The notes under the pieces are model-generated. The model worked only from the letters and a program-made list of their open reading frames with translations. It made no database searches and was not told the DNA's origin. Shown here piece after piece: positions 1 to 64,000 of a stretch of DNA of 64,000 nt. How positions within the stretch are numbered: the first letter of the stretch is position 1; each line of letters begins with the position of its first letter. A program made the position numbers and the translations under genes. Location of the stretch: positions 1-64,000 of the forward strand of contig JANNXA010000012.1 in assembly GCA_031409275.1 (NCBI GenBank), given 5' to 3'. The stretch comes from Planctomycetota bacterium. Its GTDB lineage: Bacteria; Planctomycetota; B15-G4; SIAN01.

Positions 1-252
1 GCCGCGATCGCAGATCCGCGACCTGTTCGCGCCTTACCGACCACGGGACCCTCGCTCGCTCTGCCATTGGGAAGTCTCCAGACGGAGACGATCGACCAGG
101 CTCGGCGACGAGGCAAGGCGGGGTTCACGTGACGCGTACGATTGATGCGAGCGATCGGGGCATGTCGGCGCGCTCCGGAGGTGGGACGAGAGGAACGGTA
201 GCCGGCGCGGAGGGTGGGGCGGTCACGGGGGCGTTACGGGTGGGGCGCGAGT

Positions 253-531
253 CCGGCACAAAGCGCAACTCCAACCCTCGGCGACGAGCATCCACGATCC
301 GCTGCAGCGTCGTGAGCGAGTGTTCGTCGTAGTTGGCGTCCGTGATCTTCGACATCACGCCAGGTGTCGTGATCACGCCCCGTGTCGTGCGTACGCGCGT
401 CGAGGGCGATCTCGGCGACGCGGTGTTGAGCCATCGGCTCTCCGATCGCGATGGGAAGGCACGGATCGTCCTCGACGATCTGAGCGAGGGGGAGTGTCCC
501 TCCTCACGCGTCGTCGCATGGTCAGGCTCAT
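253..531 (-). pseudogene. Degenerate XRE-family HTH antitoxin (HigA-like)
   Basis: Fragments in different minus-strand frames, QIVEDDPCLPIAIGEPMAQHRVAEIALDART and TTPGVMSKITDANYDEHSLTTLQRIVDARRRGLELRFVP, resemble the N- and C-parts of XRE antitoxins (...VA.LIYDART...SRLEDA.Y.GHSL..L.RIA.AL...L.LRFVP). The segment between them is missing and frameshifted, and there is an upstream in-frame stop. Confidence 0.55.
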
Positions 532-712
532 GCGGCCTGCGTAGCGGAGGGGAAGGAGTAGGGAGGCGCTTCGAGCTGACTCTGTCGAGCGAGTGCGTTT
601 GCTGCCAGCTCCAAGTCTGCGGGTAGAAGACAGCCGCGTGATCGGGATGAGCATGAAGAAGCTGTGCGGCGATGCTCGAGCCGGACGGTGGCTTTGGAGG
701 GGGACTCTGCCG

Positions 713-3700
713 ATGAACCGACCGGCGCCATCCCCATTCCTCGCGGTTCCGCACAGCGAGTGGATCGAGAGCAACGATCTCGCGTTCGCGATCTATGACC
801 GTTACCCGGTGACGCCCGGGCATTCGTTGGTCGTTCCGCACCGGCAGGTCGCGACATGGTGGGACGCGACGCGCGAGGAACAGCGGGCGATCTTCGAGCT
901 CGTCGATCTGGTCCGAACGCGGCTTCAGGTCGAGCGTGCGGCGAAGGCGTTCAACGTCGGCTTCAACGCTGGAGCGCTCGCGGGACAGACGGTCGCTCAC
1001 ACGCACGTGCATGTGATCCCGCGCTACGAAGGCGACGTGCCCGATCCGCGTGGTGGCATCCGCTGGGTGGTCCCCTCGAAGGCGAACTACCTCGTCGCGA
1101 GATCGCCGCACACAGCAAACTCCGTGCTGCTTTCCGGGGGCGATGATCGCTTGCTGCGGAAACTGCGCGGCCTTTTCGCCGATCGGCGCTTCGATCGCGT
1201 CGACCTCGTCGTGAGCTTCGTGATGAGGAGCGGCGTTGAGGCGCTCGCCGATGCATTCGAGTCGGCGCGCCAGCGAGGTGCACGGATTCGCGTCCTCACG
1301 ACGGACTACCTCGGCGTGACGGAAGTGGCGGCGCTCGCGCGCCTGCTCGATTGGAGCGAGGACGCTCCGGATCGGTTGGCGGTAAGGGTGTTCCAGAGCG
1401 GGGCGACGAGTTTTCATCCGAAGAGCTACGTCTTCTGGGGATCCCAAGACGGCGAGGCGCAGGGCATCGTCGGAAGCAGCAACCTCAGTCGATCGGGGTT
1501 GTCCGCTGGGATCGAGTGGAATCTCGTCGTTGACGCCGTCGACGACCTAGTACGTCAATTCGAGACGCTCTGGAGCGACGCGCGCTCCGTGCCGCTCACG
1601 CATGCCTGGCTCGACGGCTACCGCCCACGCTCCCGCGCCGCGATCGAGTCGCGCGAGTTCATGGTCGTCCGCGAGACGCTCGAGGAGGTTGTGCCTCATC
1701 TAGTCCAGCGCGAGGCGCTCGAAGCGCTCGAGCGCGCGCGGAGCCGAGGAACGCGCGCAGGGCTCGTCGTCATGGCGACCGGCCTTGGCAAGACCTTCGT
1801 CGCGGCGTTCGACTCGCGCCACTTCCAGCGTGTGCTCTTCGTCGCACATCGCGCCGAGATCTTGCGCCAAAGTCGGGATTCCTTCCGGCGCGTGCGTCCG
1901 GAAGCCGATCTTGGGCTGTTCAATGCCGAGGAGCGGATGCCCACGGCTGAGGTTGTCTTCGCGAGCGTCCAAACGCTCGTTCGCCGACTGGACGAGTTCG
2001 CGCCCGATGCATTCGATTACGTGGTGGTCGATGAATTCCACCACGCCGCCGCGGCGAGCTATCGTCGGATCATCGATCACTTCCAGCCCCGCTTTCTGCT
2101 TGGTCTCACGGCGACGCCCGAGCGGATGGACGGTCAGGCGTTGCTCGCGCTTTGTGGTGACGAGGACGCACCTCTCTTCGAGTGCAACCTGGTCGATGGC
2201 ATTCGCCGCGAACTCCTCTGCCCGTTCGAGTACTTCGGAGTGCACGACTCGGTCGACTTCTCTCCGATCCCTTGGCGGAACGGCAAGTTCGATTCCGACG
2301 CGTTGACGAAGGCCGTAGAGACGCGCGAGCGCGCCGACCATGCGCTGCGGGAGTGGCGAGCGCGCGCGCAGAAGCGGACGCTCGCGTTCTGCTGCACTGT
2401 CAGCCACGCCGACTTCATGGCACGCCACTTCATTAGCGCAGGGGTGCGCGCCGTAGCGGTCCACAGCGAGACGACGAGCGCGCCGCGCGCCGAGTCGATC
2501 GAGCGGCTCAAGGCCGGCGAGCTCGACGTCGTCTTTTCGGTCGACGTCTTCAACGAGGGGCTCGACGTTCCGAGCGTCGACACGATCCTGATGCTGCGTC
2601 CTTCGGAATCTCCGGTGGTGTTCCTCCAGCAGCTCGGCCGAGGGCTTCGTCGAGACCAGCCCGGCAAGGTCCTGCGCGTCGTCGACTTCATCGGAAACCA
2701 CCGTTCCTTCTTTCTGAAGCCGCGCACGTTGCTCAGTCTCGGCGCGACATCGATGCCGAGCGTGGCGGCCACGCTGAAGGCGATTGAGAGTGGAGAGTTC
2801 GGGCTTCCTCCGGGTTGCTCGGTCGACTACGAACTCGACCTCGTCGACGTGTTCCGTCGGCTCGTGCGGATGGGGGCCCACGACGAGCTCGAGGAATGGT
2901 GCCGCGAGCAGCTCGCGGAGACGGGCAGCCGGCCGTCGGCCGATCAAGCGTTTCACGCCAACTTCGATCCCGGAGCCATGCGTCGCAAGCAGAGTGCGGG
3001 GGGGCTGGTTCGACTTCCTAACGCAGATCGACCAACGTGGCGATGGGGACGAGGGCGGTCGGTTCTTGAGCCCGGTGGAGTCGGGTGCGCTTCAAGCGTG
3101 CGGCGATTTCCTCAGAGCGCTTGAAGTCGAGAGCCTGACGAAGAGCTTGAAGCTCGTCACTCTGAAGGCGCTGCTTGCCGACGGAACGCTGCTCTCCGGT
3201 GCTCCGATCCAGCAGATTGCGGCGACGGCGCGCGCGCTCGTCCGTCGCGATCGCCGGCTCCTCGCCGACGTGGCCTCGAACGGCGGTCCCGATGCGCGTT
3301 CGATCGACGACGACGCATGGATCAAGTACTGGCGGAAGAACCCGATTGCGGCGTGGACCGGTGAGGGGAGCAACAAAGCGCAGCTCTTCTTCCGACTCGA
3401 AGGGGAGCGCATGGTCCCGCGCTTCGTGGCGTCGGACGATTGCTCCGAAGCGCTCTGCGCGATGGTGTCGGAACTGGTCGAGTGGCGACTAGCGGCGTAT
3501 CTCAAGAACCGTCGTCCGTTGGCGCCTGGAGTGGTCCGTTGCAAGGTGAGCCACTCCAGCGGAAACCCGATCGTCCGCTTCCCCGATCGCGGCCGCGAGG
3601 CGCTGCCGTCTGGGACTGTGGAGTTCCGTGCGAATGGGAACACCTACGAAGGTGACTTCCAGAAGATCGCGCTGAACGTCGCGCACAAGAGCGGTGAGAT

Positions 3701-4715
3701 CGGCAACCTCCTTCACGCTCTGCTACGTGGCTGGTTCGGCCCGGTCGCCGGCCACTCCGGAACGAACCACGCCGTGTTGTTCGAGCTTGTCGATGGTCTT
3801 TGGACGATGCGCCCCGACGCAGAAGCCGTTCCATCGGCTTCGTCGGTAGGGATCATCGTCCCGCTCTTCCCGAACTACGCAGTTGCCTGCGGAGCGTTCG
3901 ACCATCCGCAGCCCGAGACGATCGCGACGAAACGAACGACGATCGTCCCGATCGTTGGTGCGCCAGCCCCGGACGCCGGCGATTTCCTCGTCTTCGCGCG
4001 TGGTGACTCGATGGACGGAGGTAGTGATCCAATCCGCCACGGCGACCCGTTAATGCTCCGCTGGGCGCGAGGCGTCGATCGGCGGCAGCTCGTCGGCCAA
4101 GTCGTGCTGGTTCGGCAGGGCGATGCACGCAATGCCCCGACCGCGCTGAAGCGACTCGGCGCAGACGGTCGCGGCGGCTTTCTCCTTCGCTCGGACAACG
4201 TCGCCGCGGGACTGGATCCGATCGAGCCCACGGCGGCGAACCGCATCGTGGCACTCCTGGTGCGCAAGCTCCGACAAGTCGAGTTCAATCCGCTCGCAAC
4301 GGAGATGCACCGCCAGTATCGGCGCGAGGACATCCCCTCGCTCTATGGAAGCACGTACAACCCTGGCAACTGGAACTCGGGCCACGTCTCCCTCGACGGT
4401 CACACGCTGTTGCTCGTAACGCTCGACAAGTCGGAAATGGCGCAGGGAGGCACGTATCACGATGAGTTCGTACACGGTGATCGTTTGATCTGGTCGAGCC
4501 AGAGCTCGACATCGCAGGAGAGCAAGCGCGGACGCGAGTTGCTCGACTGTCTCGATACCGGTCGCGAGATCCACTTGTGGGTGCGGCGGCGAAAAACCGA
4601 CGTCGTCTTTACCTACTGCGGACTCGCCGTCTCGATCGAGGCGACTGGAGACAAGCCGATCCGGATTACTTGGCGCCTTCTCGATTCGGCGCCGGCGATC
4701 CTCCTTGGCAAATGA
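713..4715 (+). CDS. HIT + PLD-family nuclease + SF2 (DExH) helicase + S24 peptidase-like + DUF3427/SRA-like protein, SauUSI-like type IV restriction enzyme; frameshifted at G7 tract 2998-3004
   Basis: SD GGAGGGG before ATG 713. HIT triad HTHVH; PLD HPK...GSSN; Walker A MATGLGKT, DEFHH, GLTATPER, QQLGRGLR. In the +1 frame after 3004: GGWFDFL, GDSM...LKRL (S24) and C-terminal YRREDIP...NWNSG...LVTLDK...WSSQS (DUF3427-like). Removing one G gives a single 1333-aa ORF. Confidence 0.8.
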
Positions 4716-4775
4716 TCAGCTGTCCGCGGAATAGCAATGTCGTGCGTTCGCGCTTCTTCCGGGACTGTTCGTCCC

Positions 4776-6284
4776 CTACCCCAACACCTCCCTCACCACC
4801 CTCGCCTCCTCGACTCCCGTCAACTTCGCGTCGAGGCCGCGGAACGGATAGGTGAGCCGCGCGTGGTCGATGCCGAGGCAGTGGAGGATCGTCGCGTGCA
4901 GGTCGCGGGCGGGGACGGGGTTGGCGATGACGTTGTAGGAGAAGTCGTCCGTCTCGCCGTACTCGATGCCGCTCTTCACACCGCCGCCGGCCATCCAGAC
5001 GGTGAAGCAGCGGCCGTGGTGGTCGCGGCCGGAGCTCGGGTCGTCGATCGCGCCCTGGCTGAAGACGGTGCGGCCGAACTCGGTGGCGAAGACGACCAGC
5101 GTGTCTTCGAGCATTCCGCGCGCTTTCAGGTCGTGCAGCAGCGCCGCGGTGGGTTGATCGGTGTCGTGGCACTGGTTGGGGAGCTGACGGCGGATCGCGA
5201 CATGTTGATCCCAGCCGCGGTGAAAGAGCTGCACGAAACGGACGCCGCGCTCGAGCAGCCGGCGTCCGAGCAGGCAGTTGGCGGCGTAGCTGCCGGGCTT
5301 GCGGACGTCGTCTCCATAGAGCGCGAGCGTGGCCGGCGACTCGTCGCTGGTGTCGGCAAGCTCGGGCACCGACGACTGCATGCGAAACGCCATCTCGTAA
5401 GCGTGCACGCGCGCGATCGTCTCCGGATCGCCGACCGCCGCCGCGTGCAGCGTGTTGAGTTCCGCCAGATCATCGAGCTGCGCACGCCGCTGCTCGCGCG
5501 AGACGCCGGCGGGGTCGGAGAGGTAGAGCACGGGATTGCCGCCCGGCCGCAGCCCTACGCCCTGGTGCGAGGAGGGCAGGAAACCGCTGCCCCACAGGCG
5601 CGAGAAGATCGGCTGGCCGGGGTTCTTGCCGGAGCCTTGTGACACCAGCACGGTGAACGCCGGCAGGTTGTCGCATTCGCTGCCCAACCCGTAGCTGACC
5701 CACGAGCCCATGCTGGCGTATCCCGGCAACTGGTTGCCGGTGTTCATGAAGGTGATCGCCGGGTCATGGTTGATCGCGTCGGTCTGCAGCGTCTTGATGA
5801 CGCAGAGCTCGTCGGCGACGTTCTGCAGGTGGGGCAGCAGGTTGCTGATCCAACGGCCGCTCTGTCCGCAGCGCTTGCCCGGCGCGATCGGCGGCACGAT
5901 CGGGAAGCTCGCCTGGCCCGACGTCATGCCGGTCACGCGCTGCGTTCCCTTCACCGACGGCGGCAGCTCCTGGCCCGCGAACTCCTGCAGCGCGGGCTTC
6001 GCGTCGAAGAGGTCGACGTGCGACAGGCCGCCCGATTGGAACAGGCAGATCACCCGTTTTGCGCGCGCCGGAAAGTGGGGCATCCCGGCGAGGCCGCGCG
6101 CCTGCCCATCGAACGCGGCGCCGGTCGCGGCGCCTGCCGCCGAGCTCCCGCCGAGCGCCGGACGCGCGCGCGCCAGCGACTCGAGCAGCAGCGAGCCGAG
6201 CGCGATGCGCCCGATGCCGCGCAGCCCCTCGCCCAGCAGTGCGCGGCGCGTCAGGTGGAGTTGTGCTTCGTCGCGTGGATCCAT
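4776..6284 (-). CDS. DUF1501 domain protein (alkaline phosphatase/sulfatase-like), Tat-like signal
   Basis: TRRALL N-terminus; AKRVICLFQSGGLSHVDLFD, GWDQH, ATEFGRT, GRDHH motifs typical of DUF1501. Confidence 0.9.
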   Translation of the reverse strand: MDPRDEAQLHLTRRALLGEGLRGIGRIALGSLLLESLARARPALGGSSAAGAATGAAFDGQARGLAGMPHFPARAKRVICLFQSGGLSHVDLFDAKPALQEFAGQELPPSVKGTQRVTGMTSGQASFPIVPPIAPGKRCGQSGRWISNLLPHLQNVADELCVIKTLQTDAINHDPAITFMNTGNQLPGYASMGSWVSYGLGSECDNLPAFTVLVSQGSGKNPGQPIFSRLWGSGFLPSSHQGVGLRPGGNPVLYLSDPAGVSREQRRAQLDDLAELNTLHAAAVGDPETIARVHAYEMAFRMQSSVPELADTSDESPATLALYGDDVRKPGSYAANCLLGRRLLERGVRFVQLFHRGWDQHVAIRRQLPNQCHDTDQPTAALLHDLKARGMLEDTLVVFATEFGRTVFSQGAIDDPSSGRDHHGRCFTVWMAGGGVKSGIEYGETDDFSYNVIANPVPARDLHATILHCLGIDHARLTYPFRGLDAKLTGVEEARVVREVLG

Positions 6285-6309
6285 CGCGCCCTTTCCCTCC
6301 GCACTCGAT

Positions 6310-9300
6310 TCAGTTCTTCGTGACCGTCTCGCTCAGGTTCAGCAGCAGTGCTGCGACCTGCGCCCACGCCGCATGCTCCGCCAGCGGCAGTGCTTCGTCG
6401 CGCGGCGCCTCGCCCTGCGCCAGCAGTTCGGCGGCGGCCGCTTCGTCGTCCGCGTAGCGCGCGCGTTCGCGCTTCAGCGCGCGCGCCAGCACCGCCGCTT
6501 CGGCCGGCTGCGGCGTGCGCGCGGTCGCTTCGGCGAACGCCCACGCAAGCCGCGCCGCGTCATCGCCCGGTCGCTGCAAGATCCGCTGCGCGAAGGCGCG
6601 CGCCGCCTCGACGAACTGCACGTCGTTCAGCAGCACGAGTGCCTGCAGCGGCGTGTTGGTGTTGGCGCGCTCGAAGACGCAGAACTCGCGATTGGGCGCG
6701 TCGAAGAGCGCCATGTTCGGCGGCGGCAGCGTGCGTTTCCAATAGGTGTAGAGAGTGCGCCGCCACAGCTTCTCGCCGTGGTCCTGATGGAACGCCTGCG
6801 CCGTCGCCGGGCTCGAGCCGTAGTGGCTGATCTCGCGCCAAGGATCGCCGGGCGTGTAGGGATTCACGCTCGGGCCGCCGAGGTCGCCGACCAGCAATCC
6901 GCCGATCTGCAGCGCCGCGTCGCGCACGAACTCGGCGGGCAGCCGCGTGCGCGCGCCTCGCGCCAGCAGTCGATTGTCGGGATCGCGGGCGAGCGCCTCC
7001 GCCGTCGCGGCCGACGACTGCTGATAGGTGGCGCTGCTCACGATCGAGCGCACCAATCGCTTCACATCCCAGCCGGAGTCGACGAACTCGCAGGCGAGCC
7101 AGTCGAGGAGCTCCGGGTGCGAGGGCCATTCGCCCTGCATCCCGAAGTTGCTGGCGGTGCGCACGATCCCGGTGCCAAAGAGCATCTGCCACACGCGGTT
7201 CACGGCGACGCGAGCCGTCAACGGATGGCGCGGATCGACGACCCAACGGGCGAGTTCGAGGCGATCGTGCGGCGCATCGGCCGCGAGCGGCGGCAGGAAC
7301 GACGGCGTCGCCGCATCGACCTTCTCGCGCGGATCGGCGTAGTTGCCGCGGTGCAGCACGAAGGTGTCGCGCGCGGTCGGCGCCGTGTCCATCACCAGCG
7401 CGGAGAAGGGCTCGGTGCGAGAGGCGAGGCGCTCGCGCGCGTTGGTGAGCTCGACGCGCAACCGTTGCATGGCGTTCGCGTTCGCGGCGAAGTACGCAGT
7501 GAGCGTCGACTGCTGCTCGGCTGTGCGCGCCGCGCGTTCCGAAGCGACGATCGCCTCGATCGTCGGTGGCAGCGGGCTGTCGTCGTCGTTTCCCGAGACG
7601 AGGAAGAACTCCATCCGTTTCGCGGTCGGGCTGCCATGGCGGCCGAAGTTGATCTGCACCGTGAGGTTCGTGGCGTCGCGATCGAGCGGCTCGGCGAACG
7701 TCAGCGTGAGGTGAACCGGCCCTTCGTGCGAAAGGTCAGGAATCCACGCCTCGCTCGCCAGTGTGTTGAGCACGCCTTCCGGACGGTTCTCACCGCTCCA
7801 GCAGTTCGCGGTCGCCGAGCGCACGGCGAGCGGGCGATAGAGGTTCACCTGATCGGAGGCGACCGTCCCCGCCGACAGCGAGACGTTGGTCACGGCGAAG
7901 GACTTCTTCTCGCCCGCGGCGCCGACCTCGTCACCGCCAAAGCCCCAGCCCGCGGTGGGTGCGGCGGGGTCGGGGTGCATCACGACACGCAATCCCGTCA
8001 CCGGAAGCGCCTTAGGCTCGAACTGCATCGACACGTCGAACGCGACGAACCCCATCGGCCGCTCGACGCGTGCGAAACGCCCCTCCTCGATCGAGAAGCC
8101 GCTGCCGGCGTTGGGCGTGCTGATCTTCAGGAGCTGCACCGGATGGAGCGCGAGGTCGCGTCCGCGCAGCGCCGCCGCCGCGCGCTGTTCACTCTCCCAC
8201 GCTGCGATCGCCGCAGCGTCGGGCGCCGCGACTTCCATCTCGAGCCGCGCGATCCGTGCGCGCAGCGCCTCCTCTTCGCCGGTCACCAGCACCGAGCGGA
8301 GGTTCGCGGTGGGCGGCGCATTCGCTCCGCCGTCGCCGCCGTGCGACGGTTCGCTCGTCTGGTTGAAGAACGCGAACAGCGAGTAGTAGTCGCGCTGCGT
8401 GATCGGGTCGAACTTGTGGTCGTGGCATTGCGCGCAGCCGAAGGTGAGGCCGAGCACCGCCTCGCCGAACGTGCGCGTGCGGTCGACGCCGTAGGTGACG
8501 AGGTTCTCCTCGGGGATCGTGCCGCCCTCGTGCGTGATCATCGAGTTGCGTTGGAAGCCGGTCGCGGCCAGCGTCTCGTCGCTCTTCTCGGGGAGCAGGT
8601 CGCCGGCGATCTGCTCGACGAGGAAACGGTCGTAGGGCTTGTTGGTTTTGAAAGCGTGGATGACGTAGTCGCGCCAGAGCCACGCGTGGCGGCCGCCGTC
8701 GATCGAGAAGCCGTTGGTGTCGGCGTAGCGCGCCGCGTCGAGCCACGGCAGCGCCACGCGCTCGCCGAAGTGGGGGTTCGCCAGAAGTTGATCGATCAGC
8801 GCCGTCGTCGCGTCGGGTGACCGATCGGCGACGAAGGCGGCCACTTCGTCGGCGGAGGGCGGCAGGCCGGTCAGGTCGAGGTGGAGCCGGCGCGCCAACG
8901 TCGCGCGATCGGCCGGCGGAGCCGGTGCGACTCCCTCCTTCGCGAGCCGCGCGCGCACGAAGCGGTCGATCGGAGTCAGTGAATCGTCGAGGCCGGCGCC
9001 GATCGGGAGTGTCGGCCGTGTCGGCGCGACGAAGGCCCAGTGGTCCGCGTAGGGCGCGCCCTGCTCGATCCATGCGCGCAGCGTCGCCTTCTGCGCGGCG
9101 CTGAGCGTCTTGTGGGTGGAGGGCGGCGGCATCACCTCGCGCGGGTCGTCCTCGTTGATGCGCCGCCACACCTCGCTCGCGGCCAGATCGCCGGGCACGA
9201 TCGGCGTGATCTCGTCACGCGTCGCGTAGGCGAACTCCGCCCGGTCGAGTCGCAGCTTCGCGCGGCGCGTCTTCTCGTCGAAGCCGTGGCACGGGAAACA

Positions 9301-9408
9301 GTTCTGCGCGAGCAGCGGCAGGACCTCGCGATTGAAATCGACCGCGCCGTCGCCAAGCGCGGTCGCGGCCGCCGTGATCAGGAGCGCGTGGAGCATGCGG
9401 AGCAACAT
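6310..9408 (-). CDS. Planctomycete cytochrome c + DUF1549 + DUF1553 (PSD1) protein
   Basis: Signal peptide; CFPCH; WLDAARYADT; CAQCHDHKFDP; PSHPELLDWLA; NTPLQALVLLND. Confidence 0.9.
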   Translation of the reverse strand: MLLRMLHALLITAAATALGDGAVDFNREVLPLLAQNCFPCHGFDEKTRRAKLRLDRAEFAYATRDEITPIVPGDLAASEVWRRINEDDPREVMPPPSTHKTLSAAQKATLRAWIEQGAPYADHWAFVAPTRPTLPIGAGLDDSLTPIDRFVRARLAKEGVAPAPPADRATLARRLHLDLTGLPPSADEVAAFVADRSPDATTALIDQLLANPHFGERVALPWLDAARYADTNGFSIDGGRHAWLWRDYVIHAFKTNKPYDRFLVEQIAGDLLPEKSDETLAATGFQRNSMITHEGGTIPEENLVTYGVDRTRTFGEAVLGLTFGCAQCHDHKFDPITQRDYYSLFAFFNQTSEPSHGGDGGANAPPTANLRSVLVTGEEEALRARIARLEMEVAAPDAAAIAAWESEQRAAAALRGRDLALHPVQLLKISTPNAGSGFSIEEGRFARVERPMGFVAFDVSMQFEPKALPVTGLRVVMHPDPAAPTAGWGFGGDEVGAAGEKKSFAVTNVSLSAGTVASDQVNLYRPLAVRSATANCWSGENRPEGVLNTLASEAWIPDLSHEGPVHLTLTFAEPLDRDATNLTVQINFGRHGSPTAKRMEFFLVSGNDDDSPLPPTIEAIVASERAARTAEQQSTLTAYFAANANAMQRLRVELTNARERLASRTEPFSALVMDTAPTARDTFVLHRGNYADPREKVDAATPSFLPPLAADAPHDRLELARWVVDPRHPLTARVAVNRVWQMLFGTGIVRTASNFGMQGEWPSHPELLDWLACEFVDSGWDVKRLVRSIVSSATYQQSSAATAEALARDPDNRLLARGARTRLPAEFVRDAALQIGGLLVGDLGGPSVNPYTPGDPWREISHYGSSPATAQAFHQDHGEKLWRRTLYTYWKRTLPPPNMALFDAPNREFCVFERANTNTPLQALVLLNDVQFVEAARAFAQRILQRPGDDAARLAWAFAEATARTPQPAEAAVLARALKRERARYADDEAAAAELLAQGEAPRDEALPLAEHAAWAQVAALLLNLSETVTKN

Positions 9409-9485
9409 AAGCGCCGCGAGCGTCTACGATCGCGCCTCGCGTTCCGGTGAAGCAGACGGCCAGCAAGCGGGGGGCTCCGATCGCC

Positions 9486-12400
9486 ATGTCGATCACCTTG
9501 ATGCTCCTCACAGCCTTCGCGCTGCGGTCGCCTGCTGGTGACTCCCCCGATGGCGAACGGCTGCGCTTCGCGCGCGACGTCCGACCGATCCTGTCGGAGT
9601 ACTGCTTTGCGTGCCACGGGCCCGACGCGCGCAAGCGCGAGGCGGAGCTGCGGCTCGACACGCGCGCGGGGTTGCTCGGCGAGGGGGGCGCCGCCGGCGT
9701 GGTCGTCCCCGGTGATCTGACGAAGAGCGAGCTCTGGCAGCGGGTCGACGCGGCCGATGCGATGGAGCGGATGCCTCCCGAAGTGGCGCAGAAGGAGCTG
9801 CCTCCTGCGGCCCGCGACACGCTGCGCCGCTGGATCGAGCAAGGCGCGCCGTGGGAGGGGCATTGGGCCTACGAGCCAATGACGCGGCCGGAGGTGCCGA
9901 GCGGCGCGGCGCATCCGATCGATGCGTTCCTGCGCGTCGAGCTGCCGGCTCACGGCCTCGCACCGCAACCACCCGCCGATCGGCGCACGCTGCTGCGCCG
10001 CCTTTCGCTCGACCTGATCGGGTTGCCGCCGACCGCCGCGGAGCTCGACGCGTTCCTCGCCGATGGAGCGGCTGACGCCTACGAGCGGCAGGTCGAGCGC
10101 CTGCTCGCGAGTCCTCACTACGGCGAGCGCATGGCGATCGGCTGGCTCGACCTGGTGCGCTATGCCGACAGCGTCGGCTACCACGGCGACCAGGAGATGA
10201 GCGTCTCGCCGTTTCGCGACTACGTGATCGACGCCTTCAACGAGAACCTCCCGTTCGATCGCTTCACCATCGAACAGCTCGCCGGCGATCTGCTGCCCGA
10301 GCCGACGCTGCGCCAGCAGGTGGCCTCGGGCTACAACCGCCTCGGCCGCATGAGTGCCGAAGGCGGCGTGCAGCCGAAGGAGTACCTCGCGAAGTACATC
10401 GCGGAGCGGGTGCGCAACCTCGGCGGCACGTGGCTCGGCTCGACACTCGGCTGCTGCGAGTGCCACGACCACAAGTACGACCCGTTCAAGACGCGCGACT
10501 TCTATTCCTTCGAAGCGTTCTTCGCCGACCTCGAGGAGCAGGGGCTCTACTCCGGGGCTGAGAACAGCGGGGCGTGGGGGCCGCGGATCGCGGTGCCGAC
10601 GGTCGAGCAAAGGGAGACGTTGAAACGGCTGGACGCCGCGATCGCGGATGCGCGTCGGCAGCTCGAAACCGAGACGCCAGCGCTCGCCGTCGAGCGTGCG
10701 GCGTGGGAAGCGGCGCAAGTCGCATGGTTGCCGCTGCAGCCGATCACCGCGACTAGCGACGGCGGAGCGACGCTGACCGTGCTGCCCGACGGCTCGCTGC
10801 TCGCGAGCGGTGCGAGCCCCGACACTGACACCTATCGCCTCGCGTTCGACGCGCTGCCCGATGGCATCACCGCGCTGCGCCTCGAAGTGCTGCCCGACGA
10901 CTCGCTGCCCAACCGCGGTCCGGGTCGCGCGGGCAACGGCAACTTCGTGCTGAGTGAACTCGTCGCGCGGAGCGTTGCCGCTGCTGCTGCAACCGCCGTG
11001 ACGTTCGCGTCGGCGCAAGCGAGCTTCGAGCAGACCGGCGCCGCCGGCGACAACCCGTATGGCAAGTGGGCGGTGGCGGGGGCGATCGACGGCGACGCCA
11101 AAGGGCCGACCTGGGGCTGGGCGGTGATGGAGCAGGCGGGGCGCGCCAACACGGCGGTCTTCACGACGACCGCGCCGATCGCCGGCAGCGCCGCCACTCG
11201 TCTCGAGCTCGAGCTGCACCAGCAACTCGGCGCCGGCAGCCACACGCTCGGGCGCTTGCGCCTTTCGTGCACGACCGCGCCGCCGCCGTTCGCGGCCGAC
11301 GCGCTGCCGCCCGACGTTGCTGCGGCGCTCGCGCGGCCGATCGCGGAACGCAGCGAGGCCCAGCGCGCGCAGATCGCCGCGCATCACCGGTCGATCGCCC
11401 CGTCGTTGGCGCCGCTGCGCGCGCAGATCGAGGCGTTGACGCAGCAGCACGCCGCGCAGGACAGCACGATCACGCGCACGCTGGTCGCGCGGTCGGTCGC
11501 TCCGCGCGAGGTGCGCGTGCTGGCGCGCGGCAACTGGATGGACGAGAGCGGCGAAGTGCGCGAGCCCGCCTTCCCGTCGTTCCTGCCGTCGCTCGATGCA
11601 CCGACGGGGCGGCGACTCACGCGGCTCGATCTGGCGCGTTGGTTGGTCGATCCCGACCATCCGCTCACGGCGCGCGTCTTCGTCAATCGCCTGTGGAAGC
11701 AGTTCTTCGGCGCCGGTCTCTCGCGCCGGGTCGACGACCTCGGTTCGCAAGGCGAGTGGCCGAGCCACCCGGAGCTGCTCGATTGGCTGGCGCGCCACTT
11801 CGTCGACTCGCACTTCGACGTCAAGGGAGTCGTGCGGCTGCTGGTCACGTCGGCGGCGTATCGGCAGAGTTCTTCGGCCTCGAGCGCCGATGAGACGGCC
11901 GATCCCGACAACCGCTGGCTGGCGCGCCAAGGGCGTTTCCGCGTCGACGCGGAGCTGGTGCGCGACATTGCGCTGCAGGCGAGCGGCCTGCTGGTGGAGC
12001 GGATCGGTGGGCGCAGCGTGCGTCCCTATCAGCCGGCTGGCTACTGGGCCTACCTCAACTTCCCGACGCGCGAGTGGCAGGCCGACACGGGCGAAGCGCT
12101 CTATCGCCGCGGCATCTACGTCCACTGGCAGCGGCAGTACCTCCATCCGTCGCTGATCGCGTTCGACGCGCCGAGTCGCGAGGAGTGCGCCGCGGACCGA
12201 TCGCGGTCGAACACGCCGGTGCAGGCGCTGGTGCTGCTGAACGATCCGATCTACGTCGAAGCAGCGCGCGTTCTCGCCGAACGCATGGTGCGCGAGGGGG
12301 GCCCATCGGCCGCCGAGCGCATCGCCGATGGCTTCGTGCGGACGGTCGCGCGGCCGCCGCGGCCCGACGAAGTGGCGGTGCTCGAACGGCTGCTCGAATC

Positions 12401-12560
12401 GCAAACCGCTGCCTACCGCGCCGATCCCGAGGCGGCGCGCGCGCTGATCGCGGTCGGCGCGGCGCCGGTGGCGAGCGACCTCGATCCGATCGAGCTCGCC
12501 GCGTGGACGGCGGTCGCGCGCACGCTCCTCAACCTGCATGAGACGATCACCCGTGATTGA
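9486..12560 (+). CDS. Planctomycete cytochrome c + DUF1549 + DUF1553 (PSD1) protein
   Basis: CFACH; WLDLVRYAD; CCECHDHKYDP; PSHPELLDWLA; NTPVQALVLLND. Alternative start GTG 9447. Confidence 0.9.
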   Translation: MSITLMLLTAFALRSPAGDSPDGERLRFARDVRPILSEYCFACHGPDARKREAELRLDTRAGLLGEGGAAGVVVPGDLTKSELWQRVDAADAMERMPPEVAQKELPPAARDTLRRWIEQGAPWEGHWAYEPMTRPEVPSGAAHPIDAFLRVELPAHGLAPQPPADRRTLLRRLSLDLIGLPPTAAELDAFLADGAADAYERQVERLLASPHYGERMAIGWLDLVRYADSVGYHGDQEMSVSPFRDYVIDAFNENLPFDRFTIEQLAGDLLPEPTLRQQVASGYNRLGRMSAEGGVQPKEYLAKYIAERVRNLGGTWLGSTLGCCECHDHKYDPFKTRDFYSFEAFFADLEEQGLYSGAENSGAWGPRIAVPTVEQRETLKRLDAAIADARRQLETETPALAVERAAWEAAQVAWLPLQPITATSDGGATLTVLPDGSLLASGASPDTDTYRLAFDALPDGITALRLEVLPDDSLPNRGPGRAGNGNFVLSELVARSVAAAAATAVTFASAQASFEQTGAAGDNPYGKWAVAGAIDGDAKGPTWGWAVMEQAGRANTAVFTTTAPIAGSAATRLELELHQQLGAGSHTLGRLRLSCTTAPPPFAADALPPDVAAALARPIAERSEAQRAQIAAHHRSIAPSLAPLRAQIEALTQQHAAQDSTITRTLVARSVAPREVRVLARGNWMDESGEVREPAFPSFLPSLDAPTGRRLTRLDLARWLVDPDHPLTARVFVNRLWKQFFGAGLSRRVDDLGSQGEWPSHPELLDWLARHFVDSHFDVKGVVRLLVTSAAYRQSSSASSADETADPDNRWLARQGRFRVDAELVRDIALQASGLLVERIGGRSVRPYQPAGYWAYLNFPTREWQADTGEALYRRGIYVHWQRQYLHPSLIAFDAPSREECAADRSRSNTPVQALVLLNDPIYVEAARVLAERMVREGGPSAAERIADGFVRTVARPPRPDEVAVLERLLESQTAAYRADPEAARALIAVGAAPVASDLDPIELAAWTAVARTLLNLHETITRD

Positions 12561-13968
12561 CCCAGCGCTCTTCATCGCGCGCCGCACGTTCCTGCGGCAA
12601 AGCGGCCTCGGGCTCGGCTCGTTGGCGCTTTCGACGTTGCTGCGCGGAACGGCTCGCGGCGCGACGACGGAGGATGGTCCGCGCGCCGGCCTCCACCACG
12701 CGCCGAAAGCGAAGCGCGTGATTTGGCTCTACATGGCCGGCGGCATGAGCCACCTCGACACCTTCGACGAGAAGCCGGCGCTTGCCGCGCTCGATGGCCA
12801 GCCGATGCCGGAGTCGGTCACCAAGGGGCAGCAGATCGCGCAGCTGCAGGGCTCGGCGCTGCGCTGCATGGGGCCGCAGCACCCCTTCGCGAGCTACGGC
12901 GCGTCGGGACAGCGAATCGCCACGATTTGGCCCGAGCTCGGCTCGCGCTGCGCCGATGACCTCTGCATCGTGCGCAGCATGCACACCGAGGCGATCAACC
13001 ACGACCCGGCGCACGCCTTCATGAACACGGGCTCGATGATCGCGGGCCGGCCCGCGATGGGGTCGTGGCTCTGGTACGGATTGGGTTGCGAGAGCCAGGA
13101 GCTGCCCGGTTTCGTGGTGATGGTGTCGACCGGGCAGTTCGGCCAGAAACAGCCGATCGCCGCGCGCCAATGGCATTCGGGCTTCCTGCCGAGCCGCTTC
13201 CAGGGCGTCGAGTTCCGTGGCGCCGGCGATGCGGTGCTGCACGTGAGCAGCCCGCCCGGCGTCTCGCCCGCGTCGCAGCGCGCGGTGCTCGATGCGGTGC
13301 AGCAGTTGAATGGGATCGAGCAGGCCGCGGCGCCCGATCCCGAGATCGCCACGCGCATCGCGCAGTACGAGATGGCGTTTCGCATGCAGACGAGCGTGCC
13401 GGGCCTGATGGACCTCGCCTCCGAGCCGCAGCACGTGCTCGATCTCTACGGGACCCAGGGACGCGACGGCAGCTTCGCCGCCAACTGCCTGCTGGCGCGC
13501 CGGCTCGCCGAGCGCGGCGTGCGCTTCATCCAGCTCTACCACCGCGACTGGGATCACCACGGCGCCGTGAAGTCGCACGTCGCCGGCTCGGCCGCGGAGG
13601 TCGATCGCGGCGTCGCGGCGCTGCTCTCCGACCTGAAGCAGCGCGGGATGCTCGAAGACACGCTGGTCGTGTTCGGCTCGGAGTTCGGGCGCACGCCGAT
13701 GGCGCAGGGAGACGGCCGCGACCACCACCTCGCCGGCTTCACCGTCTGGCTCGCCGGTGGCGGCGTGAAGGCGGGCTACGCGCACGGCGCCACCGACGAC
13801 CTCGGCTACCACGCCGTGACCGATCGCGTCAGCGTGCACGATCTCCACGCGACGCTGCTCCGTCTGCTGGGCATCGACCACGAGCGCTTCGCGTTCAAGT
13901 TCCAAGGACTCGACGCACGCCTCACCGGCGTCGAGCCGGCGCGCGTCGTCAGCGAGCTGATCGCGTAG
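12553..13968 (+). CDS. DUF1501 domain protein, Tat-like signal
   Basis: ARRTFL; AKRVIWLYMAGGMSHLDTFD; DWDHH; SEFGRTP; GRDHH. GTG start overlaps the upstream gene end. Confidence 0.9.
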   Translation: MIDPALFIARRTFLRQSGLGLGSLALSTLLRGTARGATTEDGPRAGLHHAPKAKRVIWLYMAGGMSHLDTFDEKPALAALDGQPMPESVTKGQQIAQLQGSALRCMGPQHPFASYGASGQRIATIWPELGSRCADDLCIVRSMHTEAINHDPAHAFMNTGSMIAGRPAMGSWLWYGLGCESQELPGFVVMVSTGQFGQKQPIAARQWHSGFLPSRFQGVEFRGAGDAVLHVSSPPGVSPASQRAVLDAVQQLNGIEQAAAPDPEIATRIAQYEMAFRMQTSVPGLMDLASEPQHVLDLYGTQGRDGSFAANCLLARRLAERGVRFIQLYHRDWDHHGAVKSHVAGSAAEVDRGVAALLSDLKQRGMLEDTLVVFGSEFGRTPMAQGDGRDHHLAGFTVWLAGGGVKAGYAHGATDDLGYHAVTDRVSVHDLHATLLRLLGIDHERFAFKFQGLDARLTGVEPARVVSELIA

Positions 13969-15376
13969 CAGCGCCGGCGATCTGCGGCGCGTCGATCAGC
14001 GGTGACGCGACGGTCAGCCAGCCCGAGCGCGTGCCGCCGCAGAGGCAAAGCTCATCGTCGTCGGTGGCGAGCATGAGGCCAGCGATGGCGGCGGCGATGT
14101 TCGCGCCGCCCAGGTAGTGGTCGCCGCCGTTGTTGCCCTTCGAGCCGAGGTAGGCCGCCGATCCGTCGGGCTGCCGCATCAGCGTGAGGTACCAGCTCCA
14201 CTCGTCGCGATGGGCGCGCCATCCGGCTGGGGAGAGCAGCTTGAGCGCGAAGGTGCCGTAGATCATCCCGATCGAGCCCATCGCGTGCGCCTCGCGCATG
14301 CGCTTGGTGTTGGCGACGAGGTAGCCGGCCATGCGGTGAGCCAGCTCGGGCTCGCGGCGGGCGAGCGCCAGCGCGGCCGCCATCGAACCGGTGCGGGCCG
14401 AGGCGTCGCCGTAGCCGGTTTCGAGCGTCCAGTAGCGCACGCCGCCGTTCTCTCCCGTCGAAGCGCGAATCTGCTCGAAGGACTTCTGCCAGGTGGCGTC
14501 GTCGATCTTGCAGCCCGCCCGTTGCGCGAGCCCCCACGCGAGATGCACCTGCGTGTTGATGACGTTGAAACCGTTGCCGCCATAGGCGTCCTCGTCGGTG
14601 TGGCCCATCTTCCCGTCGGGGCGCATGCGCGCGGCGAAGGCGTCGCAGAGCCGCTGCAGCGGCGCCTGCAGCGAATCGTCGCCGGTGGCGATGCGAACCT
14701 CGGCCAGGAGCAGCGCCGTCGTCAGCCGCGGCCAGTTGTCGAGGCCGCCGGGTCCGGGCTTGAAGTCGTCGGGCAGCAGGCACTTGCCGTCCGGGCCGAC
14801 GAGGTACGCGATCGATTTGCGGATCGCCGGCAGGTGCGCCTCGCCGTCGTGCGCCAGCAGCGTCAGCGCGAGCAGGCCGGTGATGAAGCGATCGGACGTC
14901 TGGCCGGTCGGCGTGCCCCATGAGCCATCCTCGCGCTGGGTCGCGAGCAACTGCCGGCAGATCCCGGCGACGAAGTCACCGGCGATCGGGAGCTCACACG
15001 CGAGCGCGAGTTCAGCGTCGCCGCGGCGGACCGCGAGTCGGAGCCGGCGGTCGCCCGGCGCGCGCTCGCAATGCGCGATGGCCCGACCGAGCTCTTCCGG
15101 CGGGCCAGCGTCGCCCGCGTCGATCGACGCGCTGAAAGGCGTGAAGGGCTGACCATCGACCGCCACGATGCGATCGCCTGCTTGCAGCCCGCCGCGTGCC
15201 GCTGGCGCGTCGGCGGTGACCGCGGTCACGATCGCTTCGTTCGTGCCGTCCACCACCTCAGCTGCTCCCCCGAGCGGCCCCAGGGGGAAGGGGTGGCGGA
15301 ACGCCCCCGGCGCCCCGTTCTCCTGGGCCGCCCCGGGGGCGGCCACGAGCGCCAGAAAAAGAACGCTCGGACTCAA
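13949..15376 (-). CDS. Secreted PDZ + DUF6288-like alpha/alpha-toroid protein
   Basis: LGPLGG...APAARGGLQAGDRIVAVDG (PDZ); QREDGSWG and RQPDGS repeats of prenyltransferase-like toroids. Start uncertain (TTG 15376 precedes a hydrophobic signal). Confidence 0.65.
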   Translation of the reverse strand: MSPSVLFLALVAAPGAAQENGAPGAFRHPFPLGPLGGAAEVVDGTNEAIVTAVTADAPAARGGLQAGDRIVAVDGQPFTPFSASIDAGDAGPPEELGRAIAHCERAPGDRRLRLAVRRGDAELALACELPIAGDFVAGICRQLLATQREDGSWGTPTGQTSDRFITGLLALTLLAHDGEAHLPAIRKSIAYLVGPDGKCLLPDDFKPGPGGLDNWPRLTTALLLAEVRIATGDDSLQAPLQRLCDAFAARMRPDGKMGHTDEDAYGGNGFNVINTQVHLAWGLAQRAGCKIDDATWQKSFEQIRASTGENGGVRYWTLETGYGDASARTGSMAAALALARREPELAHRMAGYLVANTKRMREAHAMGSIGMIYGTFALKLLSPAGWRAHRDEWSWYLTLMRQPDGSAAYLGSKGNNGGDHYLGGANIAAAIAGLMLATDDDELCLCGGTRSGWLTVASPLIDAPQIAGAATRSAR

Positions 15377-15381
15377 GAATG

Positions 15382-15429
15382 TTGAACGATATGAACGATT
15401 TAGTGTTAGTGTTGGACGAATTGAACGAA
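15382..15429. promoter_or_regulatory. AT-rich operator with four 9-bp direct repeats (WTGRACGAW)
   Basis: TTGAACGAT ATGAACGAT [TTAGTG]x2 TTGGACGAA TTGAACGAA in the divergent intergenic region, upstream of SD AAGGAG (15438-15443). Confidence 0.65.
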
Positions 15430-15449
15430 TCAAAGGTAAGGAGATCCGC

Positions 15450-17147
15450 ATGTTCCTCGCTCTCCAAGTCGCCCAATCCGTGCTCGCGATCGCCGCCGTT
15501 GCCGCCGCGTCTTCGGCCTCTCCGACCGAGTTCGAGTTCACCAACGGCACCCGTGGCTGGAGCACCGTACTCGACGGTGTCATGGGCGGCCGCTCGACCG
15601 GCTCGATCTCGCAGGAAGAGGCCGGAATCTTGCGCTTCACCGGCGACCTCTCGCTCGAGAACAACGGCGGGTTCTCGCAGATGCGCACGAATGTGGAAGA
15701 GGGCGCCTTCGCCGGCGAGCGCGGCCTCTCCGTGCTGTTGCGCGGTGATGGGCGGCAGTACCAGTTCGACGTCCGCGTCTCCAACGCCCGCATGATGGCG
15801 GGCAGCTACCAGCTGAAGATCGACACGACCCCAGGCGAGTGGATCACGGTCGATCTTCCGTTCGACGAGTTCAACCTCTTCAACTTCGGGCAACTGATGC
15901 GCGGCGCCGGCCCGATCCGGCCCGAGAAGATCGAATCGATCGGCATCACGCTCTCCGACAAGAAGCCGGGGCAATTCGCGCTCGACGTCGACTGGATTCG
16001 GCCGCTCGGTGCGCCGGTCCCTGAGCAGAAGGGGAGCGACCTCGCGACGGTCGCGGGCGACGCCGGCCTGACGACGCTGCTCGCGCTGGTGAAGGCCGCA
16101 GGCCTCGAGTTGCCGAAGGGGCAGCGGGTCACGATCTTTGCGCCGACGAACGATGCGTTCGCCAAGTTGGCCAAGGAGACGGTGGAGTTCCTGACTAGTC
16201 CGAAGGGCAAGGCGACCCTGCAGGCGGTGCTGAAGCACCATGTGGTCACCACCACGTACGACTCCGCGGCGTTGCTTGGTCGGCGCAGCGTACGAGCGTT
16301 GTCGGGGCAGACCCTCGAGATCGACGCGGATCAGCTCACCGTCGACGGATCCAGGATCGTCGCGGCCGATGTCGCGTTCGACGCCGGGCTCGTCCACGTG
16401 ATCGACGCGGTGATGATGCCGGAGCTTCGGCCGATCGCGGCGCTGCTCGAATCGGACCCGCGCCTCTCCACGCTGCGCAAGGCCGTCGAAGTGGCCGGCA
16501 TCGGCTCCCAGATCGGCGCCGAGAACCCAGGGCCCTGGACGGTGCTGGCGCCGTCGAATGAGGCGTTCGCGGCGCTGCCCGCCGGCGCACTCGAAGCGCT
16601 GCTCGCCGATCGGCAGCAGCTGATCTCCGTGCTCACCGGGCATGTGATCCCGAGCGCCGTTCGTCGCGAACAGCTGCTGAGCCTTGGCAGCGCGCGCACC
16701 CTGATGGGGGAGGGGACGGTCGAGTTCAAGCTGAGCGACGGCGCGCTCACGGTGGGCGGCGCGAAGATCCTCGCTGCCGACATCGAGGCGTCGAACGGCA
16801 TCGTCCACGTCATCGATCGGGTGCTGTTGCCAGCCGCTCGCACGGCACCGATCGCCAAGCTTGCGCCGATGAATCCGGCAGTCGAGGTCAAGGTCGCGAC
16901 GCTCCTCGAGCTCGCCATTGCTCGCGGTGTTCCGCTGTTCAACGCCGGTGAGCGGGGCGCGTGCGCGGCGATCTACGAGGTCGCGATCTCGGCGGTCGTC
17001 ACGCTCGGCGAGGACGTGATCGATCGCGACACGCTCACGCTCCTGAAGAACGCGCTCCGCGAGGGTGCGAGCGAGAAGAGCGACAGCGAGCGCGCGTGGC
17101 TCTATCGAGCGGCGATGGACAAGGCGTACGCGAAGCTGGAAGCGTGA
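15450..17147 (+). CDS. Secreted CIA30 + two fasciclin (FAS1) domain protein
   Basis: DGVMGGRS and LSLENNGGF (CIA30); TIFAPTNDAF...HVIDAV and TVLAPSNEAF...NGIVHVIDRVL (FAS1); strong SD. Confidence 0.9.
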   Translation: MFLALQVAQSVLAIAAVAAASSASPTEFEFTNGTRGWSTVLDGVMGGRSTGSISQEEAGILRFTGDLSLENNGGFSQMRTNVEEGAFAGERGLSVLLRGDGRQYQFDVRVSNARMMAGSYQLKIDTTPGEWITVDLPFDEFNLFNFGQLMRGAGPIRPEKIESIGITLSDKKPGQFALDVDWIRPLGAPVPEQKGSDLATVAGDAGLTTLLALVKAAGLELPKGQRVTIFAPTNDAFAKLAKETVEFLTSPKGKATLQAVLKHHVVTTTYDSAALLGRRSVRALSGQTLEIDADQLTVDGSRIVAADVAFDAGLVHVIDAVMMPELRPIAALLESDPRLSTLRKAVEVAGIGSQIGAENPGPWTVLAPSNEAFAALPAGALEALLADRQQLISVLTGHVIPSAVRREQLLSLGSARTLMGEGTVEFKLSDGALTVGGAKILAADIEASNGIVHVIDRVLLPAARTAPIAKLAPMNPAVEVKVATLLELAIARGVPLFNAGERGACAAIYEVAISAVVTLGEDVIDRDTLTLLKNALREGASEKSDSERAWLYRAAMDKAYAKLEA

Positions 17148-17231
17148 CCGCCGTGATCGATGTCAGGTGATGCTCGAACCGGTCCGGGTCAACGACTCGG
17201 ATCGAATCAGTGGTAATGGGAGCTGGAATCG

Positions 17232-17423
17232 ATGCTGACCAAAGCAGACTGGATGATCCTCATCGCGGCTTTTATGTCCTTCCTCTTTTCGATCTCGCTG
17301 TGGTTCGGGTTTGGGATGGCCATCAACAAGGACGCCGGCTTGTTCGTCGGAATCTGGGTCCCCTCCATTCTCGCAGCCGGGAACTACGTGCGTCAGGCTT
17401 CAAGGACGGTGCGCCGTGAGTGA
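17232..17423 (+). CDS. Small two-TM membrane protein (63 aa)
   Basis: Hydrophobic ORF with a GLFVGIWVPSIL motif, in series with the fasciclin gene. Confidence 0.6.
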   Translation: MLTKADWMILIAAFMSFLFSISLWFGFGMAINKDAGLFVGIWVPSILAAGNYVRQASRTVRRE

Positions 17424-17538
17424 CATCATGATCTTCAGTTTCGGCGTCCTGGCCACGATCCTCACGTTCGGAGGCTTCATCTTCTCGGCGCTGGAGTTCC
17501 GACGCATGGGAATCAAACAGAACGAGACCGAGCGTTAG
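17416..17538 (+). CDS. Small single-TM protein (40 aa)
   Basis: GTG start overlapping the end of the upstream gene; hydrophobic IMIFSFGVLATILTFGGFIF followed by EFRRM. Confidence 0.5.
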   Translation: MSDIMIFSFGVLATILTFGGFIFSALEFRRMGIKQNETER

Positions 17539-17580
17539 TTTCCGACAGTCGATGGTGTCGCCGGAGCGGCGTCGGCCAGG

Positions 17581-17937
17581 TCATGGTGCGGAAGCGCTGA
17601 AGACGGCGTAGGTGGCGATGTAGAGATTCACGAGCATCAACACCAATGCCGGCGCCGTCTCCTTCAGCGAATCACGGAGGCGCAGGCGGACGCCGACTCC
17701 AAGGGCCATCAGCAGGACGAGTCCACCGGCTGCGACGACGACCAGAGACGGGATGAACTGTCCGATCACGAGTCCGACCGCGCCGAGGATCTCGAGGCTT
17801 CCCGTGAGCCTTCGAAAGCGAAGCAGGCCGAATCGTTCGAACTCGGCCGCCATCCCGTCCGCGAAAAGGCAACGAATGCCGTAGTACAGGAAGAGCGCTG
17901 CCGACAGCGCTTGCGACGCAAGAAAAACGATGTCCAT
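17581..17937 (-). CDS. DoxX-like membrane protein
   Basis: MAAEFERFGL...RRLTGSLEILGAVGL; four hydrophobic segments. Confidence 0.8.
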   Translation of the reverse strand: MDIVFLASQALSAALFLYYGIRCLFADGMAAEFERFGLLRFRRLTGSLEILGAVGLVIGQFIPSLVVVAAGGLVLLMALGVGVRLRLRDSLKETAPALVLMLVNLYIATYAVFSASAP

Positions 17938-18004
17938 GAGCCGGATACCTGCGCCGCGGAGTGACTCTGCGAGGTTCGGCCCTCTCAGTACGAGGAGCTT
18001 ACAC

Positions 18005-18376
18005 ATGCCGCCTTGGACTCCCTTGACCTCCCTTCAGTGCATCGTGGCGCTGGGGCTTCTGAATGTGTGGATCGTGCGAGCGCGGATGGCCACGGCCTTC
18101 CGAGGCGGATCGGCGAAGTCGCTGACGCAGGAGTTCGCCGCGTACGGACTGCCGCCGTGGTTTTGCTACCTGGTGGGCGGGCTGAAGATCGGATCGGCCG
18201 TGATGCTGATCGCGGGACTCTGGATGCCCGTGCTCGTCGCGCCAGCGGCGGGTGTCGTGGTGGCGCTGATGCTGGGGGCCTTGGCGATGCACGCAAAGGT
18301 CAAGGATCCGTCCATCAAATCGCTGCCGGCCGTCCTGATGCTGGCGATGAGCGGCGCGCTCCTCGTGATGATCTGA
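18005..18376 (+). CDS. DoxX-like membrane protein
   Basis: SD GAGGAG; EFAAYGLPPWF...MLGALAMHAKVKDP..KSLPA. Confidence 0.8.
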   Translation: MPPWTPLTSLQCIVALGLLNVWIVRARMATAFRGGSAKSLTQEFAAYGLPPWFCYLVGGLKIGSAVMLIAGLWMPVLVAPAAGVVVALMLGALAMHAKVKDPSIKSLPAVLMLAMSGALLVMI

Positions 18377-18459
18377 ACGACCGACTTCGGATCTCCCGCT
18401 CGCCGTCGCTTCTCGGCCACGAGCTGATCGAGAAGTGACGGCAGCGCGCGTCGCCGAGG

Positions 18460-19353
18460 TCACGAGCCCGTCACGATCTGCCCCATCCGTCCGGCCTGGT
18501 AGTCGGCGAACGCCTGCGCGATCTCCTCGCGCGTGTTCATCACGAAGGGGCCGTATGCCACCACGGGCTCGTCGATCGGGGCGCCATCGAGTAGCAGCAA
18601 CTCGCTGTCGATCGTGGCGTCGATCCGCAGCGTCTCATTTCCCTCGCCGCGAGCGACACGCCCGAAGACGGTGAGCGTCGCCGAGCCGATCCGTGGCGCG
18701 TCGTGCAGCGCGATTTCACCGCGGCGCAGCAGCAGCAGCGTTGCGTGGCCGGCCGGCAGTTCGAACTCGACGTGGCCGCCCGCGCGCAATTGCACGTCGA
18801 GCAGCGAGATCGGCGTGAAGGTCTGCGCCGGGCCGCTTGCTCCGGAGTGGCTTCCTGCGAGGACGCGGACACGGCCCGCGCCGTTCTGCAGCGTGACAGT
18901 CGGAATCTGCGCCGCGGAGAGTTTCTGGTAGCGCGGCGCGCGGCGCTTGTCGGCGGCCGGCAGGTTGACCCAGAGCTGCACCATCTCGAGCGTGCCGCCC
19001 CGTTGGGTGAACTCGGCGCTGTGGAACTCCTCATGCACGAGCCCCGACGCCGCGGTCATCCACTGCACGTCGCCCGGACCGATCGAGCCGCCGCCACCAT
19101 GCGAATCGCGATGGTCGACCGCGCCGGAGTAGACGACGGTAACGGTCTCGAAGCCGCGATGCGGATGGGGCCCGACGCCGCGCGGCCGCGAACTGCTCGC
19201 GGCAAACTCGTGCGGCGCGGCCCAGTCGAGCAGCAGGAACGGTCCCGCTCGCGAGCCGAGCGTGGCGTGCGAGAAGAGCGTCTGCACCGGAAAGCCGTCG
19301 CCGACCCAGTGGTGCTCGCCGGCCGGGATCAGGGCGTGGAGTCGCTTGCGCAT
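18460..19353 (-). CDS. Pirin family protein
   Basis: HWVGDGFPV, GPHPHRGFETVT, QWMTAASGLVHEE, QLWVNLP, YGPFVMNT. Confidence 0.93.
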   Translation of the reverse strand: MRKRLHALIPAGEHHWVGDGFPVQTLFSHATLGSRAGPFLLLDWAAPHEFAASSSRPRGVGPHPHRGFETVTVVYSGAVDHRDSHGGGGSIGPGDVQWMTAASGLVHEEFHSAEFTQRGGTLEMVQLWVNLPAADKRRAPRYQKLSAAQIPTVTLQNGAGRVRVLAGSHSGASGPAQTFTPISLLDVQLRAGGHVEFELPAGHATLLLLRRGEIALHDAPRIGSATLTVFGRVARGEGNETLRIDATIDSELLLLDGAPIDEPVVAYGPFVMNTREEIAQAFADYQAGRMGQIVTGS

Positions 19354-19476
19354 GACGGTCGAGAGTAGGAGTTTCGACCGGGCGCGGCGAAGCGGCGGAT
19401 CGCGGCAGAGAAGTGGGGCAGCACCGCTGAGGTAGAAGGGGGCGCCACTGTCCCGAGGCGCCGGACGCTTCTGCCC

Positions 19477-19917
19477 ATGGCTGACGTTCCTCGACCGCAA
19501 CCCGATCGTTCGCCACGCGCCGAATCGGCCGCTTTGAACCCACCGAGCGGCGTCCCGCTCCTCGTCGAATTCACCGCCCCGTCGTTCCTGCTGCGCGAGG
19601 TGCATCGGGCATCGTTGCTGCCCGTCGTCGGGAACGGCCCGCCCGGCACCTTCGTGCTATTTCCCGACGCTCTCCGCGTTTCGCTCCCGACCGATCAGGT
19701 CGTCTTCGCCGACGATTCGAGCGGTCGTGCCCGTGTCGGGTTCGGCGGGATGCGCTTCACCGGGACCTTGGACGGGCTGCTCGTGTTCGTTCGTGTGCGC
19801 GAGCTCTTCCCGGAGGATCAGCTCTCGCCGGCGCGCAGCCACACGATGCGGCTCGATCCCGCTTGGGTCTCCGCGCTGATCGTCGACGGTCGCAAGGCCT
19901 GGCCCGCGCGCGTCTAG
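19477..19917 (+). CDS. Hypothetical protein
   Basis: 146-aa ORF with genome-like codon use, filling the gap between pirin and CocE; no family recognised. Confidence 0.55.
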   Translation: MADVPRPQPDRSPRAESAALNPPSGVPLLVEFTAPSFLLREVHRASLLPVVGNGPPGTFVLFPDALRVSLPTDQVVFADDSSGRARVGFGGMRFTGTLDGLLVFVRVRELFPEDQLSPARSHTMRLDPAWVSALIVDGRKAWPARV

Positions 19918-19944
19918 GAACGCGCTCGGACCATCCGAGCGGCG

Positions 19945-21825
19945 TCAGTGGGCGGGCAGCTCCACCACGGGCAGGACGATCTTCGAGAGCCTGCCGTTCT
20001 CGACGATGACGCGGTTCTCTGCGACCGCGGTCTCGGTGGATGTGTAGGGATCGTTCGCGGTGTTGAGGTTGCGGGCGTAGCTCGGGAAGTTGCTCGACGA
20101 CACCTCGATGCGCACGCGATGGCCTTTGAGGAAGACGTTGGCGACCAGCATCGGTGGCGGCGTGATCCGGTAGACCTCGCCTTGCTTCATGAAGACGACC
20201 TTGTCGTCGCCTTCGCGATAGCGCATGCGCTGGATCGTGTCGGAGAGGTTCCACGCCGTCCCGTCGGGAGCGACGTCGACCAGTTTCACGGTGAAGTCGG
20301 TGTCGGGCGCGCTCGAGCCGACGAAGAGCTCGGTCTCGACGTAGCCGAAGACGGCGAGCTCCGCGGCGAGGGGGGCGCTGGTGTAGACGAGCACGTCCTG
20401 TCGCTTCTCGATCGCGCGCTGATCGTAGGCGCCGTCGTTCTGCATCTGGTCGGTGCCGACGCCGCTGATCTCGCCGCCGTGGGCGATCACCGGATGGGCG
20501 GGGTCGTAGGTGAAGGTGTCGACGCTGCCGTTCGCCGGCACCGCTTCGATCAGCGCGCCGTTGCCGTCGAGCGTGTTGGCGTGTCCGCCGGTGAGATGGA
20601 AGGTGCGCGACGGATCGCGGCCCGCCCATGGCACGGCGTCGAACTCGGCCCACCGATTGGCTCCAGCCATGTAGGCGGTGACCGGGCGCGTCGGGATGTC
20701 GGCGGCGTCGTCATCCTTCATCCAGCGATCGAGCCACGCGATGTTGCGGCCAACGAAATCGAAACGGGCATCGCCGAGCGGCCGATCGCCGATCGTCGCC
20801 TCCTTGCCTTGGCCGCCGAAGTCGCAGTGGCGACCGTTGGTGATGACGATCGCCTGGTTGCCCAGCGGATTCTCCTCCCGCGTCTTCTCGAAGAAGGCGA
20901 CGGTGGAGCGTGCTGAGATGTCGTAGAGCGCCTCCGCCCACAGACCCGGGACCTCGATGACGTCAGCGTCGGTGACGCGATCGTCGTCCCAATCGGAATG
21001 CGAAGGGCCGCGCGCGAGGTACTCCTCCAACTCCGTGTCGGGCGCGCCGGCCGCCTTCGCCATCTCGATCATCGGCAGGTGCATGCGCGCGATGTCGTAG
21101 ACGCTCGACTCGATCGCGGCGCCGCCGAAATCGAGGGTCGAAGCCTGGCTCATCGCCTGTCGCTTCGCGTCGTCGAGTTCGGGCGGAAGTTGCGGCCAGG
21201 CGAGCGCCATCTCCGCGAAGAAGTAGTTGGCCCAACCCTGCTGCCAGACGCCGCCGCGCCAGAAGTTCCCCTGCTCCTTGAACGGTCCGACTTCGGCCAC
21301 GCCGACGCCGGCGGAGGAGGCGATCATCGCTCGATGCGCCGGATGGCCGAGTGAGGCGAGCTTCAGTTGGTTCTCCGCGGACGAGGAGCAACCGTAGGTC
21401 GCGACCTTGCCGTTCGACCACTCCTGCTTCACGATCCAATCGAGCGTGTCCCAGCCATCCTCGTCAGCGTGGCCGAGCATCCGCATCTCGCCCTCGGAGA
21501 GGAAGCGGCCGCGCTCGTGCTGTTCGATGATGGCGTAGCCGTTCTTCATGAGGCGGTTGAGGAAGAGCGACTTCCTGCTGACCTCGCTTTTGTAGGGTGT
21601 GCGAATCAGGAGCACCGGGAACTTGCCTTCGGCCGCAGGCAGGTAGACGTCGGTGTTGAGCCGCACGCCGTCGCGCATGTGGACCTGCACTCGATCGAGC
21701 TTTCGGCCGCCGCGCGGCAGTTCGAGGTCGGCCCGATCGTTGGCCGTCGCGATCGTCGCGGTTGCCGGCACCGCGAGAGTCGCGCGCGCGGACGTCATGC
21801 TGCTCAGCATCGACAGGGAAGTCAT
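19945..21825 (-). CDS. CocE/NonD family serine hydrolase
   Basis: MRDGVRLNTDVYLP, IRTPY, WSNGKVATYGCSS, DTDFTVKLVDV, GHRVRIEVSSSNFP. Start approximate. Confidence 0.88.
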   Translation of the reverse strand: MTSLSMLSSMTSARATLAVPATATIATANDRADLELPRGGRKLDRVQVHMRDGVRLNTDVYLPAAEGKFPVLLIRTPYKSEVSRKSLFLNRLMKNGYAIIEQHERGRFLSEGEMRMLGHADEDGWDTLDWIVKQEWSNGKVATYGCSSSAENQLKLASLGHPAHRAMIASSAGVGVAEVGPFKEQGNFWRGGVWQQGWANYFFAEMALAWPQLPPELDDAKRQAMSQASTLDFGGAAIESSVYDIARMHLPMIEMAKAAGAPDTELEEYLARGPSHSDWDDDRVTDADVIEVPGLWAEALYDISARSTVAFFEKTREENPLGNQAIVITNGRHCDFGGQGKEATIGDRPLGDARFDFVGRNIAWLDRWMKDDDAADIPTRPVTAYMAGANRWAEFDAVPWAGRDPSRTFHLTGGHANTLDGNGALIEAVPANGSVDTFTYDPAHPVIAHGGEISGVGTDQMQNDGAYDQRAIEKRQDVLVYTSAPLAAELAVFGYVETELFVGSSAPDTDFTVKLVDVAPDGTAWNLSDTIQRMRYREGDDKVVFMKQGEVYRITPPPMLVANVFLKGHRVRIEVSSSNFPSYARNLNTANDPYTSTETAVAENRVIVENGRLSKIVLPVVELPAH

Positions 21826-21886
21826 GGCGAGGAATTGCAGAGATGCCACGTGGGTTCGTCTCCAGAGGGCGAGCGGAACATCCTGG

Positions 21887-23584
21887 TCACGGCCGGCGTA
21901 CGAGGCGGCCCTCGACGACGCCCAAGCCCGCCTCCTCCAGCGCGGATCGCATCTCCGGCACCGCTTCCCACGGTTCGAGGAGAAGCGCGTCGATCGAGGC
22001 GTTGCGCGCCCTGGCGAGTGCGATGGCATCGAGCGCCATCGCAGTATCGCCGCGGATCGCCGCGATCACGGCACGTCCGAGGTGTGCCTCGGCGCAGCCG
22101 GCGTCGATCGCGAGGGCGAGGTCGAGCTTGCGTTGCGCCGCGCGCAGGGCGGCGCGCGCCTCGCGCTGGAAGTGCGACTCGCCGATCAGGAGGAACGCTT
22201 CGCGTGCGAGCGCGGTCGCCTGAGCGGCGGGCTGGAAGTCGGCGCGGGCGCGGTACTCCTCGATCGAAGGCTCCGCTGCGAAACCCCACTCCGCGGCGGG
22301 CGCGATCCAATCGTGAGAAGCGAGCGTGCGGAGCACGGCCTCGGCAAGAAGCTCGTGGCCACGCTGGCTGGGGTGGACATCGTCCACGAAGAGTTCCCGC
22401 TGGTCGGGAAGCCGCGGTGCCGCCTCGGCATCGAACCGCGGAGCGGGATCGACCAGCATCGCGCCCGTGCGGGCTGCGATGTCCGCGACGATCCTTGCGC
22501 CGCGCGGTGGCTGGCGCCATGGATAGCCGTCGCGGTCGAGCGCTTCCTGCAACGCCGCGCGCGCCGCCGCTCGGGCGCCTTTCAGCAAGAGGAGTCGCCC
22601 GCGCTCCCACGCAAGCAGCGCGACCGAGCCATCGACCCTCGCGAGCGCGTCGAGGCGCGCCAGCAACGCATCGATCGCGCCGGCATCCACCCGCTCCGTG
22701 CGGTCGACCGCGGACTCGAGCCTCCGGCGCTCGGCGCCCACGGCGGCGACCTCGGCGAGGAACAAGTCACGCTCCGCTCGGCTCGTTGACGAGGCGAAGC
22801 ACGAGAGGTGGGGGGAGGAGTCCCATGCGTCGCAGATTGGGCGTATGAGCGCGAGGCTCATTCCCCAGCCGTGTGCGAGCTCGACGATTGCTTCGAGATG
22901 CTGGCGATAGCGCGCGAAACCGCGATCGATGGCTTCGGGCGGGAGCATCGGTTCGTCGTGGACGAGCGTTCGTCGATTGACGAAATCGGCTGCGAGCGAG
23001 CGCGGCGGCTGTCGAGTCGCCTGAAGCAACGCGGCGCCGACGCGCGTCCGCGACAAGGCGCGCAGGAGCGCATGACTCGCGGGACGGAGCACTCGCGGCA
23101 GGTTGACGTCGAGGAACTCGTTGTGGCCGACGTAGACGACGAGCAGTGATGCGCCGGCGCCCCCGCATTCCCTCAGCAGATCGAGCACGTCTTCACTGCA
23201 CATGCCGCTTGCACCGAGGTTCACCACCTCGAACGTGCGCCCAGGCAGGAGACGCGGCAATCGCAACGCCAGCCAATCGGCAAATGGCGTCGGCGGATCG
23301 AACGGGACGCCGTACATCGTCGAGTCGCCAAGCGCCAGCACACGGATCGTGCCGGCCGCCGGCCGCGACGTGAACTCCGGCGTACGCAACTTCGACGACG
23401 TGGTCGGGGCGTGTCCCGACGCCACGAACCGTTCGTTCGCACCGGAACCGACGCGCGCAAGGAAGCGGGCGCGCGGATCGGGGCGCAACGCCAGCAGCAC
23501 TTCCGCAACGCCAAAGAGCGTGGAAAGGAGCAGGAGGGGCGCGGCCAGCGCGAGCAGCAGCCGCTTGGCAGGTCGGCGCATCAT
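21887..23584 (-). CDS. Membrane-anchored SGNH/GDSL hydrolase-fold protein with TPR-like C-terminus
   Basis: N-terminal TM; LGDS, NLGASG, GHNE and DDVHP blocks; start overlaps the stop of the upstream GT gene. Confidence 0.8.
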   Translation of the reverse strand: MMRRPAKRLLLALAAPLLLLSTLFGVAEVLLALRPDPRARFLARVGSGANERFVASGHAPTTSSKLRTPEFTSRPAAGTIRVLALGDSTMYGVPFDPPTPFADWLALRLPRLLPGRTFEVVNLGASGMCSEDVLDLLRECGGAGASLLVVYVGHNEFLDVNLPRVLRPASHALLRALSRTRVGAALLQATRQPPRSLAADFVNRRTLVHDEPMLPPEAIDRGFARYRQHLEAIVELAHGWGMSLALIRPICDAWDSSPHLSCFASSTSRAERDLFLAEVAAVGAERRRLESAVDRTERVDAGAIDALLARLDALARVDGSVALLAWERGRLLLLKGARAAARAALQEALDRDGYPWRQPPRGARIVADIAARTGAMLVDPAPRFDAEAAPRLPDQRELFVDDVHPSQRGHELLAEAVLRTLASHDWIAPAAEWGFAAEPSIEEYRARADFQPAAQATALAREAFLLIGESHFQREARAALRAAQRKLDLALAIDAGCAEAHLGRAVIAAIRGDTAMALDAIALARARNASIDALLLEPWEAVPEMRSALEEAGLGVVEGRLVRRP

Positions 23585-25190
23585 CGCAGCTCGTAGGCGC
23601 TGCCGTCGGGGCGCCGAGACAGGTCGTAGAGGCGCAGCTCCTGCGCGCACCCGGGGAAATGCTGGCGCGTCGCTTCGTAGGCATTCGACTCGAGCCAAGC
23701 GGGTATGCGCTGCCACTTCACGGACGGCGCGTCGATTGGCGGCAAGGTGAGGACGAACCACGGCACGTCGGGTGACAGTCCCGCCACCAGTGCCTCTGGA
23801 GTGGCGGGCAGATCCGCGTCGCCGACGTTCGCGAGCACACGTCGCTCGGCGTAGAACTCGAGGACGCAACTCGAGGACTCAAGTGTCGCCAGCAGCGCTC
23901 GCTTCGGAACCAGATTTCGCACCACGCGACCCACCTCCTCGTACCACGGTGTTGCATCGCGTGCTTGCCACCTCAGCGTTGCGCTGATTCCCTCCCAAGC
24001 CATGGCTGCCAGCAACGCGCTCATGATCCACGCGCCCGTTCGGTGCGCGGCAAGGACGTGGGTCGCCGTTCCGATCAGGAGCGAGACGAGCGGCAACGCG
24101 ACGAGCAGCCAATAGCGGTGCATGAGCACGCCCTGCGCGAACGGCAAGGTGTAGCCCAGTGCCAGGACGAGCAACGTGATCACGGGCGGGACCGCTCGCT
24201 CGAGCCGAAGCGGTGCGAGGGTCGCCGTCGCGCTCCGTCTCGGGAGCACGAGAAGCAGGGCTCCCGCCAGCGCCAGCGCGATGCCGACTGGAGTGAAGTC
24301 GAAGCGGAGGTGGCTCAAGAACCGCGATGCGACCCTTCCCGGCGCGATCGCTGCCCACCAGCTGGCATCCCCGACGCTTCGATTCGCGAACGCCGAGAGA
24401 AGGTCACCTCCGAAGACTGCCCCCGATCGGTGGCGAGTGATCCACCATGTCTGCGCGAACAGAAGCGCGAACGGAAGCGCGGCCGTCGTGGCGATGGCAG
24501 CGACTCTTCGCCATCGTCGCGCAAGGGCGTCCTGCACCGCGATCGTCGCTGCGGCGGGCAGCGCGACCCATGAATAGAGCGCCGCTGCCGCGAGCGCCGC
24601 TGCCGTTCCGGTGACGCGTGGGTGCCTCGGATCGAGTTCGCGCGCGCGCGAGTCGAGCAGCAGCGCAAGCAGCACGAGCGCGATCGCTTGCGGTCCCAGT
24701 TCGCTTCCGTGCGTCGAGAAGTATGCGCCCGCAGGTACCACGGCGGTGGTGAAGGCCGCCGCAAGCCCCGCGCGCCGCGAAAGGGCGCGTGCGACGAAGT
24801 GATAGGTGATGATCACTTGCGCCAATGCTGCGATCACACCCGTCACTTTGGCTGAGAACGCGCAAACCCCCAGCGCTGCGAAGCAGGCTGCCATCGTCCA
24901 TCCGAGGGCGGGAGGATGGTGGAGGTACCAGACCCATTCCGACGGTGGCGCACACTCGGCGTTCACCACTCCGGCGAAGCAAGTCGCGATCGGGCCATAG
25001 CGCAGGTAGTTCCGCGCCTGGTTTCCGTAGAGGGCGCCTAAGTGCTGCCAGCCTTTCCCGAAGGCGCCGACCAGACCACCATGCCGCGCCGCATAGGCCA
25101 GTGCCACGATCGCTGCGAGTGCAACGAAGGTTCGCCTGCGGATCTTCGCTGCATCAGGCGGCCATGCGCCGGGGGGGGGGGCGACATCAT
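23581..25190 (-). CDS. GT-C (ArnT/PMT-like) multi-TM glycosyltransferase; ATG out of frame across a C11 tract
   Basis: YLHHPP motif, many TM helices, HRYW and FYAER motifs. ATG ATG TCG + C11 (25181-25171) is out of frame with the long ORF; C9 or C12 restores the frame. Confidence 0.75.
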
Positions 25191-25280
25191 GGGCAGCGTT
25201 CTAACCGATGAAGCCGAGCGCTTGCTTGTCGCGGATCTCCGGATGGACGCGGGATAGTGACGTCGGCGCGTGGTGTCGCT

Positions 25281-26600
25281 TCAGTCCGGCGCCGTGTAGT
25301 GGCGGATCGCGACGAACTGCCGACGCAGCTCGGCGCGAAAGTCGGGGTGGGCGATCGAGAGGAGCGCTTCGCCGCGCTCGCGCAACGTCATGCCGTGGAG
25401 GTTGACCGCGCCGTACTCGGTCACGACCCAGTGCACGTGGCCGCGCGTCGTGACCACGCCGGCGCCAGGCGAGAGCTCGGACACGATGCGCGACACTCGG
25501 CCACCCGCCGCGGTGGAAGGGAAAGCGAGGATCGGCTTGCCGCCGCGCGAGAGCGCCGCCGCGCGGATGAAGTCCATCTGGCCGCCGATGCCCGAGTAGA
25601 TGCGGTGGCCGATCGAGTCGGCGCAGACCTGGCCGGTGAGGTCGATCTGCAGCGCCGAGTTGATCGCGACGACCTTGTCGTTGCGGCGGATCAGCGCCGT
25701 GTCGTTGGTGCGGTCGCAGCCGTGGAACTCGACCAGCGGGTTGTCGTCGACGAAGTCGTAGAGGCGCTGGCTCCCCGCGACGAAGCTGGTGACGATGCGC
25801 CCAGGATGGACGTGCTTCATGCGGTTGGTGACCGCTCCGGACTCGACCAAAGCCACCAGTCCGTCGGAGAACATCTCGGTGTGGATGCCGAGGTCGCGCT
25901 TCTCGCGCAGGCGCGAAAGCACGGCGTTGGGGATGCCGCCGATGCCCAGTTGCAGCGTCGAGCCATCCTCGACCAGCGCGGCGATCTGCTCGCCGATTCG
26001 CGCCTCGACCGCGGTCTCCGGATCGAGCGGATGCTCGTGCAGCGGGTGATCCGTGGCGGTGAACGCCGCGAGCGACGCGAAGGGAACGAAGGTGTTGCCG
26101 CGAGTCCGCGGCATCTGCGCGTTGATCTCGGCAAGCAGCAGCGGCGCCGTGTTGGCGGCTGCGCGCGCGGCGTCGACGGACGTGCCGAGCGTGCAGAAGC
26201 CATGGCGATCGGGCGGGGAGAGCTGCAGCAGCGCGGCGTCGATGCGAATGCGGCCCGAGAGGATCAGGTAGGGGATGTCGGAGAGGAAGACGGGGATGAA
26301 GTCGGCGCGACCCTCGGCGACCGCTTCGCGTTGCGATGGGCCGACGAAGAACGCGACGGAGCGGATGCGTTGCGCGACGTCGGGCGCAGCCAGCGGCGCC
26401 GGCCCTGCCATGTGCAGGTGATAGACACGCACGTCTTCCAGGTCGCGCCGCGCGGCGAGCGCTTCGAGCAGCGCGGTCGGCGTCGCAGCGGCGCCGTGGA
26501 CGAAGAGATTCATGCCGCTCTTCACCTGCTGGACGACGTCCGCAGCGGAGACGGCGCGATCGATCCATCGAGACGTGGGCGGGTGGGGGGTGGCGGCCAT
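25281..26600 (-). CDS. Acetyl-CoA hydrolase/transferase family (4-hydroxybutyrate CoA-transferase-like)
   Basis: LQLGIGGIP, GIHTEMFSDG, SGIGGQMDF, VVTEYG motifs. Confidence 0.9.
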   Translation of the reverse strand: MAATPHPPTSRWIDRAVSAADVVQQVKSGMNLFVHGAAATPTALLEALAARRDLEDVRVYHLHMAGPAPLAAPDVAQRIRSVAFFVGPSQREAVAEGRADFIPVFLSDIPYLILSGRIRIDAALLQLSPPDRHGFCTLGTSVDAARAAANTAPLLLAEINAQMPRTRGNTFVPFASLAAFTATDHPLHEHPLDPETAVEARIGEQIAALVEDGSTLQLGIGGIPNAVLSRLREKRDLGIHTEMFSDGLVALVESGAVTNRMKHVHPGRIVTSFVAGSQRLYDFVDDNPLVEFHGCDRTNDTALIRRNDKVVAINSALQIDLTGQVCADSIGHRIYSGIGGQMDFIRAAALSRGGKPILAFPSTAAGGRVSRIVSELSPGAGVVTTRGHVHWVVTEYGAVNLHGMTLRERGEALLSIAHPDFRAELRRQFVAIRHYTAPD

Positions 26601-26673
26601 GTCGCTTGCGCGGATCCTCGAGGGAAACGTTCACCATCAGGTCGGGCGAATGCGGACAGTAGCCTCTTGCCGC

Positions 26674-28005
26674 ATGGCTCTTCGCCACCACCTCCGCCTC
26701 GCCGCGCGCATCGTGGCCATCGCGCTGTTGTCCGACGCCGCAACGGTGTCGGCGCAAGGGTTCGATGACTTCGAGCAGGAGCCGATCCGCTACTCGGCCA
26801 GCACGCCGAGCGACGCGGTGCAGCAACTCGAAGCGCGCCTGCGGGCAGGCGAAGTGCAGTTCGAGGGGAGCGATGCGCAGATCGTGCGTGCGTTGCTCGC
26901 CGAGCTCGAAGTGCCCATCGAAAGCCAGCTGCTCGTCTTCTCGAAGACCAGCTTCCAGCGTCCGCTGATCTCGCCGTCGACGCCGCGCGCGCTCTACTTC
27001 TCGGACGACGTCTACGTCGGTTGGGTGCCGGGCGGCATCGTCGAGGTGGCGAGCATCGATGCGCAGCTCGGGCCGATCTTCTACCGCTTCGACCTGCACG
27101 CGCCGCCCGTTGCGGAGGCGCCGCGACTCGTGCGCGACGCCTCGTGCCTCAGTTGCCACGGCGGGCAGTTCGTGCGCGGAATCCCCGGCGTGTTCGTGCG
27201 GTCGATCCATGTCGAACCGACGGGCGAGCCGCTCTACCGCTTCGGCAGCCTCGTCATCGATGAGGCGACGCCCTTCGAAGAGCGCTTCGGCGGCTGGTAC
27301 GTGACCGGCACGCATGGCGTGTCGCTCCATCGCGGCAACACGGTCGCCCACGTCGAGGACGAGCGGCTGATCGTCGACGAAGCGGCGGGTGCGAACGTCA
27401 TCGACCTCGCTGGACGCTTCGAGTCCTCCGACTACCTCGCGCCGGGCAGCGACCTCGTCGCGATGCTGGTCCTGCAGCACCAGCTCGTGGTGCACAACGC
27501 GATCACGCGCGCCGGATTCCAATGCCGTCGCCTGCTGCGCTACCAGGAGGGGCTGCAGCGCGATCTCCACGAGACGGTGACCAGCGAACCAACCTATGAC
27601 AGCGTGGTGGGGGTCTTCGATCGCAGCGCGCAGGAGCTCGTCGACGCGCTCCTCTCCAAAGGCGCCGCGCCGCTGCCCGAAGGCGGCGTCACCGGCGATC
27701 CCGCTTTCCAGCGCGCCTATGCGGCGACGGCGCGGCGCGACGCCGCGGGCGAGTCGCTGCGCGACCTCGATCTCACCACACGCCTCTATCGCAACCGCTT
27801 GAGCCCGCTGATCGACAGCGCTTCCTTCGCCGCGCTTCCTGCGCCGCTGCTCGCTCGCGTCTACGCGCGCCTGGCGCAGGCGTTGCGCCGCGTCGACAGC
27901 GATCCGCGTTACGCCTACCTCGAGTCGCCGGAGCGTGCGCGTCTCGTTGCGATCCTGCGCGAGACACACCGCGGACTTCCCGAAGGATGGCTGGCGAGCG
28001 AGTGA
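26674..28005 (+). CDS. Secreted PVC-type protein with one CxxCH
   Basis: Signal peptide; SQLLVFSKTSFQ...PRALYFSDDVYVGWV; CLSCH; RFGGWYVTG. Start may be 26650. Confidence 0.7.
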   Translation: MALRHHLRLAARIVAIALLSDAATVSAQGFDDFEQEPIRYSASTPSDAVQQLEARLRAGEVQFEGSDAQIVRALLAELEVPIESQLLVFSKTSFQRPLISPSTPRALYFSDDVYVGWVPGGIVEVASIDAQLGPIFYRFDLHAPPVAEAPRLVRDASCLSCHGGQFVRGIPGVFVRSIHVEPTGEPLYRFGSLVIDEATPFEERFGGWYVTGTHGVSLHRGNTVAHVEDERLIVDEAAGANVIDLAGRFESSDYLAPGSDLVAMLVLQHQLVVHNAITRAGFQCRRLLRYQEGLQRDLHETVTSEPTYDSVVGVFDRSAQELVDALLSKGAAPLPEGGVTGDPAFQRAYAATARRDAAGESLRDLDLTTRLYRNRLSPLIDSASFAALPAPLLARVYARLAQALRRVDSDPRYAYLESPERARLVAILRETHRGLPEGWLASE

Positions 28006-28104
28006 TCGGCGGCGCTTCGCGCACGCCTATCGCGATTCCTGCGACACCCCTACGATCGCCGCGGTCGTCTGCCCGCCCTCGTCGGTGATCGAAGGAGTCT
28101 TCCG

Positions 28105-29829
28105 ATGTCGTTCTCGAATGCTGCTCGCGGTGCCCTTTTCGGGTTGGCCGCCTCGGCTTTGGTCCGTGCTCCCTGCCTCGCACAAGCGCGCTTCGAGCGA
28201 GTGAGCGTGTCGACCGCGGGCGACGAGGCGAACGGCTACCTGGCCAGCGGCAAGGTGTTGATGTCGACGGACGGTCGGCAGGTCGCGTTCGACAGCTACG
28301 CCTCGAATCTCGCCCCGTTCGACATCAACAACACTCACGACGTCTTCGTGCGCGATCGACTGCTCGGAACGACCAAGCTGGTGAGCGTCGCGCTGACGGG
28401 CCTCTCGGCCAACAACGCCAGCTACCTGGTCGCGATGAGCGAGGATGGCCGCTTCATCGCCTTCGCGAGCCTGGCCTATGACCTGGTCAAGTTCGACACC
28501 AACAACGCTCGCGACCTCTTCCTCTTCGATCGCGATCCCGACGCGAACGGCCTTTTCGACGAAGGCAACGAAACGACTGTGCGCGTCAACGTCGACTCGG
28601 CCGGCAACCAGTCGAACAGCGACGCCTACTTCGCCGGGATCGTCGCGGACGGAACCAAGGTCGTCTTCCAGAGCAATGCGAGCGACCTCGTCGCGAACGA
28701 CACCAACGGGTACCCCGACATCTTCGTGCGCGACCTCGTCGCCGGCACGACGACGCTCGTCAGTGTCTCGACCGCGGGCGCGCTGGCGAACAGCGGCTCG
28801 CAGGAGTGCGCCATCTCGCGCGACGGAACGATCGTGATGTTCTCGAGTTACGCGTCCAACCTGGTGGCCAGCGACCGGAACGGTCGGCAGGACATCTTCG
28901 TGCGTGACCTCGTCGCCGGCACGACCGGTCGCGTCTCGAACGGCAACGGTGGCACGGAAGGCAACAACGACGCGCTGGAGTTCTATATGTCGGGGGACGG
29001 TCAGAGGGTCGTCTACTGGTCCTGGGCGGACAACCTCGTGACCGGTGACACCAACAACCTGCCCGACTGCTTCCTGCGCGATCGCGTCGCCGGTACGACC
29101 ACTCGACTCTCGGTCTCCGACGCGGGAGTGCAGGGCGATGGTTCGTCCCGCTATCCGCGCCTGTCCGCCAACGGCAACTACGTGGTGTTCACCAGCTCCT
29201 CGCGCAACTTGTCCGGCATCGAGACCAACAACGGTGAGGATGTCTTCGTTCGCGATCTTGTCGCCGGAACGCTGCAGAAGGTCAGCGTCTTCCTGTCGGG
29301 TCAGGAGGGGAGTGGCGGCAACGTCGGCTACGCGATTTCCGACGACGGCCTCACGGTCGCGATGGTGGCCAGCGGGACGGATCTGATTGGGGGCGATTCC
29401 AACGGCGTCACCGACCTGCTGACCCGCGATCGCACGAATCCCGACCCGCTCGCGTCCTGGCAGAACTACGGGGTCGGCTGGCCGGGGACGCTCGGCGTGC
29501 CTGCGTTCACCGCGCTCGGCAATCCGGTGATGGGCACGACCGTCGATGCGCAGCTCGGAAACTCGGTCGGCTTCTATACGGTCGGCTTCCTCTACCTCGG
29601 CCTGCAGTCGGCCACGATCCCGACCAAGCTCGGGGGCACGTTGCTGGTCGATCCGCTCTCGACCCTCGTCTTCCTCCTCGAGCCGCTCGGGACCACGCTC
29701 AGCGGCGATCTGCCGCTCGACGATGCGCTGGTCGGCACCAGCTTCTTCGCGCAGGTGCTCGAACTCGACAACGGCGCGAGCAAGGGCGTCTCCTTCACCG
29801 CGGGGATCGAGCTGATCCTGGGGCAGTGA
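28105..29829 (+). CDS. Secreted TolB-like/PD40 beta-propeller protein with conserved C-terminal domain
   Basis: SD AAGGAG; signal peptide; repeated S.DG..V.F.S.A.NLV..DTN...D.FVRD blades; C-terminal WQNYGVGWPGT...SFTAGIELILGQ. Confidence 0.85.
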   Translation: MSFSNAARGALFGLAASALVRAPCLAQARFERVSVSTAGDEANGYLASGKVLMSTDGRQVAFDSYASNLAPFDINNTHDVFVRDRLLGTTKLVSVALTGLSANNASYLVAMSEDGRFIAFASLAYDLVKFDTNNARDLFLFDRDPDANGLFDEGNETTVRVNVDSAGNQSNSDAYFAGIVADGTKVVFQSNASDLVANDTNGYPDIFVRDLVAGTTTLVSVSTAGALANSGSQECAISRDGTIVMFSSYASNLVASDRNGRQDIFVRDLVAGTTGRVSNGNGGTEGNNDALEFYMSGDGQRVVYWSWADNLVTGDTNNLPDCFLRDRVAGTTTRLSVSDAGVQGDGSSRYPRLSANGNYVVFTSSSRNLSGIETNNGEDVFVRDLVAGTLQKVSVFLSGQEGSGGNVGYAISDDGLTVAMVASGTDLIGGDSNGVTDLLTRDRTNPDPLASWQNYGVGWPGTLGVPAFTALGNPVMGTTVDAQLGNSVGFYTVGFLYLGLQSATIPTKLGGTLLVDPLSTLVFLLEPLGTTLSGDLPLDDALVGTSFFAQVLELDNGASKGVSFTAGIELILGQ

Positions 29830-29877
29830 GCGGGCGCGACCTGCGGCTTCCCCGCATGGACAAGTCGCGGCGCCTTC

Positions 29878-30044
29878 CTAGTGTCCTGGAACAGAAGTTC
29901 GCTTCCACGAAACCGGGCGCTCTTCGCGCCATGCTTCGTCTCGCCTCCTCACCAACTGCCAGGGAAGTTGCTTCGTCGGCACTCCTCGCCTGACCCAAAC
30001 ATCGCCTCGGTCCGCGTTCGCGAACTTCTGTTCCAAGACACTAG
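29878..30044. mobile_element. MITE, IS630-like ends (167 bp)
   Basis: 25-bp terminal inverted repeats CTAGTGTC(C/T)TGGAACAGAAGTTCGC with one mismatch; a related copy lies at 39153-39254. Confidence 0.8.
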
Positions 30045-30083
30045 ATTCCCGCGCCCCCCGATTCGGGGGTCGGGAGCTGCGCC

Positions 30084-32705
30084 ATGCTGTGCCTCGCTTC
30101 GACATTCGTCCTCCTTGCAGCGGCGGCGCAGGACGCGGTCGTGCCGGCCGCCGAGGCCGCCGTCGCGCCGCGCGGGCTCATCTCCCGCACCGACGTCGCC
30201 GCGCCGGGCTACACGCTGTTCGCGCCGTTCAGCGAAACGACGACCTACCTGATCGACCTCGACGGCCGCGTCGTCCACACCTGGGCGAGCCGCTACAAGC
30301 CCGGCCTCCTCGCCTACCTGCTGCCCGATGGCCGGCTGCTGCGCGGCATCGCGGTCGACGCGAAGGTCCCCTTCAAGGACAACGGCGGTGACTCGGGCGG
30401 CGTGCAGATGTTCTCGTGGGAAGGCGAACTCCTCTGGGAGTACCACATCGCCACCGAGCACGGCTTGCAGCACCACGACCTCGAGCCGCTGCCGAATGGT
30501 CACGTGCTGGTCATCGTGCGCGAGGCGAAGACGCGCGAGCAGGTCCGCGACGCCGGCCGATTGCCGGACGCGATCGGCGAGGAGGGCATGTGGCCGTGCG
30601 CGGTGCTGGAGATCGAGCCGCTGCCGCCGATCGGTGCGCGCGTCGTCTGGGAGTGGCATGCGTTCGACCACCTGATCCAGGATCTCGATCCCGACAAATC
30701 GGAGTACGGCGTCGTCGCCGACCATCCGGAGCGGATCAACATCAACGCCGATCTGCCGCGCGCGGAGGAACCGGACGAGTCCGCGGACGCCGCGCTCTCG
30801 CCGGAAGAGCGCGCGAAGATGCAGGCGGTCGGCTACCTCGCCGCCGATGACACGACCGACGACGCCGAGAAGAAGCGGCGCGCGAATCCCGACTGGCTCC
30901 ACATCAATGCGGTCGACTACGACGCGCAGCTCGATCAGATCGCGCTCAGCACGCCGCGGATGAACGAGGTCTGGATCATCGACCACGGCACCACCACCGA
31001 GGAGGCGCGCGGCCGCACCGGCGGCAAGCGCGGCAAGGGCGGTGATCTGCTCTATCGCTGGGGCAATCCGCAGAACTGGCAGCGCGGCAAGAAGGCCGAT
31101 CGCCAGCTCTTCTTCCAGCACGACGTGCAGTGGATTCCGGCCGGCTATCCCGGCGCCGGCCACCTGACGATCTTCAACAACGGCCGCCAGCGGCCCGCCG
31201 GCGAGCACTCGACCGTGATCGAGATCGCGCCGCCGCTGCAGCAGGACGGCACCTACGCGCTCGCTCCCGATGCGCCGTTCGAGCCGAAGGCGCCGTGGTG
31301 GAGCTACGACCCGCCCGAAGCGGAGCGCTTCTTCGCCAGCTTCATCTCGGGCGCCCATCGCCTGATCAACGGCAACACGTTGATCTGCGGCGGGCCCGAC
31401 GGCCGCCTCTTCGAGGTGACGGCCGAGGGCAAGGTGGCGTGGGACTACAAAGTCCCGTTCGGCAGCTCCGATGGCGAGGACGGCCCGCGGATGACGTTCT
31501 CGCTCTTCCGCGGCACGCGCATCCCGCCCGACCATCTCGCGTTGCGCGGTCGCGAGCTCGCGCCGCTCGATCCGCAGCCGAAGACGCTGGCGCAACTCGA
31601 GGCGGAGCGCGTCGCGAAGGCGCCGCCGCAGGTGAGCGGTTGGCAGCCGCTCGTCACGCTCGAGGAGGGACTCTCGAAGTGGGTGGAGGTGAACGTGGCG
31701 GGGTCCACGTTCAGCGTGGTGCCCGACCCCGACGACGCGAAAGGCGCGATGGTCCACTGCACCGGCAAGCCGACCGGGATCCTGCGCAGCGAGCGGATGT
31801 ACGAGAACTTCCTCTGCGAGTTCGAGTGGCGCCACCTGGCCGAGCCAGGCAACGCCGGCTTCTTCGTCTGGGCCGATCCGCTGCCGGCGCAGGGCGGCCC
31901 CTTCACGCGCGGCATCGAGGTGCAGGTTTGCAACCTCGGCAACGGCGACTGGTTCACGTCGCACGGCGACCTCTTCCCGATCTGGGGCGCGACGATGACG
32001 CCCGACCCGCGTTTTCGCCGCTCGGGCGACCGCTCGATGCCGAACCTCGATGCGTTCCACGCGCGCAAGACCGGCGAGTGGAACCACTACCGCATCACCT
32101 GCCTCGATGGCGCGCTCACGCTCGAGGTGAACGGCCATCTCGTCACCGCCGGCAGCGGCTGCACGCCCTCGAAGGGCTACCTCTGCCTCGAATCGGAAGG
32201 GACCGAAGTCGACTTCCGCAAGCTGCGCATCTGGGAACTGCCGGCCGGCACGCATGCCGCCGACGCGTCGCGCACGGCGCGCGAAGCGGGACGCGCGGAG
32301 ACGCTCTACAGCGGCGTCTCGCTCGACGGCTGGACGGTGAAGTCGGGTGACTGGAAGGCGAACGACTGGCAGCTCGCTGCGGCCGCCGGCGTCGCCGAAC
32401 TCGCCGCGCGCGAGTTCGCTGGTGCCGTCGAGCTGCGTTTCGACTACCAGCGCGCGCAGCGACCCGGCGCCGGTCTCCTGCCGTTCCGCCTCGGCGGTTG
32501 GCGCACCGCTGCGACCGGCGAACGACCTGGCGATTGGAATCGCGTGGTCGTGCGACAGCGCGACGGAGCGCTGGAAGTGGAGCTCAATGGCGTGCGGCTC
32601 GAAGGAGTGGCGCCGCTGCCGGCCGGCGCGTCGCTCGCGTCCCCGGTGCTCTGCAACGACGGAGTCGCGGTCAGCTACTGCAGCCTCTTCGCGACCGGCG
32701 GCTGA
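30084..32705 (+). CDS. Aryl-sulfate sulfotransferase (ASST) fused to DUF1080 domain(s)
   Basis: GYTLFAP, QHHD, DWLHINAVDY, LLYRWGNP, QHDVQWI (ASST); then YENF..EFEW...GNAG, GEWNHYRI, GYLCLESEG..VDFR (DUF1080) and a degenerate second copy. Confidence 0.8.
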   Translation: MLCLASTFVLLAAAAQDAVVPAAEAAVAPRGLISRTDVAAPGYTLFAPFSETTTYLIDLDGRVVHTWASRYKPGLLAYLLPDGRLLRGIAVDAKVPFKDNGGDSGGVQMFSWEGELLWEYHIATEHGLQHHDLEPLPNGHVLVIVREAKTREQVRDAGRLPDAIGEEGMWPCAVLEIEPLPPIGARVVWEWHAFDHLIQDLDPDKSEYGVVADHPERININADLPRAEEPDESADAALSPEERAKMQAVGYLAADDTTDDAEKKRRANPDWLHINAVDYDAQLDQIALSTPRMNEVWIIDHGTTTEEARGRTGGKRGKGGDLLYRWGNPQNWQRGKKADRQLFFQHDVQWIPAGYPGAGHLTIFNNGRQRPAGEHSTVIEIAPPLQQDGTYALAPDAPFEPKAPWWSYDPPEAERFFASFISGAHRLINGNTLICGGPDGRLFEVTAEGKVAWDYKVPFGSSDGEDGPRMTFSLFRGTRIPPDHLALRGRELAPLDPQPKTLAQLEAERVAKAPPQVSGWQPLVTLEEGLSKWVEVNVAGSTFSVVPDPDDAKGAMVHCTGKPTGILRSERMYENFLCEFEWRHLAEPGNAGFFVWADPLPAQGGPFTRGIEVQVCNLGNGDWFTSHGDLFPIWGATMTPDPRFRRSGDRSMPNLDAFHARKTGEWNHYRITCLDGALTLEVNGHLVTAGSGCTPSKGYLCLESEGTEVDFRKLRIWELPAGTHAADASRTAREAGRAETLYSGVSLDGWTVKSGDWKANDWQLAAAAGVAELAAREFAGAVELRFDYQRAQRPGAGLLPFRLGGWRTAATGERPGDWNRVVVRQRDGALEVELNGVRLEGVAPLPAGASLASPVLCNDGVAVSYCSLFATGG

Positions 32706-32724
32706 GCGCCTCGCGAGCGGGCCG

Positions 32725-34152
32725 CTACGCCAGCAACCCCTTCACCACGTTTCCGTAGACGTCGGTCAATCGCCAATCGCGGCCCGCGTGGCGGTAGGTG
32801 AGGCGCTCGTGGTCGAGGCCCATCAAGTGGAGGATGGTGGCGTGCAGGTCGTGGACGTGAACCGGGTCCTGCTCGGCGTGCCAGCCGTATTCATCGGTGG
32901 TGCCGTGGACGTGGCCCGCCTTCACGCCGCCGCCGGCGAGCCACATGGTGAAGCCGAAGGGATGGTGTTCGCGGCCGTCGGTGCCCTCCGCCGTGGGCGT
33001 GCGGCCGAACTCACCGCCCCAGATCACCAGCGTCTCTTCCAGTAGCCCCCGTGACTTGAGGTCGTGCAGGAGGCCTGCGATCGGCAGGTCGGTGGCAGCG
33101 CAGTTGTTGGCAAGCTCGGCGCGCAGACCGCTGTGCTGATCCCACAGCTGGCAGCTCGCGCGCTGCTTCGTCTGCGTGTGATACACCTGCACGCAGCGCA
33201 CGCCGCGCTCGACGAGGCGGCGCGCCAGCAGGCATTGCTTGCCGAAGATCTCCGTGACCGGATCGTCGAGGCCGTAGAGCGCGCGCGTCGCCGCCGACTC
33301 GGCGGTGAGGTCGAACGCCGCGGGTGCCTCGCGCTGCATGCGGAACGCCAGCTCGAAGGAGTCGAGCCGTGCTTCCAGCGCTGGATCCTGCGCGCGTGCG
33401 GCCGCGTGGCGGTCGTTCCATTCGCGCAGCAGATCGAGGTCGGCGCGTTGGCGCGGCAACGTGCGGCGCGCGTTGGCGAGGTTGGCGATCGGCGTGTCGA
33501 CGTGGGTGACCAGCGTTCCCTGGTACGTGGCCGGCAGGAACGCGGAACTCCACAGCGGCGCGCCTTGCGCCGGTTGCGCCGGTGAGAGGACCACGTAGCC
33601 GGGCAGGTCGTGGTTCTCGGTCCCAAGACCCCACAAGAGCCACGAGCCGAGGCTTGGGCGCTGGAACGCCTGCTCGCCCGTGTTCATCTGCAGGCAGGCG
33701 CCGTTGTGGTTGATGTTGTCGGCCACCATCGAGCGCACCACACAGAGGTCATCGGCGTGGCGCGCGAGGTGGGGCAGCAACTCGCTCATCTCGAGGCCCG
33801 ACTCGCCGTGGCGCGCGAAGCGCCACGGTGAGCCGAGCAGGTTGCCGGTGCGCGTCCGCTCGAGCTTCGGCCGCGCAAACGGCGGTGGCGCGCCGCTCTC
33901 GGCCTGCAGCCGCGGCTTGGGATCGAACAGGTCGACGTGCGAGGGGCCGCCCGACATGAAGAGGAAGATGACCCGCTTGCAGCGCGGCTCGAAGTGGGGC
34001 GAGCGCGGGACGAGCGGTCCGCCCGCGCCCGCTGCGGCCGATGGCGCCGTCTGCGCGAGCCCCGCTTGCGCCAGCAACGCCTGCAACGCCAGCAGCCCGA
34101 AGCCGTTGGCCGAGCGCGCCAGCAGTTCGCGTCGCGAAAGCGGGAGGTTCAT
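32725..34152 (-). CDS. DUF1501 domain protein, Tat-like signal
   Basis: SRRELL; KRVIFLFMSGGPSHVDLFDPKP; WDQH; GGEFGRTP; GREHH. Confidence 0.9.
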   Translation of the reverse strand: MNLPLSRRELLARSANGFGLLALQALLAQAGLAQTAPSAAAGAGGPLVPRSPHFEPRCKRVIFLFMSGGPSHVDLFDPKPRLQAESGAPPPFARPKLERTRTGNLLGSPWRFARHGESGLEMSELLPHLARHADDLCVVRSMVADNINHNGACLQMNTGEQAFQRPSLGSWLLWGLGTENHDLPGYVVLSPAQPAQGAPLWSSAFLPATYQGTLVTHVDTPIANLANARRTLPRQRADLDLLREWNDRHAAARAQDPALEARLDSFELAFRMQREAPAAFDLTAESAATRALYGLDDPVTEIFGKQCLLARRLVERGVRCVQVYHTQTKQRASCQLWDQHSGLRAELANNCAATDLPIAGLLHDLKSRGLLEETLVIWGGEFGRTPTAEGTDGREHHPFGFTMWLAGGGVKAGHVHGTTDEYGWHAEQDPVHVHDLHATILHLMGLDHERLTYRHAGRDWRLTDVYGNVVKGLLA

Positions 34153-34188
34153 CGCACGCTCCATTTGCGTCTTGCCGCGCACGCCATC

Positions 34189-37164
34189 TCAGTCGGTCAC
34201 CGCGAACTCGTTGCTCATGAACAGCACGTGGGCGAGCTCCTCGAGCGTGCCATCGGCCAGGAACGCTCGCGCCCGCGCCCGCTCGAAGTCGTCGGGTGGC
34301 CGCGCGAAGAGGATCCGGTGGAGCGCATCGACGCGTGCGTCGAGCGTGACGCCATCGAGCAGCGCGGCGGGCCGTCCCGATTCGCTGGCGGGCGCCGGAA
34401 CTCCCGCCTCGATCCGGCGTGCCAACGCAGCGGCGCGGTCGAGCACGAAGGGATCGTTCAGCAGCCACAGCGCCTGCGGCGCCACGGTCGACTCGTTGCG
34501 TCGATCGACGATCGAGGTGGGATCGGCGGCATCGAACAGCGCGCGGAAGTTCGAGCGGTCGGAGCGGATCGTCATGAGGTAGAGCGCGCGCCGCGTCGTC
34601 GTCGGATCGCGTTGCGCCGGCCCGCCCAGGGTGAGGTCGAGTTCGCCGCTGCAGAGAAGCAGCGCGTCGCGCAACTGCTCAGCGTCGAGTCGATGGCGCG
34701 GGAAGCGGCCCAGAAGATGGTTCTCGGCGTCGGCGGCAATGGTCGCCGCGGCGCCGTCGGCCGCCTGCCGATAGGTCGCCGACAGGACGATCTCTCGATC
34801 GAGCGTCTTCCAGGAGCCGCCCGTTTCGATGAAGCGCGCCGCCAACGCATCGAGCAGTTCCGGGTGCGAGGGGAGTTCCCCAAGCCGCCCGAAGTTGCCC
34901 GACGTCGCAACCAATCCGCGGCCGAAGTGGCGCTGCCAGACGCGATTCACCGCCACGCGCGCCACCAGCGGCAGCAGCGGTTCGGTGAGCCAGCGCGCCA
35001 GTTCGAGGCGACCGCTGCCGCTCGGCGCGAGCGGCGCGTCGCCGGCCAGCACGCGCGGGAAGCGGCGCGCGACGATCGGCCCGAGGTGGTCGTAGCGGCC
35101 GCGCTCGTGCAGCGCGACGTCATGGATCCCTGCTTGCGGCGAGTCGGGCACGCCTCCTTCCGCGATCCCGTTCGCGAAGGCGAGCGGCGGCGCCATCGCC
35201 GCATCGAGGGCGGCGAGTTCCGCGACGAGCGGCGCGAGCGTCGCGTCGGTCGCGGCGCGCGCACGGGCCGCGGCATCGAGCTCGCCTGCGCCGGCGGCGA
35301 CGAAGCGGAACGAAGCCGCGGTTCCGATCGCCAGCTCTTCGCGCAGCGTGCCCGCCGCCTGCGCCGAAACGACGGTGGGTGCCAGTTCGAAGAGGCGCGG
35401 CGAGTCGAGGTCGGCGAGCGTCCATTCGACGATGGTCGTATCGCAGATGTGGTCGCCGCCCGGCGCTACTTCGAGGAGCAGCGCGTCGCCGGCGGCCAAC
35501 ACCAAGGTCGCCAGCTCCGGTGCGTCGCCGAACTCGGAGTGCCCACCATTGGCGAACGCCCCTTCGGCGAGCAGCGCGGTGGTGGCGGGCGCGTCGGCGC
35601 CGCCGCTTCGCTGGAGGAGGCGCCACTTGATGCCGTCGCCGCAGACGGCGTCGCCATCGGCCAACGTGCCGCGCGCAGCGACGCGCAGCGGTTGCACGGC
35701 GGTGAAGCGGATGGTGATCGGTTCGCCGGGTGCGGGATGGACCGAGAAGGAGTGGGGCGGGAGCGTGACGGTGGAGAACTGCAGCGTCGTGTCGGCGCCA
35801 TTCACCGTGGCCGCCGGCAGCTCGTTGCCGCCGCGCAGCCCCGTCACGGCGGTGAGTCCGCCGACCGCCGGCACCAGCGTCGCGAGCGGAGTGCCGCCGA
35901 GTCCCGACGCGAGCGCCGCCAACAACTCGCCGCGCCGCGTCGACTGCTGCGCGCGCTGCGAGAGTTCGGCGGGCGAGGCCAGCGGCACGCGCAGCATCGG
36001 CGGTCCGGCGGTCTTCGGGCCGACGTTCGCCAGCACATGGCTGCTGAAGAAGATGCCGGCGAGCCCGTAGTAGTCGGCCTGCCCGATCGGATCGAACTTG
36101 TGGTCGTGGCAGCGCGCGCAGCCGAGCGTGAGCCCGAGGAAGGCGCGACCCACGAGGTTCACCTGATCGTCCGCGATGTCGGTGAGCAGCTTCTCCTTGT
36201 CGGCATCGCCACCGCCGAAATCGCCGAGCGCCAGCACCCCGGTCGCGACGATGCGGCGTACGTCGAACGGGTCGGCGAGTGGCGCGCGCAGGTCGCCCGC
36301 GATCTGGTCCTGCACGAAGTCAGCGAACGGCAGGTCGCGGCAAAATGCGTCGACGACCCAGTCGCGGTAGCGCCATGCCTGGCGCACATCGCCCGGATCG
36401 TCGTCGGCACCGCCCAGCGAGCGCGCATCGAAGAGGTCGGTGTAGCGCACGACATCGAGCCACGCGCGCGCCGCTCGTTCGCCGTAGTGGGGGCTCGCCA
36501 GCAAGCGGTCGACGACGCGCGCGAACGCGGCCTCGTCGCCCTCCTCCACGTCCGCCAGGAACGCATCGACCTCGCTCGGCGTCGGCGGCAAGCCGATCAA
36601 GTCGAAGGTGACGCGGCGCAACCACGCGGAACGCTTCGCCGCTGGTGCAGGCGCCAGGCCGCGCGACTCGAGCTCCGCGAGCACGAAGCGGTCGAGGTCG
36701 CGCGCCGGCCATGAGCCGTCGTGAACGGCGGGCGCGGGAGCGTCGGCGAGCGGCGCGAAGGCCCACCACGCGCGATCCGCTTCGCTGAGCGCGCGCTCGA
36801 TGACGCGTGGCGCCACCGTCGCTTCCGGCCACGGCAAGCCGAGCTCGACCCAACGTTCGAGCGCGGCGACCTGAGTCGCGTCGAGCGTCTCCTTCGGCGG
36901 CATCGCGAGCTCGCCGTCGCGGCGCACCGCCTGCACCAGCAGGCTCGCCGATGGGTCGCCGGCCACCGCAGCCGCGCCACGCTTGCCGCCCGCCAACAGC
37001 GCGGCGCGCGAGTCGAGTCGCAGCCCCGCCTTCGGCCGCTCTTCGCCGTGGCAGCGCAGGCAGTGGTCCGCCAACAGCGGACGGATCGAGTTCTCGAAGA
37101 ACTCGTCATGTTCGCCGGTCGGTGCGCCCGCGAAGGAGTGCAGCGCGAGGATCAGCAGTTGCAT
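34189..37164 (-). CDS. Planctomycete cytochrome c + DUF1549 + DUF1553 protein
   Basis: FFENSIRPLLADHCLRCH; CARCHDHKFDPI; PSHPELLDALA; STVAPQALWLLND. Confidence 0.9.
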   Translation of the reverse strand: MQLLILALHSFAGAPTGEHDEFFENSIRPLLADHCLRCHGEERPKAGLRLDSRAALLAGGKRGAAAVAGDPSASLLVQAVRRDGELAMPPKETLDATQVAALERWVELGLPWPEATVAPRVIERALSEADRAWWAFAPLADAPAPAVHDGSWPARDLDRFVLAELESRGLAPAPAAKRSAWLRRVTFDLIGLPPTPSEVDAFLADVEEGDEAAFARVVDRLLASPHYGERAARAWLDVVRYTDLFDARSLGGADDDPGDVRQAWRYRDWVVDAFCRDLPFADFVQDQIAGDLRAPLADPFDVRRIVATGVLALGDFGGGDADKEKLLTDIADDQVNLVGRAFLGLTLGCARCHDHKFDPIGQADYYGLAGIFFSSHVLANVGPKTAGPPMLRVPLASPAELSQRAQQSTRRGELLAALASGLGGTPLATLVPAVGGLTAVTGLRGGNELPAATVNGADTTLQFSTVTLPPHSFSVHPAPGEPITIRFTAVQPLRVAARGTLADGDAVCGDGIKWRLLQRSGGADAPATTALLAEGAFANGGHSEFGDAPELATLVLAAGDALLLEVAPGGDHICDTTIVEWTLADLDSPRLFELAPTVVSAQAAGTLREELAIGTAASFRFVAAGAGELDAAARARAATDATLAPLVAELAALDAAMAPPLAFANGIAEGGVPDSPQAGIHDVALHERGRYDHLGPIVARRFPRVLAGDAPLAPSGSGRLELARWLTEPLLPLVARVAVNRVWQRHFGRGLVATSGNFGRLGELPSHPELLDALAARFIETGGSWKTLDREIVLSATYRQAADGAAATIAADAENHLLGRFPRHRLDAEQLRDALLLCSGELDLTLGGPAQRDPTTTRRALYLMTIRSDRSNFRALFDAADPTSIVDRRNESTVAPQALWLLNDPFVLDRAAALARRIEAGVPAPASESGRPAALLDGVTLDARVDALHRILFARPPDDFERARARAFLADGTLEELAHVLFMSNEFAVTD

Positions 37165-37362
37165 GGCGCGCGATCGTAGCCGCGGGGCGCAGGGAGGTTG
37201 GCTGCGGTCGCGGGTGCGCGGCGATGCGCGCTCGCAGGTGGGGTTTCCCCGCTGATGGCGCGCTCTCGTTTGGCGGACGCGGGGCGCGAGCTGGCGGCAT
37301 GCGGCGTGCGGCGAATGGTCGGTTCGCTGGCCATTCACCCGACCCCCGCGCTGGAGAGAGCT

Positions 37363-37626
37363 GTGGTCCAACTCGCCGCGACGTTGAAGGAACTGCTCGT
37401 TGAACTCGAGCGCGAACGCGACGTGCTTCGCGTCAAGGTGCACCTCGGCAAAGCGGAGGCGCGGCAACTGCTCTCCGCGATCGAGGAGAAGCTGTTCCAG
37501 TTGCGCCTTCAGGTCACCTCGATGAAGGACCACGCCAAGCAAGCGGCCCGGTCGGCGGAGGCGCGCATCCACCCGCTCGTGGACGAGGTGCGCGAGCTGC
37601 TGGCGCGAGTGCAGGAGATCGTCTGA
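37363..37626 (+). CDS. Small coiled-coil protein
   Basis: SD GGAGAG + GTG; LERERDVLRVKVHLGKAEAR helical motif. Confidence 0.65.
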   Translation: MVQLAATLKELLVELERERDVLRVKVHLGKAEARQLLSAIEEKLFQLRLQVTSMKDHAKQAARSAEARIHPLVDEVRELLARVQEIV

Positions 37627-37636
37627 GCGAGGCTCA

Positions 37637-37794
37637 GAGCGCCTAACAGAATGTCCGCTGCGTTCGACCGGCTGCGGCCACCCATGAATTCGTCGACCTC
37701 CATCGGCGACTCTTCGGAGTCGCCTGCTTCGGTCTCCTCGTCCTGGGCTGCCTCGCGCGGTCTCGGCGCGACGCGTCCATTCTGTTAGGCGCTC
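37637..37794. mobile_element. MITE with 17-bp TIRs and TCA target-site duplication (IS5-like ends)
   Basis: GAGCGCCTAACAGAATG (37637-37653) ... CATTCTGTTAGGCGCTC (37778-37794), flanked by TCA on both sides; internal GGCGACTC-TTCG-GAGTCGCC hairpin. Confidence 0.8.
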
Positions 37795-38979
37795 TCACTT
37801 CGGCGCGTTGGCCCCGTAGCCCTTCGCCGGTGAATCGGAGCGCAGCGTCAGGTCGCCGTGATCCGAGTCGCGGAACCGCGGATCGTCGCCGTAGCGGCCG
37901 TCCTTCTCGGGAGTCGGCAGCGTGGGGCGGCTGCGCGTCGGTGCGTCGCTGCAGTACCACCAGTTCTCCGCGAACTCGAAGCTCCCGGGGTCGGTGGCTG
38001 GGCCGATGTTGACGCCGCCGGACGACCATTCGCTCGAGCGGAACACGATGAGGTTGCGGGTGAAGCGGCCGTTGCGGCACGGCACGAACCCAGGTGCCGT
38101 CGTCTCCTGCAGGATGCGGATCGCGTAGCGGTGCGGCAGGTGGATCGTGTTGAAGCGCACCGTCGCCCCGTCGACGCCGACGAAGGCGATCGGCGCATCG
38201 GAGCCGACGAAGGTGTTGTGCTCGATGAGGAGATCCTTCGCCTCGAAATGCGGCGGCGCGCCGAGCACCGGGCGGAAGAACTCGAGTCCGGTGCTGCCGC
38301 CGAGGTTGATGGCGCGGGATCCCGCTTCTTCGAATCGGCAGCGGCGCACCGTCACGTCGCTGCTGCCACCTTTCGCTTGCACGCCACTGCCGCTCGTCCC
38401 CGCGCGCTGCCGGAACGTGCAGCCGTCGATGGTGCCGCGATGGCAGCCGACCAGGTCGATCCCGGAACCTCCGCCGCCCCAACGTTCGAGCGTGCACTCC
38501 TCGATCGTGAAGTCATCGACGCCCGAGAGCTTGAGCCCGTCCTGGTTGCCGCGTTCGCCCACGTCGGTGATCGTGAGGCGCCGCAACGTGACGTGATGCG
38601 CCGCGGTTTCGGGCGTGCCGCCATCGTCGACGTTGATCCCGTTGCCCTGCACCCCGCGGAGCGTGAGCCCGACGAGCTCGAGGTAGGCGACGTCGCGCAG
38701 GTGGAACGCGCTGGTGCCGCCTTCGAAGAGGGGTGGCGCCTTCAGGTCGGCGCCGCGAACCACGATCGGTTGCCCCGCTTTTCCGGCGAGACCCTCGACG
38801 CTGATGCCTCCCTGATAGTGGCCGGAAGCGATGAGGATCGTCGTTCCCGGTCGAGCGGACTGCAGTTCGGCGCGCAGCGTCGCGTCGGAATCGACGCGCA
38901 CTTCGACGCCGGTCGAGGGCGCAACGAGCGGTGCCGGCTGCGCGTGGAGCGCCATTGCGAACGTCCATGCGAGGCTCAT
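37795..38979 (-). CDS. Right-handed parallel beta-helix (pectin lyase-like) secreted protein
   Basis: PGTTILIASGHY, GNGINVDD, GNQDGLKLSGVDDFTIEEC repeats. Start 38979 or 39000. Confidence 0.8.
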   Translation of the reverse strand: MSLAWTFAMALHAQPAPLVAPSTGVEVRVDSDATLRAELQSARPGTTILIASGHYQGGISVEGLAGKAGQPIVVRGADLKAPPLFEGGTSAFHLRDVAYLELVGLTLRGVQGNGINVDDGGTPETAAHHVTLRRLTITDVGERGNQDGLKLSGVDDFTIEECTLERWGGGGSGIDLVGCHRGTIDGCTFRQRAGTSGSGVQAKGGSSDVTVRRCRFEEAGSRAINLGGSTGLEFFRPVLGAPPHFEAKDLLIEHNTFVGSDAPIAFVGVDGATVRFNTIHLPHRYAIRILQETTAPGFVPCRNGRFTRNLIVFRSSEWSSGGVNIGPATDPGSFEFAENWWYCSDAPTRSRPTLPTPEKDGRYGDDPRFRDSDHGDLTLRSDSPAKGYGANAPK

Positions 38980-39152
38980 CGCCCTCTCCCGGTTCGCCAC
39001 GCTTCGGCGCCTTCGAACTTCTCATTCGCGGCGGTGCGATCGTAGCGCCCTGCCGACGGCCGATCTGACTGGTTGGCGGCTCGGTTGCACCGAGCCAGCG
39101 ACTCCCCGATCGGGAGGTGCGCGGCGGATGGGCGGAGGTGCACGGCTCGCTG

Positions 39153-39254
39153 CTAGTGTCCTGGAACAGAAGTTCGCGAACACGGACCGAGACGAATCAT
39201 GGCGCAAAGAGCGCCCGGTTTCGTGGAAGCGAACTTCTGTTCCAAGACACTCGC
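39153..39254. mobile_element. Internally deleted, inverted copy of the IS630-like MITE (102 bp)
   Basis: Same TIRs as 29878-30044; interior is the reverse complement minus 65 bp; right CTAG has decayed to CTCG. Confidence 0.8.
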
Positions 39255-39289
39255 CTCTCTGCCCCCTCCTCCCGCGAGCACCATGACCG

Positions 39290-40465
39290 ATGCATCGTTC
39301 CGATCCTGCCGCGCCGCCGACACCGCTCGTGCTCCTGCCATTGCCGCGCCTCGGCATCCTCGGCGGTGGGCAGCTCGCGAAGATGACGGCCGCTGCCGCA
39401 GCGAAGCTCGGGTGCGAGGTGATCGTCCTCGAGCGGCAGGAGGACTTCCCGGCGCAAAGCGTCGACACCCACGCGCTGATCGGCGATTGGAATGATCCGG
39501 CATTGGTGGCCAGGCTCGCGGCTCTGGTCGACGTGGTGACGCTCGAGAACGAGTTCGTCGAGCTCGCGGCGCTGGCGGCGGTGGACGAGCGCTGCCTCTT
39601 CCCGACGCGCGCGACGCTCGCGCAGGTGCAGGACAAGCTGCTGCAGAAGACGACCTTCGCGGCCGCCGGCTTGCCGCTGCCGCGCTTCGCCGACGCGCCG
39701 ACCCGCGAGGCGGTCCGGCGCTTCGGCTTCCCGTGCGTGCTCAAGCGGCGCCGCAACGGCTACGACGGCAAAGGCAACGCGACGGTCCGCCACGCCGGCG
39801 AACTCGAATCGGCGTGGCGCGCGCTCGACGGCGATCATGCGTCGCTCTACGTCGAGGAGTTCTGCGACTTCGAGCGCGAGCTGGCCACTATCGTCACCCG
39901 CGCCATCGACGGCAGCGAGGCGCGCTATCCCGTGGTGGAGTCGGTGCAACGCGAACACATCTGCCACCACACGGTCGCGCCCGCGGCGCTGGCTCCCGCG
40001 CAGGCAGCCGAGGCGTCGGCCATCGCGGCGCGCGCGGTGGCCGCGGTCGGCGGCGTCGGCAGCTTCGGGATGGAGCTCTTCCTCGCGCGCGATGGCCGCT
40101 TGCTGGTGAACGAGATCGCGCCGCGCGTCCACAACAGCGGCCACTACACGATCGAGGCGTGCGCCTGCTCGCAGTTCGAGAACCATGTGCGCGCCGTGCT
40201 CGGATTGCCGCTGGGTTCGGCGGAACTGGTGGCGCCGGCCGCAGCGATGGTCAACCTGCTCGGCTTCGGGGATGGCTCGGGCGTGCCGTGCGGACTGGCG
40301 GACGCGCTGCGCGTCGCCGGCGCCAATGTCCATGTCTACGGCAAGTCGCGCAGCTCGCGTGGACGCAAGATGGGCCATGTGACGGCACTTGGCCGGAACG
40401 CGCAGGAAGCGTTGGCGACGGCGCAGCGTGCGGCGAACTGCATCCGGTTCGGTGGAGAGGCGTGA
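39290..40465 (+). CDS. purK: N5-carboxyaminoimidazole ribonucleotide synthase
   Basis: [48 protein letters not shown]. Confidence 0.95.
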
Positions 40466-41025
40466 TGGGGCGCAAGGCGAAGGGCCGCAGTGATGCTGGT
40501 CGGCCGCGAGTCGGCATCGTCATGGGCAGCGACTCCGACTGGCCGACGCTCGAGCCGGCGGCGCAGGTGCTGACCGAGTTCGGGATCCCCCACGAAGTGC
40601 GAGTGACCAGCGCCCATCGCACTCCGCGGTTGATGGCGCAGTACGCCGAGTCGGCGCAGCGACGCGGCCTTGCGGTGGTGATCGCCGGAGCCGGCGGAGC
40701 CGCGCACTTGCCCGGCATGGTGGCGAGCCACACGACCCTGCCGGTGATCGGCGTGCCGGTCGAGAGCAAGGCGTTGCACGGGCTCGATTCGCTGCTGTCG
40801 ATCGTGCAGATGCCCGGCGGCATCCCCGTCGCCACCGTCGCCATCGGCAACGGCAAGAACGCCGGGCTACTGGCGGTGCAGATCCTCGCGATCGGCGATC
40901 CGGCGCTGCGCAAGCGCGTCGAGGCCTACCGTCGCCGCCTCGCGGCCGAGTCGCGCGCGAGGGATTCGAAGCTCGTGTCGTCGCTGCGTTCGCGTGCGCC
41001 TCGGGCAGGCTCCACCCCGCGATGA
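40465..41025 (+). CDS. purE: N5-CAIR mutase
   Basis: [48 protein letters not shown] overlap with purK. Confidence 0.95.
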
Positions 41026-42059
41026 ACATCGATCTGCTCGAAGCGATCCGCACCAACCTGCTGGCGCCGCCGGCACTCTTCTTCGCGCTGGGATTGGTCG
41101 CCGCGCTGGTGAAAAGCGACCTCAAGTTCCCCGAGCCGCTCTACGTCGCGATGACGATCTACCTGCTCGCCGCGATCGGCTTCAAAGGCGGCGTGTCGAT
41201 GGCGGTGGCGGGGATCGCCACGCTTTGGCTGCCGCTGCTGGCCGCGATGCTGTTGGGCGCCGCGATCCCGCTGTGGTGCTACCCGATCCTGCGCCGCGTC
41301 GGCGGCTTCTCGCCGGTCGACGCGGCGTCCGTCGCGGCGCACTACGGTTCGGTCAGCGCCGTCACGTTCACCGTCGCGGTCAACTTCCTCGAGCAGGTGA
41401 AGCTGCCGTTCGAGCCCTACGCGGCCGCCTTCCTCGCCGTGATGGAGTCGCCCGCCATCATCGTCGGCATCGTGCTCGGCAAGCTGGCGCTGGCGCGCAG
41501 CGTGGCATCGAGCGGTGCGAGCGGCGCGAATGGGACGAACCGCGACGCGGGCACGCTCGGCGCCACGCTGAAGGGAGCGCTCCACGAGGCGTGCTTCGGG
41601 CGCAGCGTGCTGCTGCTGGTCGGGACGCTCCTGATCGGCTTCGCGTGCGGCAAGCGTGGCCTCGAATCGACGGCCGGCTTTTTCGTCGTCCCGTTCCACG
41701 GGATCCTCGCGCTTTTCCTGCTCGAGCTTGGCACCGTCGCGGGTCGCCGCCTCGGCGAGTTGCGCAAGGTCGGCCTCTTCCTGCTCGGGTTTGGCGTCGT
41801 GATGCCGTTGCTGCATGCCGCCGTCGGAGTGATGGTCGGCTCCGCGGCGGGGTTGAGCGCGGGCGGCTCGATGCTGCTCGGCACGTTGGCGGCCAGCGCT
41901 TCCTACATCGCGGCGCCGGCGGCGATGCGCCTCTCGCTTCCCGAAGCCAATCCCACGTTGTCGCTGACCGCGGCGCTGGCCATCACCTTCCCGTTCAACG
42001 TGATGCTCGGCATTCCGCTCTGCTTCGCTTTCACCGAGTGGTGGTTCGCCGCGACCTGA
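41022..42059 (+). CDS. sbtA: Sodium-dependent bicarbonate transporter, SbtA family
   Basis: [59 protein letters not shown] overlap with purE. Confidence 0.92.
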
Positions 42060-42072
42060 AGGGGATTGCGTC

Positions 42073-42375
42073 ATGCCGCAGCACGAGATGAAGCTGGTCA
42101 CCATCATCTGCGAGGCGCTCGCGCGGGAAGTCGTGCGCCGACTCCTGCTCGAGGTCGGAGCGCGCGGCCACACGCTCTTCGCCGTCGAGGGGCGCGGCGA
42201 TCAGGGCGACCGCAGCGGCGAGATGCTCGAACTCTCGAACCTCCAGTTCGAGGTGATCGTCCCGCCGACGGTCGCGGCGACGCTGCTCGAGCGGCTCGAG
42301 CGCGACTACTTCCCGAAGTACGCGATGGTCGTCTACGAGTCCGACGTGCGCGTGCGTCGGCCGGCGAAATTCTGA
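42073..42375 (+). CDS. sbtB: PII-like regulator, SbtB family
   Basis: KLVTIICE...GARGHT...GRG...N..FEVIV...VRVRRPAKF, directly after sbtA. Confidence 0.85.
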   Translation: MPQHEMKLVTIICEALAREVVRRLLLEVGARGHTLFAVEGRGDQGDRSGEMLELSNLQFEVIVPPTVAATLLERLERDYFPKYAMVVYESDVRVRRPAKF

Positions 42376-42379
42376 TCGG

Positions 42380-45300
42380 ATGGCGACGACGTTCTTCGAC
42401 GGATGGACTCGCGGCGTGTGGGCGCTGACGCTGGCGCTGCCTCCGTTGCAGGAGGCGTCGCCGCTCGAATCGCAGCTCCTGCGTGAGCCGCGCGCAGCGC
42501 TGGTCAGCGCGGCGCGCGCGCACGGGGACGCGCGGCGCGGTGCCGCCGTCTTCTTCCAGCCCGGGCTCGCGTGCGCGCGCTGTCATGCCGCGGGAGAGGC
42601 GCGCGCGAACGCCATCGGCCCCGACCTCGCGCAGCTTGGCGCCGAGGTCGACGATCTGAGGTTGGTCGAGGCGCTGCTGCAGCCTTCGGCGCTGATCCGC
42701 GACGGCTATCGCAGCGCCCTGGTGCGACGGCACGACCGCACGTTCCTCGACGGGATCGTGGTGCAGCGCACGGACGCTTCGCTGGTGCTGCGCGACGCCG
42801 CGACCGGCGCGACGACGACACTGGCCATCGGCGACGTGGAGAGTGTGCGCGAGAGCCGCGTCTCGGCGATGCCAGCTGGACAGATGGCGCAACTTGCCAG
42901 CCGTCAGCAGTTCCTCGACCTGGTGCGTTGGCTGATCGAAGTGCGCGACGGCGGGCCGACGCGCGCGCGCGAGCTCGAACCGCCGCCGGAACTGCGGCGC
43001 CTGGTGTTGCCCGACTACGAGGCGCGCGTCGACCACGCGGCATTGACGCGCGGGCTCGACGCCGCGGCGTTCGAGCGCGGCGCGGCGATCTACCAGCGCG
43101 TCTGCGCCAACTGCCACGGCACCCTCGATCGCGAGGGTTCGCTGCCGAGCTCGCTGCGATTCGCCACCGGGCGCTTCAAGAATGGCAGCGATCCGCTGGC
43201 GCTCTACAAGACGCTGACGCACGGGTTTGGCGCGATGGCGCCGCAGACATGGATGGTGCCGCGCCAGAAATACGACGTGATCCACTACCTGCGCGAGGCG
43301 TACCTGCGGCCGCACAACGGCACGCAGTACGTCGCCGTCGACGCCGAGTACCTCGCCGCGCTGCCGCCTGGCGACACGCTCGGTCCGGAGGCGGCGTCGA
43401 TCGAGCCGTGGGTGGCGATGGACTACGGCGCGAGCTTCTCGCACACGGTCGAGGTGCCGGGCGGAAGCCTCGGCGTCGTCGATCGCGACGGCGCGCCGCT
43501 GCCCAACTTCGCCTACAAGGGGTGGACGGTGCGCCTCGATGCGGGCGCGGGCGGCGTCGCGCGCGGCGCCCATTGGCTGCTCTACGACCTCGACACGTTG
43601 CGCGTGGCGGCGGCATGGAGCGCGCCCGACGATGCCGGCGGCACGCGCTTCCTCGATTGGCGCGGGATCCAGCTGAACGGCGAGCACGCGGTCCATCCGA
43701 AGCTGGTCGGACGCGTCGCGTTCGCCAATCCGATCGCTCCTGGATTCGCGCAGCCCGGCAGCGCTTCGTTCCGCGATGACGCGCGAGTCGTCGGTCGCGA
43801 CGGCCGCCGCTACGGACCGCTGCCGCGCGAGTGGGCGCGGCTGCGCGGGATCCACCTGTGCGGTGCCGAGCGCGTCCTGGAAATGAGCGTCGGTGCGACC
43901 CGCGTGCTGGAGATGCCGACGCTCGCCGCCGCTGTCGGCCACACGCCGCGCTTCGTGCGCCACTTCGAGATCGCACCGCGTGCGGAGGCGATCGAGTTGC
44001 AGGTGGCGCAGCTTGGCGCCGATGCCGTGTTGCGAGGCGAGGGAGCGCGCGCGCGCTTCGGGCCGCCTCCGGTGGCGCCACTCGTCGCGACCGAGGCACG
44101 GCCGCTGCGTTTCGACGGCGCCACGTGGCTCGAGCGGCCGCTCTCGGTGGCCGGCGGCGAATCGCTCGACTTCACCAGCGGCGACTTCACGCTCGCGGCG
44201 CGCATTCGCACGAAGGCGGGCGGGACGATCGTCGCGATCGCGCCGGCGGGAGAGCAGTGGGCTCCCGACGGGCAGACGCTCTTCGTGCGCGACGGGAGAC
44301 TCAACTTCGACATCGGCTGGGTCGGCTGCATCACCACGAGCGGGCGCGTCGACGACGGTGCGTGGCATGAAGTCGCGGCCAACTGGCGCCGCGCGGATCG
44401 TCACCTCGAGTTGTGGATCGACGGGAAGCTTGACGCGGGAGGAAGCCTCGCGCCGAACGCGGCGCTGCCCGACGCACGGCTGCGAGTCGGGTACACCTCC
44501 GTGGATTTCCCGGCGCCGCAAAGCGCCTTCGATGGCGAGATCGAGTCGCTCCGCATCGATCGCGGTGCGACGACGATGGTGCGCTGGCGATTCGCCGACG
44601 CGAGCGGCGCGAGGGCGGCGGCGGACGGGGCCGCGGGCGCGGAGCGGGCGCTGGCGGTGCGACGCGGCGATGCGCGCGTGGTGGCGGCGCCGCCGGCGCT
44701 GACCGTGGGTTTTGATCCGCCCGGTGCGCCGCTCTCCTTCTTCGCCGAGCAGGGCGCACTGCGGCTTGCAGTGGCGGCGGGCGAGGCTCCGCTGCGCTTC
44801 TCGCTGTGGTGTGAGGAGGCGGGCGCTGCGCCACTTGCGGCGCGACCGGACGCCTCCGCGGCCGCGGTGCCGCTCGACCTGTCGGCGCGCACGCACGGCG
44901 GGCCGCCGCGCTGCCCCGAAGTGCTCACCACGCGTCTCCTCTTCGGCGGCAACGAGGGGCCATTCGCCATCGACGTGGCCGAGCTCCCGGATGCCAATCC
45001 CTGGCTCGCGCAGATCCGGCCGAGCGGGCTCGACTTCCTGCCGGATGGCCGGCTGGCGATGTGCACATGGGATGGCGATGTCTGGTTGGCGGAGATCGTC
45101 GCGGCGGCGAGCGACGGGGTGCCGGCCTCGGCGTCGATGCGTTGGCGGCGGATCGCGAGCGGCCTGTTTCAGCCGCTCGGCCTCAAGGTCGTGGACGGCT
45201 TGATCCACCTCACCTGCCGCGATGCGCTCGTCGTCCTCCACGATCGCAACGGTGACGAGGAGATCGACTTCGTCGAGTGGTTGAACAGCGACCACCAGGT

Positions 45301-46333
45301 GACCGAGCACTTCCATGAATTCGCGATGGGGCTCGAGCAGGATCGCGACGGCAGTTTCGTCTACGCGAAGTCGGGCCGCCACGCGCTCGACGCGCTGGTG
45401 CCGCAGCACGGCACGGTGCTGCGCGTCGCGCGCGACGGTGCGCGCACCGACGTGCTGGCTCGCGGCCTGCGCGCCGCCAACGGCATCTGCGTCAACCCCG
45501 ACGGGACGCTGGTCGTGACCGATCAGGAGGGCTTCTGGATCCCGAAGAACCGCCTCAACTGGATCACGCCGGCCGCCGACGGCGGCGCTCGTTTCTACGG
45601 CAACATGCTCGGATGGCATGACGCCGGCCTCTCCGCATCGGACGACGCGATGGAGCCGCCGCTCTGCTGGCTGACCAACGACTTCGACCGCTCGCCGGCC
45701 GAGGCGCAGTGGGTGCGCAGCGCGTCGTGGGGCGCGCTCGACGGCGCGCTGCTCTGCAGCTCGTATGGCGAGGGCAAGCTCTTCGTCGTGTTGCACGAGC
45801 CGGTGCCTGCCGGTGGCCGGGGCGCGCAGCAGGGCGGCGAGGTGGCGCTGCCCGGCGCGAACTTCCCGACCGGCGTGATGCGCGGTCGCTTCGCGTCCGG
45901 CGATGGCTCGCTTTGGACCTGCGGACTCTTCGCCTGGGCCGGCGATGCGACGCAACCGGGCGGCCTCTACCGCGTGCGCCGCACGGCGCGTCCGCTGCGG
46001 ATCCCGCTGGCGTTGGCTGCGACCGAGCGGGGGTTGCGACTGCGTTTCGCCGAACCGCTCGAACGCGTCAGCGTGACGCCCGCTGCCTTCGCGCTGAAGG
46101 TCTGGTCGCTCCGCCGAAGCGCGAACTACGGTTCTGCGCACCACGACGAGCGCGTGCTGCCCGTGACGGCCGTGCGACTCGACAGCGACGCGCAGACGGT
46201 TGAGCTCGATTTCGAGGGGCTCGCACCGACCTGGTGCTACGAGCTGCACTGGCAGTTGCGAGCGGCCGACGGCGGCGCGGTGGACGGGGTGCTCGACGGC
46301 ACGCTCCACGCGCTGCCACCGGCGGGGCAGTAA
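42380..46333 (+). CDS. Large multidomain PVC-type protein: two c-type hemes, DUF6797-like, LamG-like and beta-propeller dehydrogenase-like regions
   Basis: CARCH...IGPDL...SAMP; CANCH; FDG.TWL...DFTLAARI...DDGAWHEVA (LamG); ASGLFQPLGL, GLRAANG, DQEGFWIP. Confidence 0.75.
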   Translation: MATTFFDGWTRGVWALTLALPPLQEASPLESQLLREPRAALVSAARAHGDARRGAAVFFQPGLACARCHAAGEARANAIGPDLAQLGAEVDDLRLVEALLQPSALIRDGYRSALVRRHDRTFLDGIVVQRTDASLVLRDAATGATTTLAIGDVESVRESRVSAMPAGQMAQLASRQQFLDLVRWLIEVRDGGPTRARELEPPPELRRLVLPDYEARVDHAALTRGLDAAAFERGAAIYQRVCANCHGTLDREGSLPSSLRFATGRFKNGSDPLALYKTLTHGFGAMAPQTWMVPRQKYDVIHYLREAYLRPHNGTQYVAVDAEYLAALPPGDTLGPEAASIEPWVAMDYGASFSHTVEVPGGSLGVVDRDGAPLPNFAYKGWTVRLDAGAGGVARGAHWLLYDLDTLRVAAAWSAPDDAGGTRFLDWRGIQLNGEHAVHPKLVGRVAFANPIAPGFAQPGSASFRDDARVVGRDGRRYGPLPREWARLRGIHLCGAERVLEMSVGATRVLEMPTLAAAVGHTPRFVRHFEIAPRAEAIELQVAQLGADAVLRGEGARARFGPPPVAPLVATEARPLRFDGATWLERPLSVAGGESLDFTSGDFTLAARIRTKAGGTIVAIAPAGEQWAPDGQTLFVRDGRLNFDIGWVGCITTSGRVDDGAWHEVAANWRRADRHLELWIDGKLDAGGSLAPNAALPDARLRVGYTSVDFPAPQSAFDGEIESLRIDRGATTMVRWRFADASGARAAADGAAGAERALAVRRGDARVVAAPPALTVGFDPPGAPLSFFAEQGALRLAVAAGEAPLRFSLWCEEAGAAPLAARPDASAAAVPLDLSARTHGGPPRCPEVLTTRLLFGGNEGPFAIDVAELPDANPWLAQIRPSGLDFLPDGRLAMCTWDGDVWLAEIVAAASDGVPASASMRWRRIASGLFQPLGLKVVDGLIHLTCRDALVVLHDRNGDEEIDFVEWLNSDHQVTEHFHEFAMGLEQDRDGSFVYAKSGRHALDALVPQHGTVLRVARDGARTDVLARGLRAANGICVNPDGTLVVTDQEGFWIPKNRLNWITPAADGGARFYGNMLGWHDAGLSASDDAMEPPLCWLTNDFDRSPAEAQWVRSASWGALDGALLCSSYGEGKLFVVLHEPVPAGGRGAQQGGEVALPGANFPTGVMRGRFASGDGSLWTCGLFAWAGDATQPGGLYRVRRTARPLRIPLALAATERGLRLRFAEPLERVSVTPAAFALKVWSLRRSANYGSAHHDERVLPVTAVRLDSDAQTVELDFEGLAPTWCYELHWQLRAADGGAVDGVLDGTLHALPPAGQ

Positions 46334-46361
46334 AGGAACGCAACGAGCCGCTGTCCGCTCG

Positions 46362-47738
46362 TCACTGCTCGCGCAGCAGGTTCTCGAGGACGCGCGAGAA
46401 CTCGTCGCGCTGCGCGTCGTGCGCGGCGCCGGTCGCGGGGCCATTGAAACCGGTGAACACCGCGCGAATGGCGCCTTTGGCGTCGAGGAAGAGCGTCGTC
46501 GGGTAGGCGCGCACGCGATCGAGCAACCCCAGTGATGCGGTCGCCGCCTGCTTGTCGGAAGTGCCCGCGAGCAGCATCGGCCACGTCGCGCCGTGGCGCT
46601 TCGCGTAGCGACGCACCTGCTCGGCGTCATGCGCCACCTCGCCGGTCAGCTCGAAGGCGAGTCCGACGATCGACAGGCCGCGACCTCCGTACTCCCTCTG
46701 GAGGCGCACCAGCTCGTCGCACGCGTCATGGCAGTTCGGGCACCAACTCCCGAAAACTTGCAGCAGTCGCACCTTGCCCGCGAAGGCTGGATCGGTGAGT
46801 CGGCGCGCCTTGCCATCGAGGTCGAGGAAGGTGAGCTCGTCGAGCGGCACGGCGCCGCTCGCGCGCGACAACGCGAATCCGTCGGGCAGCGTCGCCGAAT
46901 CGTCGCGCCGGCCGGTCCACGTCTCGTGCCAGCGATCGGCAGCCCAGAAGCTGCCGCCGATCGCGCCGTTGGCATCGAGTTCCGCCGTGAACAGGAACGC
47001 GTGCGCGCCATCGAAGCAGGAGAGTCGCAGGAAGTAGTGCGGCTCGCCGTCGTCCTCGCAACCGACGAGGCCATCGTCGCCGGGCCAGCCCCGATCGAGC
47101 GAGCCCGCGAGATAGCGGTAGTCGCCAGCCGTCGTGAGGAAGGTGCCGGTCGCGCGGCCATCGTCCGTGACTTCGAAGAGACCGACCGCCGGGTCGGCGT
47201 CCGACGCGAACTGGATCGCGAAGCGACCGCTGGCCACTTCGGCCATCCCGGCGAGCTCGCGCGCGAGCGGCGTCGGGTCCACCTTGTTCGTCGGCTCGTG
47301 CAGCACGTCGTCACGGAAGCGCTTCGCCGCGCCCGCCGTCGCATGGAACTTCATCTCGACCCATTCGTTCGCGTTGCGCCGCTTCTTCCAGAGGCCATCG
47401 AGCCGGGTGGCACCCTCCGACAGCTGCGCCTCGATCCGGCTGTCGTAGTGGGGGAGCGCGAGGGTGACCGCCGCGAGCTCTGCATCGACCGACATCTCGG
47501 GCACTTCGATCCGTTCGCGGCCGTTGCCGATGGTGGCGCGCCACGACGTGGCGTCGAGCGCGAACTCGAGTTCGAAGGGAATCTCGCCGCCCGGCGATTC
47601 GAGCCAGGCGCGCCATGGGCCCGGTCGCGGCACGCGATCGAGTGGAGCGCCGCCGCTCGAAGCCGCGAGCAGCGGCGTGACGAGCAGGCCGGCCAATGCG
47701 GTGGCCAACTGCGAATGCGGGAGAGGCGGCTGCGTCAT
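46362..47738 (-). CDS. TlpA-like thiol:disulfide oxidoreductase with N-terminal beta domains
   Basis: GSWCPNC, AYPTTLFLD; signal peptide. Confidence 0.85.
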   Translation of the reverse strand: MTQPPLPHSQLATALAGLLVTPLLAASSGGAPLDRVPRPGPWRAWLESPGGEIPFELEFALDATSWRATIGNGRERIEVPEMSVDAELAAVTLALPHYDSRIEAQLSEGATRLDGLWKKRRNANEWVEMKFHATAGAAKRFRDDVLHEPTNKVDPTPLARELAGMAEVASGRFAIQFASDADPAVGLFEVTDDGRATGTFLTTAGDYRYLAGSLDRGWPGDDGLVGCEDDGEPHYFLRLSCFDGAHAFLFTAELDANGAIGGSFWAADRWHETWTGRRDDSATLPDGFALSRASGAVPLDELTFLDLDGKARRLTDPAFAGKVRLLQVFGSWCPNCHDACDELVRLQREYGGRGLSIVGLAFELTGEVAHDAEQVRRYAKRHGATWPMLLAGTSDKQAATASLGLLDRVRAYPTTLFLDAKGAIRAVFTGFNGPATGAAHDAQRDEFSRVLENLLREQ

Positions 47739-47853
47739 GTCGATCTCGCAACGGAGCGCGGTGCGGTCGATCGCCGCACGTTGCCGCCGACACTACGTTC
47801 TTGGTGTCGGAGGAGTGCGTATCGTGCGCCGCCTTCAAGCAGCGGAGAGCGGC

Positions 47854-49077
47854 ATGTCGAACGGCGTCGGGATGGGTTGGTTCTTCAGCGGGCTGTTGAC
47901 GTCGCTGGCGTCGCTGGCGCCTGTTGCGCAAGACGCGCCACCGGCGGCACCGGCGGCACCGGCGGCCGCGGTAGTCGATCGCAATCAGGCGGCGCTCGAG
48001 GCGATTCGCGCGCAGCAGAAGGTGCCGGCGCTTGGCGCCGCGCTCTTCACCACCGACCGGCTCGAGCGCGTGTACGTCACCGGTCGACGCGCCGCCGATC
48101 AGGACGTGGCGGTCGAGCTCGACGACGCCTGGCACCTCGGTTCATGCACGAAGTCGATGACGGCGACGTTGATCGCGCTGCTGGTCGAACGCGGCGACCT
48201 GGCGTGGGAGACGCCGCTGTCGAAGCTGCTGCCCAAGATGGCGTCGAAGATGCACGCCGACTACAAGGCGTTGACGCTGGTCGAGTTGCTGGCCCATCGA
48301 GCGGGCATCGCGGCGATGACCGGCGGCGATGCGACACTCGATCGTTGCGCCGCCTTGTCGGGGAGCGCGACCGAGCAGAGGCGCGAGTTCACGCGCGCGA
48401 TCCTTTCGAGCCCGCCGGCTTCGAAGCCGTTGCGGTTGGTCTACAGCAATGCCGGGATCATGATCGCTGGCTACGTGGCGGAGGTCGCGACCGGGAAGTC
48501 GTGGGAAGAGCTGATGCAGACGCTGCTCTTCGACCCGCTCGGGATGGCGAGCGCCGGCTTCGGGCCGCCAGGCTTTCCCGACGAACTGGCGCAGCCGCGC
48601 GGGCATGACGAAGCGGGGCAGCCGATCGAGCCGGGGCCGGACGCCGACAATCCGCCGATCGTCGGCCCGGCCGGTGTCGTGCACGCCTCGCTCGCCGATT
48701 GGGCGAAGTACCTGCAGCTGCACCTGCGCGGCGTCAACGGCGACGTCAAGGTCGGAAAGGTGACGCTCTCGAAGGCGACCTTCGCGCGCCTCCATACGCC
48801 CTATCCGAAGCAGCCTGGCGATGACGAGGGAGCTGAATACGGCTACGGCTGGAGCCTCCCCAAGCGCGATTGGGCCGCGGGCGACCACACCGTCCTCACT
48901 CACACCGGCAGCAATTCGCTGTGGTTCTGCTGCTGCTGGCTCGATCCGGCCGGCGGCTTCGGCGTGATTGCGACCACGAATGGCGGCATCGCGCGCGGCA
49001 GCGAGGCCTGCGATGGCGCGGTGGGCCTATTGCTGCAGGAGCGGTTGGCGGCAGCCGCGGCGTCCGACAAGCGCTAG
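47854..49077 (+). CDS. Serine hydrolase, beta-lactamase class C-like
   Basis: SCTK (SxxK), LLAHRAG, YSN, HTGS. Confidence 0.88.
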   Translation: MSNGVGMGWFFSGLLTSLASLAPVAQDAPPAAPAAPAAAVVDRNQAALEAIRAQQKVPALGAALFTTDRLERVYVTGRRAADQDVAVELDDAWHLGSCTKSMTATLIALLVERGDLAWETPLSKLLPKMASKMHADYKALTLVELLAHRAGIAAMTGGDATLDRCAALSGSATEQRREFTRAILSSPPASKPLRLVYSNAGIMIAGYVAEVATGKSWEELMQTLLFDPLGMASAGFGPPGFPDELAQPRGHDEAGQPIEPGPDADNPPIVGPAGVVHASLADWAKYLQLHLRGVNGDVKVGKVTLSKATFARLHTPYPKQPGDDEGAEYGYGWSLPKRDWAAGDHTVLTHTGSNSLWFCCCWLDPAGGFGVIATTNGGIARGSEACDGAVGLLLQERLAAAAASDKR

Positions 49078-49128
49078 CCGTGAGCGGCGGCGCGCGCATC
49101 GAGCCGCGCGCTTGCTGCTCGCGCCGGC

Positions 49129-49479
49129 TCAGCGGGGCAGCGAGCAGTTCGAGCTCGGCCCGTCGTCACACGTTGGCGTCGCTCGTTCCGGTTCGGGCGG
49201 CGGTCGCGTGCCCCCATTGGCGACGTAGTGCGCGAAGGCGTCCGGCGCGACACTGAAGCCCAGAGGCGCCAACGTGTCGACGACGACGACGATGGCCTCG
49301 AGCGGGCAGCGCCAGCACTTCGCTTGCGTGTCGAAGCGGCGCCCCGGAAGCGCTCGGATCGTCGCCACCAGCGCCACGTCGAACGGGAAGCGGATCACGA
49401 TCGAGCGGTGACCGCCGCGATCTGCGGCTCCGCCGACCTCTTCGATCTCGATCGCGCGTCCGCTGCTGCAGGCCTTCAA
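49129..49479 (-). CDS. Small HARP-like domain protein, possibly a truncated remnant
   Basis: IRFPFDVALVATIRALPGRRFD...W..P pattern; GGAG upstream of TTG 49479. Confidence 0.45.
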   Translation of the reverse strand: MKACSSGRAIEIEEVGGAADRGGHRSIVIRFPFDVALVATIRALPGRRFDTQAKCWRCPLEAIVVVVDTLAPLGFSVAPDAFAHYVANGGTRPPPEPERATPTCDDGPSSNCSLPR

Positions 49480-49634
49480 GGTGCACTCCGCTTCGCTTCG
49501 CCGTTTCGCGGTCGGCGGCGTCATCGTCGCATCTTCGCGCCCGCCTGTCGCCTGCGCCTTGCGAGCGTTGAGGTCGCTCCGTACCGTCCCAATGCCCCGT
49601 CCGCATCGATTGCGCGCGCGGCAAGGAGCCGCCG

Positions 49635-50177
49635 GTGATCGTCGTCGAGTCGGAGCGTCTGCGCCTGCTCGAATTCACCGACGCCGACGCGCCGTTCATC
49701 TTGCGCCTGCTGAACGAGCCTTCGTTCATCCAGCGGATCGTCGACAAGCGCGTGCGCAACCTCGATCAGGCGCGGGCCTACCTCGCGTCGGGGCCGCTCG
49801 CGAGCTACGCCGAGCACGGCTTCGGCCTCTATCGCCTCGAGCGCAAGGAAGATGGCGTGACGCTCGGCATGGCGGGCCTGCTGCAGCGGGCCGCGCTCGA
49901 CCATCCCGATCTCGGTTACGCGCTGTTGCCGGAACACTGGTCGCGCGGCTACGCGCGCGAGGCAGCGGCGGCGCTCGTCGACCGCGCGGCGCAGCATTAC
50001 GGTTGGCCGCGTCTGCTCGCGCTGACGCAACCCGACCACGAGCGCTCGATCCACGTGCTCGAGACGCTTGGCTTCCGATACTCGCGCGATGTCTGGCTCG
50101 ACCCCGATCAGCCGGAACTCAAGCTCTTCACGCTCGACCTGCCTCCGCGTCGGCGTGCGCCGCCGGCCACCACGTGA
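49635..50177 (+). CDS. GNAT (RimJ/RimL-like) N-acetyltransferase
   Basis: SD AAGGAG; ESERLRL, DLGYALLPEHWSRGYAREAA, SIHVLETLGF. Confidence 0.9.
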   Translation: MIVVESERLRLLEFTDADAPFILRLLNEPSFIQRIVDKRVRNLDQARAYLASGPLASYAEHGFGLYRLERKEDGVTLGMAGLLQRAALDHPDLGYALLPEHWSRGYAREAAAALVDRAAQHYGWPRLLALTQPDHERSIHVLETLGFRYSRDVWLDPDQPELKLFTLDLPPRRRAPPATT

Positions 50178-51871
50178 GCGATTCGCCGATGCAGGAGCCC
50201 GCGTTGCCGGATGCCGCCGAAGCGACGCTCGCCTACCACGAACGCAGCAAGCATCACCCGCGCCGATTCGCGGCGTCGCTCGGCTACCTCGATTGGGAGA
50301 CGCAGCCCGATCCGTTTCGCACCTACGCCGGTGCGCCGCGCCTGGAATTGCCGCTGGCCGCCGATCGGCTGGAGGCACGCTGGCCGGCGCTGTTCGCGGC
50401 GGGCGCCGTGCCGGCGCACCCCTTCACGCTGCCGTCGATCGGCGCCTTCTTCGAACTGTCGCTCGGGCTCACTGCATGGAAGCGATCGGGCGACGCGCGT
50501 TGGGCGCTGCGTGCCAACCCGTCGAGCGGCAATCTCCATCCGACCGAGGGCTGGCTGCTGTCGCTGGAAGAGGGAGCGCTGCCGGCCGGGGCGCATCACT
50601 ACGTCTCGCGCGACCACGCGCTGGAGCGGCGAGTCTCTTTCGCGCGGCCGGCGGCGCCTTCGTGCGACCGAGGATTCGGCGTCGCGCTCACCTCGATCCA
50701 CTGGCGCGAGTCGTGGAAGTACGGCGAGCGGGCCTTTCGCTACTGCCAGCATGATGTCGGCCACGCGCTCGCGGCGCTGCGTCTCGCCGCTGCGGCGCTG
50801 GGTTGGCGGGCCCGCTTGATCGACACGCTCGGCGACGAGGTGGTGGCGCGTCTGCTCGGACTCGATCGAGACGACGACTTCACCCACCTCGACGTGCACG
50901 ACCGCGAGCACCCCGAAGCGCTGCTCTGGATCGCGACGGATGGCCGCGATGTCGATGTCGAGGCGGTGGCGGCGAGCTTGCGGACGCGCGCGGCGTCGCT
51001 CGAGGAGGCGACCTTCTCGGGTCGCGCCAACGCGCTCAGTTCCGCCCACTTCGATTGGCCGGCGATCGCGGCGGCGGCCGATGCGACGTGCTGCCCGCCG
51101 TCCCCTGCGCCGATGCAGGAGGCGAGCGCGTTCGCGCCGTTTGCGCTGCCACGCCAGTCGGTGTCGGCGCGCGCCGTCGCCGCGGTCGCCGCGACGCTGA
51201 TCCGCGCTCGACGCAGCGCAGTGGCCTTCGACCCGAAGCCGTCGCTCGCGGCGGCCGACTTCTTTGCGCTGCTCGACGCGACCCTCGCGCGGCCCGACGC
51301 AGCGCCCTTCGATGGCTGGCCCGACGCGCCGCCGCTCCACCTCGCGCTGATGGTGCACCGCGTCGAGGGCGTGGCGCCCGGGCTCTACCTGTTGGAGCGT
51401 GGCGCCAGCGAGAACGCGGAGGTGGAGCCCTCGTTGCGCGCGGCGATCGGCGGCGAGGCGGCCTGGTCGCGAGTCGCGATCGCGCCGACTCATCTGCGGC
51501 TCTTCCTGTTGCGCGAAGGCGACTTTCGCGACAGCGCGCGCATCATCAGTTGCCGTCAGGAGATCGCCGCCGACGGCGCCTTCAGCCTCGGGATGCTCTC
51601 GGCGTTCGAACCGCTCGTGCGCGCGGCACCGCACCGCTACCGACGCCTCTTCTGGAACGCCGGCTTCGTCGGCCAGCAGCTCTACCTCGCCGCCGAAGCG
51701 GCGGGCGTGCGCGCCACCGGGATCGGCTGCTACTTCGACGACCTCTTCCACGAGCTGCTCGGCCTGCGCGACCGCGCCTTCCAGAGCCTCTACCACTTCA
51801 CCGTCGGCGTTCCGATCGACGACGCGCGCCTCGGAAGCGAGCCGCCCTACGGGAGTCGCGGCGCTCCGTGA
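50174..51871 (+). CDS. SagB/ThcOx-family nitroreductase-fold protein (two domains)
   Basis: YHERSKH, LDWETQPDPFR, RANPSSGNLHPTE, WKYGERAFRY, ATGIGCYFDD; GTGA overlap with the GNAT gene. Confidence 0.88.
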   Translation: MSDSPMQEPALPDAAEATLAYHERSKHHPRRFAASLGYLDWETQPDPFRTYAGAPRLELPLAADRLEARWPALFAAGAVPAHPFTLPSIGAFFELSLGLTAWKRSGDARWALRANPSSGNLHPTEGWLLSLEEGALPAGAHHYVSRDHALERRVSFARPAAPSCDRGFGVALTSIHWRESWKYGERAFRYCQHDVGHALAALRLAAAALGWRARLIDTLGDEVVARLLGLDRDDDFTHLDVHDREHPEALLWIATDGRDVDVEAVAASLRTRAASLEEATFSGRANALSSAHFDWPAIAAAADATCCPPSPAPMQEASAFAPFALPRQSVSARAVAAVAATLIRARRSAVAFDPKPSLAAADFFALLDATLARPDAAPFDGWPDAPPLHLALMVHRVEGVAPGLYLLERGASENAEVEPSLRAAIGGEAAWSRVAIAPTHLRLFLLREGDFRDSARIISCRQEIAADGAFSLGMLSAFEPLVRAAPHRYRRLFWNAGFVGQQLYLAAEAAGVRATGIGCYFDDLFHELLGLRDRAFQSLYHFTVGVPIDDARLGSEPPYGSRGAP

Positions 51872-52860
51872 CCGGCCAGCGCGCGCTGCATCAGTAGCCG
51901 ATCGGCCAGCACCAGCGCGACCATCGCTTCGAGCACCGGGATCACGCGCGGCACGACGCACGGGTCGTGGCGGCCCGCCTTCGCGGCGGCGCCGATCGTG
52001 CTGGTCGGCTTGATCGACGCTTCGAGGACGATCGTCTCCCCGTTCGAGATGCCGCCGAGCATGCCGCCGAAGTTCGCGGCGTCGGCGACGTACTCGCTGC
52101 CGCGCAACGCCGCGCAACGAAAGCCGGCGCCGTAGGAGAAGCCGGTCACCGCGCCGACCGACAGGATCGCTTCGGCGAGCTTGCTCTTCAGCTTGGAGAA
52201 GGCTGGATCGCCGAGGTCGATCGGCGGCTGTTCGACTCGGATCTCGACGCGACCACCGGTCGAGTCGTGCTGCTCCTTCAACTGCGCGACGTAGGCGGCC
52301 ATCGCCGGCGCCACCGCGCGATCGGCGCAGCGCAGCGGGTTCTGCTCGATGAACGCGAAGTCGAAGTCGCGCGCGACGTGCGGGCCGATCTGCGTGGTGT
52401 GGGCGAGGATTCGAGTCGTCTGCGGCAGCAGCTTCCTCGCCACGACACCGCCGATCACGCGCGCCACCGTCTCGCGCCCCGAGCTGCGGCCGCCGCCGCG
52501 ATGGTCGCGATGGCCGTACTTCGAGGCGTAGGTCGCGTCGGCGTGGCCGGCGCGCGGCGCGGCGCGCAGCGCGTCGTAGTCGGCGGGGCGCGCGTCGTGG
52601 TTGTCGACCACCACGGTGATCGGCATGCCGGTGGTGCGCCCCTCGAAGAGGCCCGACAGGAGGCGCGGCGTGTCGCTTTCCTGGCGCGCGCTCGTCAGCG
52701 TCGATTGTCCCGGCCGCCGGCGGGCGAGTTCGGGCAGGAACTCCTCGACGGTCAGCGGCAGCCCGGCCGGCACGCCGTCGATCACGACGCCGAGCGCCGG
52801 TCCGTGCGACTCGCCGAAAGTGGTGATGCGGAGCAGCTCGCCGAAACTGTTGCTGGCCAT
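51847..52860 (-). CDS. aroC: Chorismate synthase
   Basis: TTFGESHG, RAGHAD, GGGRSSGRET, GGISNG, GRHDPC. Confidence 0.95.
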   Translation of the reverse strand: MASNSFGELLRITTFGESHGPALGVVIDGVPAGLPLTVEEFLPELARRRPGQSTLTSARQESDTPRLLSGLFEGRTTGMPITVVVDNHDARPADYDALRAAPRAGHADATYASKYGHRDHRGGGRSSGRETVARVIGGVVARKLLPQTTRILAHTTQIGPHVARDFDFAFIEQNPLRCADRAVAPAMAAYVAQLKEQHDSTGGRVEIRVEQPPIDLGDPAFSKLKSKLAEAILSVGAVTGFSYGAGFRCAALRGSEYVADAANFGGMLGGISNGETIVLEASIKPTSTIGAAAKAGRHDPCVVPRVIPVLEAMVALVLADRLLMQRALAGHGAPRLP

Positions 52861-52899
52861 GCGTTCATTCTGACGCGAAGGGGCGGCGAGCGGCACGCC

Positions 52900-54636
52900 T
52901 CACCAGCGCGCCTGCGCCGCAAGTGCCGCGATCGCGTCGGCGACGCGCTGCGGTGGCGTGCGGTCGGGTGGCAGCGACACCGCCGCGACCTCGCAATAAA
53001 GCGGCGCGCGGCGGGCGGCGACCTCGCCAAGCTCGGCCAGCGCTTCGGCGCCGGTCAGGCTCGGCCGCGGTGCGGCAGCGAGGCGGGCGCGCAGCGTCGG
53101 CAACGACTCCTCGAGCTGCAGGACGACGGCTTCGCGGCGCAGCAGCGTTCGATTCTCCGACGCCTCGACCACGCCGCCGCCGAGCGCGACGACGCGGCCT
53201 GGCGCCAGCAGCTCGGGCAGCAGCGCCATCTCCAGCGCGCGGAATCGTGGCCAGCCGTGCGCCGCGACGAACGGCGCGAGCGGGCCGTGGCGGCGCTCGA
53301 ACTCTGCATCGGCGTCGAGCGCGACGAGGCCCAGGCGCGCGCCAAGCTCGGCGGCGAGCGTCGACTTGCCGACGCCGCGCATGCCGACCAGCGCGATGCA
53401 GCGCGGCGCGCGGCGCGCGGCGGCGAGCTGCTCGAAGAAGCGTGGATCGCTCTTCGAGACGCACTCCGAGCCGGTGAGGGTGATGCCCGGCTGCAGCGAT
53501 GCCAGCAGCGCGAAGGCGATCGCCATGCGATGGTCGCCGGCGCAATCGAGGTTGGCCGCGTGAAGCGTCGCGCGCCCGTCGACGACGAGGCTGTCGGCAT
53601 GCGGCGTCACCGAAACGCCGGCGCGCGCAAGCTGCGCGGCGAGGACGGCGACGCGATCGCTTTCCTTGAAGCGGAGGTTCGCGGCGCCGGTGAAGCGCGT
53701 GGTGCCGTGCCTCGCGGCGGCCGCCACCGCGAGATTCATCAGCTGATCGGGCACGGCGGCCACGTCGAGCGTGCGTGGCCCGTCGCCCTCGAGGCGATCG
53801 AGCAGTGCCGGCAGCGCCGCATCGGGCTGCCGACTGTCGCTGGCAAGTCCGGGCAGTCGCACCCGGCCATGCGCCAGCCGTTCCAGCACCAGCCAGGCGC
53901 CCGCCGCGCTCCAGTCATCTTCGATTCGCAGCGTGCCGGGCGAGCGCAGCGGCTGTGGGGCGACGCGAAAGAACGGGCCGTCACGCTCGACGGTGACGCC
54001 AAAGCGTGCGAGCTCGGTGATCGTGAGCTCGACATAGGGCGCCGACGCGAGCGGCCCGTCGAGCTCGATCTCGAGGCCCCGTTCGCAGCGCGGCGCGATC
54101 AGGAGGAGCGCGGAGAGGAACTGGCTCGAGCGCGAGGGGTCGAGGCGTACGGCGCCGCCGCGCAGCGGTGCCCCGTCGACGGTGATCGGCAAGGTGGGAG
54201 CGTCTGCTGGCAGCTTCGCGCCGAGCGCACGCAACGCGTCGCACAGTTCGGCGAATGGCCGCTCGCGCAGTCTGGCGCCGCCGGTGAGGGTGAAGCGGCC
54301 AGGGGTCGTTGCCGCCAACGCGAGGAGGAAGCGCGCGGCGGCGCCCGCCTGTGCGCAGTCGAGCGTCGCCGCGGTCACTTGCACGTCGCGCGGGCCGATC
54401 GTCACTCGCTCAGGATCGGTCGGGTCGGTCGGGTCGACGCGGTAGCCCAGCGCCGCGAGGCCGTTCAGCGTCGCGACCACGTCGTCGCTGCGGGTGACGT
54501 GGTGGAGCGTCGTCGCGCCACTGTCGCTCGCCTGCGCCGCCAGGATCAGGGCACGATGGGCGATCGACTTCGAGCCGGGCAGGGCCGGCGCGAAATCGAA
54601 CGGGAGATCGAGCGGAACCGGGGCGAACTCCATCAC
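52900..54636 (-). CDS. aroA: EPSP synthase fused to C-terminal shikimate kinase (AroA-AroK)
   Basis: PGSKSIAHR, SSQFLSALL, RFKESDR, DHRMA, VSKS; then LVGMRGVGKST, LGGGVV, RPSL. Confidence 0.9.
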   Translation of the reverse strand: MMEFAPVPLDLPFDFAPALPGSKSIAHRALILAAQASDSGATTLHHVTRSDDVVATLNGLAALGYRVDPTDPTDPERVTIGPRDVQVTAATLDCAQAGAAARFLLALAATTPGRFTLTGGARLRERPFAELCDALRALGAKLPADAPTLPITVDGAPLRGGAVRLDPSRSSQFLSALLLIAPRCERGLEIELDGPLASAPYVELTITELARFGVTVERDGPFFRVAPQPLRSPGTLRIEDDWSAAGAWLVLERLAHGRVRLPGLASDSRQPDAALPALLDRLEGDGPRTLDVAAVPDQLMNLAVAAAARHGTTRFTGAANLRFKESDRVAVLAAQLARAGVSVTPHADSLVVDGRATLHAANLDCAGDHRMAIAFALLASLQPGITLTGSECVSKSDPRFFEQLAAARRAPRCIALVGMRGVGKSTLAAELGARLGLVALDADAEFERRHGPLAPFVAAHGWPRFRALEMALLPELLAPGRVVALGGGVVEASENRTLLRREAVVLQLEESLPTLRARLAAAPRPSLTGAEALAELGEVAARRAPLYCEVAAVSLPPDRTPPQRVADAIAALAAQARW

Positions 54637-54695
54637 CGCAGTATCGCTGCCGCGCGCCGATCGGCGGCACGCGCGTGGCCTTCGCCTCCGTGCCG

Positions 54696-54733
54696 AACGA
54701 AAGGAGGGGCGCGACTCATCGTCGCGCCCCTCC
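54696..54733 (-). terminator. Intrinsic terminator after the DUF2911 gene
   Basis: 13-bp stem GGAGGGGCGCGAC/GTCGCGCCCCTCC with 5-nt loop, followed by TTTCGTT on the minus strand. Confidence 0.7.
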
Positions 54734-54759
54734 CGACATCAGGCTCAGATCCGTTCAGT

Positions 54760-55338
54760 TCACTTGGCGAGGTGCGCCTTCACCGGCATGGCGAGGACGT
54801 GCTTGCCCCAGCTGATCTGGAAGGTCATCGACGCCGGATCCTTCGGATCGACGTTCAGTTCCATCGTCATCTTGTCGGCCGACTTCTCGCCCGTCGTGTG
54901 CTTCATCGCGAGCGTGTAGTCCGCCTTCCACGCGTCCTCCATGAAGGGCACCCAGCCCGCCTTGTCGGCGGTGTCCTGCTTCATGACCAGCAGGTGGAAG
55001 TTGCCTTCGGCGTCGCACTTGAGGCCGAGGTAGTAGCTGCCGGCCGCGACCGTCGTCTCGCCGATGGTCAGCTCGACGGAAGTGTTGAGCGTGGTCCAGA
55101 AGTCCTTGCCGAGGCGCAGCGACTTGCCCTTCAAGGTGCCGAGCATGCCGTCGTACTCGGCCTTCCACTCGGGCGTGCCGTGCTGCACGCAGACCATGCC
55201 GACGCAATGGTCGGTGAAGAAGATGCGGGTCGCGGCGGCGCGTGGCGCGGTGCCACCGAAGGCTTTGACCTGCGCCTGCGCCGGAACGGCCAGCGCGGCG
55301 GCGAGGAATGCGATACGGAAGAGGTTCGTGAAGGACAT
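54760..55338 (-). CDS. DUF2911-like secreted protein
   Basis: Signal peptide; RLGKDFWTTL....LTIG...VAAGSY.L; FQISWG. Confidence 0.7.
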   Translation of the reverse strand: MSFTNLFRIAFLAAALAVPAQAQVKAFGGTAPRAAATRIFFTDHCVGMVCVQHGTPEWKAEYDGMLGTLKGKSLRLGKDFWTTLNTSVELTIGETTVAAGSYYLGLKCDAEGNFHLLVMKQDTADKAGWVPFMEDAWKADYTLAMKHTTGEKSADKMTMELNVDPKDPASMTFQISWGKHVLAMPVKAHLAK

Positions 55339-55503
55339 GGGTTCTCTTTCGGGGAGGTGCCAGTTGGCACGGACGCTCGTCGCGCAACGCGCGACGAAGG
55401 GGCGGACGTGCTAGGCGGGCGGGGCGATCGGGTCAAGCGTGCGCGTGTCGCGCTCCGTGCAACCTGGCCTGGGGACGCGGGTTGAAGCAGCAGGAGAGCG
55501 ACC

Positions 55504-56568
55504 ATGGTGGCCCACCGAATCGTCTGGATGGCGCTGGCAGCGCTCGCGGCGTTTCGCCCCTTCCCCTCCGCGCTTCCCGTTGCGCAAGAGGCGGTCCCGC
55601 CGACCGCCCCGGCGGCCGCTTTTGCGCGCTGGTCCGAGCGCGGCCCGCAGGAGTTTGCGACCTTCACCGAGGAGTGGCGCGACGAGGCGCGCGAGCGCGT
55701 CGTGCCCGTGAAGTGGTGGCACCCGGTGGGAGGCGGACCGTTCCCCGTCGTGCTCTTCAGCCACGGTCTCGGCGGCACTCGGGAGTCGAGCGCCTACCTC
55801 GGCGAGCACCTCGCGAGCCACGGCTACGTCACGCTTCACCTCCAGCACGCGGGCAGCGACGAGGCGGTGTGGCGCGACGCCAAGCGACCGCTGGAGGAGA
55901 TGCGCGCCGCCGCTCGCGACCTCGAGAACCTCGTCGACCGGCCCGCCGACGTCACGTTCGCCATCGACGAGCTCACGCGCCGCACCGCGCAAGAGAGCTG
56001 GCCGCTGCAGGGCAAGCTCGACCTCGCGACGCTCGGCATCGCGGGTCACTCGTTCGGCGCCTACACCGCGTTGTGTGCCGCCGGTCGCAAGCTCGTCCCA
56101 CCCATCGGCCGGCCTCGTGTCGTCGGCGACGCGCGCGTGAAGGCGGCGCTGGCGATGAGCGCGCCGGCGAGCGAGCGTGAGCTCGCCAACGGCTCCTACG
56201 ACGACATCGTGGTGCCGTGCTTCCACATGACCGGCACCAAGGACGACAGCCCGATCGGCGACACCACCGCGGCGCAGCGGCGCATCCCGTTCGACGTCAC
56301 CGTGCATGCGCCGCGCTACCTGCTGATCCTCGACGGCGCGCAGCACCACGCGTTCGGCGACGAGCGCACCACGGGACTTCGATTGCGGCCGCGCGATCCG
56401 GCGCACCACCCGCTGATCCGCGCCGGCGCGCTCGCCTTCTTCGACGCCACGCTGCGCCACGATCCGGTGGCGCAGGCGTGGTTGGACGAAGGCGGTTACG
56501 CGCAGGCGCTTGGTGCGAAGGGCACGTTCGAGCGCCGCGACGCCGAGCCGATCACTCCCCGAAAGTGA
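55504..56568 (+). CDS. Secreted alpha/beta hydrolase (dienelactone hydrolase/PAF-AH-like)
   Basis: PVVLFSHGLGG, GHSFGA nucleophile elbow, MTGTKD, GAQH. Confidence 0.85.
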   Translation: MVAHRIVWMALAALAAFRPFPSALPVAQEAVPPTAPAAAFARWSERGPQEFATFTEEWRDEARERVVPVKWWHPVGGGPFPVVLFSHGLGGTRESSAYLGEHLASHGYVTLHLQHAGSDEAVWRDAKRPLEEMRAAARDLENLVDRPADVTFAIDELTRRTAQESWPLQGKLDLATLGIAGHSFGAYTALCAAGRKLVPPIGRPRVVGDARVKAALAMSAPASERELANGSYDDIVVPCFHMTGTKDDSPIGDTTAAQRRIPFDVTVHAPRYLLILDGAQHHAFGDERTTGLRLRPRDPAHHPLIRAGALAFFDATLRHDPVAQAWLDEGGYAQALGAKGTFERRDAEPITPRK

Positions 56569-58885
56569 GACGGAGGCCGCGTGTGAAGGCCATTCCGTAG
56601 CGCGCGCCGGAGTCGAGTTGCAGCACCTGAACGTGCTCGTTCAGGCCGATCAGCGTCGGATCATCCGGCACGTCGAAGTCGATCGCTTCGCCGCCCGCGC
56701 CGATCGGCAGCACCAGCTGCAGCAGGACTTCGGTGGCGAGCTCGCCGCCCCAGCTCGTCGACAGCGCCGCCCGCTCGGTCGACGCGATCAGCAGTCCGAA
56801 CGTCGCCACTCCCGACGAGTTGCCAAGCGACGCCGTGATGGTGGTCGCGAGCTGAGGCGTGCGGTCGAGCGTGAAGGCCGGGATCACATCGTTGGTTCCC
56901 GGGTAGCCGATGCCGTAGTTGGACCACTGCGCTCCGCGCTGGACCGAGACGGTGGCCAGGTTCGATTCGCTGCTGCCATCGGAGGCGGCGACCGAGAAGG
57001 CGTCGACGCCGGCGAAACCGGGATCGGGCAGGTAGGTGGCGAGCGTGCCGATGAGGGCGACGCGGCCGACGCGCGGCTGGCGGACGACGCGCCACGTCAG
57101 CGCATTGCCGTCGGCGTCGCTGCCGGTGAGCGTGACGCTGACTGGCTGGTCGACCGTCGCCGTGGCCTGGTCGTCGGCGTGCGGCGCGCGGTTGTTGTTC
57201 TTGTTGTTGTCGTCCGGCCCGCGGTGGCATTCAAAGCAACCCACGGTCTGGCCGCGGAAGAAGGTCCTGGTGCCGAACTTCGTCGTCAGCGTGCGATCGG
57301 CCTGGGCGCGCGACAGCACGGTGCCACGATCATTGCTGCCGTGGCAGACCTGGCACGCCGCGGTGCCGAGCGTCTCCGCCGCATCCGGGTGGTCATCGAC
57401 CCAGCTCTGGCCGATCGAGTGCATGCCGTGCGGGCCGCCTTCCCACGAGCTCACGTCGCTGCCGTGGCAGTTCGCGCACTCGGAGAGCGTGCCGGCGTGG
57501 CCCTGGAACGCGCTCGACAGCAGGTTGTCGTTGTCGTGCGCGCCGGGGTACTCGGCGTGCGTCGAGCCGTGGCACGCCTCGCACGCGAGTCCGCCGTGGC
57601 CGTAGGAGAAGCGATAGAGGTCGAAGCCGGCGGCCGGCACATCGGCGTTGGTCGCGAAGGTCGCATCGACCGGGGTGCGACGCGCGCCGTTGGTGTCGAA
57701 CGCGGAGTCGTAACGGATCTGGCCGTTGTTGTGGGTGGCGGTGCCGGTGTGGCAGTTCTGGCAGGAGGGCTGATCGAGCCAGCCGACGCGGCCGGTCGTG
57801 CCGACCGCGCTCATGCTGCCGTGGCAGCTCTGGCACTGCATCGCGAGCGAGCCATCGGCGGCGACCGCGGCGCCCATCGCTCCACGCAGGCAGCGCGTCT
57901 CGGAACCGGGATGGCAGCGGTAGCAGCTCGCGCGATTGGTGCTGGCGTCGAGCGGCAATCCGGTGACGGGGTCGGCGACCTGCGCGTGGCCGGTGTGGAG
58001 CGCCTCGGTCAGCGACGTGAGGCCGCTCTGGCCGGTGCCTGGCAACGCGTTCGAGGCGTGGCATGCCGCGCAGAGGATCGGGCTCTTCAACCGCTTGGCC
58101 TGGTCATAGAGGCCGGCGGCCGAGTAGCCCGCGCTCTGCAGCGCGGCGGCGTAGGCCGGGTCCCCGAGCTGGCGCTCGTCGTGGAGTCGCAGGATGTTCA
58201 GACGGTAGTCACGCTCGGCGTTGCGCTCGAAGCTCCAGCCGACGGAAGGCTTCGCTGCGTCGGCGCTGCCGGAGCCGTGGCAGAGCCGGCAGTCCATCTC
58301 GTCGGAGACCGGGATCACCGGTGTCGCCGATGCGAGCGGCAGGTTCGCCGCATCGCGGGCCACGACTTCGAGGAGCGGATAGGGGCGCGAGTGGCCGCTG
58401 TCGTCGTAAGGGGCGACCGGGATGCCATCGGCGGTGAAGAGCGCGTGCGCCGCATCGAAGGTCAACGACTGCGGCGTATTCGCAGAGCCCGGCATGTTGT
58501 GGCCTGCGAGCCCCTGGTCGGGCAGCAGATTGGCACCGAACAGTGCCTTCGCGTACTTCCAGAAGTTGGTCTTGCCGGCGGAACTCTGGTTGATCGAGCC
58601 GCTCGGATCGGCGACGCCGGCGTAGGTGAGGGTGCGGCCGTTCAACGTCGTCACGAGGTGGCCGTTGGCGTCGATCAGCTGCGCGCGCAGGTCGTTGAAG
58701 GGAGGCAGGATCGAGAAGACGCTGTAGTCGGAGTCCATGCAGTGCATGCCGAGATCGTTCCAGCCGATCACGATGTGGTGGCCGGATCCGCTTCCCGGGT
58801 CATTGCCGTCGCCGGGAATGGCGAGCGCGCTGCAGGTGCCGAGCGCGATGAGGCTGAACGAGCGCGCGATGGAGAGACGCTGCAT
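56552..58885 (-). CDS. Secreted nonaheme cytochrome c with Ig-like domain and conserved C-terminal domain
   Basis: SD GGAG; signal peptide; WNDLGMHC N-domain; nine CxxCH motifs; NRAP.ADD...DADG.ALT...G.DAF...ASDG (Ig/cadherin-like); C-terminal WSNYGIGYPGT...AFTRGLRLTFGE. Confidence 0.88.
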   Translation of the reverse strand: MQRLSIARSFSLIALGTCSALAIPGDGNDPGSGSGHHIVIGWNDLGMHCMDSDYSVFSILPPFNDLRAQLIDANGHLVTTLNGRTLTYAGVADPSGSINQSSAGKTNFWKYAKALFGANLLPDQGLAGHNMPGSANTPQSLTFDAAHALFTADGIPVAPYDDSGHSRPYPLLEVVARDAANLPLASATPVIPVSDEMDCRLCHGSGSADAAKPSVGWSFERNAERDYRLNILRLHDERQLGDPAYAAALQSAGYSAAGLYDQAKRLKSPILCAACHASNALPGTGQSGLTSLTEALHTGHAQVADPVTGLPLDASTNRASCYRCHPGSETRCLRGAMGAAVAADGSLAMQCQSCHGSMSAVGTTGRVGWLDQPSCQNCHTGTATHNNGQIRYDSAFDTNGARRTPVDATFATNADVPAAGFDLYRFSYGHGGLACEACHGSTHAEYPGAHDNDNLLSSAFQGHAGTLSECANCHGSDVSSWEGGPHGMHSIGQSWVDDHPDAAETLGTAACQVCHGSNDRGTVLSRAQADRTLTTKFGTRTFFRGQTVGCFECHRGPDDNNKNNNRAPHADDQATATVDQPVSVTLTGSDADGNALTWRVVRQPRVGRVALIGTLATYLPDPGFAGVDAFSVAASDGSSESNLATVSVQRGAQWSNYGIGYPGTNDVIPAFTLDRTPQLATTITASLGNSSGVATFGLLIASTERAALSTSWGGELATEVLLQLVLPIGAGGEAIDFDVPDDPTLIGLNEHVQVLQLDSGARYGMAFTRGLRLTFGE

Positions 58886-58962
58886 GGCAACTACTCCGAG
58901 TGGGAAGGACGCGCCATCGGCAGGGCAGGTGGCCGGAGCGTGAGGAAGCAGCTGGAACGCGG

Positions 58963-58978
58963 TGCAATCCACGTTCCG
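58963..58978 (-). promoter_or_regulatory. Putative sigma-54 (-24/-12) promoter
   Basis: Minus strand CGGAACGTGGATTGCA = GG-N10-GC, about 80 nt upstream of the cytochrome ATG. Confidence 0.5.
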
Positions 58979-59189
58979 CGATGGTTGGAGCCGTGCGATC
59001 CTTCGCCGCCGCCCCGTTCCGCCGTCCGTGTTGCACGAATCTCAAGCAGCGCGTGCAGCAACTGCTGCGCAGTCGTTACCGCGCTGCGCAGCGTGGTGAG
59101 TCGCTCGACCTGCTAGAAACTCGCGCCGCCACCTCGAACCGCGACGTCATTCAGCGGCAATCGCGTGGGCACCGGGAGGATCGCCTGTC

Positions 59190-60720
59190 GATGGATGCGC
59201 GCGCGCTCGCCTACCGTGTGATTCTTGCACTGCTGTTACTGTGCGCCGCGCTCGCGGCCGCTTGCGTCGTGTTGTGGCAGCGCGCCGGATCCGAAGGGTT
59301 CGCCGCGATCGATGGCGCCCATGGGCGAGCGCTCGATGACCCCGAGGTGCGGCGTGCGGCGATCGCCGAACTCGTCGCGCGCGGCGGCGGCGGGTGGGAC
59401 ACCTTCGCCGATCCGGCGGTGGGGCGACTGCTGCAGCCGAACGCGCAAGGGAAGATCGCCGACATCGCGGTCGTCTCGAACAAGTACGGCCTGCGCGAGC
59501 GCGCCTACGCCCTGCCCAAGCCGGCGGGCACGAAGCGCGTCGTGCTGCTCGGCGACTCGTTCGTCTTCGGAGAAGGGGTGGCGGCGCAGGAGCGCCTCGG
59601 CGTCTTCCTCGAGCGTTTCCTGCTCGAGCGGTGGCCGGCGCCGCGCCCCGAGATCGAGTGCCTGCACGTCGGCCTCGACACGTGGAACACGCTGGCCGAG
59701 ACGACCTTCGTGCGCCGCCAACTCGCGCTGCTGCAGCCCGACGCGGTGGTGCAGGTGCTCGTCCGCAATGACCTCGAGGACAACGTCGCCGCCCGCGGCT
59801 TCGGCTCGATGGCGGACATCAACCCGCTCCATCCGGAACGTGGCGACGGCATCTTCCAGGTCCGCTTTCCACAGACCGCGTTCGACAAGCTGCAGCCCAA
59901 CTGGATCCAGCACGGGCTCGACTGGGAGAGCCGCACTCGCTTCGAAGCGGCCGGTGACGCCATCGTCGGACTCGCGCGCGCCGTCGAGCAGCAGGGCGGC
60001 CGCTACCTGCTCTTCTCGAACTACAGCGGCCTGCTGCCGACCGCGCGCTACTTCCTCGGCCGCCGATTGCGCGAAGAGCAGTTCTTCGAGCTGCCGACGT
60101 CGTTCACGCGCGACGATCGTTATCGCCTGAGCGCGGGCGATGCCCATTGGAACCGCGCGGGCCACGAACGGATCGCGCAGCTCCTCTATGCGCTGATCGT
60201 GCAGCGCAAGCTGCTGACGGGCGCGCCGCTGCCGGAGTGGCCGGAAGCGGCGGCGTTGGCGGAGGAGTACGGCAGCGAAGGACGCCGCGAGGGCGACGCC
60301 GAGTTCCGACCCAATCGGGTGCCAGGCAAGCGGCGCATCGATCCGATCGTCGACTTCCGCGACCTCGATCACGAGAGCGCCGCGCAGGTGCATGGCGGCG
60401 TCGTCGCCGGCGGCGAGGCGGGACCCTACGTCGCGCTGATCCTCGCGAGCAGCGGCAAGGCGCGGGTGGTTGCCCAAGGGGTCGGGTTGCAGCGGCCGGA
60501 GCTCGGTCCGCTTGAGGTGAGTTGCTTCGTCGAGGAAACTCGCGTCGGCGCAGTCACCATCGCTCCCGCGCAGCCTTGGCAGCTCTCCTTCGACGTCCCC
60601 AAGGAGACCGCCGCACGCCCCTTCGTGACGGTGCGCTTCGAAGCGCGCGACTGGGTCTACTCGGGTCCCGATCTGCGCCGGCACGCCTGCTTCGTGCTCC
60701 ATCGCGTCGCGCTCGAGTAG
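59190..60720 (+). CDS. Membrane-anchored SGNH/GDSL-fold protein (possible polysaccharide O-acyltransferase/esterase)
   Basis: GGAGG SD; N-terminal TM; SNKYGLR, LLGDSFVFG, ND, DAHWN..GH. Confidence 0.8.
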
Positions 60721-60754
60721 GGGGCGCGTTCGACTCGGGCGCGGCAGCGATTCG

Positions 60755-62065
60755 TCAGCCGCGCAGCAGCGCCTGCACCGGCACCCCTTCGGGGTCGATC
60801 AGCGTGATGGGGCGCGTGTCGGCGGGCGTGAAGGTCTGATCGCCGCGGATCGACAGGGTCCTGGCGATGGTGGCGAAGAGGTCGGCGACGCGCACCGGTT
60901 CGCCGTCGGTGTGTTCGCCGGTCGCGTCGGTGGTGCCGACGACGGTGCCGCCGCGAATGCCGCCGCCTGCGAACGCGACGCAGGAGTTGCTGGTCCAGTG
61001 GTCGCGGCCATCGGTCGCATTGATCTGCGGCGAACGGCCGAACTCGCCCATGCAGACCACCAGCGTGTCGTCGAGCAGACCGCGCTCGCGCAGGTCATCG
61101 ATCAGCTTCGAGAAGGCGGGATCGAGCTCGCCGCAGAGCGTCTTCGTCGTGTTGAAGTTGTCGTTGTGCGTATCCCAGCCGCGCAGCACGACCTCGACCG
61201 CGGCGACGCCGCGCTCGACCAGTCGGCGCGCCAGCAGGACGCCCTGCCCGAAGCGGCCGCGCCCGTAGCCGTCGCGCACCGCATCGCTCTCCTCGGCGAG
61301 GTCGAACGCGGTGACCAGTTCGGTGTCCATGAGCCGGCGCGCGCGGCGGCGTTGCGACTCGTTGGCGCGCGCGACGCCGGCGCCGCCCCGTTCCGCGAAG
61401 CCGGTTTCGAGGAGCGCGCGCAGCCCCTCGCGGCGATCGAGGCGGGCGGAGTCGACGTCGCGACGGTAGTTCAGGTTGTCGATCTTGCCGGTCGGGTTGC
61501 GGACGATGAACGGCGCGACCTCGACGCCGAGGTAGCCGCTGGTGCCGGGCAGTCCATCGATCTGCACGAACGGCGGCAGGGGGTGGTCGCCATCGCCGAG
61601 TTGATGGGCGACGATCGAGCCGAGCGTCGGGAAGTGGATGCTCGGGGTCGGCGTGTAGCCGAAGTGGAGCAGGTCGGTCGCGCGCGAGTGGCTGCCCTCG
61701 GTCGAGCGCAACGTGCGCAACACCGCGAGCTCGCCGGCGCGATCGCGCAACCGCGGCAGATGCTCGGAGAAGCTCCAATCGGGCCGGTCGGTCGGCAGCG
61801 CGCGGAACGGCCCGTTGGTGGGCGCGCCCGGCTTCGGATCGAAGGTGTCGATCTGGCTTGGCCCGCCGGCGAGCCACAGCAGGATCAGATGCTTCTTCGC
61901 CGGCTTGCCGCCGCCTTGCTGCGCGACCGCTTCGCGCACGACGAGGTCGACGAGCGATGGGGCGAGCAGCGCGGCGCCACCGACGCCGAGCAGGCGCGCG
62001 AGCCAGTCGCGCCGCGACATCGCAGCGGCGTGGACGGCGTCGGGATCGATGGGGCAGCAAGCCAT
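60755..62065 (-). CDS. DUF1501 domain protein, Tat-like signal
   Basis: SRRDWL; ILLWLAGGPSQIDTFDPKP; GWDTH; MGEFGRSP; GRDHW. Confidence 0.9.
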   Translation of the reverse strand: MACCPIDPDAVHAAAMSRRDWLARLLGVGGAALLAPSLVDLVVREAVAQQGGGKPAKKHLILLWLAGGPSQIDTFDPKPGAPTNGPFRALPTDRPDWSFSEHLPRLRDRAGELAVLRTLRSTEGSHSRATDLLHFGYTPTPSIHFPTLGSIVAHQLGDGDHPLPPFVQIDGLPGTSGYLGVEVAPFIVRNPTGKIDNLNYRRDVDSARLDRREGLRALLETGFAERGGAGVARANESQRRRARRLMDTELVTAFDLAEESDAVRDGYGRGRFGQGVLLARRLVERGVAAVEVVLRGWDTHNDNFNTTKTLCGELDPAFSKLIDDLRERGLLDDTLVVCMGEFGRSPQINATDGRDHWTSNSCVAFAGGGIRGGTVVGTTDATGEHTDGEPVRVADLFATIARTLSIRGDQTFTPADTRPITLIDPEGVPVQALLRG

Positions 62066-62073
62066 GGCGCGCC

Positions 62074-64000
62074 TCAACGGCGGGTGTGGAACTCGGTGGC
62101 GTTCAGCAGCGCCCAGAGCGCGTCTTCGAGCGCACGCGGGCGCGGGACGGACGGGTCGGAGAAGCTGGCCGCGAAGCGTTCGCGCTCGGCGTCGGTCGGC
62201 GGTCGCGACAGCGTGGCGAGGAAGAGCTGATCGAGCGCGCCGGCCGTCGGCGGACCCGGCTCGAACAACGACGCGAGCGCCGGCTGCCCGCGCAGCTCCG
62301 TCGTGCGCACCGTGCTGTCGCCATTCATCAGGTAGAGCGCCGCCGGGATCGACGGTTCGTACTGCGCCTTGCCGGTCGCGAGGTCGCCGCGGCACCACGC
62401 CTTCAGCGTGTCGACGCGGCTCTTGCGCTCGCGCTCCGCCGCGAAGGCCTCGAGGTCGGCATCGGCGAGCTCGACGTGGCCATCGGCGGACGTCGCGCGC
62501 ATCAGCGAGAAGAGCAGCTGCTCGGAACTGAACGCTCGCATCGGCTGCGCCGCGAACCAGCGCTCGGCGTGATTGCGCTGCGGTCCCTCCTCCGCGCTGG
62601 CCGAGCCGGCGGCGTAGGCACGGGTGCGCGCCATGGCGCCATAGAGGAGGCGCAGGTCGCTGCTGGCAGCGAAGGCCGCGCCGAGTTCGTCGAGCAGCTC
62701 CGGAAGGATCCGATCGGCGCCGACGCCGGTCAGATCGTCGATCGGCTCGATCAGGCCGTGACCCAGCAGTTCGGCGGCGACACGGTTGGCGATGGCGCGC
62801 CCGTGCCAGCGGTTGTCCGTGCGGTGGATCCAGGCGGCGAGCGCGGCGCGGCGCGTGGACTTCTCTTGGTCCTGCGCCGGCGTGCCGTCGAGGAAGCCCG
62901 CCTCGGTGAAGGCGGTGCGCCGATCGCGGTAGCGCTGGATGAGGTCGCGTGCCTCGACCGGAAGTCGCGCGAGCAGCGCGTCGAGGCGCGGTGCGTCGTT
63001 GCCGTAGTCGCGCAGCACGTCCTCGCGCTTGCGCGTTTTCTTGGCGACGGCGAGCAGTTCCTCCATCGCCGCGAGCTGGTCGGCGTTCGTCGTGGCGCGC
63101 GCCTGCATCGCACCGGCCATGCCGCCATCGGTGCCGAGCAGATCCTCCTCGAAGACGACGCTGTCCCCCTCGGCCTTCGGCGCCAGCCCGCTCGTCATGG
63201 CGCCGCGCATGCCGCCGCTGGGTCGACGCGCCTGCACGACGAGCTTGTTCAGCCGTTCCTGGAAGTCCCACTCGGGGCTGCGGTCGGCGATGCGGAACAG
63301 CGTCGTGTTCCCGGGTCCTGCCGTGTGGTCGGAGCGGACGTCGATGAAGAACGCGGCGAAGCGGTTGAACTCGACTTGCTTCCAGGCATCGAAGGGATGG
63401 TCATGGCATTGCGCGCATTGGATCTGCAGTCCAAGGAACGAGCGAGCCACGGCGCCGGCGAGCGTCTCGATCGAGTCCTGGTAGGTGAGGACGTAGGCGC
63501 TCGAGGTGGGGTAGCGCGTCCATTCGGCGCCGGCGACGACCCCGTCGACGATCGTCGAGAAGGGCGCGCCCGCCGCGAACTGCGCTTCGAGCCACGGCCG
63601 CAGCAGGACTTCCGTCCGCTGCCGTTCGCGCGGCGCGGTCGCGAAGAGGACGTTGCTCCAGAGGTACGAGAGGTGGCGAGCGAAGTCGGGGCTGGCGAGG
63701 AACGCGTCGATCGTGGCGTCGCGCTTGTCGGCGCGGGCGTCGGCGAGGAACGCCGTGACTTCGGCAGCGGTCGGGATGATCCCGCGCAGGTCGAGGCTCA
63801 AGCGGCGCAGCCACGTGGCGTCGTCGGCGAGCGCGGCCGGTTCGAGCCCTTCGGCGAGCCACGCCGCGGCCAGCGCGACGTCGATTCGATCCGCGAGCGT
63901 CCGCGCGGCCGTCCCGTCCACCTGCAGCGCGACGCGCGCGCTCGGGTTCGTCTGCGCCGCCGCCTGCACCGGTTCGAGCGGTCGCAGGAACGCCGCGGCG
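62074..64000 (-). CDS. DUF1549/DUF1553 protein (5' end outside window)
   Basis: WLRRLSLDLRG..P, FLGLQIQCAQCHDHPF, LFLATLSRPP, WALLNATEF. Confidence 0.88.
   Translation of the reverse strand, partial: AAAFLRPLEPVQAAAQTNPSARVALQVDGTAARTLADRIDVALAAAWLAEGLEPAALADDATWLRRLSLDLRGIIPTAAEVTAFLADARADKRDATIDAFLASPDFARHLSYLWSNVLFATAPRERQRTEVLLRPWLEAQFAAGAPFSTIVDGVVAGAEWTRYPTSSAYVLTYQDSIETLAGAVARSFLGLQIQCAQCHDHPFDAWKQVEFNRFAAFFIDVRSDHTAGPGNTTLFRIADRSPEWDFQERLNKLVVQARRPSGGMRGAMTSGLAPKAEGDSVVFEEDLLGTDGGMAGAMQARATTNADQLAAMEELLAVAKKTRKREDVLRDYGNDAPRLDALLARLPVEARDLIQRYRDRRTAFTEAGFLDGTPAQDQEKSTRRAALAAWIHRTDNRWHGRAIANRVAAELLGHGLIEPIDDLTGVGADRILPELLDELGAAFAASSDLRLLYGAMARTRAYAAGSASAEEGPQRNHAERWFAAQPMRAFSSEQLLFSLMRATSADGHVELADADLEAFAAERERKSRVDTLKAWCRGDLATGKAQYEPSIPAALYLMNGDSTVRTTELRGQPALASLFEPGPPTAGALDQLFLATLSRPPTDAERERFAASFSDPSVPRPRALEDALWALLNATEFHTRR

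Follow-up and report, generated by a model that had tools for sequence, protein, structure and literature searches.

SauUSI, a type IV ATP-dependent restriction enzyme of Staphylococcus aureus (structure 7CLG; PMC3141236, PMC7913695), is a four-domain chain of about 950 aa (nuclease, ATPase, coupler and TRD) in which binding of the reader stimulates the ATPase and is followed by translocation and cutting (PMC7913695). Its homologue ScoA3I (Sco2863, 945 aa; PMC6765204) comes from a high-GC bacterium; this enzyme, in which a residue of the H-x-K-x4-E motif is altered, showed no activity in vitro and gave no phage restriction in E. coli, yet it restricted in Streptomyces. It is poorly understood how nucleases that depend on modification, when no methyltransferase protects the cell's DNA, avoid harming their host. 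The known form of restriction alleviation employs an outside protease on type I enzymes, where ClpXP-based alleviation follows DNA damage (PMC12707154). A LexA-type site of self-cleavage within the enzyme itself would make the switch self-contained.

We analysed a window of 64,000 nt from a Planctomycetota bacterium (assembly GCA_031409275.1, contig JANNXA010000012.1). The gene at 713..4715, on the plus strand like all features described here, is a member of a widespread family of single-chain, SauUSI-like HIT-PLD-SF2-winged helix-B3-S24-SRA proteins. About 90 intact orthologues of 1270-1360 aa were found. Conservation was scored in 88 homologues; the search that retrieved them used the S24-bearing half, which biases the count of architectures in this set.

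Seven modules around a SauUSI-type core

We observed seven modules in the order HIT, PLD, SF2, winged helix, B3-like barrel, S24 and SRA. The preliminary description had named the HIT, PLD, SF2, S24 and DUF3427 modules, and all five are in place with their motifs (by Pfam, and for S24 by fold); its count fell short, as it had missed the winged helix and the barrel between helicase and S24. It had also assigned the protein a SauUSI-type PLD-SF2-SRA core. PADLOC bears this out with a match to mREase_IV (E 1.8e-106), and each half of the protein finds its best PDB match in 7CLG. The top PADLOC match is a model of 945 positions, presumably that of ScoA3I, judging from its length.

The HIT nucleotide hydrolase domain, of the Fhit/Ap4A-phosphorylase type, lies at 761..1030 (motif GQTVAHTHVHVIP; Pfam match at residues 17-106, E 3e-19). 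The H-x-H-x-H triad, the upstream His and the GQ motif are all present, and the triad His residues are conserved in 87, 87 and 88 of the 88 homologues. Against the PDB the domain matches Ap4A phosphorylase and Fhit with E 1e-13 to 3e-15, and the Hint-like 2EO4 scores as high as the Fhit and Rv2613c-type matches. PADLOC also gave a match to ThsC, a HIT protein (E 7e-8). The PLD nuclease, of the HKD type (1130..1612; PLDc_2 at residues 175-287, E 2e-9), carries H235-x-K237, GSSN and E268; its H, K, G, S, N and E are each found in 88/88 homologues, and the H-x-K aligns with H119/K121 of 7CLG. The acidic residue of H-x-K-x4-E (E126 in SauUSI) is Trp242 here, in a column that is less than 60% conserved in the family. 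The SF2 DExH ATPase motor follows at 1694..2692, with Walker A at 1772-1795, DEFH at 2030-2041 and motifs III and VI, all four of them present in 88/88 homologues (ResIII E 4e-37, Helicase_C E 6e-16; 7CLG E 1e-80).

At the C-terminal end, the SRA (DUF3427) modified-base reader occupies 4293..4685 (Pfam E 2e-16; 7CLG by phmmer E 5e-7). The preliminary description had staked its reading beforehand on an SRA-like fold in this domain, and such a fold was found: VIA gave Z 14.8 to SauUSI 7CLG (rmsd 2.2 A over 130 residues) and Z 10.5 to SUVH5/6. The SauUSI pocket residues D858 and W868 correspond to D488 (D/E in 86/88) and W498 (88/88). Over the whole 5mC pocket, M829, Y831, F841, I842, D858 and W868 become S, H, L, V, D and W here, and the homologue columns read S66, H76/Y12, F64/L22, V74, D60/E26 and W88. 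Intact members of the family are likely to read 5mC/5hmC-type bases.

The region between motor and S24 is predicted to hold a winged helix (3072..3509; AlphaFold pLDDT 94; VIA), similar in fold to Cdc6/ORC winged helices and to sulfur-binding domains (SBDs), and a B3-like beta-barrel (3528..3818; VIA and Foldseek), a candidate DNA-binding domain. Both assignments are based on VIA-align of the predicted model. By sequence the region had no meaningful match in PDB or Pfam, and by Foldseek alone none at E<=0.001. For the winged helix the Z scores were 8.9 for Cdc6 and 8.1, 7.8 and 7.1 for the SBDs of Hga, SprMcrA and ScoMcrA, which places the SBD folds level with Cdc6/ORC winged helices. For the barrel they were 7.5 (R.NgoAVII), 7.3 (FUS3) and 6.4 (ARF1), and Foldseek returned VRN1/VAL1 with prob 0.87-0.90 at E about 0.2. 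With locus L020 excluded, the winged helix was found in 13/13 HIT-type loci scored and the barrel in 12/13, the exception being cut by a contig end; profiles of HIT, winged helix, B3 and S24 were absent from 13/13 plain, HIT-less SauUSI-like Planctomycetota genes.

The distribution of the family is patchy, with the gene in 0/4 genomes of the same genus and 1/7 of the same taxonomic family. A core tree was built with FastTree. The C-terminal module is freely exchanged among members, and some relatives (L015, L022, L023) terminate in S24 without an SRA. Since 19 of the 120 homologues listed have an SRA without S24, the S24 domain is optional. A defence context is supported by clear defence neighbours at 6/11 wide homologue loci, where the adjoining genes are McrBC, Druantia-like, HNH, Schlafen-S24/MazG or a second SauUSI-like gene. 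In agreement with the preliminary description, a scan of six long ORFs reaching 17 kb downstream revealed no DNA methyltransferase, and none turned up in the 66 ORFs scanned out of 126 around 11 homologues. The 56 flanking ORFs (within 1.5 kb) of 28 Planctomycetota loci, HIT-bearing or HIT-less, contain no NUDIX gene; since NUDIX is absent from both groups, exclusion lends no support to the idea that HIT replaces NUDIX. A plasmid collection gave three partial matches, mainly to the SRA region, and none covering 80% of the query. In the literature outside subscription journals and supplementary tables, we found no paper on HIT- or S24-fused SauUSI-like enzymes.

State of the gene copy

The gene starts at an ATG at 713, preceded by GGAGG 12 nt upstream. 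The contig begins 712 bp before the gene. The N-terminal frame (713..3124) encodes HIT, PLD, SF2 and a short coupler, with the motifs HTHVH, HPK..GSSN, ATGLGKT and DEFH; it is off frame past 2998 and reaches a stop at 3124. The C-terminal frame spans 3000-4715, with its stop codon at 4713-4715. A single extra G in a run of seven (G7, 2998..3004) splits the gene. The 1333-aa protein of the preliminary description is indeed obtained by a +1 correction in this run, and only so: it is not an open frame, and the break also occurs in other contigs. Comparison by tblastn with the three closest intact orthologues places the frame change exactly at G7, and contigs of sequencing runs X1, X2 and X4 cross 2998-3004 with 0 gaps (X4 at depth 2.9). 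These three runs belong to one study, X1 and X2 are possible sources of the DNA, and run X3 does not cover the site. Assembly error as the cause of the break finds no support, as G7 is identical in three of four runs and the fourth has no coverage there.

As the break recurs in contigs from all three of these runs, this copy is quite probably a recent pseudogene. A recent lesion is also supported by the C-terminal half, which deviates at only 1/75 near-invariant columns (homologue mean 1.2). Judging from its frames, the copy would yield only a truncated HIT-PLD-SF2 protein. Separate translation of the C-terminal half is unlikely, as its start codons have no evident ribosome-binding site (by eye) and the homologues are single chains. 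No sigma-70 promoter-like site was found, terminators showed no excess, and Rfam had no match within 1-6000.

For this copy only, G7 might instead be phase-variable, slipping reversibly, or merely reflect the consensus of the assembly, so that part of the population would carry a working full-length enzyme. G7 is the longest homopolymer of the gene, G/C runs of seven are uncommon in the genome (99 in 5.6 Mb), and catalytic decay is absent from both halves; the comparison was made on contigs, in which rare variants are lost, and a single study supplied all the runs. The host also encodes a C5 methyltransferase in a DISARM-like locus, which could favour turning off a 5mC reader. Against this, G7 is identical in the three runs and no contig offers another version of the site, both intact genome orthologues inspected lack a G run at the junction, and seven bases are short for a contingency tract. 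We consider this reading quite unlikely.

The S24 domain and its predicted role

The S24 domain, a serine autoprotease domain of the LexA/UmuD/CI type, lies at 3849..4274, with its catalytic Ser at 4008-4010 and Lys at 4149-4151. Pfam Peptidase_S24 gave E 0.003, under the curated cut-off, and fold comparison confirmed the assignment: VIA Z was 12.2 to the lambda CI cleavage-site fragment 2HNF, 12.0 to LexA 3K2Z and 9.9 to UmuD, and model residues 281-424 align with the lambda CI and LexA structures through the cleavage-site arm. Cleavage of UmuD requires Cys24-Gly25 plus Ser60/Lys97 (PMC5342242). Here, a predicted Ala-Cys-Gly scissile site (3885..3893), with Cys-Gly as in UmuD, stands 36-41 residues ahead of the catalytic Ser, between motor and SRA reader. 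Its residues are conserved in 88 (A), 88 (C) and 85 (G) of the 88 homologues, and the dyad in 88 (Ser) and 87 (Lys), despite a mean column conservation of 0.59 over the domain. All eight genome-derived S24 copies inspected retain ACG or AAG, Ser and Lys, the AAG variant belonging to a divergent clade. On this conservation the S24 domain looks active, and it very likely cleaves itself. Since dyad and scissile site are retained, self-cleavage rather than HIT is the most testable new feature of the family.

Our tentative reading of the whole is an ATP-driven, SauUSI-like modified-cytosine restriction enzyme whose restriction is switched off when RecA*-triggered self-cleavage sheds the reader. The SRA of intact members would bind modified cytosine, the SF2 motor would then translocate, as modelled on SauUSI (PMC7913695), and a dimeric PLD nuclease would cut the DNA. 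During DNA damage of the cell's own, RecA filaments would trigger cleavage at the conserved Ala-Cys|Gly, and loss of the SRA would end restriction, a built-in form of restriction alleviation. Clp degradation of the cut fragment may assist the switch-off, just as Clp breaks down the fragments of LexA once it has cleaved itself (PMC11442139). In the host genome we found RecA, a LexA whose motifs are intact and a match to the ClpX zinc finger. LexA cleavage reportedly exposes ClpX signals, and the new C-terminus may act as a degron. We infer the trigger, the direction of the switch and the HIT substrate: RecA* is the probable trigger, and a net effect of off rather than on is somewhat favoured. 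A prediction of two copies of host RecA with the S24 domain scored 0.00, which speaks neither for nor against. The HIT domain would hydrolyse a nucleotide (Fhit/Ap4A-like) in support of defence, as supposed for the NUDIX gene linked to SauUSI; modified-nucleotide clean-up as its role is doubtful. The altered PLD acid and the partly different SRA pocket count against this reading, as do the relatives with S24 but no SRA and the inactivity of ScoA3I in vitro and in E. coli, which cautions against presuming activity.

The same cut could work in the opposite direction. As in the conversion of UmuD to UmuD', it would remove an inhibitory or specificity tail and free a PLD-SF2 motor guided by winged helix and barrel, a broad nuclease causing abortive infection when RecA-ssDNA arises from phage replication. 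The Cys-Gly bond is that of UmuD, S24-terminal members without an SRA are known, and winged helix and B3 would remain joined to the nuclease after the cut and co-occur with HIT (0/13 HIT-less genes have them). An S24 tail also ends a DruE-like helicase of this genome and a Schlafen helicase adjoining the closest genome orthologue. We nevertheless find activation unlikely: it is reader binding that stimulates the SauUSI ATPase, and turning on a nuclease at each SOS episode would come at a high cost. S24 cleavage of LexA and lambda CI, moreover, inactivates them and leads to degradation. Because relatives ending in S24 have no reader to lose and winged helix and B3 remain on the nuclease fragment, reader shedding is not the whole purpose of the cut.

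Alternatively, winged helix or B3, not the SRA, may set the main target (phosphorothioate, 6mA or plain sequence), with S24 serving mainly dimerisation or slow turnover and not as a RecA switch. The fold scores to the SBDs and to the recognition domain of R.NgoAVII point this way, as do the winged helices of other type IV enzymes, which read 6mA or PT, and the free swapping of the C-terminal module. However, the Z scores are middling and equalled by Cdc6/ORC winged helices, and sulfur recognition by SBDs relies on HK/HR and YP motifs (PMC7461809), whose positions, matched by eye, hold YK/LK and WP/NP here. A purely structural S24 would need neither an invariant scissile site nor a dyad. Such an enzyme is quite unlikely. 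It is possible, at slightly less than our confidence in the switch-off of a modified-cytosine enzyme, that RecA-triggered self-cleavage turns a three-reader nuclease (SRA, winged helix and B3) off or retargets it, and that a portable S24 tail gates DruE-like and Schlafen-like helicases too.

If true, self-cleavage would connect DNA-damage signalling to bacterial immunity at the post-translational level, in a general way that has not been described. The S24 tail recurs on other defence helicases. The fused HIT domain may also help to explain why SauUSI enzymes are linked to nucleotide hydrolases, an association noted in 2011.

Comparison with known systems

SauUSI shares the single-chain order of PLD, SF2 DExH and C-terminal SRA as well as the pocket Asp and Trp. 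SauUSI has no adjacent methyltransferase, and here none was found in the ORFs scanned to 17 kb downstream. Its four-domain chain is not matched here: the protein is ~380 aa longer, with HIT added at the N-terminus and winged helix, B3-like barrel and S24 further on, it lacks the H-x-K-x4-E acid and the pocket residues Tyr831, Phe841 and Met829, and this copy is frameshifted. The nucleotide hydrolase linked to SauUSI is a separate NUDIX gene, whereas HIT is fused here. For ScoA3I, the passages of PMC6765204 consulted mention neither HIT nor S24. NgoAVII and CglI also combine PLD, SF2 and B3 (a PLD-B3 subunit plus an SF2 subunit; PMC7913695), but as two-subunit R2H2 enzymes, in contrast to a single chain with SRA, winged helix, HIT and S24. 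ScoMcrA (SBD-SRA-HNH) likewise joins an SBD-type winged helix and an SRA in one type IV enzyme, with another nuclease and no motor, and its sulfur-pocket motifs are not retained here. ThsC of Thoeris type II likewise places a HIT protein in a defence system, but it has a gene of its own, the system is one of signalling, and for its role there is only a hypothesis (PMC8565338). LexA, lambda CI and UmuD share the S24 fold, the Ser-Lys dyad and a scissile site of a small residue plus Gly that precedes the Ser by 36-41 residues. In those proteins S24 follows either the HTH of a repressor or a short arm, whereas here it lies inside a nuclease-motor of 1330 aa.

Domain content and predicted structure

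The gene starts at ATG 713 on the + strand and is split over two frames. The first (713-3124) gave Pfam matches to HIT (E 3e-19), PLDc_2 (2e-9), ResIII (4e-37) and Helicase_C (6e-16), and the second, also on the + strand and ending at 4715, to Peptidase_S24 (E 0.003) and DUF3427 (2e-16). The PLD-helicase-SRA core of SauUSI type proposed in the preliminary description was confirmed: mREase_IV gave the top PADLOC models (first half, 1.8e-106 and 2.1e-76; second half, 1.6e-6), and SauUSI (7CLG) was the best match among solved structures for both halves. When modelled with AlphaFold (pLDDT 92; a model of its first 257 residues, pLDDT 94), the second half resolved into four domains. The C-terminal one is SRA-like, as expected, with structural-alignment scores (Z) of 14.8 to 7CLG and 10.5 to SUVH5/6, and the S24 model aligned to a lambda CI fragment with cleavage site (Z 12.2), LexA (12.0) and UmuD (9.9). 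All five modules originally named (HIT, PLD, SF2, S24 and DUF3427) were thus found, but the count of five fell short by a winged helix, resembling Cdc6/ORC (Z 8.9-8.1) and sulfur-binding domains (8.1-7.1), and a B3-like barrel, resembling R.NgoAVII (7.5) and FUS3 (7.3). These middling scores name the predicted fold, not the ligand; the sulfur motifs of the ScoMcrA-type sulfur-binding domain, as reported in PMC7461809, are not kept in the family's winged helix. Among solved structures, the HIT domain is most closely related to Ap4A phosphorylase, Fhit and a Hint-like protein.

We scored residue conservation over 88 homologues of 1270-1360 aa, of 93 considered. The catalytic motifs, described earlier as intact, are kept throughout: the HIT triad in 87, 87 and 88 of 88, the PLD H, K, G, S, N and a downstream E in 88/88 each, and SF2 Walker A/B and motifs III and VI in 88/88. 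The S24 dyad (Ser 88/88, Lys 87/88) and a predicted scissile A-C-G (88, 88 and 85 of 88), 36-41 residues ahead of the Ser, are near-invariant, whereas columns of the S24 domain have an average conservation of 0.59. UmuD is cleaved at Cys24-Gly25 with Ser60/Lys97 (PMC5342242). The SauUSI SRA pocket residues D858 and W868 (PMC7913695) are kept in the window protein, whereas H, L and S stand in place of Y831, F841 and M829, respectively. The acidic residue of the SauUSI H-x-K-x4-E motif is not kept in the family.

Family variants and genomic setting

With the second half as query among proteins >1000 aa, 244 of 7989 candidates matched, including Mycobacterium/Mycolicibacterium, Acidimicrobiia, Euzebya and Sorangium among the matches listed; database names of homologues already include HIT, HKD and helicase parts. 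Profile classification of the best 120 of 244, biased by this choice of query, assigned 90 to HIT-core-wH-B3-S24-SRA (wH, winged helix), 88 of which fit the HIT motif pattern, 4 to the same architecture without HIT, 18 to HIT and SRA without S24, 6 to S24 without an SRA match and 2 to other architectures. In the phylum, 54/401 genomes gave a match at 1e-60; 13 of them, not counting the host genome, matched as the long HIT-type form. An orthologue was found in 1/7 genomes of the same family and in 0/4 same-genus genomes. The winged helix was present at 13/13 HIT-type loci and B3 at 12/13 (locus L020, scored in the wrong frame, left out), and the same profiles found both in 0/13 plain SauUSI-like genes. 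Because these folds track HIT-type loci and are missing from the plain genes, what defines the clade, on sequence profiles, is the combination of HIT with wH-B3, and its tail is exchangeable: SRA, S24-SRA, S24 alone, or S24 with another domain. Six proteins with no S24 and a decayed HIT motif (P0097, P0098, P0100, P0101, P0102, P0112) form one clade (0.994) inside S24-bearing members in a FastTree phylogeny built on the PLD-SF2 core, which is suggestive of one joint loss of S24 with decay of HIT.

We also observed a variant of about 1420-1470 aa (proteins P0106, P0107, P0111, P0118, P0120; loci L013, L014, L016, L017), in which S24 with an AAG site is followed by ~230 aa without a Pfam family match that include a conserved C-terminal RYLxGT..WIDTG motif. 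At loci L044 and L045, HIT-S24 members without DUF3427 adjoin a separate plain SauUSI-like PLD-SF2-DUF3427 gene.

At 6/11 wide homologue loci (66/126 candidate ORFs scanned), neighbouring genes clearly belong to defence: HNH nucleases, Schlafen-S24 together with MazG, McrBC, genes like DruE/DruF, or another SauUSI-like gene. At the other 5/11 there is a transposase, a PIN toxin, an integrase or nothing informative. No DNA methyltransferase was found among the 66/126 ORFs scanned around these 11 loci. The closest genome orthologue (L001:9729-16180) is part of a defence island holding two HNH genes, a MazG-like gene, a HIRAN gene and a Schlafen-group-3 helicase with an S24 tail. On contig C4 of the host genome (L058:6523-12450), a 1976-aa DruE-like helicase ends in an S24 tail with an AAG site and Ser/Lys motifs, and adjoins nitrilase-like and UvrD-like genes.

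In the window, the downstream neighbours are DUF1501/PSD1/PSCyt genes, and GC over 1-5000 is 64-66% versus ~69-70% for most contigs. A repeat at 1-140 recurs identically at the termini of contigs C34, C43 and C7; 40 bp of it also lie next to an integrase-core (transposase-like) ORF on contig C55. The repeat probably represents the end of an insertion sequence, immediately upstream of the gene. Positions 150-400 on the minus strand, with no Pfam match at 1e-4, resemble a decayed XRE/HigA-type antitoxin helix-turn-helix.

The frameshift in the window copy

Comparison with the three closest intact proteins among the matches listed (identity 71-75% in the first half and 60-64% in the second) placed the frame change at a G7 run, 2998-3004. 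Contigs of sequencing runs X1 (depth 16.5) and X2 (19) cover 2400-3600 without difference, and a 245-base X4 contig (depth 2.9) crosses the G7 run ungapped; X3 has no coverage there. Since these contigs carry the same sequence, the lesion is probably real. A single study supplied all four runs, X1 and X2 possibly gave rise to the window sequence itself, and contigs hide minority alleles, so reversible slippage at the G7 run is possible. Departures from near-invariant columns number 8/223 in the first half (homologue mean 2.7, maximum 14), none at a catalytic residue, and 1/75 in the second (mean 1.2), which fits a recent inactivation. The window copy is probably a pseudogene. On host contig C55, a C5 cytosine methyltransferase beside DrmB/DrmC genes in a DISARM-like locus (L059:6854-14000) is a possible source of self 5mC; self-conflict with it might, as one possibility, have caused the lesion.

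Predicted self-cleavage and comparison with SauUSI

In SauUSI, the ATPase is stimulated when the SRA binds 5mC, and the enzyme, as a dimer, translocates along DNA and shreds it (PMC7913695; bioRxiv 10.1101/2025.10.16.682607). By extension, SRA binding in intact family members would drive the ATPase, translocation and DNA shredding. Self-cleavage at the conserved site would detach the SRA reader, because this site sits between motor and SRA. S24 proteins have an established trigger in RecA-ssDNA; the host genome contains RecA and a LexA whose motifs are intact, and also gave a match to ClpX. LexA fragments are degraded by Clp proteases after cleavage (PMC11442139), and DNA damage switches off type I enzymes via ClpXP (PMC12707154). 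Taken together, reader detachment, trigger, degradation and type I precedent make built-in restriction alleviation the most economical reading of S24 self-cleavage. Instead, cleavage may activate the enzyme, since the winged helix and B3 stay with the nuclease after the cut and some relatives have S24 without SRA. Caution on assuming activity comes from ScoA3I, for which neither in vitro activity nor an effect on phages in E. coli was observed (PMC6765204).

A nucleotide clean-up role for HIT is plausible, as linkage to a NUDIX gene of unexplained role is described for at least 60 SauUSI-like genes (PMC3141236). At 28 Planctomycetota loci, both HIT-bearing and HIT-less, the 56 ORFs flanking the gene included no NUDIX, so exclusion lends no support to HIT replacing NUDIX.

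We found no description of HIT- or S24-fused SauUSI-like enzymes in the main text of the open literature searched, nor by term look-ups in the accessible text of PMC7159879, PMC11322646, bioRxiv 2022.05.11.491447, PMC12707154, PMC12839542, PMC10853773, PMC11037411 and PMC8565338. The autoprotease, predicted to be intact, and both of the additional DNA-binding folds are real, conserved and open to experimental test. In conclusion, the family would resemble SauUSI in its working mode but does not match it in architecture.

What the first reader, a model, noticed from the sequence alone, without database searches (positions are those of the whole stretch)
3855..4265. Intact LexA/UmuD-like self-cleavage cassette inside a restriction-type enzyme
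Seen: VPLFPNYAVACG (Cys-Gly at 3888-3893), GDSM (Ser codon 4008) and LKRL (Lys codon 4149). Known: S24 proteins autocleave at Ala-Gly or Cys-Gly using a Ser-Lys dyad when stimulated by RecA-ssDNA filaments. Inference: DNA damage or phage recombinase/ssDNA signals could cut the target-recognition domain off the nuclease-helicase. That would either disable restriction during SOS or release a non-specific nuclease, so it may be a built-in proteolytic switch.
Basis: partly seen in the sequence, partly recalled or inferred. Interest (0 to 1): 0.7.

Follow-up and report, generated by a model that had tools for sequence, protein, structure and literature searches.

The report
LexA-type self-cutter inside restriction enzyme
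A family of bacterial restriction-type enzymes carries the self-cutting module of the DNA-damage repressor LexA between two predicted DNA-reading domains, where damage signals would likely cut off the modified-base reader and switch the enzyme off, but the copy in this window is itself split by a frameshift.

Summary
The motifs are real: Cys-Gly 3888-3893, Ser 4008, Lys 4149. They fold like the lambda cI cleavable fragment (Z 13.4). The window's gene is split by a frameshift at a G7 run (2998-3004), also seen in three runs' contigs, so here the cassette is out of frame with the nuclease-helicase.

Relatives are single ~1,320-residue proteins: HIT, PLD nuclease, SF2 motor, winged helix, B3-like domain, S24, SRA (SauUSI-like). 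Of 114 with the insert, 96 keep site, Ser and Lys; five, in three lineages, lost all three together; 87 others lack the cassette.

Best reading (0.4): RecA-filament-triggered self-cleavage detaches the SRA reader and switches restriction off. Against: a sister clade keeps site, Ser and RecA-contact residues but has Arg for Lys in 120 of 120, and a B3-like domain would stay on the nuclease. No cleavage or RecA binding was shown.

The scan has noted S24 tails on other defence enzymes before; this internal placement was not among its notes, nor in the ten paper searches' listings or the passages read.

The parts
713..3124 (+). 5' part of the split gene (ORF A; open from 593, likely start ATG 713): HIT, PLD nuclease, SF2 helicase, start of the coupler; leaves the homologues' frame at about 3000
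   Evidence: (PADLOC type IV mREase E 2e-106)
761..1030 (+). HIT domain with HxHxH motif
   Evidence: Pfam PF01230 E 3e-19; motif at 998
1148..1573 (+). PLD-family nuclease domain, HxK motif at 1415
   Evidence: Pfam PF13091
1694..2650 (+). SF2 helicase-like motor: Walker A 1775, DEFHH 2030, motif VI 2627, all intact
   Evidence: Pfam ResIII and Helicase_C
2998..3004 (+). Run of seven G at the frameshift that splits the gene
   Evidence: present without gap in contigs of X1, X2, X4
3075..3512 (+). Winged-helix domain, also similar to the sulfur-binding domain of McrA-type enzymes (predicted)
   Evidence: model; Cdc6 WH Z 9.0, SprMcrA SBD Z 7.9, rmsd 3.1, 111 aligned
3519..3833 (+). B3-like DNA-binding domain (predicted)
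   Evidence: NgoAVII B3 Z 7.6, rmsd 3.0, 96 aligned; FUS3 Z 7.4; repeated with a second model, Z 6.9-7.1
3855..4280 (+). S24 (LexA/UmuD/cI-type) cassette, no helix-turn-helix of its own
3888..3893 (+). Cys-Gly, predicted scissile bond
   Evidence: register with UmuD; conservation
4008..4010 (+). Predicted nucleophile Ser
4149..4151 (+). Predicted general-base Lys
4299..4685 (+). SRA-fold DUF3427 domain, predicted modified-cytosine reader
   Evidence: Pfam PF11907 E 3e-16; SauUSI 7clg E 6e-07, Z 13.5

Best explanation
The stretch is a LexA/UmuD-type S24 module inserted between a predicted B3 domain and the SRA domain of a SauUSI-like nuclease-motor, and in intact relatives it likely cuts itself at Cys-Gly on meeting a RecA-ssDNA filament, which would detach the modified-base reader and switch restriction off. 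Shown: the architecture, the fold, the conserved site and dyad, and the frameshift in this copy. Inferred: (1) the uncut protein is the active enzyme, as relatives without the cassette keep all catalytic motifs; (2) RecA filaments trigger the cut, as for LexA, UmuD and cI; (3) without the SRA the motor is not activated, as SauUSI's ATPase needs target binding; (4) the new C-terminus may also expose the nuclease-motor to proteases. The effect would be a built-in restriction alleviation during DNA damage. The window's own copy is likely a recently broken or slippage-prone allele.
For: 96 of 114 insert-bearing proteins keep site, Ser and Lys, against a median column conservation of 0.46. The five that lost the dyad also lost the site and fall in three separate places on a helicase-core tree. 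The cassette is cleanly absent in two other clades, which keep PLD, Walker A and motif VI in 34 of 34 and DExH in 33 of 34 full-length proteins checked, so cleavage is not needed to make a complete enzyme. Half of the RecA-contact pocket of PMC9926225 (passages) is kept: Phe eight residues before Ser in 99 of 99, Phe/Tyr before the site in 98 of 99. The model matches cI and LexA chains with their cleavage region, including RecA-bound ones (8gmu, rmsd 3.2 over 146 columns; 8s7g Z 10.6). SauUSI ATPase is stimulated by target recognition (PMC7913695 passages). The genome has RecA, two LexA-like genes and ClpX. One cassette-less relative (P0094) carries a different, tail-type S24.
Against: A sister clade has Arg for Lys in 120 of 120 examined while Ala-Cys-Gly, Ser and the pocket are invariant. 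In the window's clade the other RecA contacts are weak: a large hydrophobic residue three before Lys in 4 of 99, two acids in the patch in 0 of 99, although one LexA-like protein of this genome also has Ala there. The B3, S24 and SRA domains are predicted with pTM 0.85, so the pieces may stay together after a cut. A B3-like domain stays on the nuclease. The cut would leave Val/Ile-Ala-Cys in 112 of 141 aligned regions, not the Ala-Ala that ClpXP needed in the screen of PMC10862746 (passages). The window copy is frameshifted.
Confidence: 0.4

Rival explanations
1. The cassette is mainly a RecA-filament docking or sensing domain: it recruits or allosterically gates the enzyme at ssDNA-rich sites such as phage replication or recombination, and cleavage is slow, optional or absent.
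For: Arg at the general-base position in 120 of 120, with invariant site, Ser, Tyr three before it (120 of 120) and an acid six before it (106 of 120). Invariant Arg indicates selection, not drift. That LexA Lys-to-Arg mutants cleave poorly is recalled, not from a call.
Against: Lys is present in 99 of 99 of the main group and 26 of 27 of the group with a diverged C-terminal domain; the Arg form is one clade. A pure docking role does not need Ser and Lys.
Confidence: 0.25
2. Cleavage re-aims or unleashes the nuclease: losing the SRA leaves PLD, motor, winged helix and B3, a PLD-plus-B3 combination like NgoAVII, which then cuts unmodified DNA and kills the infected or damaged cell.
For: The B3-like domain lies on the nuclease side of the cut. 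The Arg clade, which probably does not cleave, lacks B3 in 120 of 120. Protease-activated defence nucleases exist (10.1101/2025.07.28.667249, abstract and outline).
Against: B3 is kept in most cassette-less and decayed relatives (36 cassette-less rows on the tree), so it has a job without cleavage. The link between B3 loss and Arg is a single event, and P0136 has both B3 and Arg. SauUSI's ATPase is only marginally active without a target.
Confidence: 0.2
3. The module cleaves, but the trigger is not host RecA: a phage recombinase, ssDNA itself or general stress.
For: The acidic patch and one pocket residue are poorly kept in the window's clade. A LexA-like protein that departs from the RecA rule is reported (PMC7101444, abstract start in search listings only).
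Against: Two pocket aromatics are near-invariant, and the Arg clade keeps the whole RecA signature.
Confidence: 0.12
4. The cassette is a vestigial spacer with no function.
For: 87 relatives lack it and five have it decayed.
Against: Site and dyad are among the most conserved columns of the insert across proteins about 40-67% identical in this region.
Confidence: 0.03

Closest known systems
SauUSI (type IV, ATP-dependent, 5mC/5hmC-dependent restriction enzyme; PDB 7clg)
   Same: PLD nuclease, SF2 motor and C-terminal SRA/DUF3427 domain in this order.
   Different: Adds a fused HIT domain, a B3-like domain and an S24 cassette before the SRA. SauUSI has a linked NUDIX gene instead (PMC3141236 passage). 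Modification dependence is untested here.
UmuD, LexA and lambda cI (peptidase family S24)
   Same: Fold, Ser-Lys dyad, Cys-Gly site in UmuD's register, part of the RecA-contact pocket.
   Different: No repressor helix-turn-helix; sits inside a 1,300-residue enzyme; a cut would separate enzyme from reader; one clade has Arg for Lys.
Restriction alleviation of EcoKI (ClpXP removes HsdR)
   Same: A helicase-nuclease shut down by proteolysis after DNA damage (PMC12707154 passages).
   Different: There the protease is external and the system is type I; here it would be built into a type IV-like chain and depend on RecA filaments.
PLD-plus-B3 restriction enzymes (NgoAVII, BfiI)
   Same: PLD nuclease with a B3-fold domain (subunit make-up from PMC7913695 passage).
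   Different: B3 lies after the motor in one chain; identity 7%; Z 6.9-7.6 only; no paired methyltransferase seen.
C-terminal S24 tails on DUF2075, type III Res and large DEAD/DUF1998 helicases
   Same: An S24 module with its own site on a defence nuclease-motor; two such tails seen here.
   Different: This cassette is internal, mostly Cys-Gly, and groups apart from the two tails and two LexA-like proteins tested (SH-aLRT 98, quick tree); a cut would remove a functional domain.

Membership tests
S24 self-cleaving proteins (LexA/UmuD/cI) | S24 beta fold | tested here: met
   2ho0 Z 13.4, rmsd 2.8, 122 aligned; LexA 3k2z Z 12.2; Foldseek
S24 self-cleaving proteins (LexA/UmuD/cI) | Ser-Lys dyad | tested here: met
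   Window Ser 4008, Lys 4149 in register with LexA; 99 of 114 insert-bearing proteins have both. The sister clade has Arg.
S24 self-cleaving proteins (LexA/UmuD/cI) | Ala-Gly or Cys-Gly site in a loop before the catalytic core | tested here: met
   Aligned with UmuD's Cys-Gly; 106 of 114
S24 self-cleaving proteins (LexA/UmuD/cI) | RecA-filament contacts (hydrophobic pocket and acidic patch) | tested here: inconclusive
   Two aromatics near-invariant, third pocket residue and patch weak in the window's clade; complete in the Arg clade
S24 self-cleaving proteins (LexA/UmuD/cI) | Autocleavage at alkaline pH or with RecA filaments | not testable with these tools
   Needs protein
LexA/cI repressors | N-terminal helix-turn-helix directly before the site | tested here: not met
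   The preceding domain is all-beta B3-like; not filed as a repressor
SauUSI-type type IV restriction enzymes | PLD nuclease with HxK | tested here: met
   85 of 85 cassette-bearing relatives checked
SauUSI-type type IV restriction enzymes | SF2 helicase-like ATPase | tested here: met
SauUSI-type type IV restriction enzymes | C-terminal SRA/DUF3427 domain | tested here: met
SauUSI-type type IV restriction enzymes | One polypeptide | tested here: not met
   Window copy is split; relatives are single chains. The window copy is therefore a broken allele of a SauUSI-like family, not a working member.
SauUSI-type type IV restriction enzymes | ATP-dependent cutting of 5mC/5hmC DNA | not testable with these tools
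   Needs protein
PLD-plus-B3 enzymes (NgoAVII/BfiI) | B3-fold recognition domain | tested here: inconclusive
   Z 7.6 and 6.9 in two models, several B3 chains over the whole domain, but under Z 8 and no sequence match
PLD-plus-B3 enzymes (NgoAVII/BfiI) | Paired methyltransferase gene | tested here: inconclusive
   None among the nine neighbours scanned; the window's contig begins 712 bases upstream

The most novel reading that the evidence does not exclude
A RecA-filament-triggered cut changes what a single restriction enzyme targets: from SRA-read modified DNA to B3-read unmodified DNA, turning a phage-DNA shredder into a suicide nuclease, while a sister lineage has fixed a Ser-Arg non-cutting version as a pure RecA-filament sensor.
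Probability: 0.2. Interest if true: 0.85.

Novelty: new variant of a known kind. Interest (0 to 1): 0.62.

Why it matters
Restriction alleviation is known as an external protease acting on type I enzymes. A self-cleaving LexA-type module inside the enzyme would be a direct protein-level link from the SOS signal to restriction, and would predict windows of openness to foreign DNA during DNA damage. The family supplies natural controls in single genes: Lys, Arg, decayed and deleted forms. The window's own allele is broken, so the interest lies in the family.

Tried and rejected
Assembly error as cause of the split: not supported, though two of the three runs may be the source and all three are one study. 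Conserved slippage site: the eight distinct intact loci that cover the junction have no G run longer than three there; the genome has 100 runs of exactly seven G or C. Single-sequence searches of the cassette against solved structures gave only chance hits, as did the B3 part and an Arg-clade fragment outside its SRA. Foldseek found no fold for the winged-helix/B3 model; the wide search did. PHROGs: only a weak repressor hit. NCBIfam: nothing for ORF B. Phage records: no match; plasmids: three SRA-only matches. A first locus scan found none. No conserved partner gene in eight loci inspected. No RNA holder listed. The complex predictor (RecA plus cassette) and the protein atlas were not available, so binding was not modelled. 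A local Arg-clade profile did not reach the Lys column of LexA; that register rests on the multiple alignment with anchors and on spacing to the downstream motif. The ClpXP-degron idea is weak for Cys-ending products. Ten paper searches listed no paper on such a fusion.

Full report
Observation. Pfam gives this ORF a DUF3427 hit (E 3e-16) and a weak S24 hit under the cut-off (E 0.004); HIT, PLD, ResIII and Helicase_C lie in a different ORF, 593-3124, which PADLOC scores as a type IV methyl-directed enzyme (E 2e-106). Four full-length homologues change frame at about 2986-3004, at a run of seven G. Contigs of runs X1, X2 and X4 cross it with no gap; X3 does not cover it and X5 holds only chance pieces. 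X1 and X2 may be the source and all three are one study. All catalytic motifs of both halves are intact, so the break looks recent. The eight distinct intact loci covering the junction have no long G run there.

The family. A search for longer relatives returned 200 hits, 120 listed, mostly 1,310-1,350-residue single chains. In the first 82, Ser and Lys are present in 82 and Ala-Cys-Gly in 80. Adding 148 new proteins from the representative search (935 hits, 150 listed) gave 268 proteins plus the window ORF. Of these 229 could be classed and 40, mostly fragments, could not. 115 have a 130-196-residue insert before the SRA (114 after dropping the window's own product), 87 have a gap of at most 32 residues, and 27 have an S24 but no match to my SRA profile. 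Of the 114: 96 intact, 3 changed at the site only, 5 lost site, Ser and Lys together, 10 have Arg for Lys. Median column conservation in the insert is 0.46. The sample is biased towards the query.

History. On a FastTree tree of the helicase core (149 rows, cassette columns not used), presence or absence of the insert needs two changes, the cassette-less proteins form two groups, the five decayed ones sit in three places, and the Arg forms share one branch (midpoint root, no bootstrap). Cassette-less (34 checked) and decayed (5) proteins keep PLD and motor motifs. P0094, inside a cassette-less group, ends in an Ala-Gly-type S24 tail that groups with a tail on another helicase of this genome and apart from the internal cassettes (42 rows, quick tree). 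Most of the 27 'no SRA' proteins carry a related but diverged C-terminal region after the S24; that it is SRA-like is my reading of the sequences, not tested.

Structure. The model of window 3513-4712 has pLDDT 92.9 and pTM 0.85. It resolves into three domains: B3-like (FUS3 Z 7.1, NgoAVII Z 6.9), S24 (lambda cI cleavable fragment Z 13.4, rmsd 2.8, 122 aligned, range including the loop) and SRA (SauUSI Z 13.5, SUVH5 Z 10.2). A second model (window 3075-3833) gives a winged helix (Cdc6 Z 9.0; McrA sulfur-binding domain Z 7.9) and B3 again (Z 7.6). The B3 call rests on middling Z values. A family profile aligns the loop with UmuD's and the Lys with LexA's.

RecA contacts. Gao et al. (PMC9926225, passages) place the RecA L2 loop in a pocket of residues eight and six before Ser, three before Lys and an aromatic before the site, with an acidic patch four to six before Lys. 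In the 99 main-group proteins the first is Phe in 99 and the aromatic Phe/Tyr in 98, but a large hydrophobic residue three before Lys occurs in 4 and two patch acids in 0; one LexA-like protein of the genome also has Ala there. The genome has RecA, two LexA-like genes, ClpX and one C5 methyltransferase match.

The Arg clade. A search from P0207 gave 362 hits; the best 120 were examined. Ala-Cys-Gly, Ser, both Phe and Tyr three before the base are each 120 of 120, an acid six before it 106 of 120, and the base position is Arg in 120 of 120; none matches the B3 profile. This clade is tightly conserved overall (median column 0.875), so invariance weighs less than in the main group. It is the strongest result against cleavage as the general function.

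Mechanism. SauUSI is a dimer whose ATPase is stimulated by target recognition and only marginally by non-specific DNA (PMC7913695, passages; 10.1101/2025.10.16.682607, passages). Since cassette-less relatives look complete, the uncut state is probably active, and a cut that removes the SRA most simply switches it off (0.4). LexA-like proteins expose degrons on cleavage (PMC5742171, passages), but the Cys-ending product fits the ClpXP Ala-Ala rule poorly (PMC10862746, passages). Rivals: docking without cleavage (0.25), re-aiming through B3 (0.2), another trigger (0.12), vestige (0.03). No step of the mechanism was shown by experiment or by a complex model.

What is in print. Ten searches listed no paper on an S24 inside a restriction enzyme; I saw listings and abstract starts only. 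Term look-ups in main texts found no LexA or S24 mention in PMC12458937, PMC12839542, PMC13056530 and 10.1101/2024.04.23.590562 (92), and no LexA mention in PMC3141236, PMC12707154, PMC6765204 and 10.1101/2025.10.16.682607 (35). The LexA passages shown from PMC3765255 describe no such fusion (33); PMC12984324 had none of my terms (125); 10.1101/2025.07.28.667249 was seen as abstract and outline (93). PMC6765204 notes a caspase domain on an SRA-HNH enzyme as a presumed regulator (passage). Supplements were not read; homologue tables of the SauUSI and DUF3427 papers could list such proteins, and most subscription papers are outside the library. Automatic annotations already name the fusion ('helicase/SOS-response repressor LexA'). 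The scan's notes describe C-terminal S24 tails on other defence enzymes and gave nothing for this sequence, this architecture or this genome.

Verdict. A real, selected S24 cassette inside a SauUSI-like family; a new variant of known kinds; the window's allele is broken. Interest 0.62.

Noticed in passing
G000:C4:39522-45452 (minus strand; L008, L058): A 1,976-residue DEAD/MZB (DUF1998-type) helicase in the same genome ends in a tail-type S24 with Ala-Gly site, Ser, Lys and a Phe three before the Lys.
   Followed up: partly
L059:2136-4553: Two ORFs from an intact relative lies an 805-residue Schlafen-group-3 (DUF2075) helicase with its own S24 tail, so one island holds two S24-bearing enzymes.
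   Followed up: partly
P0207, P0340-P0458: Clade with Arg at the S24 general-base position and a Lys four residues later (119 of 120); many members carry an N-terminal SAM-dependent methyltransferase domain in place of HIT.
   Followed up: yes
P0094 residues 1281-1435: A cassette-less family member carries a C-terminal tail-type S24.
   Followed up: yes
P0168, P0209, P0231, P0241, P0248 and others, after the S24: A shared ~230-residue C-terminal region with no Pfam match in those scanned replaces the usual SRA; its second half also resembles the C-terminus of P0153.
   Followed up: partly
L024:1861-1864: Another relative changes frame inside its SRA domain, and a second DUF3427-helicase gene lies on the opposite strand of the same locus.
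   Followed up: no
window 713-4715: GC 0.65 against 0.70 for the rest of the window, and lower third-position GC (0.77-0.80 against 0.87 in one neighbour), consistent with acquisition; the contig starts 712 bases upstream.
   Followed up: partly
window 3075-3512: The winged-helix domain resembles the phosphorothioate-binding domain of McrA-type enzymes (Z 7.9); whether it reads sulfur-modified DNA was not examined.
   Followed up: no
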